Below are positions 1 through 64,000 of a stretch of 64,000 bases of DNA, in pieces. The stretch is from the NCBI GenBank assembly GCA_965603825.1, contig CBFDEM010000011.1:124001-188000 (forward strand), in the 5' to 3' direction. The position numbers and the translations under genes are program-made. The notes under the pieces are model-generated. The model did no database searches, was not told the DNA's origin, and saw only the letters and a program-made list of their open reading frames with translations. The stretch's first letter is position 1; every line of letters starts with the position of its first letter. The DNA is from Blepharisma stoltei ATCC 30299. Lineage: Eukaryota > Protista > Ciliophora.

Positions 1-2664
1 CATACCTTCTACATGTTTTCACTAGAAGCCTACTTATTAGTCGTCATGCGCGCTATTGACATTGTAGCTGAAAAATACCGAGCCCCAAGCGCTACCAAGT
101 CTAAACGTGGAAAAACTCCTGAGGTCACCGAAATCGTGAAGCCTGAAAACGTCAGCATGGAAAACCCATCAGGCCAAGCCCAAGAAGGCGAAGAAAAGAA
201 AGACGAGTCTTTCCAATCCCAAGCACCAAAAGAAGAAGAAAAGAAAGAAGAAGAGAAAAAAGAAGAGCCAGAAGCAAATGAAGCAGAAATGGAAGAAGAG
301 GAAGAAGTCCAGCAGGAATTAAGCCCAAGGTCACTGAGAAAAAGAGTGTCTGAGCTGACTGAGTCAATTACATATCAATCACATATATACGTCAGAAGAG
401 GCTTATTTGAGCAGCATAAATTATTGGTGGCGACTATGCTTTGTTTTAGGGTCATGATTAAGGATGGAAAAATTGATGAGCAGGAGTATGCATTTTTAAT
501 TAATGGAAAACCTATGGTAGATGCAGGACATCAATCAGAAAATTTGAATTGGTTTAGTGAGTATCAGTGGGGGATGATTAAAGCGCTAGATCAATTAGGC
601 CCGTTCCAAGGGCTAGCAAGCAATGTAGATAGTGATTATTTGCAGTGGAAAAAGTGGTATATGGAAGAAAAGGCAGAAATTTCAGACCTGCCGCGTAATT
701 TCAAAGAAATTTCTTATTTCCACAAACTTTTATTAATAAGAGCGCTCAGACCAGACAGAATTACTAGCGCTTTAAGCATTTTTGTTAGAGAACAATTAGG
801 TAACCACTACATCGAGCAGACTCCTTTTAATATGTTTGAAACTTATAAAGAAACCTCTAAAACGGTCCCTGTGTTCTTTGTCTTGTTCCCTGGTGCTGAT
901 CCTACCCCAGAAGTCGAAGAAGTTGCAGAAACCTTAGGGATCACTGCCCTTAACAATAAATTCAGAAATATATCTATGGGTCAAGGCCAAGAGAAAAACG
1001 CTGAGCAAGCTATGGAGCAGCTTTCACAAAATGGTGGCTGGGTCATGCTTCAAAACGTCCATCTCATGCAAAGCTGGCTCAAAGTACTCGAAAACATGCT
1101 TGAAAAATTCTCCAAAAAAGCCCACGAAAACTTCCGATGCTTCATTTCTTCAGAGCCTCCAGCGCTGCCTGATATGAAAATCATCCCTGAGACTATTTTG
1201 CAAAACTGTGTTAAGGTAGCTAATGAAGCTCCACAAGCTCTTAAAGATAACTTAAGGCGTGCTTATAGCCATTTCTCTCAAAAAGATTTAGATTCGTCTC
1301 GGAAGTCAAATGAATTTAAAGCTATGCTTTTCGCTCTTTGTATGTTCCATTCATTAGTCCTTGGAAGACGAAAATTCGGGTCTCAAGGCTGGAGTAAGCA
1401 TTATTCATTTAATGATGGTGATTTGACTATTTGTTCTGATATTTTGAACAATTATTTAGCGAAATATGATGAAGTCCCATATGCAGATTTACGATATCTG
1501 TATGGAGAAATTATGTATGGAGGCCATATCACTGATAACTGGGATAGACGTACTTGTAACACTTATTTACAAGTGTTAATCAGGCCTGAGCTGATGTCTG
1601 GCATGAACTTGGCTCCTCAATTCAAATCTCCAGACCCAGCAAGATTTGACTATGAAGCTTATTCTAAATATATTGAAGAAAAACTGCCTATAGAATCCCC
1701 ACAGATGTTCGGCATGCATCCAAACGCTGAAATTAACTATTTAACAGCTACAGGAGATAAACTATTCACCACAATCTTAGACGTGTCAGGTGTTTCTGGT
1801 GCTGGTGAAGCTGTAAAGAAAAAAGAAGACGTTGTAATAGACCTAATAAATGCATTTTTAGCTAAACTCCCACAGGAGTTCAAGATGTTTGAAATTACAG
1901 CGAAAACCAAGGAAAGGCCTCCAGATGTAGTTGTCTGTTTGCAGGAGTGTGAAAGAATGAATATTCTTTTAGGAACGATTAGAAGGTCTTTAATAGAACT
2001 TCAGATGGGGCTAAGCGGAGCCTTGAATATTACGGATAGAATGGAAGCACTGTCAAATTCTTTGTCTGTTAACAGAGTGCCTAAAGGATGGGAAGATGTC
2101 GCTTATTTCTCTAAAAAAGTGCTTGGAATTTGGTTTTTAGATATGTTGGAAAGAGTAAAACAGCTTGAAGAGTGGTCGAAAGAGCTAGTTTTGCCTAAAT
2201 CTTTGTGGATTGCAGGGCTGTTTAACCCTATGTCGTTTTTGACTTCTGTCATGCAAACTACAGCAAGATCGAAAAATCTGCCACTTGATAATATGACTTT
2301 GCAGACCACTGTGACAAATTTCTTAGAACCTGATGAAATCCACAATTACCCAGAAAATGGAGCATATGTGCATGGGTTCTTTTTAGAAGGAGCTGCATGG
2401 GAATTAGGAAGAAGCCCAACTGAAGAAGGGTACTTAACAGACTCTACATTGAAAGATCTATATCCTAAGCTGCCTGTAGTCAATGTTTTAGCGGTGCCAA
2501 TTGAAGAAAAAGCTACCTTAGGAATTTATGACTGTCCTTGCTACGTCACCTCACAGAGAGGACCAACTTATGTATTTACTGCTGGCTTGAAGATGGAAAG
2601 TGAAGAAAGCGATCCAAAGAAATGGGTACTGGCTGGTGTCGCTTTACTTATGGCTGAAGGATAA
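1..2664 (+). CDS. Axonemal dynein heavy chain, C-terminal part (AAA6, lid and C-terminal domain); 5' end lies outside the window
   Basis: Frame is open from base 1 (HTFYMFSLEAY...). Motifs RGLFEQHKLL, ISMGQGQ, WVMLQNVHL, GEIMYGGHITDNWDRR, FGMHPNAEI, CLQECERMN, YDCPCY and KWVLAGVALL. Ends in TAA. Confidence 0.97.
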   Translation, partial: HTFYMFSLEAYLLVVMRAIDIVAEKYRAPSATKSKRGKTPEVTEIVKPENVSMENPSGQAQEGEEKKDESFQSQAPKEEEKKEEEKKEEPEANEAEMEEEEEVQQELSPRSLRKRVSELTESITYQSHIYVRRGLFEQHKLLVATMLCFRVMIKDGKIDEQEYAFLINGKPMVDAGHQSENLNWFSEYQWGMIKALDQLGPFQGLASNVDSDYLQWKKWYMEEKAEISDLPRNFKEISYFHKLLLIRALRPDRITSALSIFVREQLGNHYIEQTPFNMFETYKETSKTVPVFFVLFPGADPTPEVEEVAETLGITALNNKFRNISMGQGQEKNAEQAMEQLSQNGGWVMLQNVHLMQSWLKVLENMLEKFSKKAHENFRCFISSEPPALPDMKIIPETILQNCVKVANEAPQALKDNLRRAYSHFSQKDLDSSRKSNEFKAMLFALCMFHSLVLGRRKFGSQGWSKHYSFNDGDLTICSDILNNYLAKYDEVPYADLRYLYGEIMYGGHITDNWDRRTCNTYLQVLIRPELMSGMNLAPQFKSPDPARFDYEAYSKYIEEKLPIESPQMFGMHPNAEINYLTATGDKLFTTILDVSGVSGAGEAVKKKEDVVIDLINAFLAKLPQEFKMFEITAKTKERPPDVVVCLQECERMNILLGTIRRSLIELQMGLSGALNITDRMEALSNSLSVNRVPKGWEDVAYFSKKVLGIWFLDMLERVKQLEEWSKELVLPKSLWIAGLFNPMSFLTSVMQTTARSKNLPLDNMTLQTTVTNFLEPDEIHNYPENGAYVHGFFLEGAAWELGRSPTEEGYLTDSTLKDLYPKLPVVNVLAVPIEEKATLGIYDCPCYVTSQRGPTYVFTAGLKMESEESDPKKWVLAGVALLMAEG

Positions 2665-2753
2665 CCTAATTTAATCTCATTTACTGAATAGTATCTTTCT
2701 CTATATATTATTTTGAAATAATTATAAGCATAATTTAGATTTCCAAAAATAGT

Positions 2754-3671
2754 TTAAAAATTAGCAACAGTCGCAATACTCCATTTATCTCCCAGGCCAT
2801 TAAAAATAAAAAACCTCTTTAAAAACAGCTTCCTATAGCATTTCCTTATATCATCCTCACTAATCCCAGAAGTTTTTCTCAAATCTTCAGGATACAGATT
2901 CTCTTTGCCGCTCATCCAGCTGACCATTAAAGAAATGGCGCAGGCCAGGGCCATTTCTTCTTCATTTACCATTAAATTACAGTCTTTAATTTTCTTCATT
3001 GCTTGTGCACATTTCGTAACCATTTCATTAGAAAAATCAAAATTAATAGCAAGCTTAGCGAATAAAGAAAAATCTTCTCTGTTTATTGCAGCTTCAGGAG
3101 CATGGATTTTTACAGTGTTATAGCATCTGACTATTTCATTTTTTGTAATTTTGTTAATATTTAAGATTTCTTTTAGCGGGATTTTATTTCCATATTTTCT
3201 GCACAAACAGTATATAATTGCTGATAAAATTCCTATATGAGATTTTCCTTTGGTGACTTTTTTTAAAAATAAAACCCTGAATATTTTTTTGGCTTCCTCA
3301 GAAATACTATCACTTAAACATAAAATGTGGCAAAAATCATCAATTTCACTGAAAGTCATGGAGAGAGTTTTATCTTGAGAAGAACTCATACTTCTTTGGG
3401 CTCATCTGGCAAGTCCATAATGAGTCTCATGTTTTGAAATCACTGTGCATAAGCCTTTATCTGAGAGAAGTTCATTATTAGGGGCTCCAATTCTACAAGG
3501 ATCTTGGTCTCTTGATCCATCTTCTTCTGTTAGATTTCTTCATTCAGGGCCATCATCTATAAGTTTATCAATTTGTATCCTTCCGCATTTTTTACAAACA
3601 ACTGTGCCTTCTCTTTCGTCAACCACTAAGGAATGTAAAGCTTTACATTCAATGCATTGGAAGATTGACAT
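2754..3671 (-). CDS. Transcription initiation factor TFIIB-like (Zn ribbon, B-reader, cyclin repeats), 305 aa
   Basis: With TGA=Trp the ORF extends to the ATG at 3671: MSIFQCIECKALHSLVVDEREGTVVCKKCGRIQIDKLIDDGPEW(TGA 3540-3542)RNL...DPCRIG...LARW(TGA 3402-3404)AQRS. This joins the cyclin-fold ORF 2754..3389. Confidence 0.92.
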
Positions 3672-3779
3672 TATTTAATTTTGCAATTTATTATAATTTA
3701 AGCTGGGGGCTTATAGCTATTTAATACTTGCCTAGTTATTTCTTAATGTTATTTATAATTGAAAATAATTTATTAACTA

Positions 3780-4389
3780 TTAAATCCAATCTTGATTATT
3801 TAGCATATAATCTTTAAAAGCTTCTAAAGCCCTAAATCTGTGTGAGATTGAATTTTTTAAATTTGGATCCATTTCTGCAAATGTTTGCTCATATCCTGAA
3901 GGCTGAAATATAGGATTCCATTGAAAACCATTATTGCCTCTTGGCATTACAATAGTCCCTTCGCATTTTCCATAAAATATTTGAGGCTCACCTCCAGGCT
4001 TGCAATATCCAATTCTGCATTCTGTTCATGCTTTTTTATTATCAAACCCAGCTAATAGCCTGAAAAGTCCTTCATCTTCTAATGCTTTTCAAAATCATTT
4101 TCTATATAAATTTTACATATAAGGCCCTGGGAGACCTCCTAGGGCTTCAAAGCATAAGCAAGTGTCCTCACAAATCACAGGAGCATTTATCTGGTTGCAT
4201 GCTATTTTTAGCTTATCTGAAATAATTTCATCTGGAGTTCCTTGATATTCTTTTAAATCGAGATTAAATATTTCTAAATTCACATTAGAAGCTTCTAATG
4301 GAGTTTTAAGAATTTCTTTTATTTCTCTAGCCTTCCCAGCCTAGCATAACTTTTACATTTCCTGTTATGAGATATAAAATTTTGGTCAT
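3780..4389 (-). CDS. ITPA: Inosine triphosphate pyrophosphatase (HAM1/ITPase) paralog 1, 192 aa, two tiny introns
   Basis: ITGN|AGK, LKEIQG, ICEDTCL, GLPGPYI|KW(TGA)F and SHR motifs. Introns at 4341-4356 and 4102-4116. Spliced length is 579 nt. Missing from the ORF track. Confidence 0.93.
4102..4116 (-). other. 15-nt spliceosomal intron GTAAAATTTATATAG
   Basis: Removal restores GLPGPYIKWF. Same position as the intron in paralog 2. Confidence 0.92.
4341..4356 (-). other. 16-nt spliceosomal intron GTAAAAGTTATGCTAG
   Basis: Removal restores TGNAGK. Position is conserved in paralog 2. Confidence 0.9.
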
Positions 4390-4445
4390 TAATTTTAATA
4401 ATATTTTAATAAATAATCCAAAATTTCTAAAAATTATTTTTACAA

Positions 4446-5606
4446 TTATCATCCTCCATCTAGCAGCATATCTTCCACTTCATATATTTTTGCTTGTATC
4501 CCATGCCCTAAATTAACACAAACAATCGGCAAGTACAGCGGATCACTCATAACATTAACAATTTCCCCAGTATACTCTGTTGACTCAAATCATAAATCTT
4601 GATGCCAAATCGACTGTTCAATTATATACAGCATTGGAAAATTTTCACTTAAATTTTCTCCACATATCGTGTAATGCACAAATTTCCCATCTTCATCCTT
4701 TGGATACACTTTTACACTATCATTTACAGCCAGCTTCAAAATTGTGTTTTTTCTGTTCCCTCATCGTGCTCTCCTGAAGTATTCTTCCATTTTTTTCATT
4801 AAATTGCTGATCCAGTTTTCCATTTTTATTTGCAAAATTAAAGAAATTTTTTTCCTCATCCTTGTGTTTTCGCCTAGCATAGTGGCTATCGGGCATTTAT
4901 AAATATCGCTTCAGGATAGAGATTCTGTTAAATAATTCAAATATTTGGCGTTTGTGCATTTAATAACTTCTGCATGGTATCTTAAGCTGTCTAGCTCATG
5001 CAGTTTGTCATAAATGCTTTTATATTCTTTTTGGACTTCTTCGTATTCTCCTTTTCCAGGGAAGTTACCATATTTATATTGCATAAATGCAGATTGGACT
5101 GATATTTTGTTTATGTCAGCGAGATAAAAAATGACGGCGGATCTTGCTCGGACTGGCTTAAACCAGCCGCAATTTTTGCAGTCAAGGGTGCTAATGGATT
5201 TTAGTAGGTCAGGTAAAAATTCTTGGTTATTAAGGATGATTTCGGGGATATATTTTCGTAGCCTATCTTTTTCTTCTTCGAGTTCTGTTGAAGATAAATT
5301 AGCCATTCAGAGCTGGAAATTCGATCAATGGGTTGCGATTAAGCTGATTCTGTTTCCTCATTTTATTTGGCGGTAGGAGTCGCCTTCTCATTTTTGATAT
5401 AAAGATAAAGCTCTGTCGTTTATATCTGGGGTCAGATCAAGCTTTTTATTGGAGTAGGCGAATTTGCCATTGAGTCGTAAAACAAAGCTTCTAACTTTTT
5501 GTTCATTTTTGCGAATTGCACTATATCATGAGGATTTCAGCTCAGATTCTGAGGTTCATAAGTCATCAATGCTTAGGATCAGCCCATAAGGGAGTTTAAA
5601 TGACAT
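4446..5606 (-). CDS. Orphan hypothetical protein, 386 aa, with 10 in-frame TGA(Trp) codons
   Basis: One frame of 387 codons free of TAA/TAG, from ATG 5606 (MSFKLPYGL...) through track ORF 4911..5306 to ...MLLDGGW-TAA. Confidence 0.8.
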
Positions 5607-5731
5607 TATTATAGGGGGATCAAATTTTAATTCTAAAAGATATTTTTATAACTTTTTTTAAATATGATTTAAATATTGCTTAAGGATCAATTCAATAAAA
5701 AAATATTACTAACTTATAGAAATTTATTCTT

Positions 5732-6341
5732 CTAAATCCAATTTTGATTAGTTATCATAAAATTCTTGAATGCTTCTAATGATCTAAATCTGTGTGAAAT
5801 TGAATTTTTAATATGCATGTCCATCTCTGCAAACGTTTGATCATACCCAATAGGCTGGAAAATAGGATCCCATCCAAAGCCATTATCCCCTCTTGGCATT
5901 ACAATAGTCCCTTCACAGCTTCCACAAAATACCTGAGGCTCATCTCCAGGCTTACAATACCCGACTCTGCATTCAGCTCTTGCATTTTTATTATCAAATC
6001 CCACCAATAGATTAAAAAGTCCACGAGTTCCGATTGCTTCTCTGAACCATTTACTACATGAATTTTACATATAAGGGCCAGGCAATCCTCCAAGTGCTTC
6101 AAAGCACAAGCAAGTATCTTCACAAATCACTGGTGCATTTACTTGATTGCAAGCAATTTTTAGTTTTTCTGAAATAATTTCATCTGGAGTTCCTTGGATT
6201 TCTTTTAAGTCAAGAGTAAGAATTTCTAAATTCACATTAGAAGCTTCTAATGGAGCCCTGAGGATTTCTTTCATTTCTCTAACTTTGCCAGCCTATGGTA
6301 AAATTTACGTTTCCTGTGATGAGATAGAGGATTTTGCTCAT
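5732..6341 (-). CDS. ITPA: Inosine triphosphate pyrophosphatase (HAM1/ITPase) paralog 2, 192 aa, two tiny introns
   Basis: ITGN|AGK, LKEIQG, EDTCL, GLPGPYI|KWF, FGWDPIF and SHR motifs. Introns at 6293-6308 and 6054-6068 join track ORFs 6065..6274 and 5732..6007. Confidence 0.95.
6054..6068 (-). other. 15-nt intron GTAAAATTCATGTAG
   Basis: Removal restores GPYIKWF. Confidence 0.92.
6293..6308 (-). other. 16-nt intron GTAAATTTTACCATAG
   Basis: Removal restores TGNAGK. Confidence 0.9.
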
Positions 6342-6409
6342 GAAATTTATGACATTTTCAGATGATAATAGGTTACAAAAAGACTTGATTATTTAATATA
6401 TAATTATAT

Positions 6410-6973
6410 TTATAGAAATATGTTGCTTTTTCTTGCTTTTAATATATTTTGCTTCACCTGCAATTTGTGAAAATTCGGTAATCCTTTTAAGCATTTTATT
6501 GCACTAGAAAATTCTTTTTCCCAGCCGCTTTCAGTAAATTCTTCATCGAATTCATCATCTTCTTCTCTGACACATAAAATTTTTCTAGGCTGATCTAAAG
6601 TTTCCTTAGATTTCTGAATCAAATCATTTACTAAGTTTTGATTGTGCATCAAAACTTTGACATTATATTTTACATTTAGGTCGAGAGAGTCCATCTTCAG
6701 AATCTCGATGACTCTTGCATAATTTTTATGCTGTTTTATATAAACATGATTTACTTCTGGCATTTCGTTAAAAAGTTCTTTTGCTTCCTTTATGAAAGAA
6801 AAGTAGTTCATTACTTTATTTTGTTCGTCAGGCGTGTATTGATAGTCCCCAGGCAATTGATAGTGGCCTAATTTTCTATTGTAATTTGGTTCAACAATTT
6901 GTTGGGTTGTAGTCTTACCATAGCCTTTTTTGAAGTGAAGGGTCCTTACCTCAGTTTTTATAATTTTGGACAT
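6410..6973 (-). CDS. Orphan hypothetical protein, 187 aa
   Basis: Uninterrupted ATG-TAA ORF with an A-rich start context. No family recognised. Confidence 0.6.
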   Translation of the reverse strand: MSKIIKTEVRTLHFKKGYGKTTTQQIVEPNYNRKLGHYQLPGDYQYTPDEQNKVMNYFSFIKEAKELFNEMPEVNHVYIKQHKNYARVIEILKMDSLDLNVKYNVKVLMHNQNLVNDLIQKSKETLDQPRKILCVREEDDEFDEEFTESGWEKEFSSAIKCLKGLPNFHKLQVKQNILKARKSNIFL

Positions 6974-6976
6974 TTT

Positions 6977-7018
6977 TTATAAAATACCTTACAATGAAGC
7001 GTAAAGGGTATTTTATAA
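6977..7018. repeat. Imperfect inverted repeat (12-bp arms TTATAAAATACC / GGTATTTTATAA plus inner TTAC/GTAA)
   Basis: Read directly from the sequence. Abuts the ATG of 6410..6973. Confidence 0.7.
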
Positions 7019-7058
7019 TAATTTAACCCTATTTTAAAGTTATATGTTATAAACCTTG

Positions 7059-7116
7059 ATATAGAAATTGCCCGAGGATGGCGCTATTTTGCGCCATCCT
7101 CGGGCAATTTCTATAT
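7059..7116. repeat. Perfect palindrome/hairpin, 26-bp arms and 6-nt loop
   Basis: ATATAGAAATTGCCCGAGGATGGCGC-TATTTT-GCGCCATCCTCGGGCAATTTCTATAT. The arms are exact reverse complements. Confidence 0.97.
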
Positions 7117-8040
7117 TCATTTATTGGCATTTTATTTACACTAAAGAAATTCATAGATTACATTTAAGAAATTAAATTTAATACGAATGTGCCTAATAAT
7201 AATTAATCATTCTCATATCAATAGATAAAGACTATCTATTGAAAATTATTATGGAAAAACTAATATAAAACTACTTTTAAATTTTTGTCTCATTTAACTA
7301 AGTAAATTATTTAATAATAAAAATAGAACTAAATTACTAGAGCTTAGGATTAAGTTTTATATAAATAGTTCTGAATTTGCTAAGATATACTTGAAGTTTA
7401 TAGTTACTCACGCGGTTCAATTTAACAAATATCTAAGAGTAATGATAGAAAAACGCTAGATAGTTATTTCAAAGCAATCAAATTAGCTTTTTTTAGCTGA
7501 TTAAATTTAAGCATCTCCAAATATTTCATTATTATTGCTTAAGCCTTGAGTGCTAACTTGAAGTGGTGTTCTAGAATATTCCAATTCGAAACCAAAAACT
7601 TTTGATTTTTTTCAATAATTTTTGTTAGCCAGCAAAGTTGTATCTTTTATTAATTCTCGAATAGTTTCCTATTTTTTAAATCTAACATCAGTTTCTCCCT
7701 AAAATTCATTGCCTAGGAAAATATAAATCTTAGGAAAATTTCACTAAAAATACTTGATTTTGTGACTTCTAAGCCTAACATATCACTAGTTTGGTAAGAC
7801 TTCCTCTTAAATCATATGCAGCTTACAATTTATTACCATAGACCCACATCGCTGGCAACTATGGCAAAAATGGTGCGAAATGATTTTGCTTCTTGAAAAA
7901 AAAATTCCGACCTGCTAGTTTTTTACGCTACTTTTTTTTTCTTGAAATCTATCACATCTCATGTTTTTTACTGCAATTATCTCTTTGAATATCCCTTTTC
8001 ATATTCAAAAAATACCTTTATTTAGCTAAAATTTATTAAC

Positions 8041-8580
8041 TTATAAGCAAGACTTAAGGTGTATGAAATATTGATATTTGTTGTATATAACTTTCATACA
8101 ACGCTCGCATGTTACCTTGCGCATATTGTCATGGACCTGGTTTGAGTGAAACTTCAATGCATATTTGCTGACAAATTTTCTATCGCATTTGAGGCACTTG
8201 AAATTTCTTCTTTTTGTTCTATGTATTTTTCCTTGGTGCTGTTTGTATCCTTTATATGTGTCGAAAGTTCTGTTGCAGGGTTTGCAAAAGTACTGGGGTA
8301 TAGATATGTCTAGATTGTTCTCTAGAGGGATCATATCTGCTGAAGTTGATATATTTGTTGTGAAAAAATCATTATCATTTGAGTCTTGATTTTGATATAT
8401 TTGTTGTGACTGAATTTCAATAGATAGATTTGAGTGAAGTATTTTTTCTTCTGAGCTTCGAAAATTCAGACCGCAATGCTCACATGTGTTTGCTAGAGCT
8501 ATATTACTGGATAAATCATCAGATATATTGATCATAATTGGGGATGGTAGGTTTATTTTTGTGTCTAAGTTCAGGAACAT
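8041..8580 (-). CDS. C2H2 zinc-finger protein, paralog A, 179 aa
   Basis: CKPC..HQGKIH, CLKC..HSNQVH and CERC..HLKSC fingers, plus a degenerate N-terminal finger. Confidence 0.88.
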   Translation of the reverse strand: MFLNLDTKINLPSPIMINISDDLSSNIALANTCEHCGLNFRSSEEKILHSNLSIEIQSQQIYQNQDSNDNDFFTTNISTSADMIPLENNLDISIPQYFCKPCNRTFDTYKGYKQHQGKIHRTKRRNFKCLKCDRKFVSKYALKFHSNQVHDNMRKVTCERCMKVIYNKYQYFIHLKSCL

Positions 8581-9087
8581 TTATTTTTCTAATTACTGTC
8601 TACTTAAATATGTCAATATGATTGCGAATATGCAATTTATGCGATAACAGAATTAAGTTTATATTTCTGATAATCGAAAAATATGGCTCCTAAACTCAGA
8701 AAAGTTACACTTCAGAAATTATTATAAAAATAAAAAATTAGATTACAATTTGAAGCAAAAATGGAATACAGGACTTCTCATGCTAAATTATCTAATTTTA
8801 TAATTGAGTTATTCATTTTTAATCCTATATTAAATTAATTTATCAATTTGAAACACTTTTTCGAACTACAACAAATTAATCATTGCTATATTTTTGCAAT
8901 ATTTAATATAAATAAATAATTTATATTTTAAATTTCGTATTTGCACATAAAAATTAATCTCCAAAATGCTTTTTTCTTATAATATTTTTATAAAGGAATA
9001 TTAATTTAATCATCTGAATAGACTATGGCAATTATCATGCATTTATTTTAAATTGCCTCTTTATTTATCTTTATTAGCGCAGAAAAG

Positions 9088-9588
9088 TTATTCTTTATCA
9101 AATTCTATATAGCTTGGCAATTCTTCATGAACTGATTCAATTTGCTGCTTTAAAAAGACTTTTGGCCTCACACAATCTCTCTTTTTCAGTATGAAATCTA
9201 ATGCCTCTCTATAATTCCAACCTTTTGCAGCCATGTAATACGCAATTACAATAGACACACTCCGATTCCTTCCAAATTTACAATGGACAAGCACCTTTTC
9301 TCCTTTTGATACAACTTTATGGATAAACCTCAAAGATTCCTGCATTGCAGGCAAAATTGAATAATTTTTGCCTCTAGGGACTATAGTTGTACAATATGTA
9401 AAAGCCGCTCGAAATTCCGTTGGAGTCGGGACGGCAAAAAGCTCCACTATATGAGTGATCCTATGTTGCTTGAGGGTTTGGTAATCCTCGGCGCTTGTAT
9501 AATCCCCAATACAGATATGTTCGTCGATTTCATGCATACTTGGGAATCCAGTGACTGATTTCAGAGGATCAGAATGATGCAATTGCAT
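9088..9588 (-). CDS. Dual-specificity protein phosphatase (atypical DUSP)
   Basis: P-loop VLVHCKFGRNRS (CX5R), ITHIV, AYYM and KRDCVRP motifs. Confidence 0.9.
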   Translation of the reverse strand: MQLHHSDPLKSVTGFPSMHEIDEHICIGDYTSAEDYQTLKQHRITHIVELFAVPTPTEFRAAFTYCTTIVPRGKNYSILPAMQESLRFIHKVVSKGEKVLVHCKFGRNRSVSIVIAYYMAAKGWNYREALDFILKKRDCVRPKVFLKQQIESVHEELPSYIEFDKE

Positions 9589-9739
9589 ATTTACATAGGA
9601 TTTGATATTGAATTATTTAATCGAGACAGACATCTTGCTTGATGAAATTAATGGATTAGAGCGCCAGAAGAATAAATAGAATTTATACCAGAAAAGATAA
9701 TTTTTTTTTGGTATTTGAAATCCTTCGTCGTGATAAATT

Positions 9740-9756
9740 ATAAATGGCGAAGATAA
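9740..9756 (+). repeat. Target-site duplication, left copy ATAAATGGCGAAGATAA
   Basis: Identical to 10268-10284. The exact boundary with the tail is ambiguous by a few nt. Confidence 0.85.
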
Positions 9757-10267
9757 TAATAATAATTTTACGTTTTATCACGCCCAAGGCGTCTTAATTT
9801 TTTGCTTTTCGTAATTATCTTGATAAATTCCTTAGCATGAGCATCAATTTCGTCAACCTGACTTCTTGTCAATTCCAGCTTGTTCTTTTTTTCTTCATAT
9901 CTTCAAGAATCCAGCACAACATCCATCAAATTCAAATCTTCATCAATATCTATGTATGTCTTCAAATTCATTAGTAATTTCGTTCTTTCGTTATTAAACC
10001 TTGGACAATCTTCTATTAAATGTTTTTCATCCTGTATTTGTCAGTCGCAATGTTCACATATCGTATTTTTCGTCTGATGCCTTATAAATTGGCACAAGTT
10101 CGTGCAGTTAAAACCTGCTCTTAACCTGAAAAGTTCCCTTGCGCCGTTCACATCTTTAGGATTTAGCTTTGTGTATTCAGCCATTTTTCAGGTAACAGCA
10201 TTCATATCGCAAAATAGTGTCGTGGTTTTTCAGGTTTCTTCTCGCATCCTTTGAATGCACCATTCCC
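9757..10267 (-). mobile_element. 5'-truncated non-LTR (LINE-like) retrotransposon insertion
   Basis: Open frame 9768-10268 (TGA=Trp) encodes RELFRLRAG...ICEHCDWQIQDEKHLIEDCPRFNNER, a CX2CX7HX4C knuckle typical of the LINE ORF2 C-terminus. An (ATT)n tail follows the stop. The insert is flanked by a 17-bp direct repeat. Confidence 0.85.
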
Positions 10268-10284
10268 ATAAATGGCGAAGATAA
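10268..10284 (+). repeat. Target-site duplication, right copy ATAAATGGCGAAGATAA
   Basis: Identical to 9740-9756. Confidence 0.85.
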
Positions 10285-11130
10285 GTGCTTATAACATTAT
10301 TTGAATTATGACAATGGTAAAAAGCTATAATGGAGACTTGGACTGGAATTTTAAAAATTTAAAAATTAGACCGAAATTTGATAGCTTTGGGAAATTAATA
10401 TGAAATTAAAAATTTCAATAATTTTTAATTTAAATTGTTATATTAAAAATATAAAAAGAAAAAGATCACTTAAAACAATGAAATATATAAGAGAAAATAG
10501 GATTAGAAAACATGAAAAATTAAATGCAAAATTATTGTTTTCTTAAATTCTAATCAAAAGAGAGATAAAAATTAAAAAGTTAAATTTGGAATTAAATATC
10601 TAAAAATGGAACAGGTGACTGAATAAGAGGATGAAAAAAAAAGAAGCTACCTTACCTGCATCATAATTACTTGACTAAATCTAAAAAGAATTTTGAAATT
10701 CAAATACTAGTCCAATAAATATTTGAATCACAATGAGAAATAAAAAACAAGTGATTTTTTTTAAATTTGCCTTAAAAATTCGGACGACATAATTTCGAAG
10801 AAACCTAAAATAAATAAAGGGTTTAATTCTAGAAGCCATCACTCATATCTCCCTTTATCAAAGATATAATTTTTTTTTATTCCAACTAAATTTCAAGAAA
10901 TGATGAAGAAGTAAGAAATAAAATTTCGGAATAAGTGAGCAATATATTTAATTCTAGCCAAAGCAATAATTTTCGTATTTATAGTTATTTTTTATAATCC
11001 TTTTTTAGTTAACCCTGTTAACTCAATGTTAAGAAAATGGCCACTCGTAATTGATGACAGTGACACCAAAAAATTATTTTAACTAATAAAGAACATAAAT
11101 TAAAAAATAAATATATAAAAATAAATTATC

Positions 11131-11694
11131 TTAGTGATCTTTTTCGAGGTGAGCTTTTAAGTGATATTTATTATAAAGGAACTTACCACATTTCTCGCAG
11201 GCAACTTGGGTCGATTTTTCATGCACTTGCATAAGATGCATTTTAAGTGCATACTTATTTTTAAATCTTTTCAAGCACGCTTCACATTTTGATGCTCGTC
11301 TTCCAACGCGGTGAATTTTTCCTTGATGTTGCTTAAATCCTTTATAAGTTGAAAATCACTTGTTACAGGCTGAACAGAAGTTAGCCTTACTTTCTTTTAT
11401 AGTTTCTGTGGAAATTTGACCAGAAATTTCTACTTGAAGGTTGCTAACATTAGAAATTGTTTCTTCGGTTTGCCAAAATGCTGATCCTGATAGTGAGACC
11501 GCATTTTCATCACGAGCGCATTCCAATGAGTCTAATGAAAACTTTTCATGAAGTATCATATCGACGAATTTTATGAAATTCATACCGCAAAGCTGGCATG
11601 AATAAGTTGGATTTACTTGCAGGTTGCTTGAATGAACTAATTCCAATACAATTGGTGATGGTAGTTTTTTTTGGGTAACTCTCGACGCTTCCAT
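11131..11694 (-). CDS. C2H2 zinc-finger protein, paralog B, 187 aa
   Basis: Track ORF 11356..11694 reads through TGA: CSACNKW-FSTYKGFKQHQGKIH..CEAC..HLMQVH..CEKC..HLEKDH-TAA. Clearly similar to 8041..8580. Confidence 0.9.
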
Positions 11695-12637
11695 TTTCTT
11701 TTATTCTTAATGGCGAAGTATTATTTTTTGAGAAAAGTATTCTTAAAGCATTTTTGAATTATTTATTGCTTAAAAATAAAAATTATTGTGGTATTGGAAT
11801 TATAATAAGCTCACTGATATTTAAAAAAAACATTTATTTTTGAAATTGCATTGATTATAAAATATTTGTTTTAACAATTTTGCTATTAATGTGTATTAGA
11901 AATGTCACTGAATATATGCTTAAATTTAAAAGCTATAATCTATTGAGGCTCAAAATAAATAAAATTTATATAAATTAACAATAGAAATTTAATTAATATA
12001 AGCAATCAGAAATTTCGAAAATTAATTGATTTTTTTATTTTATTAGGAATTTAAATTATTATTATTATTTTAAAATCCTTAATCCAAGACCTGCTTATAG
12101 ATTTAAGATAAAGAACGTGAAACATTTATAAGCAAGTTAGTTTTAGAATTAACTATAATTGTTAAGTTAAAATTATGCATTGGATGAAAATATAAATGCC
12201 TTATATTTTACTTTTTGGCTAGGAAGAATTCTCATCTAAATAGATAAGCGATTATATTTTATAATCAATATTTTACAATCAATATTTTACATTTCTGCTA
12301 GATAAAATACATGAGGCGTTGATAAAAAATATTATTCTCAATTGAATATACAAAATATATCTAAATATTATAATTCAAAGACATACAAGTACTTATTAAA
12401 TATAATTAATCAATATTTATAGCAATCCATCAAATAAATAATTAGGAAATTTCGCATAAAATTCGTTTTTTAATTCTAATTAATCTTATTTGTGGCATTA
12501 TAAAACCCATTCTAAAGATCAGTTTGGTGTTATAAAATAAAATTAATGAAATTGACAAATAAAATTTCGCGATCACTTAGTGCCTGGCTTCATTAATTAA
12601 AGCTTCATTCTTAATAAATTAATTATTATTTTAGAGT

Positions 12638-14518
12638 TTATCTATAGTCGAACCTCATCTTGAAAAGGAATTTCATTTTGACTTGAGCGACATCGTACAC
12701 AATAAACTCATTATAAAGTAACGATCCTTGAGTATTAGTAGGCTGTCCTGCTCCGGCTGGCACTTTGCATCCTTCTAGGTCTACATAACTTGTCTCAGGA
12801 GGTGCAGTTTTGCCACATCCTTTAGTACTGTGGCACCCTGCAGGCAAATTAGCTGCATTATAATCAGCAAAAAACTTTTCTGAAGGTGTTCCTATTGCTA
12901 CTTGGCACAACAGCATACAGCCGATATTATTATCTCTACTCGTAAAGCAATAGTTCGCAGACTTACTTACCATATCAGCGAAATAAACCCCTTTTCCAAA
13001 CATATATCCAGTTGCTGGAGCCTCTGGTGGAGCAATTCTCAGTCCTTGTGACAAAATTCCTACCCAATTAGTCAGTCTGCTACCATGCCACAATAGCATA
13101 TCATTCCCAATTTTTGTGTTAAATCTTTCGTCTTCCCCATCTTTTGACAATCTGAAAATGTCCAAAACTGTTAGTCCATAGTTATTATGGGTTTGGGCAT
13201 GGGTATTCTGAACATATTGGCTTAAAAGTTGGAATACTGGGTCAGTTCTTTCTATTGGCTGAATTGCACATTTTAGCTTGGCATAGTGCTCGTCTACTGG
13301 GTTTCCTACACTTTTAGTTTCTAAAATATTTGTGGCGATTTTCATGTCAGTCAAAGACTCAATCATTGCAATTTTTTGCTGTAATTTTTCTTTGTTATTG
13401 ATAGTGAAATTTGACATGTGCTGGAAACCGAAATCGTGAGGGATTAATGAGAAAAATTGGCTTGATAGTTGCTCTAGGCTGCCTTTTTCTTTTTTTTCTA
13501 GTACGCTTTCGATTTTTTTCAAAACTTCTAAGCCTTGTTTTAGGTTGTTTGTGGAGAGCTTACCAAGTGGCATTTTTTTGGCATCGTAGCCGATTTCAGC
13601 TAGTACGAGGTTGATTTGTTTTAAGTCAAAAATGACGTTGATTAAGTCTTTTACACGTCTGTCAAGCTTGCTTTCTGTTTTTACTTCTTCTTGACTATCT
13701 TTTAAAGCTTTTTTGGCTGGCTTTTCTTCTTCCTTTGTTTCTTCTTCATCATCGTATACAATTTCTAGCTCAATATAACCTCCTCTTGTTTTGTCTCTTA
13801 ATTTACTTAAATATTCATTTTTTGCTCTCTCTAGGTCTCCCATAGGACCTTTTAATGCATTTTGTCCTGGGTAGCCCACTCTTCCCCATCTATTCCATAC
13901 ATAATATTGGTTTTGTGCAGTATCAGACTGAAGGAGCTGAATAATATAATATTTATTTGCATTGTTTTTTATATCAGTTTGATTCAAAGTTGCTGACCAA
14001 ATTTTAGTTGGCTCTTCAAAGACATGGCAATCTTTGGCCTTTGGGCAAATATTATCAACCGCACATCTTCCTTTGCGAATAGTTTTTACCATAGTTGAGT
14101 CATCCTGCTTAGCTGGAGCTGGATCTGGTTTGTCTGCTTTCTTAGGAGATGGTGGAGGACTAGGAGAAGGGGATTTAGCAGCTTTTCTACCTCTTTTTGC
14201 AGGGAGATCTTTGGTAGTTGCTGAATCTTTTTTGGCTGGAGGTGGTGAAGGTGATTTTTTTGCAGGGACTTTTTTAGCTGGCTTTGGTGGAGGCGTTTTC
14301 TTTCCTTTTGCAGCTGGGGCGGCTTTAGGAGGAGGTGATTGATCCGAATCTGAGGAAGATGACTGGACAACTGGCTTGGCTTTTGTGGCTTTTTTCTTTT
14401 CTTCATCTTCTTTAGCAGCCTTAGCTTTAGTAGTCACTTTAGATTTTTTGTCATCTATTTTTGCCTTTTTAGTAGGAGGTGGAGGAGTTTTATCTTTTGC
14501 TTTCCTTGTTTGGACCAT
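12638..14518 (-). CDS. Poly(ADP-ribose) polymerase, PARP2-like (basic disordered N-terminus, WGR, regulatory and catalytic domains)
   Basis: WNRWGRVG, KMPLGKLS, LLWHGSR, GYMFGKGVYFADMVSKSANY and LLYNEFIVY, giving the H-Y-E triad. First true ATG is at 14518 (MVQTRK). Confidence 0.96.
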   Translation of the reverse strand: MVQTRKAKDKTPPPPTKKAKIDDKKSKVTTKAKAAKEDEEKKKATKAKPVVQSSSSDSDQSPPPKAAPAAKGKKTPPPKPAKKVPAKKSPSPPPAKKDSATTKDLPAKRGRKAAKSPSPSPPPSPKKADKPDPAPAKQDDSTMVKTIRKGRCAVDNICPKAKDCHVFEEPTKIWSATLNQTDIKNNANKYYIIQLLQSDTAQNQYYVWNRWGRVGYPGQNALKGPMGDLERAKNEYLSKLRDKTRGGYIELEIVYDDEEETKEEEKPAKKALKDSQEEVKTESKLDRRVKDLINVIFDLKQINLVLAEIGYDAKKMPLGKLSTNNLKQGLEVLKKIESVLEKKEKGSLEQLSSQFFSLIPHDFGFQHMSNFTINNKEKLQQKIAMIESLTDMKIATNILETKSVGNPVDEHYAKLKCAIQPIERTDPVFQLLSQYVQNTHAQTHNNYGLTVLDIFRLSKDGEDERFNTKIGNDMLLWHGSRLTNWVGILSQGLRIAPPEAPATGYMFGKGVYFADMVSKSANYCFTSRDNNIGCMLLCQVAIGTPSEKFFADYNAANLPAGCHSTKGCGKTAPPETSYVDLEGCKVPAGAGQPTNTQGSLLYNEFIVYDVAQVKMKFLFKMRFDYR

Positions 14519-14895
14519 TTTTATTATACTGAAATGTCGGAAATGAACCAAATTCAGACTTATATCGCTTTAAATGATGCAAAGTGCTTTTTTAATCAAT
14601 ATCAAGAAAATTAATGAACAGATTTCTAGCTCTGCCAAAAATATTTTCTTAAAAAAGCTGAATTATTAGCATTTTACTAAATATTTTTCCGAAATCATTC
14701 CTATTTCAGACTTAAATAACACAAATATTAAGGATTTCTGGGCATATTTTACGAATGATTCCAAGCACACTGGTAATTTATCTGAAATCTTTCTAAATTT
14801 ATTAATTGGTGAACAAAATTGAAAGAAAATTACTGAAAACGAATAAAGGGAGAAAGTTAGCTAAAAACATGAGAAAAATTTATAATTCAAATTTC

Positions 14896-15933
14896 TTATT
14901 TTAGCTTTCTAAACCTTGCTTCTAATGAATCAAAATCATCAGGCACCGGATTTTGAGGTGGAGGAATTTGGGCTTCTGAAGGAGGTGGAGGCTTGTATGG
15001 ATTCTGTGAAGGTGGAGGAGGCTGATATGGATTTTGAGGGGCTGGAGTCGATTTATAAGGATTTGGAGGAGAAGGAGGGGAAGGAGGAGCTTGCTCATTC
15101 TGTGGAGGTGGAGGAGGGGTTTGATAGTTCGCTGGTGGCTGTGAAGGCGGTGGTGGAGGTGGAGGATATTGGGCTTGATATCCTTCTGGAGGAGGTGGAT
15201 ATCCTTGATAACCTTGTGGTGGTGGATATTGTCCAGGCCCAGGATATCCTTGTGGAGGTGGTGGGGGATACTGAGCTGGTGGATAATTTGGCATGCCAGG
15301 ATACCCAGCTGGCTGGGGATTGTACTGTGGGGTATACCCAGTAGGTGGTACAATATTTTGAATATTCTAAATAACTCTTACGTGTCTCACATCATTCTTC
15401 GGTACATAATCTACTCTTTTCTCGCTCGCAATTTCTTGTAGCTTTACTGTCTTCTCTTCTTCAGTAGGGACGACAGCAACTAATTTTGCCAAAACACTTT
15501 TATTGACGAACCCATCTCTATCGTCATTTGCATGCTTGCAGAAATCGATCCCATATTTGCCTGCGAATTGTGCACGGACTTCTATTAATTCAGGGCATTC
15601 ACAACGGCTTGCAGACCATATTAAAGTTTCTATCGCTGCACGGAGGTCTGGAGGCACTGAACGTGATTCGGAGATTTGGCGGATTCTTTCAATGCATTGG
15701 GCACATATAATGCTAATTACTTCAAGAGCGGCGATGTGGTTTTCTGTATTGATGTATCCCTCTACCTTTATCATAGCCATCTCTTCTTGGCCATTTCTTA
15801 GGTAGCCGGCGATCTCATCTTTCAGACTATAGTTACGAGCCATTTTCTTGTTTTTGAGGATTCCTATGCGTGTCACTCCCATTTGGAGATTTGTACGTAA
15901 TCTCTCTGCACTGTAGTTAGGAGCATTTCCCAT
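14896..15933 (-). CDS. IST1: IST1-like ESCRT-III-associated protein, 340 aa, one intron
   Basis: Ist1 domain (TLIWSASRCECPEL...KYG), Pro-rich linker, and C-terminal MIM1-like DDFDSLEARFRKLK. Intron 15367-15381 joins the two track ORFs in frame. Confidence 0.92.
15367..15381 (-). other. 15-nt intron GTAAGAGTTATTTAG
   Basis: Removes an in-frame TAG and fuses the IST1 halves. Confidence 0.9.
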
Positions 15934-16356
15934 TTTTTATATTCGCCTTATTAAAATCAGAAGGAAATGGCCTGAATTCATAAGAAAAACATTAAAAAAT
16001 ATTCAGAATTGCAGGAAACTCATATTATAATGCAATAAGAAAAATTCAGAAATATAATCAATAATATTCTTTAATTAAATTTTATAAATTTTATTTTTGA
16101 AAGACTAGATATTTTGAAACCGATTTATTCCAGAGAATATAGAACAATTAGATTTTTAAGGTAATTATTTCTTTTCTAACGAATTACAAGTTTTTTGATA
16201 ATTTTTATCTTTAATAAATTTATTTTGTTATAAAAAATAGCTTTTAAATAAAAAATCCAGCGATTTTGAATGCTTAATCTTTATATCTTGGGGTGGATAA
16301 TTTAAATTTCTCATACACTTTACAAACACGACATAATAAAGATGGTCCTTAAAATT

Positions 16357-16677
16357 TTAATTACTACCTGTTAAGTGACGATAAATAAACTTTGCAATAT
16401 TTAAATGTGTAGCTGCTCGGCTTTGCAATAGTCTCTCGTACTCAGGCCCTAAAAACTCGACTTCTCTAATAAAAGACGCTAATCCTAATACCCCATCTAA
16501 ATTTTTTGGCAGCGATCTGATCTTGATTTTCTTAGGCTTAGAATGATTTTTCTTTGAGTGAAACCTTCTTATTCTAAGTGCGACAGGCCCTAAAATTTCG
16601 AAAAGATCTCTTAAAATGTCATGTGAACAAAACTTGAGTCGATCAGATTTACGAATAATGGAGAGTGGGCTTTTCAT
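16357..16677 (-). CDS. Small basic hypothetical protein, 106 aa
   Basis: ATG-TAA ORF with higher GC than its flanks. No family recognised. Confidence 0.55.
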   Translation of the reverse strand: MKSPLSIIRKSDRLKFCSHDILRDLFEILGPVALRIRRFHSKKNHSKPKKIKIRSLPKNLDGVLGLASFIREVEFLGPEYERLLQSRAATHLNIAKFIYRHLTGSN

Positions 16678-16975
16678 GCTTGTAAAAATTATTTTTGGGC
16701 TGTAAAATTGTGTTAAAATGATGTCTGATACATAAGAAAAAGAGATTTTACTATGGTTTAATTATTATCTCTATCAGATTTTTATTTTGATTAAAATGGT
16801 AGACAATTACTATCATATCTCTCTTATTATTTTATAATAATTAAAATTAGAAATACGTCTAATAAGTGGACTTTAGTAGGGAAACTTGATGAATATTTTT
16901 GCTATTAAATACGACATTTAATGCAATGCAAGATGGCTTAGATTATTAACACCGCCTAAATCTAATAAATAAATA

Positions 16976-17335
16976 ATGGGTAGAGGACAATTTTATTCTC
17001 AAAGACTTACTCCTTATCAAGGCCAAAAACGATGCTATGGCTTCTTTGAGTGTGATAACTGTGAAAGATACTGGGAAAGTGCCTACAGCTGAGCTAACAT
17101 GGGACAGCAATGCAGGAGTTGTCTAAGTAATGTATATCCATGGTCCCAAAAAAGCTTAGAGGTGATTGGGGTGTTTAGATGTGGAGAAAGATCACATGAA
17201 AAAGAGCTCTGTGAAATGTGCAGCTTCCTAGGATACAGCTGTGTAGACTATGATCTTGAAAGCAATAGTGACTATGATGAGCCAGATTACTCAGAAGAGG
17301 ACTCTGAGGACTCTGATTATTGTTATTACTATTAG
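16976..17335 (+). CDS. 3CxxC-type zinc-finger protein (ZCCHC24/ZAR1-like) with acidic tail, 119 aa
   Basis: MGRGQFYSQRLTPYQGQKRCYGFFECDNCERYWESAYSW(TGA 17090-17092)ANMGQQCRSC...H..ELCEMC..LGYSC. Confidence 0.9.
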
Positions 17336-17396
17336 CTGAAGGGTGATTGCTATTAAGTTTTAATAATTAATATTGTAATAAATATAGTTTTATAAT

Positions 17397-18788
17397 ATGG
17401 AAGATATCTCAAGCATTTATTCAATTATTAGAAGCAAGAAGAACTTACCTAGCAATTTAGCCAATTACATTAAAGAATTAGCTAAAGTATTGCTGAGATT
17501 AAAGAGAACAAGAGAGTGAAATTCTAGTATAGAGAAAGAGTGGTATGAGGAGCAAATAATCACATTCAGAGGGTTATGCATGTCTAGTAATCCAAATTTT
17601 GCAACTATTACGAGTGTTCTTAGAGAAATTGAGGCAAAATTTTTTGAAATTTATGCGAACCCTTTCATTGAAGCTGGAGATAATATATCTGATTTTATTG
17701 AGGATGAAGACAATTTTGACTTAAAATTGTTAAAGATAATGGAGAAAGTCATCAAAAAAGCAATATTTCATGACGGCCAACTGCAAGATTTAAAGAAAAC
17801 AATAAGCTTTCTACTCGAGAAATTAGAAAGCTATTATCTACCTCGAAGCATTTACATTGAATCCCTATTAAGAAATCTTTTAGTCTCAGAAAACAACGAG
17901 CAAGCTAATTCAGACTACATATGAGATTTATGCCATACGCTATTTTACGATACCCAAGCCTACCTCGACCATCAACGCTTAAATATAATCTGCCACAATT
18001 TCCAATATTCCCCTGAAACCCGAACTCTTTTTACCCCAGAACTATTTCCTAAAAAATTGGTATTAAAAGTAACAAGTCCTCTAACAAAATACAACCCAAA
18101 ATACGAAAAAATTGGAGAAGACCAAATATTTTTGCCGCAAGGCAAAGAAATCACTATTTCTGGTCTCGGATTTGAAGAATCGCCTAGGTTTTGCAAAGAC
18201 AGACTTGTAATAGGCGGGAGATTATTAAACGATATATCAGAGCTTGATATTTTGATGGAGCCTGACGATAAAACGCTAAACCATTACCAATTTTTAATTA
18301 TCTGCGCATCTGATGGGTACTATTTAATAGATACCTCAAGCTCTCCGAATTCAGCAAGTATTGGGTTAAGCATCAGTTCTACAGTCTTGGTTGAAGGAAT
18401 GCTGCTAAAATTAGGAAAATTTAAGATAATTAATGTTCACAAAATCGAACCAAGAGGAGATGAAAAAGTTTTTCACTATCAGAGTCTTACTGGAGTCCCT
18501 CTAAATGTAATTCCTAAAGCAGTTATAACAACAGAAAAGCCTTGGGAGTATAAGAGAGGAGACAATATCAATCGTATTGAACTAAGTGTAAGCAGAAGCC
18601 AAGGAGAATTTATCAATGATGGCATGCATTTAGTTTATAATCATAAAAATGAAAATACACTTAGCTGGCGCCTATTAAAGACTTATGATGAGTATACTAA
18701 AGGGCTTCCATCTAAAGCTGTGAAACTTGAATGCGAAACCGGGATTATTTGTGTTTATTCTTGTTTCCTGTTTTACGAAATTAATTAA
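17397..18788 (+). CDS. Hypothetical protein, 463 aa, helical N-half and degenerate FHA-like C-half
   Basis: Two TGA read-throughs join ATG 17397, ORF 17580..17924 and ORF 18057..18788 in one frame. VIGGR..DILM..D..LNHYQFLI....YYLIDTSS resembles FHA strands. Confidence 0.75.
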
Positions 18789-18889
18789 TTTTACTATTAA
18801 ATTGGCTCCATTTTAAACTGAAAATCTTACTGATCTTCCTCAATAGGGACTGAGCAAAGATATCAGCCTTAAGAAATTTACAATTATAA

Positions 18890-19423
18890 ATGCTTACTTC
18901 AAGATTCAGAATCAAGACTTCAAGCTCTATAAAGACCGGCAACCTTTTTAGCCCTTTAGCAAGCTTCATAAAGTCTCTAAACTCAAATGAGCCCAAATCT
19001 AGCAAGAATTCATCTACCAAGTCTCCTAAAACGCCGAGCAAATCCAACACTCCGACTAAAAATAAGGGTCATAAGAGCCAAAACTCAAACGCTTCAGAAA
19101 AGCTCACAAAGCTGACCCCATATCAAGGAAAAATGAGGGCTTATGGGTTTTTTAAATGCCAGGAATGCAACAGACAATGGTCAAGTGGCTACAGCTGGGC
19201 TAATAAAGGCCAGCAGTGCTTGACTTGTGAAATCAATGTATATCCCTATAGACAAAGAAAATTGGAACCAAAAAAATTTAAAAGAGGAGAAATAAGGAAG
19301 CCTCACCAGATAAAGCTCTGTGAAAAATGTCAGGATTTGGGCTATCCCTGCACAGAATATCGCCCTAGCAAGTCTGAAATGGTGATATATAGAGAAAGAA
19401 AAACTCGTTTGGATTTTAACTAA
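18890..19423 (+). CDS. 3CxxC-type zinc-finger protein (ZCCHC24/ZAR1-like), basic Ser-rich N-terminus
   Basis: LTPYQGKMRAYGFFKCQECNRQWSSGYSWANKGQQCLTCEINVYPY...PHQIKLCEKCQDLGYPC. Confidence 0.9.
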   Translation: MLTSRFRIKTSSSIKTGNLFSPLASFIKSLNSNEPKSSKNSSTKSPKTPSKSNTPTKNKGHKSQNSNASEKLTKLTPYQGKMRAYGFFKCQECNRQWSSGYSWANKGQQCLTCEINVYPYRQRKLEPKKFKRGEIRKPHQIKLCEKCQDLGYPCTEYRPSKSEMVIYRERKTRLDFN

Positions 19424-19682
19424 TTCATACTTTTCTATATTTCCAATCCTGCCTGTCTAATTTTATAGCTTGCTCTAGAGTTGAATTAAATAAACTGCAT
19501 GCTAGTATTGCCAAATAAATAGATTTTTCTTTCATTCCTAAAGGAGATCACAATACAATAATCCATATAAAATATTTGTGCCTTTATTAAATCCACATCA
19601 AAATACCTATTCATAAAGCCTTGATTGTTTTCTATTTTCCTAATTTCTATTAATGCTAGAATCGACCATATTTCCTTTATAA

Positions 19683-20426
19683 ATGGAGCCTTGCACCCAT
19701 TACGACAGAGGCTGTGACCTATTAGCGCCTTGCTGTAATGAATTTTACCCCTGTAGATTCTGCCACGACAAAGTGAAATACGAAGAGGAAAAAGACATAA
19801 AAAAATCCCACAAGCTTGTAAGAAATGAGGTCCAAAGTGTAAGATGTAGGTCATGCCAAAATGTACAAACTGCTATACAGAACTGTGAAAGCTGCGGAGC
19901 TTGTTTAGGGGCTTATTTCTGCTCAACATGCAAGCTCTACGACAATAACTTAGAAAAACACATATATCACTGCGAAAAATGCGGAATCTGCAGGATAGGC
20001 CCACAAGAGTCTTTCTGGCACTGTGACAACTGTGAAGCTTGTTTAGCAATCGCCACAAGAGAAAGCCATAGGTGCAGACAAGGCGTCCTAAAGGCAAATT
20101 GTGCTATTTGCCAAGAAGACATGTTTACAAGCAGGACTCCAGCCACTGAGCTTAGGTGTGGCCATTGGATTCATAATAAATGTATGAAAGAAATGTATAA
20201 GCATGGCCATTTCGCATGTCCTATCTGCAATAAATCAACACAGGATCTAACTGAGTATTATCAAGAAATTGATAAACAAATAGAAGCGACTCCTATGCCG
20301 GAAGAATACAAAAATATTGAGTGCAATATATTGTGTAATGACTGTCTTGAGAAATCTACTATTCTTTTCCATTTTTATGGGCTGAAATGTAAGGAATGCG
20401 GATCATATAATACGTCAAGGATTTAG
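19683..20426 (+). CDS. RCHY1: RING finger and CHY zinc-finger E3 ligase (Pirh2)
   Basis: CTHYDRGC..APCCNEFYPCRFCHD (CHY), CTCHY region, RING-H2 CAIC..CGHWIH..C..CPIC, and C-terminal LCNDC..FHFYGLKC..CGSYNT. Confidence 0.95.
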   Translation: MEPCTHYDRGCDLLAPCCNEFYPCRFCHDKVKYEEEKDIKKSHKLVRNEVQSVRCRSCQNVQTAIQNCESCGACLGAYFCSTCKLYDNNLEKHIYHCEKCGICRIGPQESFWHCDNCEACLAIATRESHRCRQGVLKANCAICQEDMFTSRTPATELRCGHWIHNKCMKEMYKHGHFACPICNKSTQDLTEYYQEIDKQIEATPMPEEYKNIECNILCNDCLEKSTILFHFYGLKCKECGSYNTSRI

Positions 20427-20588
20427 CTTTAATTAACCTTTATATTTTGCCAAAAGATTTTAAATTTTTATAGCCTTGCATATTTTTTCATAGATTTTAC
20501 TTGCAAAAATAAATTTTAAAGATTAATTTGTATTATTTTGAAGTAAAAATATCTTTTATATTAAAATAATATATTTATTAATAGAAAT

Positions 20589-23500
20589 TTAAGCCTTTAA
20601 GACTCTGCTTTCCAATGCATTTTTGCTTCTTTTATTTCTCTTCCACTTCTCATGCCTCTGATATATCCAAACTATTACAAATCTTTCATATACAAACGCT
20701 ACAACGCTATAGGCAAGCCAGATCCCAAGCAAAGCAAGTCTCATATACATTGGAAACCAATCAATCTAAATATTTCTTACATTATAAAGATCCATCAGCC
20801 ACTGTGGCGGCCACAACACCAAATACACATGCAGCATTCCAATTAAAGAAATATAAACCATAAACCATACATTTTTATAAGCTGGCTTTTTCCATGGTCT
20901 TCCTTCATTAAACGCAATACATACTGAAATAAGCTCAAGCAGCGCCATCAAATAAACAATAGTATTTGCATCATTCAGGTAATCATCACTAGCATCATCC
21001 ACAGGTGTAAAATAAGGCATGCTCAAAGCCACTTCATATACAACGACCATTCCTATAGTTTGCAATATTGAGTGTCCTATAACAGATCCTATTACAGCTA
21101 CTGACATCAATGACGAAATTGGCTGTTTTTTGCTTAATTTGTGATAAGGCCCTGCACTACCCATAGCCATAGCTAATGGTAGCACAGTTATCAAGTCTTG
21201 GGATAAAAATTCGTTATTGGTAAGTCCACTTCCAAGAACATAGAGGATCTGGACATTGGTAAACTGAATCATGGAGTAAACGGCCATGTATTTAAAACAT
21301 TGAACTGAGGTCGTTAAAGCACATCTGCCGTTCTGTAAAACGATTGGAACGCAGGAGATGTCAGGGATACTTGAAGTAAAAGGAGCCGCTATTGATGTTT
21401 CAGCTTCTGTGAGGGAAATACCGATATCGGCAGTTTTTAAGGCTCCACAGTCATTGGCGCCATCTCCGCACATGCCGACCATGATTCCAATTTCTTGGAA
21501 TCGGCTGATTAGAAGGGTTTTGTGCTCTGGGGACATTCTGGCGAAAATTCTGCATTTTTTTAGTAAAATGTTTATGGATTGTGCTGCAGTAGTGTCGTTT
21601 AATTTTGCGAGGGCGTCATATGCATTGAGGACTGCACCAGTTACTGCAAGAGTGTAGTCTCCATTATTATCAGCATTTAGCCAAGGTGGTTCATTAAGAA
21701 TATTTTCCTTTGGCACATCATCTGCTTCATTAGTAAACTTTTCCCACACAATTTCATTATCCACCATTTCTGCCAAAAACACTGTAGCATCTTTCTTTAT
21801 TATATGGCACTCCTTCGCCACAGAAATCGCCGTCAAAACAGCATCCCCAGTCGACATAACAGTCTCAATCTCCGCTTTCTGTAGAATTTTAATAGTAGGA
21901 ATTGTTTGTGCCTTAAGCTTGTTTTGCAGCACAAGCAATCCTAAAAAGCTCATTTCTTGTTCTAAGTTTTCCAGTTTCTGTGCCTTCATTTCTTCAGCAG
22001 GAATTGTATTGAGTGAATTCATAGCACAAGCCAAAACTCTATACCCAGACCTTGTATAATTATCTAAAACATGCTCAATATCATCAGGAATCGACGATTT
22101 TCTGCATCTTTCCAGCACAATTTCTGGGGCGCCTTTCATATAAAACTCAAAATTGTCATTTTGTAAGTTTTTTACAATGACTCCCATTCGTTTCCTTTTA
22201 GAAGTGAAGTAAAAAATGTGCAATATAGCTGTATCATAATTTTCTTCATTTTTATTGTCACTATCAGAATTTAAAGATGCGTAAGCTTTTACTTCAGACC
22301 CTTCATCTTTTGGCAAGCTATATTTAAATCCTGAAAATTTAAAAATTTCTAAGTCTTGAGGATCCCCTACAAGCTTGTCATTTACATAGGTTAGTGAATG
22401 GCAGGTCGCCAAACAGGTCAAAAATCTTCTTTTATTTTTCTCAATTTGTTCAGCTGACTTATGAAGCTCACTCATTTTTCCTTTTCTTGACACGTTGACA
22501 CCTAACAGATTCATCCCATCTTCTGTCAAAGTCCCTGTTTTATCAAAACAAAAAACATCAATTCTTCCTGCTGCATTTATCCTAGGATACGAAATACAAA
22601 AAATCCCTTGCTTTTTGAGCCTATGCAAAGCAAAGCCAGTTCCTATATTCATACATGCAGGAAGTGCTGGAGGGATCGCAATTGTAATTAAATCGAGAGC
22701 TCCAATGACAGCTTCGTCAGTTGCTACGTCTGTAGAAATAAATAAATAAATGCTTACTGCAAACCCAGATAGCGCTACAAGGGCTAGACAGCCTATAAAT
22801 CGTAGCGAGTCTCTGGTGAATTTAAACTTGTTTGGCTTTGGGAATAAAATTGACCTGACCATTTTGCCTTTCATTGTAGAAAACCCAGTCCTTACTACAA
22901 GTCCTATGACCTGCTTTTCACCATGGTTTCTAGTTTGGAGAACTTTGGTGCCTTCGTATAAGCTGAAATGTCTGTCTATTTCTACGCTGTAAACTTTGTC
23001 ATTAAGATAAGGCAAAGCGTCCTTTATGACTGGGACTGATTCTCCAGTCAGTGATGATTCTTCAACTACAGCTCCTCCTGATATTAAAATTGCGTCACAA
23101 GGCATTTCTGTGCCCCTTGGAATTTCTATTAAATCACCAGGTACAAGTTCTTCACTATTTATGGTCGTCCATTCTCCACCTCTTTTTACCTTAATGGTGA
23201 CGTATCTCAAAGCTAAATCGTGGAGATCATGCATGCTTTTTCAGGACTGATAAGTTGAAGAAAGCAATGAGATAAGCGTTATAACGAATACACAGACTGC
23301 GTAGACGTAGTACAGTTCTAAGAACCATAATATAACACTGAAAAGCTGGAAAAGGTAGAATGGGTGCTTTATTTCTTCAAAAGTAAGAGACAAAAATGAT
23401 TGCAATTGGATTAAAATTTCGCATTTACCAAACAAGTTCCGCTTTTCTGTAACCTCTTCATCATAATTGTAACCGCCGATTAAATTGTCAATAATTTCGC

Positions 23501-23930
23501 TATAAGTGATAGTGGAGTTGAAATAAAGAGGCTGGACACATTTTCCATCATAATAATAACGTAAATTGTGATGGGTAAATGATAAAACGGTTCCGAGTCC
23601 TTTTGAGGAGATTTGTCTTGTCGGGATCAAGTCAACAAAATACATAGTTTTGATTACGAGCATTGTGGCTTCTGATGTAGGGACTCTTTTGTAGCGCAGG
23701 AATAAATGAAGGCAGAGGAATCAGTAGTCTATCAAATAGTAAAGTCCTCCCGACAGAATTACAAAAATTCAAAATAAAATTTCCCCAGCCAAAAAGGTTT
23801 TATAAGGCTCGACTGATTTTATCGATGATTCTTCAGTAGCATCCATGTGGGGCATACACGGGACATTGTATTGAGATGACGCATTTGTTTCAGGGCTTGA
23901 ATCTGAATTATCAAATGAAACTTTATTCAT
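20589..23930 (-). CDS. P5B-type ATPase (ATP13A-like, putative polyamine transporter), about 1108 aa, one intron
   Basis: PFYLFQ, LTGES, PPALP (P5B signature), DKTGT, KGAPE, TGD and GDGANDCGAL motifs. TGA read-through joins ORFs 23769.., 23241.. and 20766... Intron 20766-20780 adds the last TM exon. Confidence 0.95.
20766..20780 (-). other. 15-nt intron GTAAGAAATATTTAG
   Basis: Removes an in-frame TAG. The downstream exon encodes the expected final TM helix (..AFVYERFVI..). Confidence 0.87.
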
Positions 23931-25255
23931 TATTAGAAACCAAAATGGTTCAAATGAAATCAACACAAATAACTGCAAAATTAATCAGAATTGATCATCC
24001 TTTATTTTTGTATATAAACGATCACTATGACGTAATTAGATAATTAATGCAATTAAAGCTATTTATAATTGAAAAGAAGAAAGGAAACTATTCAAAATTT
24101 TGCTTGAGATTTTAAATATGACCAATAAAAATGAAACGGATTTAAATATGTAAAAATAGAAGCAGTTTAGTTGGAGTTTTTAGAGCGAGAAGGTGTGAGG
24201 AATGGATTGGAAATTTTTTCTTAGAAAAATAATTAGCGGCTAAAAGCAAGAAAATTAATATTTTGAATTTTCTTTGGGATAGCAGAAATCGATCAGTGAA
24301 AATTTAAATGGAGGAGTTAGGAAATTCCTTAGAACTATAATTCAAATTTTATGTAAAAATTTTGCAGGCAAGTAGTCTATATCTAATAATAAGCTTATTT
24401 TTCAAGTTTCTTAAATATTTTTGGATTTCTAAAATATTTTACCATAATATCTTGTTTTAGAATATTACTATATTCTGCTTAGGGCATGAGAAAAATATTT
24501 TAATAATTTCATAGAAGGAGTTTTTAATTCAAATCTTGCTAAGCATTTGGCAATTTAATGTTTTTGGTGAAAATTTCTATTGTCTATTTATAATTTTCCG
24601 AAATATTGTAATCTTACAACAAAAATTTTCTAAATAAAGCTTTTCTTAAGGCAAATCATTACACTTTTAAGTTTTGTTGCGATAAATGAGCTTTAATTTC
24701 TTGATAAATCCTTTTGCACAGATTTATTAATTACTCTCCAAAAAAATGTCATATAAAATATCGATTTTATTGCCTAAATAATTAACTGCCATAGCATTAG
24801 ATTAATAGTATTTCTATTTTAATTTTAATGCAAAAAGTATAGTTTTAATTTATAACTATAAGAGTATTTCTTTCTAGTACTTTAAAAAGTTCTTCTGATA
24901 TCGCTTAGATATTTATATTAAAATACACTAATTTTTATTTAAAATCTTAAATAAAACTAATATTCTGGTTTAATGGGACGCATATAATCTAAATAATAAA
25001 ATGCATTTAATTCCTAAAAATAAAGTCCCCAAAATAACCCTTAATAACTAAACATTTCACTTTTCATCTTCAAATTAATTAGTTAAATCGTTTAAATTTT
25101 TACTTATTTCGTTAATTTTCCTTTTCCCAACTTATATTTATATTTCATTATCTCTCCACTTTACCTCCACTAATCCCTTATCAGATCTGACCAGGAAATT
25201 CCCTTATAATCCCTTCATATTTCCGACAATAATAAATATTTCTGTTCAACGACTA

Positions 25256-26644
25256 ATGAGTCTGAACAACACTTTGAGTTTGAAAATAGTGCGTGGAGAG
25301 GAGATCCGAAAGTTACATCGTCTCCCTCAATCATGGTCTGACATGCAGGAAGTCCTGCGGGCCCTTTATGGTAACACTCAGTTCCAAGTCACCTATCAAG
25401 ACGAAGAAGGCGACTTAATTACAATTTCCAATGATGAAGAACTCCATGAAGCTTATGAAAGGTCAGCTGGCAAGCCAAGTCTCAAGCTTGTACTAAGAGG
25501 CTTTGAGCTTAGCGAAAGCAAGAACATTCAGATGATAGAAAAGCTGGACTCTTTGAGAGAAAGTCTTAGATCAGATACTTCATCAGTAAAATTGCCAGAA
25601 ACCTCTCAAAGCCCAATGGATTTAGAAATCTCAAATGAAAACAAGCCGGAAGAGCCAGTCAAAGTGGAGGAAAAGCCTGAGGAAACTAAAAGAGAAGTAA
25701 GATTTGATATCCCGAATGAGCCGAAAAAGAGACCTAGAGAGAAAAAGGAAAGAAAGGAAAAGAAAGAAAAGAGAGAAAAAAAAGAAAAGAAAGAAAAGAG
25801 AAAGAAATTCGGCCTCAATGACTTGATTAAGTTCTTATCAGGACAAGCTCCTCAACAAGCAGAAGAACCTCAAAATGAAGGCCCAGCAATTCACAACAGA
25901 ATCACCTGTGACGGCTGCCAAACTACTCCAATTCAAGGAATCAGATACAAATGTTCAGTCTGCCCTGACTTCGACTTCTGTGAAAAATGTGAAGCCACTG
26001 CTGCTCACCCCCATCCATTTTTGAAGCTCAAAACCCCTCAAGGCTGCCCATGGAGAAGATTTGGCTGTGGCAGATTTGGCCGCTGGGGTGGCTTCAATGG
26101 CCAAGATGCCCCACAAATTCCTCCTCCAATTGCCAACATTTTGACCTTAGTCCTCAAAGAAATCCGCAGAGGTCTAAAGCAGAAGCCTAAGAAGTACAAG
26201 CTTAAGGTCATTGACCACTTATACACTAAAAACCAAGAAGTCCCTGCTGGAGGCCTTGTCAAAGTTGGCTGGAGAATTAAGAATATCGGTAAAAAAGATT
26301 GGCCAGAAGGAACCAAGCTCGTCTATACTAAAGGCAGCTTAGAAGGGATCCAAGAAATTGATATCCCTGCACTTCCAGCTGGAAAAAAGGCAAATATTGA
26401 GGTGGAATTCAAAGCTCCATTGACAGAAGGCAAGCATAAAGGAATCTGGAAAGTCCAAATCAAGAACAAGAAGCTAGGCAAGCTGGCCAGCAAAATCAAT
26501 GTGGTCAAGGTCCAACCTGACGACTTAGAAGGCTTAACCACTCTTATGAAGATGGGCTTTACCCTTGATCAAGCCAAGATCGGGTTAGAAGCTTCTAGAG
26601 GAGACGTCAACATGGCTGTTTCCCAGATCTTCAAGAGAGCTTAA
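25256..26644 (+). CDS. p62/NBR1-like selective autophagy receptor (PB1-ZZ-FW-UBA)
   Basis: PB1 OPCA motif [13 protein letters not shown] finger [24 protein letters not shown] domain [16 protein letters not shown], and UBA MGF...[10 protein letters not shown]. Confidence 0.93.
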
Positions 26645-26710
26645 ATAAGCATTTCTTTCTAATTTTGTGTAAATTTAAATGGGAAAATAATTATTCTGAA
26701 TTGGTTAGAG

Positions 26711-27271
26711 TTATCTTCTACCTCTGGCTCTTTCGAATTTTCTACCCTCACTGCGGACGTAAGGGCGTGCTTTAGAGCCTTTGCAGCCAGGAGCAGGGCC
26801 GAAATGTTTGTAGGATTCTCTTGCTGTTTTCTTTCCTCTTAAAAGCACAGTGCTAGTGCCAGTTGGGTTTTGGGACGCAAATTGGTCGAAAGTGAGCACT
26901 TTTCCGCCTGCAGCTTCAACTCTAGCTCTTGCAGTCTCGCTGATTCTTAAAGTCACGATTTGAAGACCTTGTGGGATCTCAAGGAATCTTGGGTCATCAA
27001 GAACTGAGCCTACAATCACACAAGTTTTGCTTGTCTTATCTTTCATGTATTTTGCAATGTGCTTAAGGGAAAGAGGTGGTCTATTATGTCTAGACATGGC
27101 CAATCTTTTTGCAATTACTTTATTGAAGCCGGACTCTGTTCTGCGAGCTAGGAACTTATAAAGCTTGAGAAGAAGGCGAAGATAAAGATTTGTAGTTGTA
27201 ACCTTTCTTCTGTTGAGATTTGGCTTCTTACCACCTGCTACTAAATCAACGCCCTATATAAACCATACCAT
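26711..27271 (-). CDS. RPL18: 60S ribosomal protein L18 (eL18), 181 aa
   Basis: M|GVDLVAGG...NLYLRLLLKLYKFLARRT...NRPPLSL...HFGPAPG...PYVRSEGRKFERARGRR. An intron directly follows the ATG. Confidence 0.97.
27254..27268 (-). other. 15-nt intron GTATGGTTTATATAG immediately after the start codon
   Basis: Removal gives MGVD, the conserved eL18 N-terminus. Confidence 0.92.
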
Positions 27272-27540
27272 TTCTTTAAGATTGCAAATGAAAATTGATG
27301 AGTATCCATGAAAAAGCCAAAATACATAAACAAAATCATATAAAATTGGGATTTAAAAAAATTCTGTAATTATATGACAGTTATTTTATAATATAGGCTA
27401 AGGCTGATAATCAAATTGTTTATTCCTGCAATTTATAGAACTGGAAATCGTTATTAAAATATATGTTTAATATTTCAAAAAATAAAATAATAGATAGAAA
27501 AAATTATTGAGAACTAATTGATTGACATTAATTGAAATAA

Positions 27541-28845
27541 ATGGGAAATTATAATTGTGCAAAGTGTTGTGAAGGAGGCGAAAACAGGCATGAAATAGAT
27601 TTAAAAAAATCCGTAAAGGTTATATAGACTATAATTCAAGCTTACCAAAGCCTAAGAGATAGTTTCAGTCAAGAGTTTCTGAGCTTTAACAAAGAAAGTT
27701 TGACTTCATCTGCAAAAGAAATAAAGGCAGCAATCAAAATCCAAAAAGCTTGATTTATTTATCAGATCAGAAAGCAATATATTGCTCTCAAAAAAAGATT
27801 CAAGCCGAATGATACTTATTTTCCATCCAAGGATATTAAAGAAGCATTGTCTCCTGTCTATCATTCAAAAGTCAGAAAAGAAAAGCCCTTATATACATAT
27901 AAATCAGGCGCCACTTACAAAGGAAGCTGGCTTGGAGGGTTTAGAGACGGCCCTGGTGTAATGATATGGCCTGATGGGTGCTCATATGAAGGAGAATGAA
28001 GCTATGGCTACCCATTTGGTAGAGGAAAATTCATACATATTGATAAAGAAGCTTATGACGGAGATTGGAAAAATCCTTATAACTCAGGAAAAAATACTCT
28101 TTCTAATGAAAGTAGGTCAGTTCTCAGAGATATTATTGAAGGAAAAAGAGATGGGTATAGTAATTAATAACTAGTGTGGCTTCACTACAAAGATGAAAGG
28201 CTTCATGGAAATAAAGGAAATCCCAATAAAGCCAGATTTTCTATTGATCATTGTCACCAAGTCGGAGAACTGAAGGAAAAATTTGATGAAATTGTTAGAG
28301 AAATTAAGGTTCCAAAAAGAGAGCTGAATCAAGAATTTAATTCAGAATTCAGTAATAATTGGCAAGAAATTTCTTATGAAAATCAAATAAGATATCTCGG
28401 AGAAATCAAACATGGAAAGCGAGTAGGAAAAGGCAGAAATATTTGGCCTAATGGAGACATATATGAAGGGTATTGAGCAAATGATATGCAAAACGGATGG
28501 GGCAGAAATATATGGTCTGATGGGTCTTCTTATATAGGAACTTATAAAGATAACGAAAAAGAAGGTATTGGGGAATACATTTGGGAAGACGGGACAACTT
28601 ATATAGGGCAATGGAAAGACAATTTGATTAATGGTGTTGGAAAATATAACTGGCCGGACGGGAGAGAATATTTAGGGGAATGAATTAATGGAATTATGCA
28701 TGGATTTGGAATTTTTTCATGGAAAGGAGGGAAAAGATATGAAGGATCTTGGCATCAAGGCAAAAAGCATGGCTGCGGGTACTCTATTACCGCCAACAAC
28801 AAAATCACAAAAGGATTTTGGTCGAATGGTAAAACTGTAAGTTAA
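27541..28845 (+). CDS. MORN-repeat protein with IQ motif and MGN..CC acylation-like N-terminus, 424 aa, two introns
   Basis: AAIKIQKAW(TGA) IQ motif and repeated YxGxWxxxxxxGxG units, several with TGA at the conserved Trp. Introns at 27613-27627 and 28160-28174. Confidence 0.9.
27613..27627 (+). other. 15-nt intron GTAAAGGTTATATAG
   Basis: Removes an in-frame TAG. Confidence 0.85.
28160..28174 (+). other. 15-nt intron GTAATTAATAACTAG
   Basis: Removes in-frame TAA codons and gives ...DGYMWLHYK. Confidence 0.85.
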
Positions 28846-28911
28846 ATTTTATAAAATACGAATTATAAATTATGCATAAAAAATAACTTAATTTTATATG
28901 TCTTCATAATA

Positions 28912-29811
28912 ATGGAAAGTGCTCGAAATCAAAAGTAATGATAAAACAGACTTGTTCGATTATTTACTTCACAAAATGAAAAATTAAGCGAAGAATATCG
29001 GCAGCTTAAACATAGATATGACGATATTATAAGAAGCAAAAGCACTGGGAGAAGTTCTGCCACCCCACAAATAAGTTTGAAAAGCCAAAGTGGAAGTAGA
29101 CTAAAGTGTGCAAAATCATTATTAAAAGTATTGAAAAATGACAAAGTTTATCTAGAGCACAGGAGATCTATATCTCCGCAGCAAGATGATTATGCGTATA
29201 ATCTTCAGCTACAAATACAAGATCAATTAAGAACTATACTTAAGCTTGAAAAAGAAAACAAAAAATTAAATAAAGAAAAATGTGTTTCAGCCAGCACTGA
29301 TACTATCTATTTAAACCCTGATGGAGGATTAATCAGAGAAATTGCAAGATACCGAAAAATGATTGAAAAAATAGAAGAGGAAGAAATTAATAACAAAAAT
29401 AAGTTAAAAGAATATCAAATAAGAAGCCATAGGCTTGAAGAAGAACTGAATGATTTGCATGAAAGTGGGTATAATATAACTGAAGAAACTGACAGGGGAG
29501 AAAATAATGAAGATACTTATCGAATACTAATGAAAAAATTGAAATTGATAGAGAAAATATGAAGATCTAATATGACAAAGTTCCAACAGAGGATAAAAGA
29601 TTTAGAAAAAGAGCAAAAAGAGCTTCAAGATGAAGCGATGGCTTTGCAAAGCAAAACTTTCAAAAAAATGTCACAGCAGCGGCTTCTTAAGGTGACGTTT
29701 GATGACTATAAAAATCTGAATAAAGAGCGGTATTTCAGCAAAGACAATGATTTTTACCACCCTGATATAAATTTTCTCTATAAGCCTTCTATTAATTCAC
29801 TGTACAGTTAA
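28912..29811 (+). CDS. Coiled-coil hypothetical protein, 294 aa, one intron
   Basis: ATG 28912, intron 28935-28949 and TGA 29560-29562 read-through join track ORFs 29077.. and 29572... Confidence 0.78.
28935..28949 (+). other. 15-nt intron GTAATGATAAAACAG
   Basis: Removes in-frame TAA codons and matches the intron consensus. Confidence 0.78.
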
Positions 29812-30107
29812 TTTTCCTAATGTTTTTTAAATAACAGAATTCAATTAGATTAGTGTTTGGGCTATTTATTTTTCCTAAATCCTAGTAGATTTTTATGCTG
29901 CCTTTCTGTTTGGGTTCTACAAGTGAAGAAATTGCTCCTTGTGCGGAACTATGAAAATTTCCAGTATGAATGTCTCCATATATGGTACCCAATCAGAAAT
30001 TAATGTAACGCGCTATATAATATTTCGATAACTGCCACTATATCATTTTATGAAATATTTCTTTTTATTACGAAAATGCTAATTTAATAACTTAAAATAT
30101 TTATAAT

Positions 30108-31445
30108 TTACTCAAGTTCATCAGCTATATACCTTACAGCTCCTTCCAAATTTATGATAATCCTCTTCTCATTTTCAAACTTTGTCGCTACATAATCGCT
30201 TATTAAAGCTAATTCAGCAGAAATAAACTGAGTTTGGCTTTTTATGACTATATACATCAAAACTGGCAGCTCGTCGTCCATTGAATTCAATTCATCTTTT
30301 CCTTTCGAATAATCCAGAACACACGTTTTCATCGCCCCCACCATGGTTAGTAGACAATTAAGCTTTTCAACCGGCACACAAGTTTGTTCTAGCTTTTTCA
30401 AAGCTTCAATAGCTTCAGCATAAGGCTGAGGAATCCCAATCAGCCTATATTTTTCATTAATTTGCAATTTTTCCAAAATTTCTTGATTGTCTAATTCTAA
30501 AATTTTTGTCCTTTTTTCCAAAAATTTATGTTCAAGTGCATTTGATTTTGCTTTGTAAATATCAAATAAATTATTAAACAGCTTCCCATACACATATTTC
30601 TCTACTGCAGGCCTACAAAAATGCATCATTGATTCAGTGTTTGACCTGCCAAAGTTATAATGACTAAATAATGCTTCAACTGAGTCTTCCACTATAACTT
30701 TAATTGATTCAATTGGCTGTGGTAGCAATAAAACTGATTCCTCAGGATTTCTATATTGGCTCGCAAATGAAGTTAAAAAATCAGCTATCGTTTTCCCTAA
30801 TGTATAAGATTCTGATGACAAAATCTTATGAAATTGGTAATAAGAGGAACTTTCGTGTTTACAAGTCATGATGGTTTCTTCGTCAACTTCTTTTGACACG
30901 TTCATGTATAATTCTCGGTCTTCGTGAGGCTGCTCTAAAGCTGTTCCGATTTTATTTTTGAAATCTTCGACTACTGGACAAATAGTGTGTGGGAGACCAT
31001 AAATCCCTTTAAGTATGATGGTTCTGGTGCAGTTTCGTTCATTTATAGAAATTGATAGTCTAACTGCAGACATAATCCCTTTTTGGCGTTCTTCGGCTGG
31101 AAGGCAGCAGAGTAAGATATCTTTTAAGCCATACCCTTCCTTATGAACTGCAGTTGCTATATTTGAGGTTTTTTCAATTACCTGGAAGCGCTTTCTTGAG
31201 GCAACTTTGGTAAAAACATCAAGAATTGTACTTGAACTCACTGAAAAAGGCATATCAATTTTGAATGAAGGCATATATGGATCTAAAGGATCTGAGCCTA
31301 ATTCAGTATTGAGGATAAAGGAGTTTCTATTTGTGTGTTCTTGAGAAATATCAACGGATTTTATTATTTTGGTTTCTTCTGACTGTAAGTTGAGATGAGA
31401 ATTTGGGATACTTTCAATTTCGTTGTTTAGCTGGTTAAATTTCAT
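30108..31445 (-). CDS. VPS9-domain protein (putative Rab5-family GEF)
   Basis: AVEKYVYGKLF, PVEKLNCL and SMDDELPVLMYIVIKS match the VPS9 ADDLLP region. Confidence 0.85.
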   Translation of the reverse strand: MKFNQLNNEIESIPNSHLNLQSEETKIIKSVDISQEHTNRNSFILNTELGSDPLDPYMPSFKIDMPFSVSSSTILDVFTKVASRKRFQVIEKTSNIATAVHKEGYGLKDILLCCLPAEERQKGIMSAVRLSISINERNCTRTIILKGIYGLPHTICPVVEDFKNKIGTALEQPHEDRELYMNVSKEVDEETIMTCKHESSSYYQFHKILSSESYTLGKTIADFLTSFASQYRNPEESVLLLPQPIESIKVIVEDSVEALFSHYNFGRSNTESMMHFCRPAVEKYVYGKLFNNLFDIYKAKSNALEHKFLEKRTKILELDNQEILEKLQINEKYRLIGIPQPYAEAIEALKKLEQTCVPVEKLNCLLTMVGAMKTCVLDYSKGKDELNSMDDELPVLMYIVIKSQTQFISAELALISDYVATKFENEKRIIINLEGAVRYIADELE

Positions 31446-32210
31446 TTTTATATATTAAAGTCCGATTTTTTTTAATAAGGAATAGCACACTTGACCAATT
31501 TAAAATAATCTCTAAAGTATAAAATCTTAAATTTTCCAAGGGTTCTATTGAATTAACAAATTTTTGGTAACTAATTTTCTTAAATTAAAATAACTATAAT
31601 TGGGCATTTTGACAATTTTAATCTGTATACTGTATTAATTAATCAATTAATTAAGATTTACCAAATAAGTTATATGAATAACTGAAACTTCCAGTTAATT
31701 TTTATAAGTTTCAGATAACCAAAAAGCCACCAATATAGCATTTAAGTAGTTATTTTTGTTTGCTTCTATAGAAATTGCTTTTATACACATTAACTTAAAC
31801 TTTATGAGTGCTTCATAAAAAATTATTATTATTTAATATTGGCTCGATATTTATTAAGTTAAAATCATTATGGCTTCTTAAAAAGGTCGATTACAGAATT
31901 CAATAATTTAACTAAAAAACGAATTCCCTAACACTTTATTTATAGCTTTTTAAAATGACAATAAATCAAAGCTATTATTTTTATATAATAAAATAATTGC
32001 ATTATTCTGCAAGCTCATAAACGTTTTTATTATCAACACTTTAGCGGTTTCACTCTACCTAAAAATCACAAAAATTAACAAAAATTTTGCACTCCTAAGT
32101 GGAAATTCTCCTATTTCTTTCCTTTTAAATGCAACTCTCAGCATTTTTAAGCTTTAATTGTCAATAACTTTGATCTAAAATCTCTAAACGTAGAACAGTT
32201 ATAAAAAATT

Positions 32211-35200
32211 ATGGTTGAACTACTAAACAGAAAAGCCTTAGCTAAAGTGTCACCAAACTCAGAAGTCCCTGTTCTCGAGTCACAAGAAGAAGGCGATACT
32301 ATGGACGGAGTCCCTCTTATGGACCCGCAAAACCAATGAGCGGGACAATTAAGCCAAAAAGCAATAGCAACAGGTCTTAATAACTACCGCCAGCAATGAA
32401 TCCGACGTACCTTTAGATTAATGTGCCTATCTACCTGACTCTTTATTATAGGCCTTGCTTTCTATCTTTATGTATATCTTACATATTTAAACAAAACAGT
32501 CCTTCTATCAGGCGATTCTTTAACTGTGTATGTAAGGGACTGCAAAGTTACAATAGAGTATTCCAGTGGCTTTGCTGATAATACTATTCAAGCACATATA
32601 AAAGCATATAACTCAAATGATACAGTTACCCACACACATGATACTATCCAAGTCTTAAACCCATTTACCGATGTAGAAGCTTGCCAAGTCCACGTCAAAG
32701 GAAACATGGCATCAAGCGCCATGCTTTTTGTATGCCAGCACAACTGCTGAATTGAACAAAAAGGCGACAATCTTGCTATGCAAAGTCTTCAAGTCGCCTC
32801 AATCGCTGACGATTCTGGATTTATTGAACAAGGAAGACTTAAGCTAAAATCCATTTCTGCAGACAAAATTTTGGTAGAATTTGTAGGGACAGTAACTATA
32901 AGAGAGCTAGAAACTACTGAAGGAGGCGCTTTTAATGTAACTTATGGAGACTTGTGAGTCCAAACCAAAAATGATGCCTCAGTGGCTTTTGCGACTTATG
33001 AGTCTGGAGCATATTGTTTTGCAAGCACAGCGGTAGGGACCTCAGTTGCAGCTGTTTGCGATTGGTCTACTTTATATGTGACTAATACTACTTCTTTTAG
33101 TGTAGAAAATTGTGTTGGAAAATACAATCTTTGCAAAAACTCAGGGTGCTACCCAAGTATAGAATACTCAGCTATTGTTACTGATGGAGGCGTTTATTTT
33201 AATTTAGTAGGGGAAGATGGGTATTTAATAGATACTCCACAAAGTGTAAACGGTGGGCAAACGCTTCAAGTGAATATAAGAAGCCAGATTACTATAGACG
33301 AAATTGTTAATAGTACATTTGGGCTTGATGTTAATAAAGATAAAATTATCATTATGGATCAGCCTGGGATTTTTGAAGACCATGGCAGATGAATGTTTAC
33401 TACAAATATCGCATATGCCCAACTGACTGCATGGTGGCTATCATTGATATCATTTAATTTATTAGTCCCTGAAACTAAAAACTTCAATATAAGAATAGTT
33501 CCAAACATATGCCCAATGCAAGATAAGACTTGGCATGACACCCAAGTAGGCTTAACATGGGACGCTATCAATACACAATATGGCAACCAGGAAAATGCAG
33601 AAACCATATGAATGGAAAAAAGTGATTCCAAAGACACATGGTATAAATATAAAAAAGGCACTGATTTACAGTATAAAAAATCTACAATCAAAATTTTGGA
33701 TAATCCTTTTCTGTTTTCCGCTCTAATGATATCATTATTTTTAGGGTTTTCTGCAGGATTGGCAGCTATGGTAGGCATTTATTTCTGCTTGAGATCATTT
33801 TCAGTCAAGTTTTGGAAAAAATTAGAACACCAGCGCAGGTATAATCGATGCAAAAAAACAGTTGAGGAAATGAAAAATGAAAATATGACAGTTATGGAAG
33901 AAAATGATAATGAAAATGATGACGAAAACGATGAAAATGACGATAACGAAGAAGAGCAAGAAGAAGGAGAAGAAGAGTCAGATGAGCCTACTCCAGGTGA
34001 AGGCTTATTGCCGCCTCCTTATGCAGTTCCTGATTTAGTGATTGCTCAAAGCAGAAATTCAAGCCTGAACTCTTTAGAAAGTTTCCTTAAAAACGCTGTA
34101 GATATGGTCCTCCCTAACGCAGAAGTTCCAATGCAAGTTATTCGTCTAACAGAAATCAAAGAAAAATATGAAGCTTTTTGTTTTCTGAATGGTTATCAAG
34201 AAATGAGCATCAAAGAGCATAAAAGCCTTTTCCTTTCAAAAGACATGGAATTTTTGACAATTAATGATACTACTACAGAAGTATTCAGAAAAATCAGGTT
34301 TAAGAACAAAAAAGAAATAGTCGATCAAGGGAGGGTAACTCAGATGCCAGACGAAAATTCATTAGCTTTCTTTGTAAGATGTAGGACTGTGGTTACACCT
34401 TTTAATAAAGATATGATTTATATGAAAGATTTTCAGTTGGAGTACGAAAAGTTTTGCAGGGCTGAAAAAGTAGCTGCCCCTGTGCCTATAACGAAAAGAG
34501 GTATGGAGTCTATGGGAAGTATTTTTGAAAGGCTTCAAATAACTGCTTTAAAGCTGAATGGAAGATTTAGGATAAACTGGGCCAAAATAGACGATTTGTT
34601 AGAAAACCCAATGGATGTCCCATTAACCCCTGGATGGTGCTGCTCTGATTTCTGTTCAGTTACTTTGCATGTGTTTTTTGCTGCGTGGATAATATTGCCT
34701 TTGGCTTTGCCTCCTTTGTTGATTACTGCAAAGCACGCAATGTTTTCTGCAAGAGATATTGATTATATTCTTACATATACAGATTTAAATTATGCTTGGT
34801 GGGAAATCATACACAAACTTCGATATATGCCTGCCTATTTTGCGGTTCTTTTAATTCTGGCTTGCCTTCTTGAATTTCTGGCTCTTTTTGAGCTGGTAAC
34901 TTATTACCTTTATCAAATATTCCCATTTAAATCTGAAAATGTACTCAGGAATATGCATGGGGTTAGGTGGATTTCTCAAACTCTTTATTATGTGGTATTT
35001 TTATTTTTAATCGGCTGGATTTGCTTTTTATTTATAGTTGCAATCTGCTGATTTATTCTAGGTGCTGTTTTGAATCCTGATCTGTATTTATCTTATTGCT
35101 CAGGAGCTGCAACTTTAGTATCATTTTGCATGGGTCAGTTAGCAAGCCTTAATTTCTTAAGAACTGAAATATTTAAAAGAGTAAAAGAAGGAGTCTGGGA

Positions 35201-38200
35201 TCGGCTAAGAGGAATGTTGATGTTAACATTAGGAGCTGTCACCGTTGGACTTGCTGCAAGCAGTGCAAGCTCTCGTGTGATTTCTAGAGAAAATAAAACC
35301 TTACAAGTGTTTGCAAAAACTTCATTAGGAGATGTAGCAGAAAATTTAGAGATCGATCACAAGCTAGCAGCTGCACTAGCACATGGTGATGATGAAGCAA
35401 TACCAATTTTAGCCCAAAAATTCGGAGCCAATCCTCTAATTATTGCAGCGATTCTTGCAGTGGTTTTTAAAGATAACGAAAAACTAATGAGGGTTGTTGA
35501 AGATCTAGCACAGGTGCCTGCTATTAATATTCCTCCGGATCTTGCCAAAATGATTGTAAATATCTCCCTCAAGCAAAAAGATGCAAATATCAGAAGCACA
35601 GTAAAAATGGCCACAATACAGTTTGTGAAAATGAAAAAAGAAATGGGCGCTGACCCTACTATGTACTCAATTGACCCAAGAGCTATTGAAGCTCTAGTCG
35701 CTATGTCTAGAGGTTTTGTGGATAGATTCATCACGACAATTTCAAATTCTGATACCCACATTTCTATTATCAAAATATTATTCTTAATCAAAGGACTTAT
35801 TGAGCAAAAAATGTTTGAGGCTACAGACAACTTAACCAATTTATTGATAGAGTATTGCGATGTCCCTGAAGATGTCGCCAAAAGTGTAGCCAGCCTATGT
35901 GATGAAACTTATAGCGCTAAATTCCAAAATGATTTCAGTGGGTGGAACTCTATGATAGACACCCTATGTGATAAGCTTGGAATACAAGATGGCTTATTGA
36001 TGCAGCTTATAGTTCATATTACTAGAAATAATATGGGAGCAATGCTAAGAATTATGAACAACTTAACTGAAGTCCTAAATGGAAAGCATAAATGGAATTT
36101 AGATAGTGGGATCATTTCATCATTACTTCTATTAGTCAATGGATCGCTCATGGATCTCGATAAATTTGCTGCAAAATATGAGCTTTCTAATGACTTAGTC
36201 AATAGCTTGTCTCCATTATTTTCTGAAAAACGATTTACAGAAATTCAGACTATTATTCCAGAAGAAATGCTACCAGAAAGAAGAGCGTCAGTAGGCGAAG
36301 AAGAAATAATAGCTCGCCAAAGTGAATCAAATAGGCCGATCCCTGAAAATATTCCACCTTTTATTAAAGCTCTAGCTGAAAATCTACAGCCTACAGGAGA
36401 AAGTATGGAGTGGATGGCAAAATTTTTTAAGTTAACTGGAGACCAGCTGCTAGGGCTTTATTCAATACTAAGAGGGGCTAATAAAAGCCAAAAATCTGCA
36501 CTTAAAGCTATAACTCAAGAAGTCTTAAGAAGGATGAGGGTTGATGAAGAATTCACTAATTATATGACTGCTGCTACAATTTGGGCTACATCTTATGATG
36601 CAGACTCAATCAGAGAAGCCCAAGCAACCTTGAAAATGGGCTTCCGAGACCTTACATATGTAGCCAAACGTATGCTAGACCCTAAAGAGCTTCCTATAGG
36701 AATTTTCACAAAAATAGGTATCAGAAGAGATGACCCTGTAGTAAAACGAAGAAGAGCACTAAGCTGGAAAAGTGATCCTGACCTCTGCAAAGATTGGTGC
36801 AGGGCTACAGCTATGAAAATCGCAGAAGCTAAAGGCATAAAGCGCAAGCGAAAAAATTCCACAAGGAGCCAATTAATGCTTGCTTTTCAATATCCTCAAG
36901 TTTATATGAAACAAATTTTTGAGAAAAAAATTCAATGCGATGATGAAAGCCAGCGGAAATATAAAACCCTTATAACTACCTCATTTTTAAAACAAATGCA
37001 AGGAAATAGGCGAAAGGACCAAATTATTAATTTAGCAAGACTTTTTGAAATGGACAGCGAAACTATGGAAATTTGGGTCGAAATGGTTTTAGAGGACAAT
37101 TTGGAAATAAAAATAGACTACATGAAAAAATGGATACAAAAAATTGGGTTGGATTGTGCTGATAATGCAGAAAAGTTTTTATTAGATTATGCAAATCAAA
37201 ATCAGCTTTATTTTGAATCAACACTTGGGTTTGGAAAGCTTGCCAAAGAGCTTGGGTTTCCATTTAACTTTACCTGCTCTCTATCTAATGGTATCATTGA
37301 TACTTTGGAAAGCTACCCAGAATATTTTAACCAGTTTATAAAAGATTTTTGTGGAGAAATGGGAATAGAAAATAAAAATATCCAGGACTCAATTGTGTGT
37401 TATGTAAATCAAGAATCTTCAGGTCTTGAGCCGTTCGGTAAAGCTTTAGGGTTTAAACCAAATTCAATATCAATGCTGGTATCTTTGTTTGGGAGTATGC
37501 AAAATGGGCTATTGACACCTATAATGATTGTAGAGAAATTTGGAGAACTTCTTGAGTCTATCGGAGTTAATGATACAATTTATAATGGTGGAAAAGCTGT
37601 ATTAGCGATATGCTTAAAATTAAGACAACAGTTTAAAATCAGAAATTTCAAGGGACTTAGTAATAAGGCTTCGGCCTCAGAAATAATTGAGGAATTAGCA
37701 GGAATTCCTAAGGTAATTTTAGATGGGATGATGTCAGCTGCAGATACTTCAGACCGTCTTCAAGCTGACTCTTTAATTGAAATGTCAAGGTCTCACGTCC
37801 CCGGATTTCGGCTTGAAGAAAGCCACTGCAGAGGAATCATTTCAATGGCATATGGACAAGTCGCAAATGTCGAAGACATTTGCCAAGCTATTAATTTTGA
37901 TGCAGACATCGCAGAAGTTCTAGTTACTATATCAGAAAATAACGATTTAAGCCACACTTTATTAAAGGCATCCTCCCATTTTCAGAAATTTATGCTAAAA
38001 CTCGGCTTAGACCATGAAAAAATGGCAGCTCTTATAGCATTGACATGTGAAGATTTAGAACACTGTGACGAAATTGCAGAAGATTTAGACGAAGGAAGAT
38101 CGATTAAATCTGAGTTTTTAAGATGCCTTATCGCTATTTATATGTTTTTTGACCTCGAAAATGAATGGGACGAAGACTACAAGCCAATGAGCAAAATTAA

Positions 38201-41200
38201 AAAATTAAAAAAATTCCTCCCATGGCTATGCAAAGCTATAGGTGTTGCAAACAGTCAAGGAGCTTTATTAATGCTAAGACTTGCTCAAGGAGATGCAAGC
38301 GCCATAGTCGGAATCCAAAGCAAAATGGGCTGGAACGGCACTGACCTCAGCTATTATGCAAGTTTAGCTTGCCTAGTAAGTCCACTTCCATTTAAATCTG
38401 AATATAATAGCAAAGGGAAATATGACTGAATGTCATTTAAACATCTAGAAACCATCACAGGCAACCTTTCAGACCTATTAAAACTCAACGAAAAAATGCT
38501 TACCATCTTAATCCAAGCAGCAAGATCTGAGTCTTCTGCTTTAAATTGGATCAGGAAAAAGCTTAACTTCCCTACAATTCGAGATGTCCAGAGATTTATC
38601 AGCTCTTTAATATATTCTGAAGAGCCAAGTGACAGTGACGAATATTCTTCAGATGAAGAAAACACCAGTATGGCTGATTCCAGTTCTCAAGGCTCCTCAT
38701 CTAATTATTCTTCCAATGCTAGCAACTTACCAGACGATGCTTCTGTGGACAGTCTTAAAGGAAATCTTGTAGAAAGAGTTGACCCTCAGGTCAGAATTCT
38801 CCAGCTAAGCCAATTAGTGACTGCCTTAAATTCCAGACAAAACCCTAAAGAAAAAAGCTTCACTCAAGAGACTGTAAAACTGCTGCTCAGCCTGTCTTCA
38901 GGAAGTCTAGAAAATATTCATTTACTTGAAGAAATTTTAAACTCTGTATATGAAAATGAGCCGCCTATTAGTTTTGTATCAGCAAGAGAAATTATGGCAG
39001 TTTCTACAGGGAATATCACAGAAATTGCAGGCTTAACTTCAAGATATGAAGACTTATATATGCCTTCAAAAGATGCAGAAGAAGAGGACAAGAAAGGCTC
39101 TGCAGACAGCATGATGAATATGTTTAATTTGCTGCCAAGCTCAGTTGAGCTGCAATTTTTAGTTAGATTGGCAAGAGGAGACCATAATTGTTGGGAAATG
39201 AAGACTGACACAGATGCATATATAGGACAAAGAGTACATAATGACCCACGCTTATTGCAGGCATTTACAGCACTGATTTCAGAAAACCATTATGGGGTTA
39301 TTGAAACTATTGACACTTTGGCAGAATTCACTGAACTTGATAGAGATATGCTGCTGTCATTGGTGCTGATATCAGAAAATGCTATAGAGCTGCTGCCAGC
39401 TGGGATTACTCCGCTTACACAAAGACTTGAAGTAGACTCATTGGTAGCTGGGGCGTTTATTCCAAGTTGCTATAAGACCACAGAAATGCTAGAACAAGCT
39501 TTCCAAAGCTGCTGTGAAAAAATGTCAACACCTCCAGTTAATGCAGCGTTAGTTGCTGCTGTTTATAAAGGAGCAAAAGGGGATATTGGTGCGTGGGTAC
39601 AGTTAGGGATGTTTTATATGAATTTGTATAAAAATACAGACCGAGAAAACTTGGACCAAGTTTTGATCCTCAGAGCTTTTGAAAGCATTTTGACTGATAA
39701 ATACCAAACTGAGATCAAGGATTCTATGTTTGTGTCCAATATTATTGAAGAGCCAGAAATTTTGCTTTCACCTGGCAAATTTGGCCCACCAATTCTTGAG
39801 GATGAAGATGGGATAGAGCTTGTCCCTCTAGCTTCTCCAACGCCAGAATCCATAAACAGATCTAAAGACGCTTTAGTGAGATGCATAGGATTTCACAGAT
39901 TCCGCAGATCCTCAATTGTAAAAAGAATGCTGGAAAATGAATTTAGGTCTTCCAGTGGACAAATAATGGTTGATTTAATAGTAGGGATTGCCGATAATGA
40001 TTTAGAAATGGCACCAATTGTTATGAGAATGCTACATGAAGACCCATCTCGACATGAACTGGTAAAAGCTTTTCTTTCTCTTTATAATGACAGCACTGAA
40101 GTACTAAACGCTACAGAATTAATAGAAGATTACATAAGCAAAAACCCTACCCAGCTTCCTCCAGGATCTATACAAACAATTATAGGTGCAAGAAAAGGGT
40201 TTTCTGCAGTCGCCGGCAAAGGTATAGAAAAAGCTGCCAAGAATCCTGTTTTGCTATGGAACGAAAACTATACCACAGGAATTTCTAAAGTAATTGTGTC
40301 CACCGTACAAGCCAAACTTAATGATAACTGGGACAGATACGCTGACATTATAACAGAATTCGCTAAAAAAATCACTGGAATTGACGATATTACTCATGAA
40401 AATAAAACTTTCCAAATGATTATCCAAATGCTTATGGGAAAAATCAAGGCTTTTATTAAGCTTGGAGCTCAAGAATTTGACCTTAAAAATAAAGATTTAA
40501 AAGAACTCTTTATTTTATGTGTCCCCAAAAATCCATGAAGCCAAGCTGGTTTCCCATGCACAACTACAAATTTGAAGAAATTAATACCAAAAATGCCAGA
40601 AGAGGTAATAGAATGCTGGCTGAAATTGATAGGCAGAGAAGTAGAAGACTTGGATTATGGAAGAAAAGGAATGGGAGAGGTGCTATATCCATTTATTAAA
40701 TTTATTTTGGAGAGCTTACCAAAAGAAGCAAGATTTAAAAAGAAAAAAGGGGCTTCAGATGAGCAGCTGCCTGAAATTAAGATTTTTGATGCTTTCTTTT
40801 TAGCGTGCACAGACCCTTATAAATATACAAAACCTATTGCTGACGCAATGCCAGATCTTGGAAGAGCTTTAATGAATGAAATAAAAGATGATATTATCAC
40901 ACTTTTAACGGGGTTAGTGTCTCTGTTTCAGTCAGATCGTAATCAAGTTATACGCCACCGTGCGATTACTGATCTTTCTAATGCATTTATGATAGACTAC
41001 AACATTGTCAAAGGCTTTGTATCCTTAGCAAAATCAGATTGGGAAGGTCTCTCAGATATGGCAGGCCGATTCTGTGAATTCGACCCACATAAAGTAGCCC
41101 AGCTCGTAATGCTTGTAAAACGCTTAAAACTAATCGGAGATGAAGAATACAACGAAAAAGACCAAAACGAGTATGCAAGGCTAAAAGAAAAATTAGACGA

Positions 41201-41708
41201 AGGAGGAGATATAGATAACATTTTCCATATGCTCGACAAAGATGGGTCAGGCGAGCTTGATTTTCAAGAATTCACACAAGTTATGAAATTTTTTGATCTA
41301 GAAATGACTAACCAAAGGCTTCTGCAAATATTTTCGAAATTTGACGCTGATGGAAGTGGAAATATGAGCTTGCAAGAGTTTGAAGCGGCTTTTGACTACC
41401 TAAAAAGTGAGGTTTCAAGAGGGGCAATGGAAGGCTTAGGTCTTGCGAAGAAAAAATTAGCTTTGATCTTTTTAGGGTCACTTATGATATTGCTTTTGGT
41501 GTTTGCTTTTCTATTTCTTGGAATTATTGGGTTTATCACTGTGAGCAGGTTTGGGTCAGCTGTAAACTCTATGCTCCCGATGAGCTCTGGGGTTGTAATT
41601 TCTAAGCTAAGAGGCTCAGGAGGAAATCTGCAGACTAAAATTGACGAAATTGGAGGGAAAATCACAAACTCGTTGAATATAATGACAGTTGAAGAAAATA
41701 ATGGATAA
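32211..41708 (+). CDS. Giant multi-pass membrane protein with C-terminal EF-hand pair, 3165 aa
   Basis: Track ORFs 32526, 32982, 33393, 33612, 35070, 38430 and 40572 are in one frame, separated only by TGA (10 TGA in total from ATG 32211). EF loops DKDGSGELDFQE and DADGSGNMSLQE. Several hydrophobic helices. Confidence 0.9.
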
Positions 41709-41756
41709 ATTTATAGTAAAAATATTTTAAAAATCCATTATTAAAAATTTTAAATT

Positions 41757-43289
41757 ATGGAACATAGTAAAATTGATAGTGATATTGAAGCTCTTGTAAG
41801 AAAATACAACTTAGACTCAGACCCGTTTACTTCATTCAGCTTTAAAACAAGCCCTCAAAAAGAAATACCTATCCCTGAACAAGATGAAAGCTTTAAACTT
41901 TCAAGAGGCAGCGCACTATCGTCATCTCAATATGAATCTCCGCAATTATCATTCAGCAGACCTCCTATATTATCTACTTCTCCAAAAGACTCAGCAAGCT
42001 CCCAAGCAATTGCGTCTGCTATGAAAGCACTTCAAGAGAAATTAAAAATAACTGAGAATGCTAAAGAACAGCTTCAATCTGATATAGACGTGCTAGAAAA
42101 AAGAAGTTATGAAGAAAAACAAAGAATGAACACAGAGTTGAGCAAAGCTATTTATAGCGTAAAAGATTTAGAAAAAAAATGCTATGAGCTAGATCAAGCT
42201 TTGCAAACAAAAAATAATTTAATTGGAAAGCTAGAAGACCAAATTGGATTTTTAAATACTCAATGTGGCTTTGCAGAGGGGGAAAATAAACGATTTCAAG
42301 AGCAGTATGCTATTGACAAAGAAAATTGGTCTTTACAGGTAGAGCATTTCAAAAAAATGCTTGCTACTAAGAATGACTCTGAAGAGTCTTCTTTAGAAGC
42401 ATTAAGAGCAGAGCAAGCCAAAAATAGAAATTTAGAAGAAAAAATCCTCGAAAAAGATGAAGTAATAGAAGCTTTAAATGAAGAAATTTATCAGCTCAGA
42501 CAAAACTTAGACTCAGAAAGAGATATACATCAGAAAAATCTTGAAGTTTTAGAAGACGAATTAAGAAGGACCAAACTTGATTTAAACGATAAAACAATCA
42601 GATTAGACGATTTGAATAAAAGCTATCAAGACACATTATCTAAACAAAGCACAGAAATAGAAGAACTAAAGCTTCACATCGCTGAGCTAAATAAAATTAA
42701 TTTTTTATCAGAAGAAGCAAGAAATGCGCTTAAACATGAACACATGGAGACTCAGCATTTTGTAAAAGACATTGTTTCAGTAAACGAGCAACTTGTAGAT
42801 TCTCTTAAACGAGAGTCACAAGCTAAACTTTTGCTTGAAAACGCTAGCAGAGAGAGATCATTGTCAAATAAACCTATCAAAAAACACAAGAAAAAGTTTT
42901 CTGCAAGCTTGAAAAAATCAATAGTAAATAAAACCCAAAAATCGAACGCACACAAGCGAGAATATTCAAGGGAATCAAGCATAGAAAGAAGTTCTAGAGG
43001 TTTTACACCGAAAAGGCATGTGAAATCTCCTTCATATTTAAAAAATAACAAAAATGAAGAAAAAGAGCTGGAATATGAAATTAAAGAACTGGATAAAGAA
43101 ATTTCAAAATACAATGGGATGTATAAACAGCTGTTGCTAATGTCAAATGATGGATCTAGAGATTTAGGAGCCTTAAAAGCAGAATTAGACGATATTTCAG
43201 CCAAAATGGAAGAAAAAAGCAAAATGTTATATTCACTGAAGAGAAAACATCAAGCGATTTTGAGAGAAAAAATGCTTACTTTTAACTAA
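41757..43289 (+). CDS. CEP57-like centriole/basal-body coiled-coil protein
   Basis: N-terminal SQAIASAMKALQEKLK resembles the Cep57 localisation domain. C-terminal LKAELDDISAKMEEKSKMLYSLKRKHQ resembles its microtubule-binding domain. Confidence 0.65.
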   Translation: MEHSKIDSDIEALVRKYNLDSDPFTSFSFKTSPQKEIPIPEQDESFKLSRGSALSSSQYESPQLSFSRPPILSTSPKDSASSQAIASAMKALQEKLKITENAKEQLQSDIDVLEKRSYEEKQRMNTELSKAIYSVKDLEKKCYELDQALQTKNNLIGKLEDQIGFLNTQCGFAEGENKRFQEQYAIDKENWSLQVEHFKKMLATKNDSEESSLEALRAEQAKNRNLEEKILEKDEVIEALNEEIYQLRQNLDSERDIHQKNLEVLEDELRRTKLDLNDKTIRLDDLNKSYQDTLSKQSTEIEELKLHIAELNKINFLSEEARNALKHEHMETQHFVKDIVSVNEQLVDSLKRESQAKLLLENASRERSLSNKPIKKHKKKFSASLKKSIVNKTQKSNAHKREYSRESSIERSSRGFTPKRHVKSPSYLKNNKNEEKELEYEIKELDKEISKYNGMYKQLLLMSNDGSRDLGALKAELDDISAKMEEKSKMLYSLKRKHQAILREKMLTFN

Positions 43290-43334
43290 TTTAAATAAAA
43301 TTTATAAATATTTTGATTTAACTATAAAAATAAT

Positions 43335-43955
43335 ATGACAACACTTCACTATTTTGACTTTTATGGGCGCGCTGAAGTAATAAGGTTTGCTTTGCATGCA
43401 TTTAATGAACCTTTTATAGATCACTGTATTACACCTGAAGAGTTTTTAAAAACCAAAAGAAAAAACGAGTTTGGTCTGCTTCCTTGTCTTGAAATCGACG
43501 GAATGGTCTTAGTCCAATCGAAATCTATCCTTCGCTACCTTTGTCAAAAACATAATGCTTACCCTCTAGAAATGTATCGAATTTACCAAACAGAATCAAT
43601 TATCGACGCCTTTGGAGATATCAAAGACGCAATTGCTAAAGAAAGAATGGGAAAAAATGAAGAAGAATCATTGAGGTGGATTAATGAAAATATGCCAAGA
43701 TGGTTTGGAATTTTAGAGAAAAGGCTAGTTGAAAATGATAACGGGGGAAGCTTTTATGTAGGAGATACCCCTACGATGTCTGATTTTGTTTCAGCTAATT
43801 TCATATATGACTTTTTTATGAGGCCTGGGAAAGAGGACCAAAGGAGTCTGTTGGAAACTCATGGGCAGCTACTGAAAGCTCACACAGAAAGATTAATTGA
43901 TTTTTATCCTTCATTGAAAGCTTATCTTGCATCACGGCAACAAAAGGAATTTTAA
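43335..43955 (+). CDS. Glutathione S-transferase (sigma-like)
   Basis: LHYFDFYGRAEVIR, FGLLPCLEIDG, LVQSKSILRYL and FYVGDTPTMSD. Confidence 0.95.
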   Translation: MTTLHYFDFYGRAEVIRFALHAFNEPFIDHCITPEEFLKTKRKNEFGLLPCLEIDGMVLVQSKSILRYLCQKHNAYPLEMYRIYQTESIIDAFGDIKDAIAKERMGKNEEESLRWINENMPRWFGILEKRLVENDNGGSFYVGDTPTMSDFVSANFIYDFFMRPGKEDQRSLLETHGQLLKAHTERLIDFYPSLKAYLASRQQKEF

Positions 43956-44149
43956 AGGTATTAATAAATTTAATGCTGTTTGAATTTATATTCCCTCTCC
44001 TAAAATAGTTTACTAATAATCAAATTTACTTTTACAACTAAAGCCTTTATTAGCATGAAAAATTCTATTTTAGTCTAATTTGATATTCAAAAAGGATTAT
44101 ATCATCAATATCATTATTTTCCATTTTTAGATTATAAATCTATAATGCT

Positions 44150-44880
44150 AGCATTTTTGCCTGCATTATGAATTGCTCATTTGGGATTAGCCAATGATGA
44201 AATAACTTCAATGATAATCCAAGAAACTTAGGAGATGTTAACTAGACGGTAAAATTAATGCTATTGGCTTTGGTCATGATGGAGTTTATGTCCCTTTATC
44301 AAACAGAAATCGCTTTGGTCCTCCTAAAAAATGAATAGGTAATTATGGGAGTTATATTGGAGGCTGGACAAATTACAACCTATTTCCAATATTTTAGATG
44401 ATTTAAATGGAGATGGAAAAGCTGATATTGTTGGTTTGCCGCTTTAGTGTTTATGTGTCACTCAAGAGTATATCCAGCTAGCTCAGGATGATCTAGCTTT
44501 AATTATGCACCTAAAAGTTTCTCTATTTAATGGATCTACATTCTTAGTTCAAAATTTAGCTAAACTCGTTTGGAAATTCAGAAGCTGGATAAGCTTCGAT
44601 GAATTTCCAAGATTTGTGAAGGTGAACAATAATGGTGGAAAGCTGATATTGTTGGTTTTGGCTTGCTGGGATATGTATAGAAGCTTTGGCAATCCTATTT
44701 TGATCATGAGCCAATTTGGAAAATCCTCTGTCTTTGGCAGCTGGAAATCGTTTAATTTGCTTTCAAGATTAGTAGGAGATGTGGCAGGTGATGGAATTAT
44801 GAACGTTGTTGGGTTTTGAGCTGATGGAATGTGTATAGCTGTGTTATTAAGTGGCATAAGCTCTTATCCCTACCAATTTG
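44150..44880 (+). pseudogene. Decayed FG-GAP/PVL-type beta-propeller lectin gene
   Basis: At least four repeat remnants across frames, with frameshifts and TAG stops: NPRNLGDVN/DGKINAIGFGHDGVYVPLSN, DLNGDGKADIVG/VYVSL, FPRF..KADIVGFG and RLVGDVAGDGIMNVVGFWADG. Confidence 0.78.
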
Positions 44881-45458
44881 AAGTAAGTTAAAGTTAATAC
44901 TTCAGCATGCGAAATAATATGCTTTAATTATGCAATGGTTATGAGGAAGATCTCTGCTCCTTAGAGAAATGAGCATTTAATTCATGTAAAAATTAATAAA
45001 ACTTGATACTAAGGAATCTGAAGGAAAGACTTTATTATCTAGATGTGGATTTTTTTTATTTGCAATTCTTGGTGCTGTTATTTCAATTTGCCTTAAAGGT
45101 GCAAGAAAGTCAGGGAAAAGCCTTTTGCCCCATTTTAGAGTGGTTTTAAAGACTCCATATATTAAGGCTACTCCTTATTTACATCGGTTAAAAATCTTTA
45201 ACTTTTAGATAAGCTATTGAGCCTTTTTAAAATCCATATAACTTAATAATTAATTTTAAGACAAAAATAATAAAATAGATGCAATGACATCTCCATGATG
45301 GTGAAACTTGATTCTATGCGTCTTTATAATTGAGAAAATAGCAAAACGTAAAAATTAGATATTATCTTATATTGAGACTAATTACGTTTTTTATTAGCTA
45401 ATGTAAGCCATATTATTGCCAGCTTTGGCGTAAAATATATATAGGGTTATGTATATAT

Positions 45459-45743
45459 TTAGTTAGTTGATACTGATGACCTTGTGCATCTCCGACTCAT
45501 AGATAGACCTTGGGGTTTACTTTCTTTCCCTTTACTTTGTTTTAATTTCTAAATAAATATTACATTGTTGAGAATCTTATGATTCACTGCAATCGAGATC
45601 AAAAGATCTTCCTTGCTTTCACCTTTGAATTCATATTTCTCTGTCTTTTTTTGTTTATTAAATTGTTTATTAATTCTTGCTTTGAATGTGTCTTTATTCT
45701 CAATTGTTTTTTCAACTGATGGTCTTTCTGCACAGCAGCCCAT
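45459..45743 (-). CDS. Small basic protein with MGCC dual-acylation motif, 89 aa, one intron
   Basis: Intron 45549-45563 extends the track ORF with KLKQSKGKESKPQGLSMSRRCTRSSVSTN-TAA. Confidence 0.65.
45549..45563 (-). other. 15-nt intron GTAATATTTATTTAG
   Basis: Exact consensus match that removes an in-frame TAG. Confidence 0.7.
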
Positions 45744-46391
45744 ATCCTATTTATAGTTATTTATATATGGATATTAAATATGCTTAAATAAATTTAAAAA
45801 AAATAAATTTTCACATTGTAAAAGATAATATAGAATTTATAATTATTATGGACATTTTATATGAAACTTTTACATTTTTTTTTAAGAGCACAATTAATTT
45901 TTTGCTCAGTTTGGAGCTCATAGTATTTTGATAGATCATTAATTGTTCAACTTTCAAATTCTTCACTTAAGCAACAACTAAAATGCTAAAATTGGCAGCT
46001 GGAGATTGTTTTATCGCCTAATAAGTGACGAAAAATCTAAAATCAATAAGTTATTTTGGATAAGATAAAATTTTAAAGCTTCAGAAGCTTCTAGAAGAAT
46101 TAACATATTTTTTAAATATGATAAACTTAATAAATCAAACCAAATTTTTTTATTTAATCGTTGCTAAGCTTGATTATCTTCCGATTGCATTAAAAAGATA
46201 TCATCTTTAAAATAAAAAAATAATAGAATTGAAAAATGCTGATTTAAAAATAACGAAAAATCTTATAAGAAAAAATATTTAAAGATTTATTATAATTCTA
46301 TTAATATCTGGCATCTCTTTATTAAATATTTTATTTAATATCAATCAAGCATCAATTAAAACTGATGTTTTTGCATTGCAATTAAAATCGT

Positions 46392-47582
46392 TTACAGTGA
46401 GCTTCTTGACGAAATCCTAGCATGTCCTCTAGTTTGTCCTCTAGTTTTGTCTGAAAGTGATCCTGAATTAGCATTAAATTTATAAAATCTTTCAATCGTG
46501 ATATCTCTTAATTTTTCCAAGGTTAGCTTATATTTGCAATTTTTAGGGCTTTCATTAGATGGAGATGCTATAATGTGAGTGCTGGAATTTCTATTAAGCG
46601 TTTGAGTAATTAATTTTTGGGCTCTCTGGCTTGCAAGTGGGAAGTTATTGGTACTTTTTCCTAATCGAGTCTTTGTCTGTGCGGTTGCTCGCTCATTAAC
46701 ATTATTTCTGCTTATAAATTTAGCTCTGCTCAGACCAACAAGCTTGAACATGATCTCTTCAGGAATTAAAGGTAATAGATCAGCTCTTTTGGCTTTATAA
46801 AATTTAACTGTGTCTGTTCACACAGAAGCAGTAAATTCTGCTCTTTTCCCTAATAATACACATTCATCGGCTATACTACATCCTCTTCCGACAGTCATAA
46901 TATTTCTCTTTTTTGGTGGCACTCCTTTGCTTAATACGCATTCTCCTTCTACGATGTAATATAGAGCTTCGCTAAATGAGCCTTCTTCCACTACAATATC
47001 TTTTTTATGCACCTCGATGAATTCAAAAGCATAAGCAATTTTTTCTCTTATGCTATTTGAATAAATCTTGAAATCCGGTATATAAGTATTGAAAAAGCTT
47101 ACTTTTTCATTTAACTCTGCTGAAATGTTGTTCATCATCAGAGACTTGAATTTGTCTCCGTTTAAAGCTAGAAGCACAACATAATCTTTAGCGACAGCTG
47201 ATAACTGGCGTGGTTGATCCCTTATTAATCCTCTTTCTCCTATCATTTTTCCTTTTGGAAGAGTTGCAATTAATTTTTCAGTGCCATCAGAACTTCTATC
47301 TATCATACTTAGGTGGCCTCTTAGGACTATGTACAATTTATCACTTTTGGCTCCTTTTTGGAAAACTTCTTGTCCGGCCTCGTATTCTTCAATATAAAAA
47401 TTGGCTGCCAGCTGGCTGAGGGAACGCTTTGATAGCTCAGCTGTATAATTCGCTAGGTCTTCAATAGTCTTAAAATATTCTAAGAGCCTTTCGATGTCTG
47501 TGGTAGATCTATCAGACCTTTGGAGGATTTCAAATACATTTTGAGGAATATTTTTACGAGTCTTTTGTGTTAAAAGAGACAT
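46392..47582 (-). CDS. Tandem cyclic-nucleotide-binding domain protein, 396 aa
   Basis: VFQKG..SDKLYIVLRG..IGERGLIRDQPRQLSA and a second domain VVEEG..LYYIVEG. TGA 46818-46820 read-through joins 46392..46751. Confidence 0.9.
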
Positions 47583-47874
47583 AATTCTAATTTGTTGGAA
47601 ACAGTGAAGAGGAAAAATATGAAAATTTTCGGATATTATTATTTCATATTTCTATGAGGAATTTTTGAAAATAATTTAATGAGGAATGAGACCTAATCAC
47701 TCAAAAAAATTGCAAAATGAAACAAAAGAGGTTAAAACGAAGTTTGGCTGTTTTGGAATAGAAAAATCTTGCTTGAAAATTCAAAATCAAGGATTTTTCT
47801 ATCATTCTTAACTAAATAATTCAATTTTTTTTAATAAGTTTGTTTTAATTTATGAAGCTAAATTTAAAATAAAT

Positions 47875-50800
47875 TTATGGGTTATTAATTTGATGCTTTC
47901 TTGGCTTTACGATTCTTCTCACATCTGCAGTAGCTAGCGAAAATCCAGTAAGCTGCACTTTTTTGCACTGGAGTACATTTGTCAATTCTTCTACTTGAAT
48001 CTTTGACAATTTTTCCAACATGGACTTCAACCCTAGAGGCGAATTTTGTGCAAAATTTTTAATTAAGCCTCTGAAATTTTCATACTCATCAATTGCTAGC
48101 ACAGGACTAATATAAGTAGTAAGTGCCAAAAGAGCTTCCATTTCTTCAGTACCAATATCTGAAAATATTTTATTTCTAATATTTGAATCTAAATCATCAT
48201 CAGAGCTATCTCCTGATTTTCCATCTTCCACCATCATATCATCTTTTTTCTGTACAAAAGGTGATTTCTTTTGGCTTAGGCTCAATATCTCAATAAGAGC
48301 TTTAAAAATTTCAGATATTTTCTTATTAATTTCTTGAGGCAAAACTTCTTGTGTTATAATCGTTGACAAGCCTAAAGCTGCAATTTTTCTGTCATATTGA
48401 TGCGAAAATATTTCTGGCTTAAGCAGAATTTGTGTGATAATGTAATCTAGATTGGTTTCCCCAGCTGTGTTTGCTGATGACGTTAGGATTTGAAAAGTCA
48501 GTTGACAGTTGTAAGTAAATGATGATAAAATAACTCCTAATAGCCTAGCCTTAAAGAAGCTGTGATTCACATCACTATTAAGCCTTACAAGTGTGGTAGA
48601 AATTATATCAAAAAGATAAGAATCTACCATTCCAGGGTACATCTGCAAGACTTGCTGAATTAATAGAGCTCCTTCTGCATTAGTCGCTTCATTTATTTTG
48701 CCTTTGTATGAAGAAAACATGCAAACCTTGCACATATCAATGACTTTTTTTATCAGCTGAGGGTTCTCTGCAAAGTGCTCTCTCCCGTAAAATAAATAGC
48801 AATTTAGGATAGGAAAGAGCTGAATAAAGGTGCCTTCGTATTTTTCTTGGACTAAATTCAGCTGGTTTAATAAAACCCAGCCAACTTGGCTGACTGCTTG
48901 GCATTTTCTTATTAAAGACACCTCAAATAAAATGATATCATCTTCAAAGTCAATATCAGCAGGATTTTGCATATAGTTAAAAAGCGGTAAGAGGGCATAC
49001 TCTAATTCCATTACGTTTTCTACACTCATTTCTTTGGCTTCTGCAATTATCCTTATAATATTCCAACATTTTACTACTATGATTGAACTTTTTTTCTTTT
49101 TTTTAGATTCGCTTTTGTGCTGCATCTCTGATTGAATTTTGCAGACTAACGCCGGGATTAATCGATCTAAGTGAGGGAAAACTGCATCAGTGTTTCCTGT
49201 AATTATTTCTTGCATTGCTTCAAAAAATCCTTTATTTTGTTGTAATGGTATAAGATATATAAAAGTTGTAATAATATTAGGAATTAACGCTTCAAGTCTA
49301 ATTAGAATAGACTCCTCTTGAAGCATATAACTCAGCGTCTCTGAAGCTTGTAAAGTGACCGCTTTAGGTGATGTATTAGGATTGCAGAATTTAAGTAAAA
49401 TTGTAACAAGTCCATTATAGCTTTCTGGGCTGGAATAAAAAATGACTTCAGCAAAATAATGCACTAGCATACAAAAACGATTTTGAATCAACCCTTCAGT
49501 TGCTAAGCTAAACACAAGAAAATGTGACCCAATTACAAGCTCGATAGCTTTTAATAAATCATGACGCTTACTAATTCCATATGAAAGTACACAAAATGCA
49601 TATAAACTTGTCTCAATTCTAGCTTCTTCGCTTGCTTTTAAAAAATATGTATGCTGAAAATCAGATAAATATATGTCAGAATCAGGATTTGACCTTGTTA
49701 TAGTCATATCGATCAAATGTGATAAAAAATTAACAGTAAAGCTGAGGGTCCCGTCAACTTTTTCTGCTAGTTTTTCAAGAAATATTGCGGCTGATGCTTT
49801 ATACATATCAGACTCTTGGGTTTCACAGATATCTCGAGAAAAACTGACAAATTCTTCAGGGGTATTTTCAAATTTGTCAATGTCACTTGAGCTCGACATT
49901 AATAGTGGAAGTAAAATTTCTATAATAATTCCTTTGTAATTCATTAAGAAAAAGTTTGAGAATCTCTGATCATGGGCGACTTTGCTTAGAACTAACAAAA
50001 CTTCGTTCACAATATCTGAGATATACTCTGTTTGTAGCAAGCTGTCGTATTTAGGATGCGAAACGATCATATGTAGAGAGCGGACTAGAGGCTCTATTAT
50101 GCTAAAAATCATATGTAGAAACGGGGAGTCTGGCGCTTCAGCTCCAACTAAGCTCATAACTTTTTCAATCCCTTTATCTTCCATATGCTTCTTTTTGCTC
50201 TCTAACAAAAATTGTAAAATTAAATTAACACTTTGCAAAATTAGTGATTTCGTCTGATTAAGCTTGCAATGCACAATCTGTGTAGCCACACATATCAATG
50301 AAGGCTGAGCTAAATTACTATCAGGTAGCACAAAATTCAAAATATTCCCAAAACGCTCAGCAAGAATCGTCAAATCTTTTATTTCTGCCATACTTGGCCT
50401 CGAGGTAATTTCAAAATGCTCCAGAACCGCTGTAATAGTTGAAGCCCATTCATGTAAAATTTCACATGATTCTAAACTGTTTTGTTCATTACTTGTTTCT
50501 ACTGAAACTTTTAAAGCTTCTAAAGCTTTATATCCAACAGTAAGTAATGGGTCTAAAAGCTGTTTAAAAATCGGCAAAAGGATAGGATTTTCTGTAAAAA
50601 CACTATAAATAGCTTTGACTGATTTCAATGCTCCATATATAGAAGCCACATTATTTTCGTTTAAAGAAAGCCCAATAGACGGCAATAAGCTTGCCAATGT
50701 GCTTGACTCAGGATCAGAAATATCAGACCCAAAAATAGGGACTAATGCATAGCCTAAAGAACTCCTTATGGATGGATCAATTCCTGGTGCTGTAATTGTG

Positions 50801-51087
50801 TTATAAATTGATCTGGCCAAGGATTCTCGCATTGCTGGAGTGATAGCTTTTCCTTCAATTATTTGTCGAACGAATTTTTTGAGATTTATACTTGCTGAGT
50901 TCTTGATTTTGTCAGTGAGATAGGGATGAGAGGTAGTGATTATGTATAATAAGGCCTGCAAGTAGTCTTGCTGGTTCTGGCTTAAGTTGTTGAGTTCAGC
51001 TTCAGCGAGCTTTATTTCTTCACTATTTTTGGAGGAAAAAGTGGTTTGAAGGAGTGCTACTATTTTGGAAGATAAATCTGATTCCAT
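47875..51087 (-). CDS. Importin-beta family karyopherin (importin-7/8-like)
   Basis: IBN_N-like EIKLAEAEL...ASINLKKFV, D..KFENTPEEFV, YDRKIAALGL and an acidic C-terminal loop. HEAT-like composition over 1070 aa. Confidence 0.85.
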   Translation of the reverse strand: MESDLSSKIVALLQTTFSSKNSEEIKLAEAELNNLSQNQQDYLQALLYIITTSHPYLTDKIKNSASINLKKFVRQIIEGKAITPAMRESLARSIYNTITAPGIDPSIRSSLGYALVPIFGSDISDPESSTLASLLPSIGLSLNENNVASIYGALKSVKAIYSVFTENPILLPIFKQLLDPLLTVGYKALEALKVSVETSNEQNSLESCEILHEWASTITAVLEHFEITSRPSMAEIKDLTILAERFGNILNFVLPDSNLAQPSLICVATQIVHCKLNQTKSLILQSVNLILQFLLESKKKHMEDKGIEKVMSLVGAEAPDSPFLHMIFSIIEPLVRSLHMIVSHPKYDSLLQTEYISDIVNEVLLVLSKVAHDQRFSNFFLMNYKGIIIEILLPLLMSSSSDIDKFENTPEEFVSFSRDICETQESDMYKASAAIFLEKLAEKVDGTLSFTVNFLSHLIDMTITRSNPDSDIYLSDFQHTYFLKASEEARIETSLYAFCVLSYGISKRHDLLKAIELVIGSHFLVFSLATEGLIQNRFCMLVHYFAEVIFYSSPESYNGLVTILLKFCNPNTSPKAVTLQASETLSYMLQEESILIRLEALIPNIITTFIYLIPLQQNKGFFEAMQEIITGNTDAVFPHLDRLIPALVCKIQSEMQHKSESKKKKKSSIIVVKCWNIIRIIAEAKEMSVENVMELEYALLPLFNYMQNPADIDFEDDIILFEVSLIRKCQAVSQVGWVLLNQLNLVQEKYEGTFIQLFPILNCYLFYGREHFAENPQLIKKVIDMCKVCMFSSYKGKINEATNAEGALLIQQVLQMYPGMVDSYLFDIISTTLVRLNSDVNHSFFKARLLGVILSSFTYNCQLTFQILTSSANTAGETNLDYIITQILLKPEIFSHQYDRKIAALGLSTIITQEVLPQEINKKISEIFKALIEILSLSQKKSPFVQKKDDMMVEDGKSGDSSDDDLDSNIRNKIFSDIGTEEMEALLALTTYISPVLAIDEYENFRGLIKNFAQNSPLGLKSMLEKLSKIQVEELTNVLQCKKVQLTGFSLATADVRRIVKPRKHQINNP

Positions 51088-51528
51088 GATATTTAATATT
51101 AATTTTTAGAAGTAATACTTGAGAAAAGGCAATTAAACCGTGAAATAATAAGTGGTAAATCAGAAATGATTGGAGTTGCATTATTTAATCTTTATTAAGG
51201 TGCTATTAATTTATTTAATACCAAAATTAGCCCCATAAATATTAACTTTATGTAGTAAATTTTAATTGATATATTTTTGCTTTAATATTTTCAAGCATAA
51301 TTTTATAGAGACTTAATATTAAGATATTAAATTTTTAAAGAGTGGCTGTATAATCAAACAGCTTATAGAAATTAATGAAATTTTAATGTGGAGTTTTGCA
51401 TGTCCTATATCCAATTTAATAAACATATTTTCCTTTCAATCAAAATAATATCAATACTCTCCCTCTCTCTAAACCAGCAATCAATTCTTAGGCCACCACT
51501 TAATATCTTAATACTTATCTACTATTTA

Positions 51529-51882
51529 CTATGCAAATTTCTTAGGATCAATATGTTTTCTAATATACTTCCTAAGTTCTCCTAACGATTTCACCTGTGC
51601 TGCCAATATGCACTCTTTAAGCTTCTCTTTTTGACTTTCTTCATCATGCACCTTCATACACTCTCCTATTTCTGTTACCAATCTCTTATGAATTGGATTA
51701 AAACATCTCATGAACTCTTCATGTTTAGTATGGCATCTATCTTCACACTTCAAGACAAACCTTTCTCCGTACTTGAAAAATAAATTCATTTCCGAACAGT
51801 GCATTGAGCATGAAGATAAATAAGAAAACCTTGCAAATTTTACTTCAGGATCTAAGATGACTGCATTTATATACTTGTCCAT
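51529..51882 (-). CDS. Small twin-CX3C helical protein (possibly FAM136A/DUF842-like)
   Basis: CSMHC and CEDRCH, plus further spaced Cys, in a 117-aa helical ORF. Confidence 0.55.
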   Translation of the reverse strand: MDKYINAVILDPEVKFARFSYLSSCSMHCSEMNLFFKYGERFVLKCEDRCHTKHEEFMRCFNPIHKRLVTEIGECMKVHDEESQKEKLKECILAAQVKSLGELRKYIRKHIDPKKFA

Positions 51883-51942
51883 GTATTTTATCTAAATGAA
51901 TACTAAAAATAGTTTATAGGGATAATTCAAAAAGTTTAATTA

Positions 51943-52134
51943 TTAGAGCAAGAGTGATGGCAATTTGTGTGTAAGCTTGAGTAGGCCACCTGCGAGAAAC
52001 ATTATTCCGTAGCTGAGTATTTGTAGGATTGCGTCGTGCTCTGTATTTTGGAGTATTAAGCACATTGTGAGGACGAATAATAGAGCAATAAGATAAAGCA
52101 CGTCGCCTGAGTTGTGGATAGTTTTGAGCTTCAT
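51943..52134 (-). CDS. Micro membrane protein with two hydrophobic helices, about 63 aa
   Basis: ATG-initiated ORF, GC-richer than its flanks, with two TM-like segments. Confidence 0.5.
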   Translation of the reverse strand: MKLKTIHNSGDVLYLIALLFVLTMCLILQNTEHDAILQILSYGIMFLAGGLLKLTHKLPSLLL

Positions 52135-52634
52135 TTAACGATATTTAAGTATAGTGCCATTTTATATGGTGAAGTAAAGAAGCTGAAAATTAAAAATCAC
52201 TTCAGTTTATAAGAGACTGGTCGTTGGATTCTATTCTAAATCCTTAGGAATATGTGAAATATTAAAATCATCAAATATATGATCAGTTTTTTTTCTTTAT
52301 CCTTAGAGCGGGCTTAATATAATATTTATAAATTTTAACTTATCAAAACAAATATTTTTATATCATAAAAATCAAATATACGGCATTAAATAGGAAAGTT
52401 TATTAGAAAGGGAGCACTAGCTAATCAGATTTTTTAAATCTAATTATATCTTAGTATATTGAAATTCATTAGCTAAATGAATGATAAAAATCATAAGTCT
52501 TAATTTCAGTAAGAAACAGATCCTGAAAAGCCTTTATTTATATCAAATTTATATTGAATTAAGTATAAAGATTTCTTAAAAATAAGCAACTCCCATTTCC
52601 TTTACTTAACTAGAAAACTTATAATAAATAATAA

Positions 52635-52949
52635 ATGTCTTCAATAAGGTGGGTCACTTCAGGTCCTCAGTTCTGGGTCACTAAGCTACTGCAAAAGCAA
52701 GGGATTGGCATGAGTACTAATGGAATATGAAAAGCAGCAGAAGAAGAGAAAATCCAAGACTTAATTCCATCAAAGAACTTTTTAAAAAGAAAAGTTATAG
52801 CCAGAATGTATGGAGCCGGCTGCATTTACAAAGCAAAAGCTGAAGACCTCCAGGCAAAAAGATTAACAAGAGACGGATGGAAGCTAAATCCAGTAAAAGC
52901 ATTTAAGTTCATTCATCCAGATCTTCGTGGGGATATCAAGCTTGAATAG
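52635..52949 (+). CDS. Small basic hypothetical protein, 104 aa (absent from the ORF track)
   Basis: MSSIRWVTSGPQFWVTKLLQKQGIGMSTNGIW(TGA)KAAEEEK...DGWKLNPVKAFKFIHPDLRGDIKLE-TAG. Forms a GC-rich island between AT-rich flanks. Confidence 0.75.
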
Positions 52950-53327
52950 ATAATATGGATTTTAATATAAGTTCAAGCTAAAATTTCAATCAAATTTTAT
53001 AAGAACATGAAATTTTAAGTTTGTAAAAACTAAGCGTCGTATTGAATAATTTAATGTTAGAAAGTAAATTCTTCTTTTGTAGGCAATCTCAAGTTATAAT
53101 CTGATTCTTTTTTAATTTCATATTCTAGAACTAATAATTCTCAGATTAAATTCAATTAAAATTAGTTAACTTATAAAGTAATTAAGCAATTAGATTAAAT
53201 TTTCTCTTCAATGTTTTTATATATAAGCTATATAAACCATTTCTAGAGTGGTATTACGAAATTTGGTGAAATAATGGCACATTCGCAAATAATGACAGCA
53301 GAACTCATAAATTAATAATTTTTCATA

Positions 53328-54806
53328 ATGGATTACAACAGGATGAACCACAGTGAAACTTACAACAAGAAAATTATATGGAAGATGGGTCTGAATGCAA
53401 GTCTGGGCTCATTAATCTTTGGATATAATTTTGGTGTATTTAATACTTCTCAAGAGAATGTATCTGCAGCACTAGGATGAAATGATAATAAAGATCTTTA
53501 TATATCCATAATGACAGCTTTATTCTCTGCAGGAGGATTATTTGGAGCAACTTCAGCAGGTTTAATCACAAACAAAATAGGTAGAAGAAGAGCCTTGATG
53601 CTAATGGATATTCTTCATATGGTTTCCTGTGCGCTTTTTGCTATAATTTATACTCCATTTTTTGCAGCTGGGAGGTTTTTAACTGGTTATGTCTGTGGAG
53701 TCTATTCTACTTTGGTCCCTTTATACCTTAGTGAAATTGCACCAGCAGACATCATGGGGAAAATAGGTGACTTATCACAATTGATAATTGCATTTGGAGT
53801 CTTCCTGTCATATGTAGTTGGACTTCCTTTGCCAATTGATGATAACAATTCAAGCCAGTTAAAATATTATTGGATACTTATGTTTACTGTGCAAATTCTT
53901 TTTTCAATAACACAATTCTTTATATTGTATAAAGTATATAAATATGATACTCCTGTATGATATTTATCTAAGCACCAAAATGAAAAGGCTTTATACTGTC
54001 TTTTGCAGTGATACAACGAAACTGGAGCTTACGATGTTTTAAAGAAATTCGGCTCATCAGTTATCGGAATTCTCGAAGAAGACCACGACAACAGTGGGTT
54101 TTCTCAATCAGAACTCACAGTAGAAATCTGTGAAAAAGCTTCTCTCGAAATAAGAGACGAAATAGATTTTAGTTATAAGGATTTATTACTATTCAGAAAG
54201 AAGACAGGAAAAATGATGAGGCTTGGCTTCCTAATGAACACTTTTCAAAGCACTACAGGCGTTGCAGCTTTGACAGCCTACACTACAAAGATTTTTATGT
54301 CCTTAGGAATGGGCACTTTTGAAGCAAGAATTTTTACAGTTGGCCTAGGGATATTAAATTTCCTCTCAACTTTATCTGTGATTCCAATCATTGATAAATT
54401 CAATAGAAAAACTCTCCTGATGACAGGAGTTTCTTGTATGTGCTTGTCTATGTTTTCCCTTGGATTTATAGCAGAAAATGACCTTACTTCTTCATTTTTG
54501 GTATTTACATTTATCATTACTTTTATATTTGGGTACGGTACTGGTATAGGGACTATATGCTGGGTGTATTCAGGGGAAATTTTAACGTCAAGAGCAATGG
54601 CTATTTGTATAGGAGCGAATTGATTTTGGGCGACGGTTGATACTTTCACGTTCCCAAATGTTGTGAATATTTTTTCTATAGGAGTGGCGTTTTGAATCTA
54701 TTCAGTTATTTGTTTGATCACAATTGCATATTTTCTGGTTGATTTTGTGGAAACAAGAGGTTTAAACAAATTCCAAATCAGAAAAGCTTTTGAAAAGTTT
54801 AGTTAA
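53328..54806 (+). CDS. MFS sugar porter (GLUT-like), 492 aa
   Basis: IFGYNFGVFN, KIGRRRAL, VPLYLSEIAP, DTPVW(TGA)YL (equivalent to PESPRWL), IDKFNRK, ANW(TGA) and FVETRG. Five TGA read-throughs. Confidence 0.95.
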
Positions 54807-55175
54807 ATTTAGAATATTGTCTAAAAATGTCTTTAATTTAATTGAGCAGTAGTCAAAAAGGGGTTTAAAATACTAAATAGGATGAGTTTGATAGTCTATA
54901 TAATCAATCTGCTAAACAATTCCTATTCCTTACAAATTATTTTTAGCCTTATAATATTTTTTTACTTAATATCAGATTTATTCCATCATAAATAATCAAA
55001 ATTACTAATAAAACAAGGATCTCTTTTAATTGCCTTACAATTAATTTAGCTGATTATCACACAAAAATTGCAAAATATCTTATTTAAAATAATTATAAAT
55101 CACTTTAATAATGATATTTAATCATTTTGAGATGTTTTCATTAAAATACAATAAGAATGAGTTTCTAATATTTAA

Positions 55176-56852
55176 ATGGAAGAAGATCTTGATAGTATTT
55201 TATGTCTTATTGACGAACTCAAATCTGAAGACTACACAGTCAGACTTCACGCTATCAGCAACCTCGAACAAATTGCAACTGCTATTGGTGACGAAAGAAC
55301 TAGAGAAGAATTAGTTCCATATTTGACTGAGTTATTAGAAGATGACAATCAAGAAGTCCTTCTTGCAATTGCTGTAAGACTAGGTGATCTCTCCAAACAT
55401 GTTGGCGGCGCAGAACATATGGCTTGTCTGCTCTCGCCTCTTCACAATTTGGCAAGCAATGAAGAATCTACTATCCAAGAAAAAGCCATTGAAAGTTTAA
55501 ACCGAATTTCTAGCCAACTACCACCTCCTATTTTAGAAGAAAGCTATGTCCCACTTATACAGTCACTAGCGACCAGTGACTGGTATTCTGCAAGGATTGC
55601 GTCTTGTTCTTTATTTCACATTGCATTACCCCGCCTTTCTAGTGCGAAACAGAACGAATTATCGCAGCTGTTTGTAGAACTAGCTAAAGATGATACTCCT
55701 ATGGTAAGAAGATCGGCTGCAAGCAATTTAGGAAAAATATGCCAAACCTGGGACAGTTCTGAGCTTACTAAGCTTTTTGACGTTTTAAGCTTTGACGATC
55801 ATGATAGTGTAAAGCAAATGACTTTGGAAAGTGTTTTGAAGATTTTGCCTAAGCATCGAGAATTGATTAGTATTCTTAAAAAGTATTCACGAGACAAAAG
55901 CTGGAGAATCCGATATGCTGTTTTAGAAAATTTAAATATAATTATTGAAGCTTTAGGGACTGCTCAAGATTTATTAAACGAAATTACTTCTCTACTGAGC
56001 GACTCAGAACCCGAAGTAAAATGCATTGCTTTACTTAAGCTAGAAATTATATTACCTAAAGTAAACGTCGCCACAATAGAAACCCAAATTCTTCCTGCTG
56101 TCGAAAAGCTCACAAAAGACACGTCTCTCTACGTAAAATTATCCTTAATGCAGGCCATTTGCAAGTTTTCCACCTATCTTGGTGACGAAAAGTCTATAAT
56201 AAGGCTGCTGCCAGTTGTTGCCCAACTGGTAAAAGATGACAGCTACGAGGTCCGCATGTCCTTTGCTGAAAATATACAAAATTTCAATGCAGCGATTGGC
56301 CAGGATAAAATTTTGCTTTTTTCTGTACCATTATTAATGCAATTGATGAATGACCAACAGTGGAGGGTCCGAATGAAGGTTATAGAGTGCCTACCACAAT
56401 TAGCAGGACTTCTTGGAGTAGATAAATTTTCTGAACAAATTGCAGTGCCTATGATGAAATGGGTGGAGGACACTGCCTATTCTGTTAGAGAAGCGGTGTT
56501 AGAAGCAATTAGTCAGATAACTGGGATTTTTGGCAGCGAATGGACGAAAATTAGGCTTGCACCAGTTGTGATGCAGCTGTCGACGAGCCCGGTTTTTAAT
56601 AAAAGGATGACAGCTATAAGAGCGGTGAGGAAGTTTACAAAAGTGATTGGGCTGGATGAGTCATTTGAGTGCTTAAAAAGCCTTGCAAATGATAAAGTTC
56701 CTAATGTCAGGTTCAATGTAGCGAAAACCCTTAAAGATTTGGCAGGGATTTTTGAAAATAAAAATGATATAAGGAAACTGTTGGGAGGAATGAAAAATGA
56801 TCCAGATGCAGATGTCAGGTTTTTCGCTGAAGATACTTTAAGATCGTTATAA
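55176..56852 (+). CDS. PPP2R1: PP2A scaffold (A/PR65) subunit, HEAT repeats
   Basis: LIDELKSED..RL, IGDERTREELVPYL, DDTPMVRRSAA, DKSWRIRY, DKVPNVRFNVAK and DPDADVRFFA. Confidence 0.95.
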   Translation: MEEDLDSILCLIDELKSEDYTVRLHAISNLEQIATAIGDERTREELVPYLTELLEDDNQEVLLAIAVRLGDLSKHVGGAEHMACLLSPLHNLASNEESTIQEKAIESLNRISSQLPPPILEESYVPLIQSLATSDWYSARIASCSLFHIALPRLSSAKQNELSQLFVELAKDDTPMVRRSAASNLGKICQTWDSSELTKLFDVLSFDDHDSVKQMTLESVLKILPKHRELISILKKYSRDKSWRIRYAVLENLNIIIEALGTAQDLLNEITSLLSDSEPEVKCIALLKLEIILPKVNVATIETQILPAVEKLTKDTSLYVKLSLMQAICKFSTYLGDEKSIIRLLPVVAQLVKDDSYEVRMSFAENIQNFNAAIGQDKILLFSVPLLMQLMNDQQWRVRMKVIECLPQLAGLLGVDKFSEQIAVPMMKWVEDTAYSVREAVLEAISQITGIFGSEWTKIRLAPVVMQLSTSPVFNKRMTAIRAVRKFTKVIGLDESFECLKSLANDKVPNVRFNVAKTLKDLAGIFENKNDIRKLLGGMKNDPDADVRFFAEDTLRSL

Positions 56853-57203
56853 ACTATTATCTTTTAAAACTTTACTCCTTAGATTCACATGTTAGAAAAA
56901 TATTATGAGGAAGCAGAAGCTTCTATCTGTAAAAAATTTCTTAATTCGGATACATTTGAATAATTTGCTTTAAAAAACAATAAGAATTAATTAAAATCGA
57001 GAATTAAAGTAATTCTAATTAAAACCATTTATATAAGGAATTAAAAAGAAAAGCAGTTTCAAATGAATATAATTTAAATTTATAAGCTCTTTATCTAACT
57101 GAAAATTTAAAAAATTGCATCTTCAATAGCCCTATTCATAATTTTGCAACTCTATCCTGCCTATATCCTATTTCTGCCTCTCTCTTTAATAAATATAGCA
57201 TAA

Positions 57204-58640
<1,437 letters not shown>

Positions 58641-58656
58641 AGTATTATAAACAAAA

Positions 58657-59331
58657 TTATCTTAACCCTGCTCTTAAATGTCTACAAGTAAATGTCTCAT
58701 CTACATTATCGTTCACAAATAAGCTTTTATAGACTTCATTTTCCATATTCTTTAAATGTGCAGTCATAATAGGGTCTTCTTCTGCTAATTTAGCCTTTTT
58801 AATAGGCTGGCCGGCATCTTTGGAATTATTTTTTGATTTTACGAGAGACTTTCTTTTACTTCGTTGCTCTTCTTCGGATTGATTAAGGCTGATAGTTTCT
58901 GCAATAGGTTCTCCACATACTAAGCAATTTTTGCTTGGTATTTCTTTTAAAGATGCTTCAGACATGACGCAGCCACAATTCCAGTTAATTATGAAGCGAT
59001 TTGACCCATTAAGTTCTAGACCACTGATAGGACAGATAAAACGATCTGAATCTGGAGCTTGGGCTATATTAGCATCTTTTATATCTTTTAGTTTTGATAT
59101 GTGCTGAAGAGATTTTGGGAGGGATTTTTGAGATAGAGCAATAAGAAGATTTGGCTTATTGAATAAAAATCCTAATTTGCATGCGACGATAGGAGGTGCA
59201 AGAGGTTCTTGAGTTAATGCGCAGAGGCGAGCTCTTGCTGCACGAAGAGCTGCTTTGTCGATTTTAAGAGGTCTTTTCTTGTCTTTTGCTAAATCACTTC
59301 GTTTAGCTATAGATCCGCCATCATTTCCCAT
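58657..59331 (-). CDS. RTF2: Replication termination factor 2 homolog
   Basis: MGNDGGSI, CALTQEPL..PIVACKLG.LFNK, FICPISGLELNG, CGCV.SE and YKSLF. Confidence 0.95.
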   Translation of the reverse strand: MGNDGGSIAKRSDLAKDKKRPLKIDKAALRAARARLCALTQEPLAPPIVACKLGFLFNKPNLLIALSQKSLPKSLQHISKLKDIKDANIAQAPDSDRFICPISGLELNGSNRFIINWNCGCVMSEASLKEIPSKNCLVCGEPIAETISLNQSEEEQRSKRKSLVKSKNNSKDAGQPIKKAKLAEEDPIMTAHLKNMENEVYKSLFVNDNVDETFTCRHLRAGLR

Positions 59332-59652
59332 TTATAAAAGAAAGAAAGAAAGTGGTAAATGCTTTTACTATATAATTTTTTGCTAATAATTTACTTAGTT
59401 TTCTTTTAATGAAAAGTCGTATTATAATTTTCTTTATAAAAAGGCTGAATCGAACTTCTCGCTATTTTATTTTTTAATATAAGTTAAGCGCAGCTTGATG
59501 TCAGCAAGTATGCAAAACTCTCAAGCAGCAATAATTTATGATTGTTTCTTGCTTAATTTGATTACTCAACACTGAAATTTGACTGCTTCGTTATTCTGTA
59601 GCTTCTACTTAATTCAGGAGATTTATTATCTTAATTATTTCTTAGAAATATT

Positions 59653-60846
59653 ATGGCAGAAGAAACATATGCCTTAAACATTTTTGCCTGGGTTTTTTAT
59701 TTACTGTTTGTAAAAGCACTTTATATATTCTTTGGACTCTACTTTTATCGAAAAAACAAATTCAGACATTTATTCGAGCAATCATCTCAAATACTCACGA
59801 TCTCCTTAATCACAAATTTAATTAATTCTCAAGTAGCAATTTGTTTATCCTTTGTGACGATATTTGATATGTTTTATATACCTCAAACTATAATTCCGAT
59901 TTATATTCTTTATGGTTTAACTCATCACATATATTATATTGTGAACTTATTGAGGATGTATCGATTAGGACTTCTTGATAGAGTTAAATCAGGAGAAATA
60001 AAAAACTATGAACACTATTTAAAACTAAGAAAAAGAATCGAAAACAAATGAAATTTCAAGATTATCACTGTTTACTCACTAATTATTGTATCAATTAGCT
60101 GCTCAATGTTCATTCCTAGCATTATATATCATTCAGAACATTTTATTGATAGCATTTTTGAAGGGACTTATTTTATATGGTGGTGCTTTGTTGTTGTGAT
60201 GGAAGAAATTGGATATATGATCTATATTTATAAAATCCGCAAAGTTCACAGAAGATACCACATAAAGCTGGAGTTATATTTATTTTTAGCTATATGGGCA
60301 ATAGGCTTAATTGCTCCTTTTGCCAATTTTGTATCATTTTATTTATATACAGTCCCAATCAGGAACTTATTAATGTTCGTAACCTCTCATATCTGCTTAT
60401 ATGAGGAATCCAAAAAATTAAAATCAGAAGTTCCTCTGCCAAATTTAAATGATTCTAGACTGATTGCAGAAAGTGCAGTTGTCTATAATCATTTCAGTAG
60501 GTATATATCGAGAAGCAAAAACAAGAAATGACAGTTTTATTTGGAGCTGCTAATGCTGATCAATATATATAAACTGCATCCAAACACTCGAGAAGGACTA
60601 AATATATATGAGGAATATCTAAAAGAAAATGAGCTCATAAGTGAAAGCTTAGCACGGAAGGTCAGAAAAATAATAAACTCTGATCCGTATTTTCAAAAAG
60701 AAGATACAGCTTTATTTGATTGTGTTGAACTTTTTTTGACTCATTTTTTTAATAATGAGGTATTCCCGGAGTTTCATAAGTCGAATGACTTTAAGAAGTT
60801 GCAGGAAGAAACAGATTACAATAATCAAATGATAGGCCTTTATTAG
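59653..60846 (+). CDS. Seven-transmembrane RGS-domain protein (7TM-RGS), 397 aa
   Basis: Three track ORFs are in one frame, joined by TGA 60049-60051 and 60529-60531. Seven hydrophobic segments precede an RGS-like tail: HFSRYI..YK..NIYEEYL..ISESLARKV..LFD..NEVFPEFHKSNDF. Confidence 0.8.
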
Positions 60847-60999
60847 TATGTTTTATATCAAAAATTGTAGAATAACTATTTGTTCTTAACATAATTATAA
60901 ATGCTATATTTAGCATTGGTTCATAAAATCAAATATCAATTTTTTCCCAAGCATTTTATTGGCAGGATTTATAATGTTATATTAGTTAATTTATCTAAA

Positions 61000-63651
61000 T
61001 TAATGCGCAATCATTTGATTTATCCACTGAGCATCGACAACTTCTGCTTTTGATTCAAAGCGAATTCTCTGTCCTAGGTTTAAAATATGTGTTACATCTT
61101 TTGTTAAACCATTTCTGACTTCTCCTCCATGAGCCTCTATTTTCAGCTGATACAGCTCAACCCACAGATCTCTGCCGTTAAAAAGAGGATCAGGCAGATC
61201 AGATTTATAAATAAAAAAAACTTTGCTTAAAAACTTATAAGCAGGAATCCTAAAAACATTTGCTTTAATTTCCTCAGGAATTCGATTTCATCAATTGCTC
61301 TCAATCGTTTTTTTAACCTGATTAAGCTCCCTTTCAGGGAAATTTTTAGCAATTTCTAATAGCTCATCAACTGATCTATAAGGAATACTTAAAGAGTCTC
61401 CATACTTTGTAAATTCTTTTTCAAAATAATTCCTTGTCTCGTCGCTCGCATGGAGCACATATTTCGGTCTTAATTCCATTTTTTCTTGATATTTAACACA
61501 ATCCACCAGCCAATCTGGAGAAAGAATATCCAAGCCATATTTTTCTATTAAATTTCTGACTTTCATTGACGAAGAATCAGACGCTATTATATGTGTAACA
61601 GTCGGCAAATAATTCTGGACCTTTCTGCCTCCATTTTCTACGATTTTTATTTCCAAATCACTCTTATCATATCCTCTACAAGAAACAATAAAAAACTCAC
61701 ACCCATCAAAAATAGCCGATGTAGGTATAATTTCTGATGTATCAGTGTCCATAAATTGTGGCATTACTTGTCCTTTTGGGATGGTTTTAATCTCTCTTTT
61801 CCTTTTTCTGGTAGGCTCATCTTCTATTTGGACAGCATCAATTCTTGCTGTTGGCTCAGTTATTCCTCGCTTGAAGCTGTCAATAATAGTTTGGACTTCA
61901 GTCATACTTGTGGCTTGGTCCCAATTTTTGTCATATCTGATTCTCGCAACTTTTGGAAATCTCAATGTGTTGTTTGATGGGAATTTTTCAGATGGAACGA
62001 TCTCGGCTGCTTTTACTTCAAGGATAACTGATTTTGAAGGGTCGTTTATGAAGTAATCAGGCCTCTCGCCAGGTCCTGGGACTCATTTAGGCCAATATGG
62101 AGGTGACTGTCGGAAAGGTTTCCATTGGTCTCTTAGTCTTCTTCTAAGTTCGCCTAGTTCAGGTATAGAATACCCTGTTCCAACTTTTGTGATAGGGACA
62201 AATTTGCTTTTAAGTGGATCTTTTAAGTCGATTTTGCTTGGTGATGCCAGTAAAAATACAGTGATATGGTCAAATTCATCACCATCCCCAGTCCTATGAC
62301 CACTTCCATAATAGCCTCCAACTATTAGAAAATCTAAAGAGTCACTTAGCCCATCAAAATAGTCACTTTTCATTTTTAGCCACAAAGAGCTTCTATCATC
62401 AGGAATATAAGGAGAATCCACTCTTTTTATAATAAGCCCTTCTTCATTTCTTTCAATAGCTACATTAAATTGGTCAAAAACCATTTTCGAACCTTTTACT
62501 TGTGAAAATTTCACTTTTTCAAGTCTTTTAGGGACATCAGTTAATGTCTTGTCTAAAATCTGCTTTCTGTCACTTAAAGGCTTTGGCATAAGATCATGCT
62601 TTGTGCCATCTGCTGTTTCTATATATAAAATGTCAAAAACCATATAGCAAAGACATTTTCCTGGAGTGTTTTCATTAGCAACAGTTTTATTTTGTCCAAA
62701 AGAGGCAGGAGCGTCAAGACCTAGATCCCAGACTATGAGCTCTCCGTCTAGAATGCAAGCATTAACTCCGTGGACATTTTCTAGAATTAATTCTCTTAGA
62801 CTTCTCCCATACATCATTGTATAATCAACTGCATTTCTACTGAAAAATTTAATATTGCCATCAGAGCAATAATGGCATTGGATTCTTTCTCCATCAAATT
62901 TTGTTTCAACATAAACTTCTTGGTTTATTAGTAATTTTTTTAGTTCCTGGAATGGCTTTCTCCCAGCAAGCATTGGTCTTATTGGCTGGCCCCATGTAAA
63001 AAGTTGAACTCCAAGCTCAATGTTTTTATCTTTTAATTTTGTAAAGACTTCTCTTAAATTGTTTGTATTATAATAAATTTCAAGCGCTTTATCATGAAAA
63101 GAACTTAAAAGCTTCTCGTGTGTCCCTAGTTTCATATCTTTCAGAATGATCTTCACAAGTCATTTCTGCTCAATAGCGCTCATTCTTCTAACTAACTCAG
63201 ATAAAATTTTTTTCTTTGCTGGCTTATCAAGCGCATTGGCCAGGTCGTCGAGATAAGCATTGATTTCTTCTACTGTAAGATTTTGAGAGTCTCCTACACG
63301 ATTTCTTATTATGAACTCTAAGACCTCCACAAATCCTCCAGCTGGACAGCCGGGTAATTGCTTTTTTGGGTCTTTGAAATGGATTAAAGCTTCTTTTTCT
63401 CGATTTGGGAGGCTGAGAAGCTCAGCGTAATATTTCGCTAAGGTGACTTCTTTAAGCCCGTATTGGCCTCTTTCCATATCAAAATTCGGAATCATTAGTC
63501 TGACAATTGGAAAGAAATTCGTGACTTTTGAGTGCTCAAAAAATTCTTTTAAAGCTTGAGTTTTTCTTTTCCCTTTGATGCCTGAAAGCTTTTCCATAAA
63601 ATCGCAAATACGGATAAAAGGAACGCTGCATTTGTTGTCTGCTTCCCCCAT
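61000..63651 (-). CDS. LIG4: DNA ligase IV (NHEJ), 883 aa with two BRCT domains
   Basis: ERGQYGLKE, EQKW(TGA)LVKII, ETKFDGER (adenylated Lys), ILDGE, EEGLIIK, WLKMKSDY, TLRFP..IRYDK, and BRCT ends PDWLVDC and DAQWI. TGA read-through joins three track ORFs. Confidence 0.96.
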
Positions 63652-63704
63652 TTTAATTATTTTAATACAGAAATGTACAGTATTGAATTTACTTTAAGTA
63701 GATT

Positions 63705-64000
63705 TTAAAATTGTAGGGTCAAAGAAGTTAAAAAATTTAATTTGCTAAGGAAAAGCATTGGAAAGCTAAACTTTTTGAAATTAATATTGATTATAAATTT
63801 TATTCAAAAATGTGATCCATGGCCAAAAAATAGCCTTATAGGGCTATTTTCAGAGAAAACCCATAATATAAGTTTTGCATGCAAAACGATAAGTGGTCGC
63901 ATTAATTTGGTTTTGAATTCTACAAGCCAAGTGGATTTTAACATATTAAGATTTGAAATTGCCAGGTCTTCGTGCATTTCTTCGTTTTGGCAATCTATAC
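63705..64000 (-). CDS. Possible 3' end of a gene starting beyond the window
   Basis: 98 codons free of TAA/TAG (IDCQNEEMHEDLAIS...). No family recognised and the true end is uncertain. Confidence 0.3.

Follow-up and report, generated by a model that had tools for sequence, protein, structure and literature searches.

The window analysed here, a 64-kb stretch of DNA, belongs to contig 11 of the macronuclear (MAC) assembly of the ciliate Blepharisma stoltei ATCC 30299. This MAC genome has been described as 41 Mb in 64 telomere-to-telomere contigs, with UGA read as tryptophan (PMC9942806). The spacer of interest, with a dual-specificity phosphatase gene on one side and a C2H2 zinc-finger gene on the other, contains a short element in the same orientation as the phosphatase, 168 bp upstream of its start codon. 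The features of the locus are collected in Table 1.

Table 1. Genes and element parts at the insertion locus (positions within the window; copies elsewhere are named after their contig, as C11 for contig 11)
Feature	Position	Strand	Remarks
C2H2 zinc-finger gene, paralogue	8044-8580	-	N-terminus similar to that of the gene at 11134-11694; the pair flanks phosphatase and insertion
Dual-specificity phosphatase gene	9091-9588	-	DSPc, 80.2 bits
Target-site duplication (TSD), copy adjoining the element's 3' tail	9740-9756		Exact 17-mer, twice in the window; one copy retained in the contig of run X12
(ATT)n microsatellite tail, 11 nt	9757-9767	-	Directly 3' of the stop; practically no 3' UTR
TAA stop of the ORF2 remnant	9768-9770	-	From the reading of the frame
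5'-truncated LINE ORF2 C-terminal remnant, 165 codons	9771-10267	-	99% identity to the C46 and C36-IES copies, whose frame reaches RVT_1 upstream
5-bp stem with 3-nt loop, 10 nt ahead of the stop codon	9780-9792	-	Candidate 3'-end recognition hairpin
C-x2-C-x8-H-x4-C zinc-knuckle-like motif	10005-10058	-	C46 has the same motif 3' of its RT; in the C4 relative it has partly decayed
LFRLRAG motif	10113-10133	-	Precedes the zinc-knuckle-like motif in the ORF2 remnant
TSD copy at the element's truncated 5' end	10268-10284		Exact 17-mer; compared with the contig of run X12
C2H2 zinc-finger gene	11134-11694	-	Flanks the spacer with the element

The element consists of 511 bp bracketed by a perfect direct repeat of 17 bp. 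As a preliminary description made from the letters of the window had claimed, the 17-mer occurs there exactly twice; about 0.03 chance matches are expected, and two copies were seen in 0 of 100 shuffles. The repeat cannot be extended on either flank. Apart from it, the two ends of the element are not paired by any repeat, inverted or direct, and LTRs and TIRs are absent. The boundary between tail and TSD is ambiguous by 4 nt, as the TSD begins with TTAT, which continues the repeat of the tail.

Between the two TSD copies the minus strand, read from 10267 to 9768, is a single frame without TAA or TAG and with four TGA codons (9903-9905, 10041-10043, 10188-10190 and 10230-10232). The preliminary description gave the length of this frame as 167 codons; inside the element it comprises 165 sense codons and a stop. 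Its reading of a stop followed almost at once by an (ATT)n tail was accurate. The spacing of seven residues that it gave for the cysteine-histidine motif becomes eight once the TGA within it is counted as a residue. Where the element is truncated there is no start codon: the frame enters from the flanking DNA, and its first ATG is internal. A Pfam search with the three stop-free pieces of the window copy (42-47 aa) gave no match, this being a C-terminal region without any model that survives such cutting. The antisense strand is open as well, over 172 codons without TAA or TAG under the UGA = Trp code (9766-10281, plus strand). The translation of this second frame is of low complexity, and it is probably a by-product of codon use on the sense strand. 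Long open stretches are also common in a window as gene-dense as this one (49 of at least 165 codons, compared with 0.86 in shuffles). The meaning of the frame therefore rests on homology and not on its length.

Homologous copies were sought in the whole MAC assembly (41.46 Mb, 64 contigs). A search with the 511 bp led to seven places, and an exact search with the 3' hairpin added an eighth. These eight copies have a common 3' end and staggered 5' starts, with lengths of about 50, 69, 109, 146, 469, 511, 877 and 1,700 bp. Five of them are flanked by TSDs of their own that differ from one another: 17 bp in the window copy (C11), 13 in C33, 14 in C55, 11-14 in C25 and 15-17 in C58. The copies on C46, C15 and C18 have no recognisable TSD at either end. 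Tails that come after the shared final conserved bases are either (ATT)n of varied length (C46, C58 and the excised copy at C36 described below) or A-rich (C33, C25). The 877-bp C55 copy (187279-188155) shows 89-90% identity; the final conserved bases ahead of the tail are missing from it, and its short 3' end is a different one. Common 3' ends, graded 5' truncation and individual TSDs bear out the earlier reading of the window copy as a 5'-truncated product of target-primed reverse transcription (TPRT).

The link to a reverse transcriptase (RT), for which homologs had been proposed as a check, is provided by the C46 copy and by the one at C36. Over the 511 bp of the window copy C46 is 99% identical, and its frame of 597 codons contains an RVT_1 domain and continues unbroken into the sequence shared with the window copy. 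This domain scores 71.5 bits in Pfam (cut-off 29.6), lies in the same frame as the window-copy sequence and carries the RT motifs FLDLRKAFDSV, GVRQGG and YADD, upstream of a thumb region and of the C-terminal part homologous to the window copy. The frame of the C36 copy likewise carries RVT_1 upstream. Among solved structures, human L1 ORF2p is the best match of the family RT (E = 7.9e-9). Membership of the window copy in an RT-encoding family thus rests on its sister copies, compared with which it is truncated downstream of the RT. An apparent 5' extension of the C46 ORF was rejected, since the stretch beyond the start of the element is flank, as the C36 copy shows.

A more distant relative is found on C4. 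It is a near-full-length element (approximately 1131-5356 within C4:475500-484500) that has decayed through frameshifts and stops and retains 67% nucleotide identity. Its ORF1 has a gag-type C-x2-C-x4-H-x4-C knuckle. A region 1.2 kb upstream of the RT matches the APE domain PF14529 with 42.6 bits, and the C-terminal tail, LFRLRAG...C-x2-C...H, is that of the young copies. The preliminary description held that a CCHC knuckle of this type closes ORF2 of non-LTR retrotransposons, and the predicted ORF2 of this family does end in one, 3' of the RT in C46 and in the C4 relative too. The description had also suggested looking for a full-length APE/RT master. The diverged C4 relative, with ORF1, APE and RT, answers to this in part; searches of the somatic assembly turned up neither a full-length source copy of young age nor any APE of more than 70% identity, and no somatic copy of the young subfamily reaches as far 5' as the APE.

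The in-frame TGA codons can be judged from the same comparison. At 5 of the 12 tryptophan positions of the C46 frame, the C4 relative uses the other codon (four TGA to TGG, one TGG to TGA), and two of the four TGA codons in the window copy are TGG in that relative. Such exchanges at homologous sites mark the TGA codons as sense codons and indicate that the family evolved in a host with UGA = Trp, as had been supposed.

The small stem just ahead of the stop codon is present, as noted in the preliminary description; it folds, and is not exceptional as a fold (z = -0.82). Taking all eight copies together, 39 of the 40 stem cells are paired, with four versions of the loop and one pair changed on both sides; 55 of 500 shuffles perform equally well. 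A loose pattern search for the hairpin gave noise at control level beyond the seven exact matches and C15. With a 3' UTR of practically zero length, any recognition signal would have to sit in the coding end. The stem, whose covariation and thermodynamic support is weak, is a candidate 3'-end recognition hairpin for the RT.

To compare the locus with other sequence data, contigs of four public runs (X1, X7, X8 and X12) were set against window positions 8500-11500; in such assembled contigs minor alleles are invisible, and MIC and MAC DNA are not separable. In X12, which carries the same species label and comes from the same study as the run that best represents the window, one contig of 3,671 nt and depth 142.8 spans 8500-9739 and passes from there directly to 10268-11498. 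It skips 9740-10267 (528 bp), with 17 letters that fit on either side. Exactly one copy of the TSD is therefore kept, and the site is empty, as the preliminary description had suggested a site in another strain might be. The flanks of this contig differ from the window at 79 of 2,471 positions (3.2%) and by indels, and so represent another genotype. Given this divergence and the shared species label, X12 presumably derives from a strain other than ATCC 30299. The strains sequenced in the project were ATCC 30299 (Germany) and HT-IV (Japan) (PMC9942806), and X12 would fit HT-IV.

In X1 and X7, which come from two studies, contigs at flank depth enter the element from both sides by 26-30 nt, a reach just under the 31-letter threshold for bridging, and there is no joint that skips it; the filled site also rests on the long-read assembly. 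In X12 no contig crosses a filled junction, and the interior of the element has a depth of 1-4 compared with 143 for the flanks. The young subfamily thus seems nearly absent from the soma of that strain, and the whole LINE burst looks specific to the ATCC-like lineage. Two further observations concern X12: the flank indels include an 11-nt insertion after 10355, and a 39-nt fragment of the 3' end (9765-9803) occurs at depth 80, at another locus.

The age of the insertion can be estimated from the young copies. The window copy, C46, C33 and the C36 copy differ pairwise by 0.8-1.9%, in a star-like pattern with no shared splits, and have 2, 3, 2 and 6 private changes, respectively. An insertion older than the strain split should have led to at least 7.45 private changes in the 466 bp compared, and the window copy has 2 (Poisson P = 0.021). 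The insertion is accordingly placed after the split, in keeping with the youth ascribed to it earlier. The undamaged frame had been offered as another sign of youth. It does reflect youth, and not selection, because 4 of the 5 differences from C46 are non-synonymous; the openness of the frame says little by itself.

The fate of one sister copy is different. In the B. stoltei assembly GCA_914767885.1, a protein with 99% identity to the C46 RT is placed on CAJZBQ010000036.1, where a LINE copy of 1.79 kb is 99.2% identical to C46. Its flanks (the IES occupies 5908-7702 in the working piece of this locus) are 100% identical to MAC contig 36, and the MAC contig is without the 1,795 bp at the junction C36:463612-463614. 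The limits of the missing segment are exactly the truncated 5' end of the LINE and the end of its tail of about 19 ATT units. TAA bounds the segment on both sides, one TAA is left in the MAC, and any TSD is at most 3 bp long. The C36 copy is an IES of very recent origin that arose from a LINE insertion. Absence from the mature MAC, by which an IES is recognised, applies to it and does not apply to the window copy, which is present in the MAC assembly. The same burst thus gave one copy that is precisely eliminated and several, C11 among them, that are retained. A second IES, of 124 bp, lies about 1 kb downstream of the C36 LINE IES (8711-8834 in the working piece).

Taken together, the window copy very probably represents an APE-type non-LTR (LINE) element, 5'-truncated and dead on arrival, with 511 bp of ORF2 C-terminus and tail, inserted recently in a lineage like that of ATCC 30299. 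It contains neither RT nor APE and has no own start, so that it is incapable of moving or of giving rise to a useful protein. The insertion would have begun with a nick by the element's endonuclease in an AT-rich intergenic target upstream of the phosphatase gene. The freed 3' end, terminating in the complement of TTAT, would then have annealed to the (AUU)n end of the element RNA. In TPRT, letters shared by tail and target are expected when the nicked target strand anneals to the RNA tail. Reverse transcription may have started at this point and stopped, or been cut short, after about 0.5 kb, and a second-strand nick 17 bp away would account for the duplication. The insertion is one of a small and recent burst, star-like in its pattern, which comprises at least four copies with 98-99% identity, and it came after separation from the X12 strain. 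It most likely took place in the germline and was then not removed during macronuclear development.

The strongest competitor to a germline insertion is somatic retrotransposition, which is unlikely though by no means negligible. The element would have entered the polyploid macronucleus of a clonal line directly and come near to fixation by amitotic assortment; it would be missing from the MIC and disappear with the next sexual generation. Clonal culture of the strain has lasted more than 50 years, and selfing is rare (PMC9942806). Scanning should also remove a new germline insertion that the parental MAC lacks, as happens to the C36 sister; the window copy is nonetheless found in the MAC at the depth of its flanks. 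However, a highly polyploid nucleus makes fixation a demanding process, the published expression of RT genes is negligible, and the germline was demonstrably reached by the same burst, the C36 copy being an IES.

Considerably less probable is an old insertion with differential excision, present in both germlines, removed as an IES in the MAC of X12 by a cut within the TA-containing TSD, and retained in the MAC of ATCC 30299. Blepharisma does excise TA-bound IESs precisely, the C36 sister is cut exactly at its insertion boundaries, and the window TSD contains TA dinucleotides. Precise excision in X12 would also leave a single TSD copy, and contigs cannot show a rare MIC allele. Against this stand the few private substitutions, which are out of proportion to the divergence of the flanks, as well as the want of a filled-junction contig in X12 and the low depth of the young-subfamily interior there.

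A host gene or domesticated remnant encoding a small CCHC protein, with a coincidental repeat, was rejected as scarcely credible: the frame is intact under the host code and lies just upstream of, and in the same orientation as, a probably expressed phosphatase gene (depth 1207 in run X8, only guessed to be RNA), but it has no start codon at the truncation point, most of its differences from C46 are non-synonymous, the locus is absent from another strain, copies of differing length occur elsewhere in the genome, and the low-depth, RNA-like X8 contigs over the element have loose ends matching the C33, C46 or C55 copies and not the window locus. An assembly artefact was considered and likewise rejected.

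Several known systems invite comparison. L1 elements are frequently truncated at the 5' end, with TSDs of roughly 7-20 bp and priming aided by complementarity between tail and target. Besides the match of its RT, the Blepharisma family resembles human and other mammalian L1 in the plan of ORF1 and ORF2 (APE, RT and a Cys-rich tail) seen in the C4 relative. It differs in that the tail is (ATT)n or short and A-rich, with no long poly(A), and in having almost no 3' UTR. The knuckle is C-x2-C-x8-H-x4-C, and the ORF uses UGA = Trp. A second point of reference is the 'stringent-type' LINEs, such as the Drosophila I factor with its (TAA)n, CR1, UnaL2 of the eel and ZfL2 of the zebrafish, which combine microsatellite tails with a 3' hairpin. 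Like them, the Blepharisma family has a tail of simple repeats that varies in length, and near its 3' end a conserved small hairpin as a candidate RT recognition site. In contrast to these elements, its hairpin lies inside the coding sequence and covaries weakly, and some copies are A-rich-tailed.

Among ciliates, the REP elements of Tetrahymena are also APE-type non-LTR retrotransposons; they are described as confined to the germline micronucleus in the account that cites them (Fillingham et al. 2004, cited in PMC9942856), whereas the window copy and several of its sisters are retained in the somatic genome. The preliminary description had treated somatic location as a surprise; in B. stoltei it had been published before. 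Singh et al. 2023 reported more than 30 APE-type non-LTR genes in the MAC (PMC9942806). Seah et al. 2023 defined three non-LTR families with RepeatModeler (rnd-1_family-273, rnd-1_family-276 as well as rnd-4_family-193), with LINE copies more than 97% identical that were read as a recent radiation, negligible expression and partial excision at some LINE loci (PMC9942856). The present family agrees with these in coming from the same genome and in comprising APE and RVT_1 LINEs in somatic DNA, with copies of high identity, some of them on IESs.

For rnd-4_family-193, 79 copies have been listed with a median of 279 bp, 36 of the 79 on IESs, and one copy of 4.6 kb followed in length by one of about 2 kb (PMC9942856). 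Copy number, length profile and IES share are compatible with the family described here, the comparison being one of profiles and not of consensus sequences. The C4 relative may correspond to the one copy of 4.6 kb. The genome contains two further LINE RT families in multiple copies, with identical scores and open frames of 322 aa, which are probably the published rnd-1_family-276 and -273. Members of these two occur at C46:372001, C40:709627, C37:131592, C39:573535, C59:5913, C15:652200 and C57:59167, and at C11:1337-2095, C45:170194 and C51:679672. Several of these are only a few kb away from the end of a contig, and one such end is the start of the window's own contig.

LINE copies in the somatic genome of B. 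stoltei have thus been known since 2023, and the window copy is a well-documented instance. Text searches of Seah et al. 2023 and its SI (PMC9942856) found no analysis of LINE TSDs, 5' truncation, tails or empty sites. New here are the anatomy of TPRT, the polymorphism between strains, the evidence from codons and a sister of the same age that is precisely excised as an IES.

The TSD, the tail, the truncation series and the empty site are direct evidence of TPRT, and place retrotransposition in the lineage of one strain after the split from the other. The burst also provides a matched set of insertions of the same age and 99% identity. The C36 copy became a precisely excised IES within less than 1% divergence, and C11, C46 and C33 were retained. 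From such a set it would emerge what determines if a newly made insertion is singled out for elimination. The pair of retained and excised copies would let crosses of the two mating-type strains address a long-standing question, how a ciliate marks an insertion as 'foreign' and how IESs arise.
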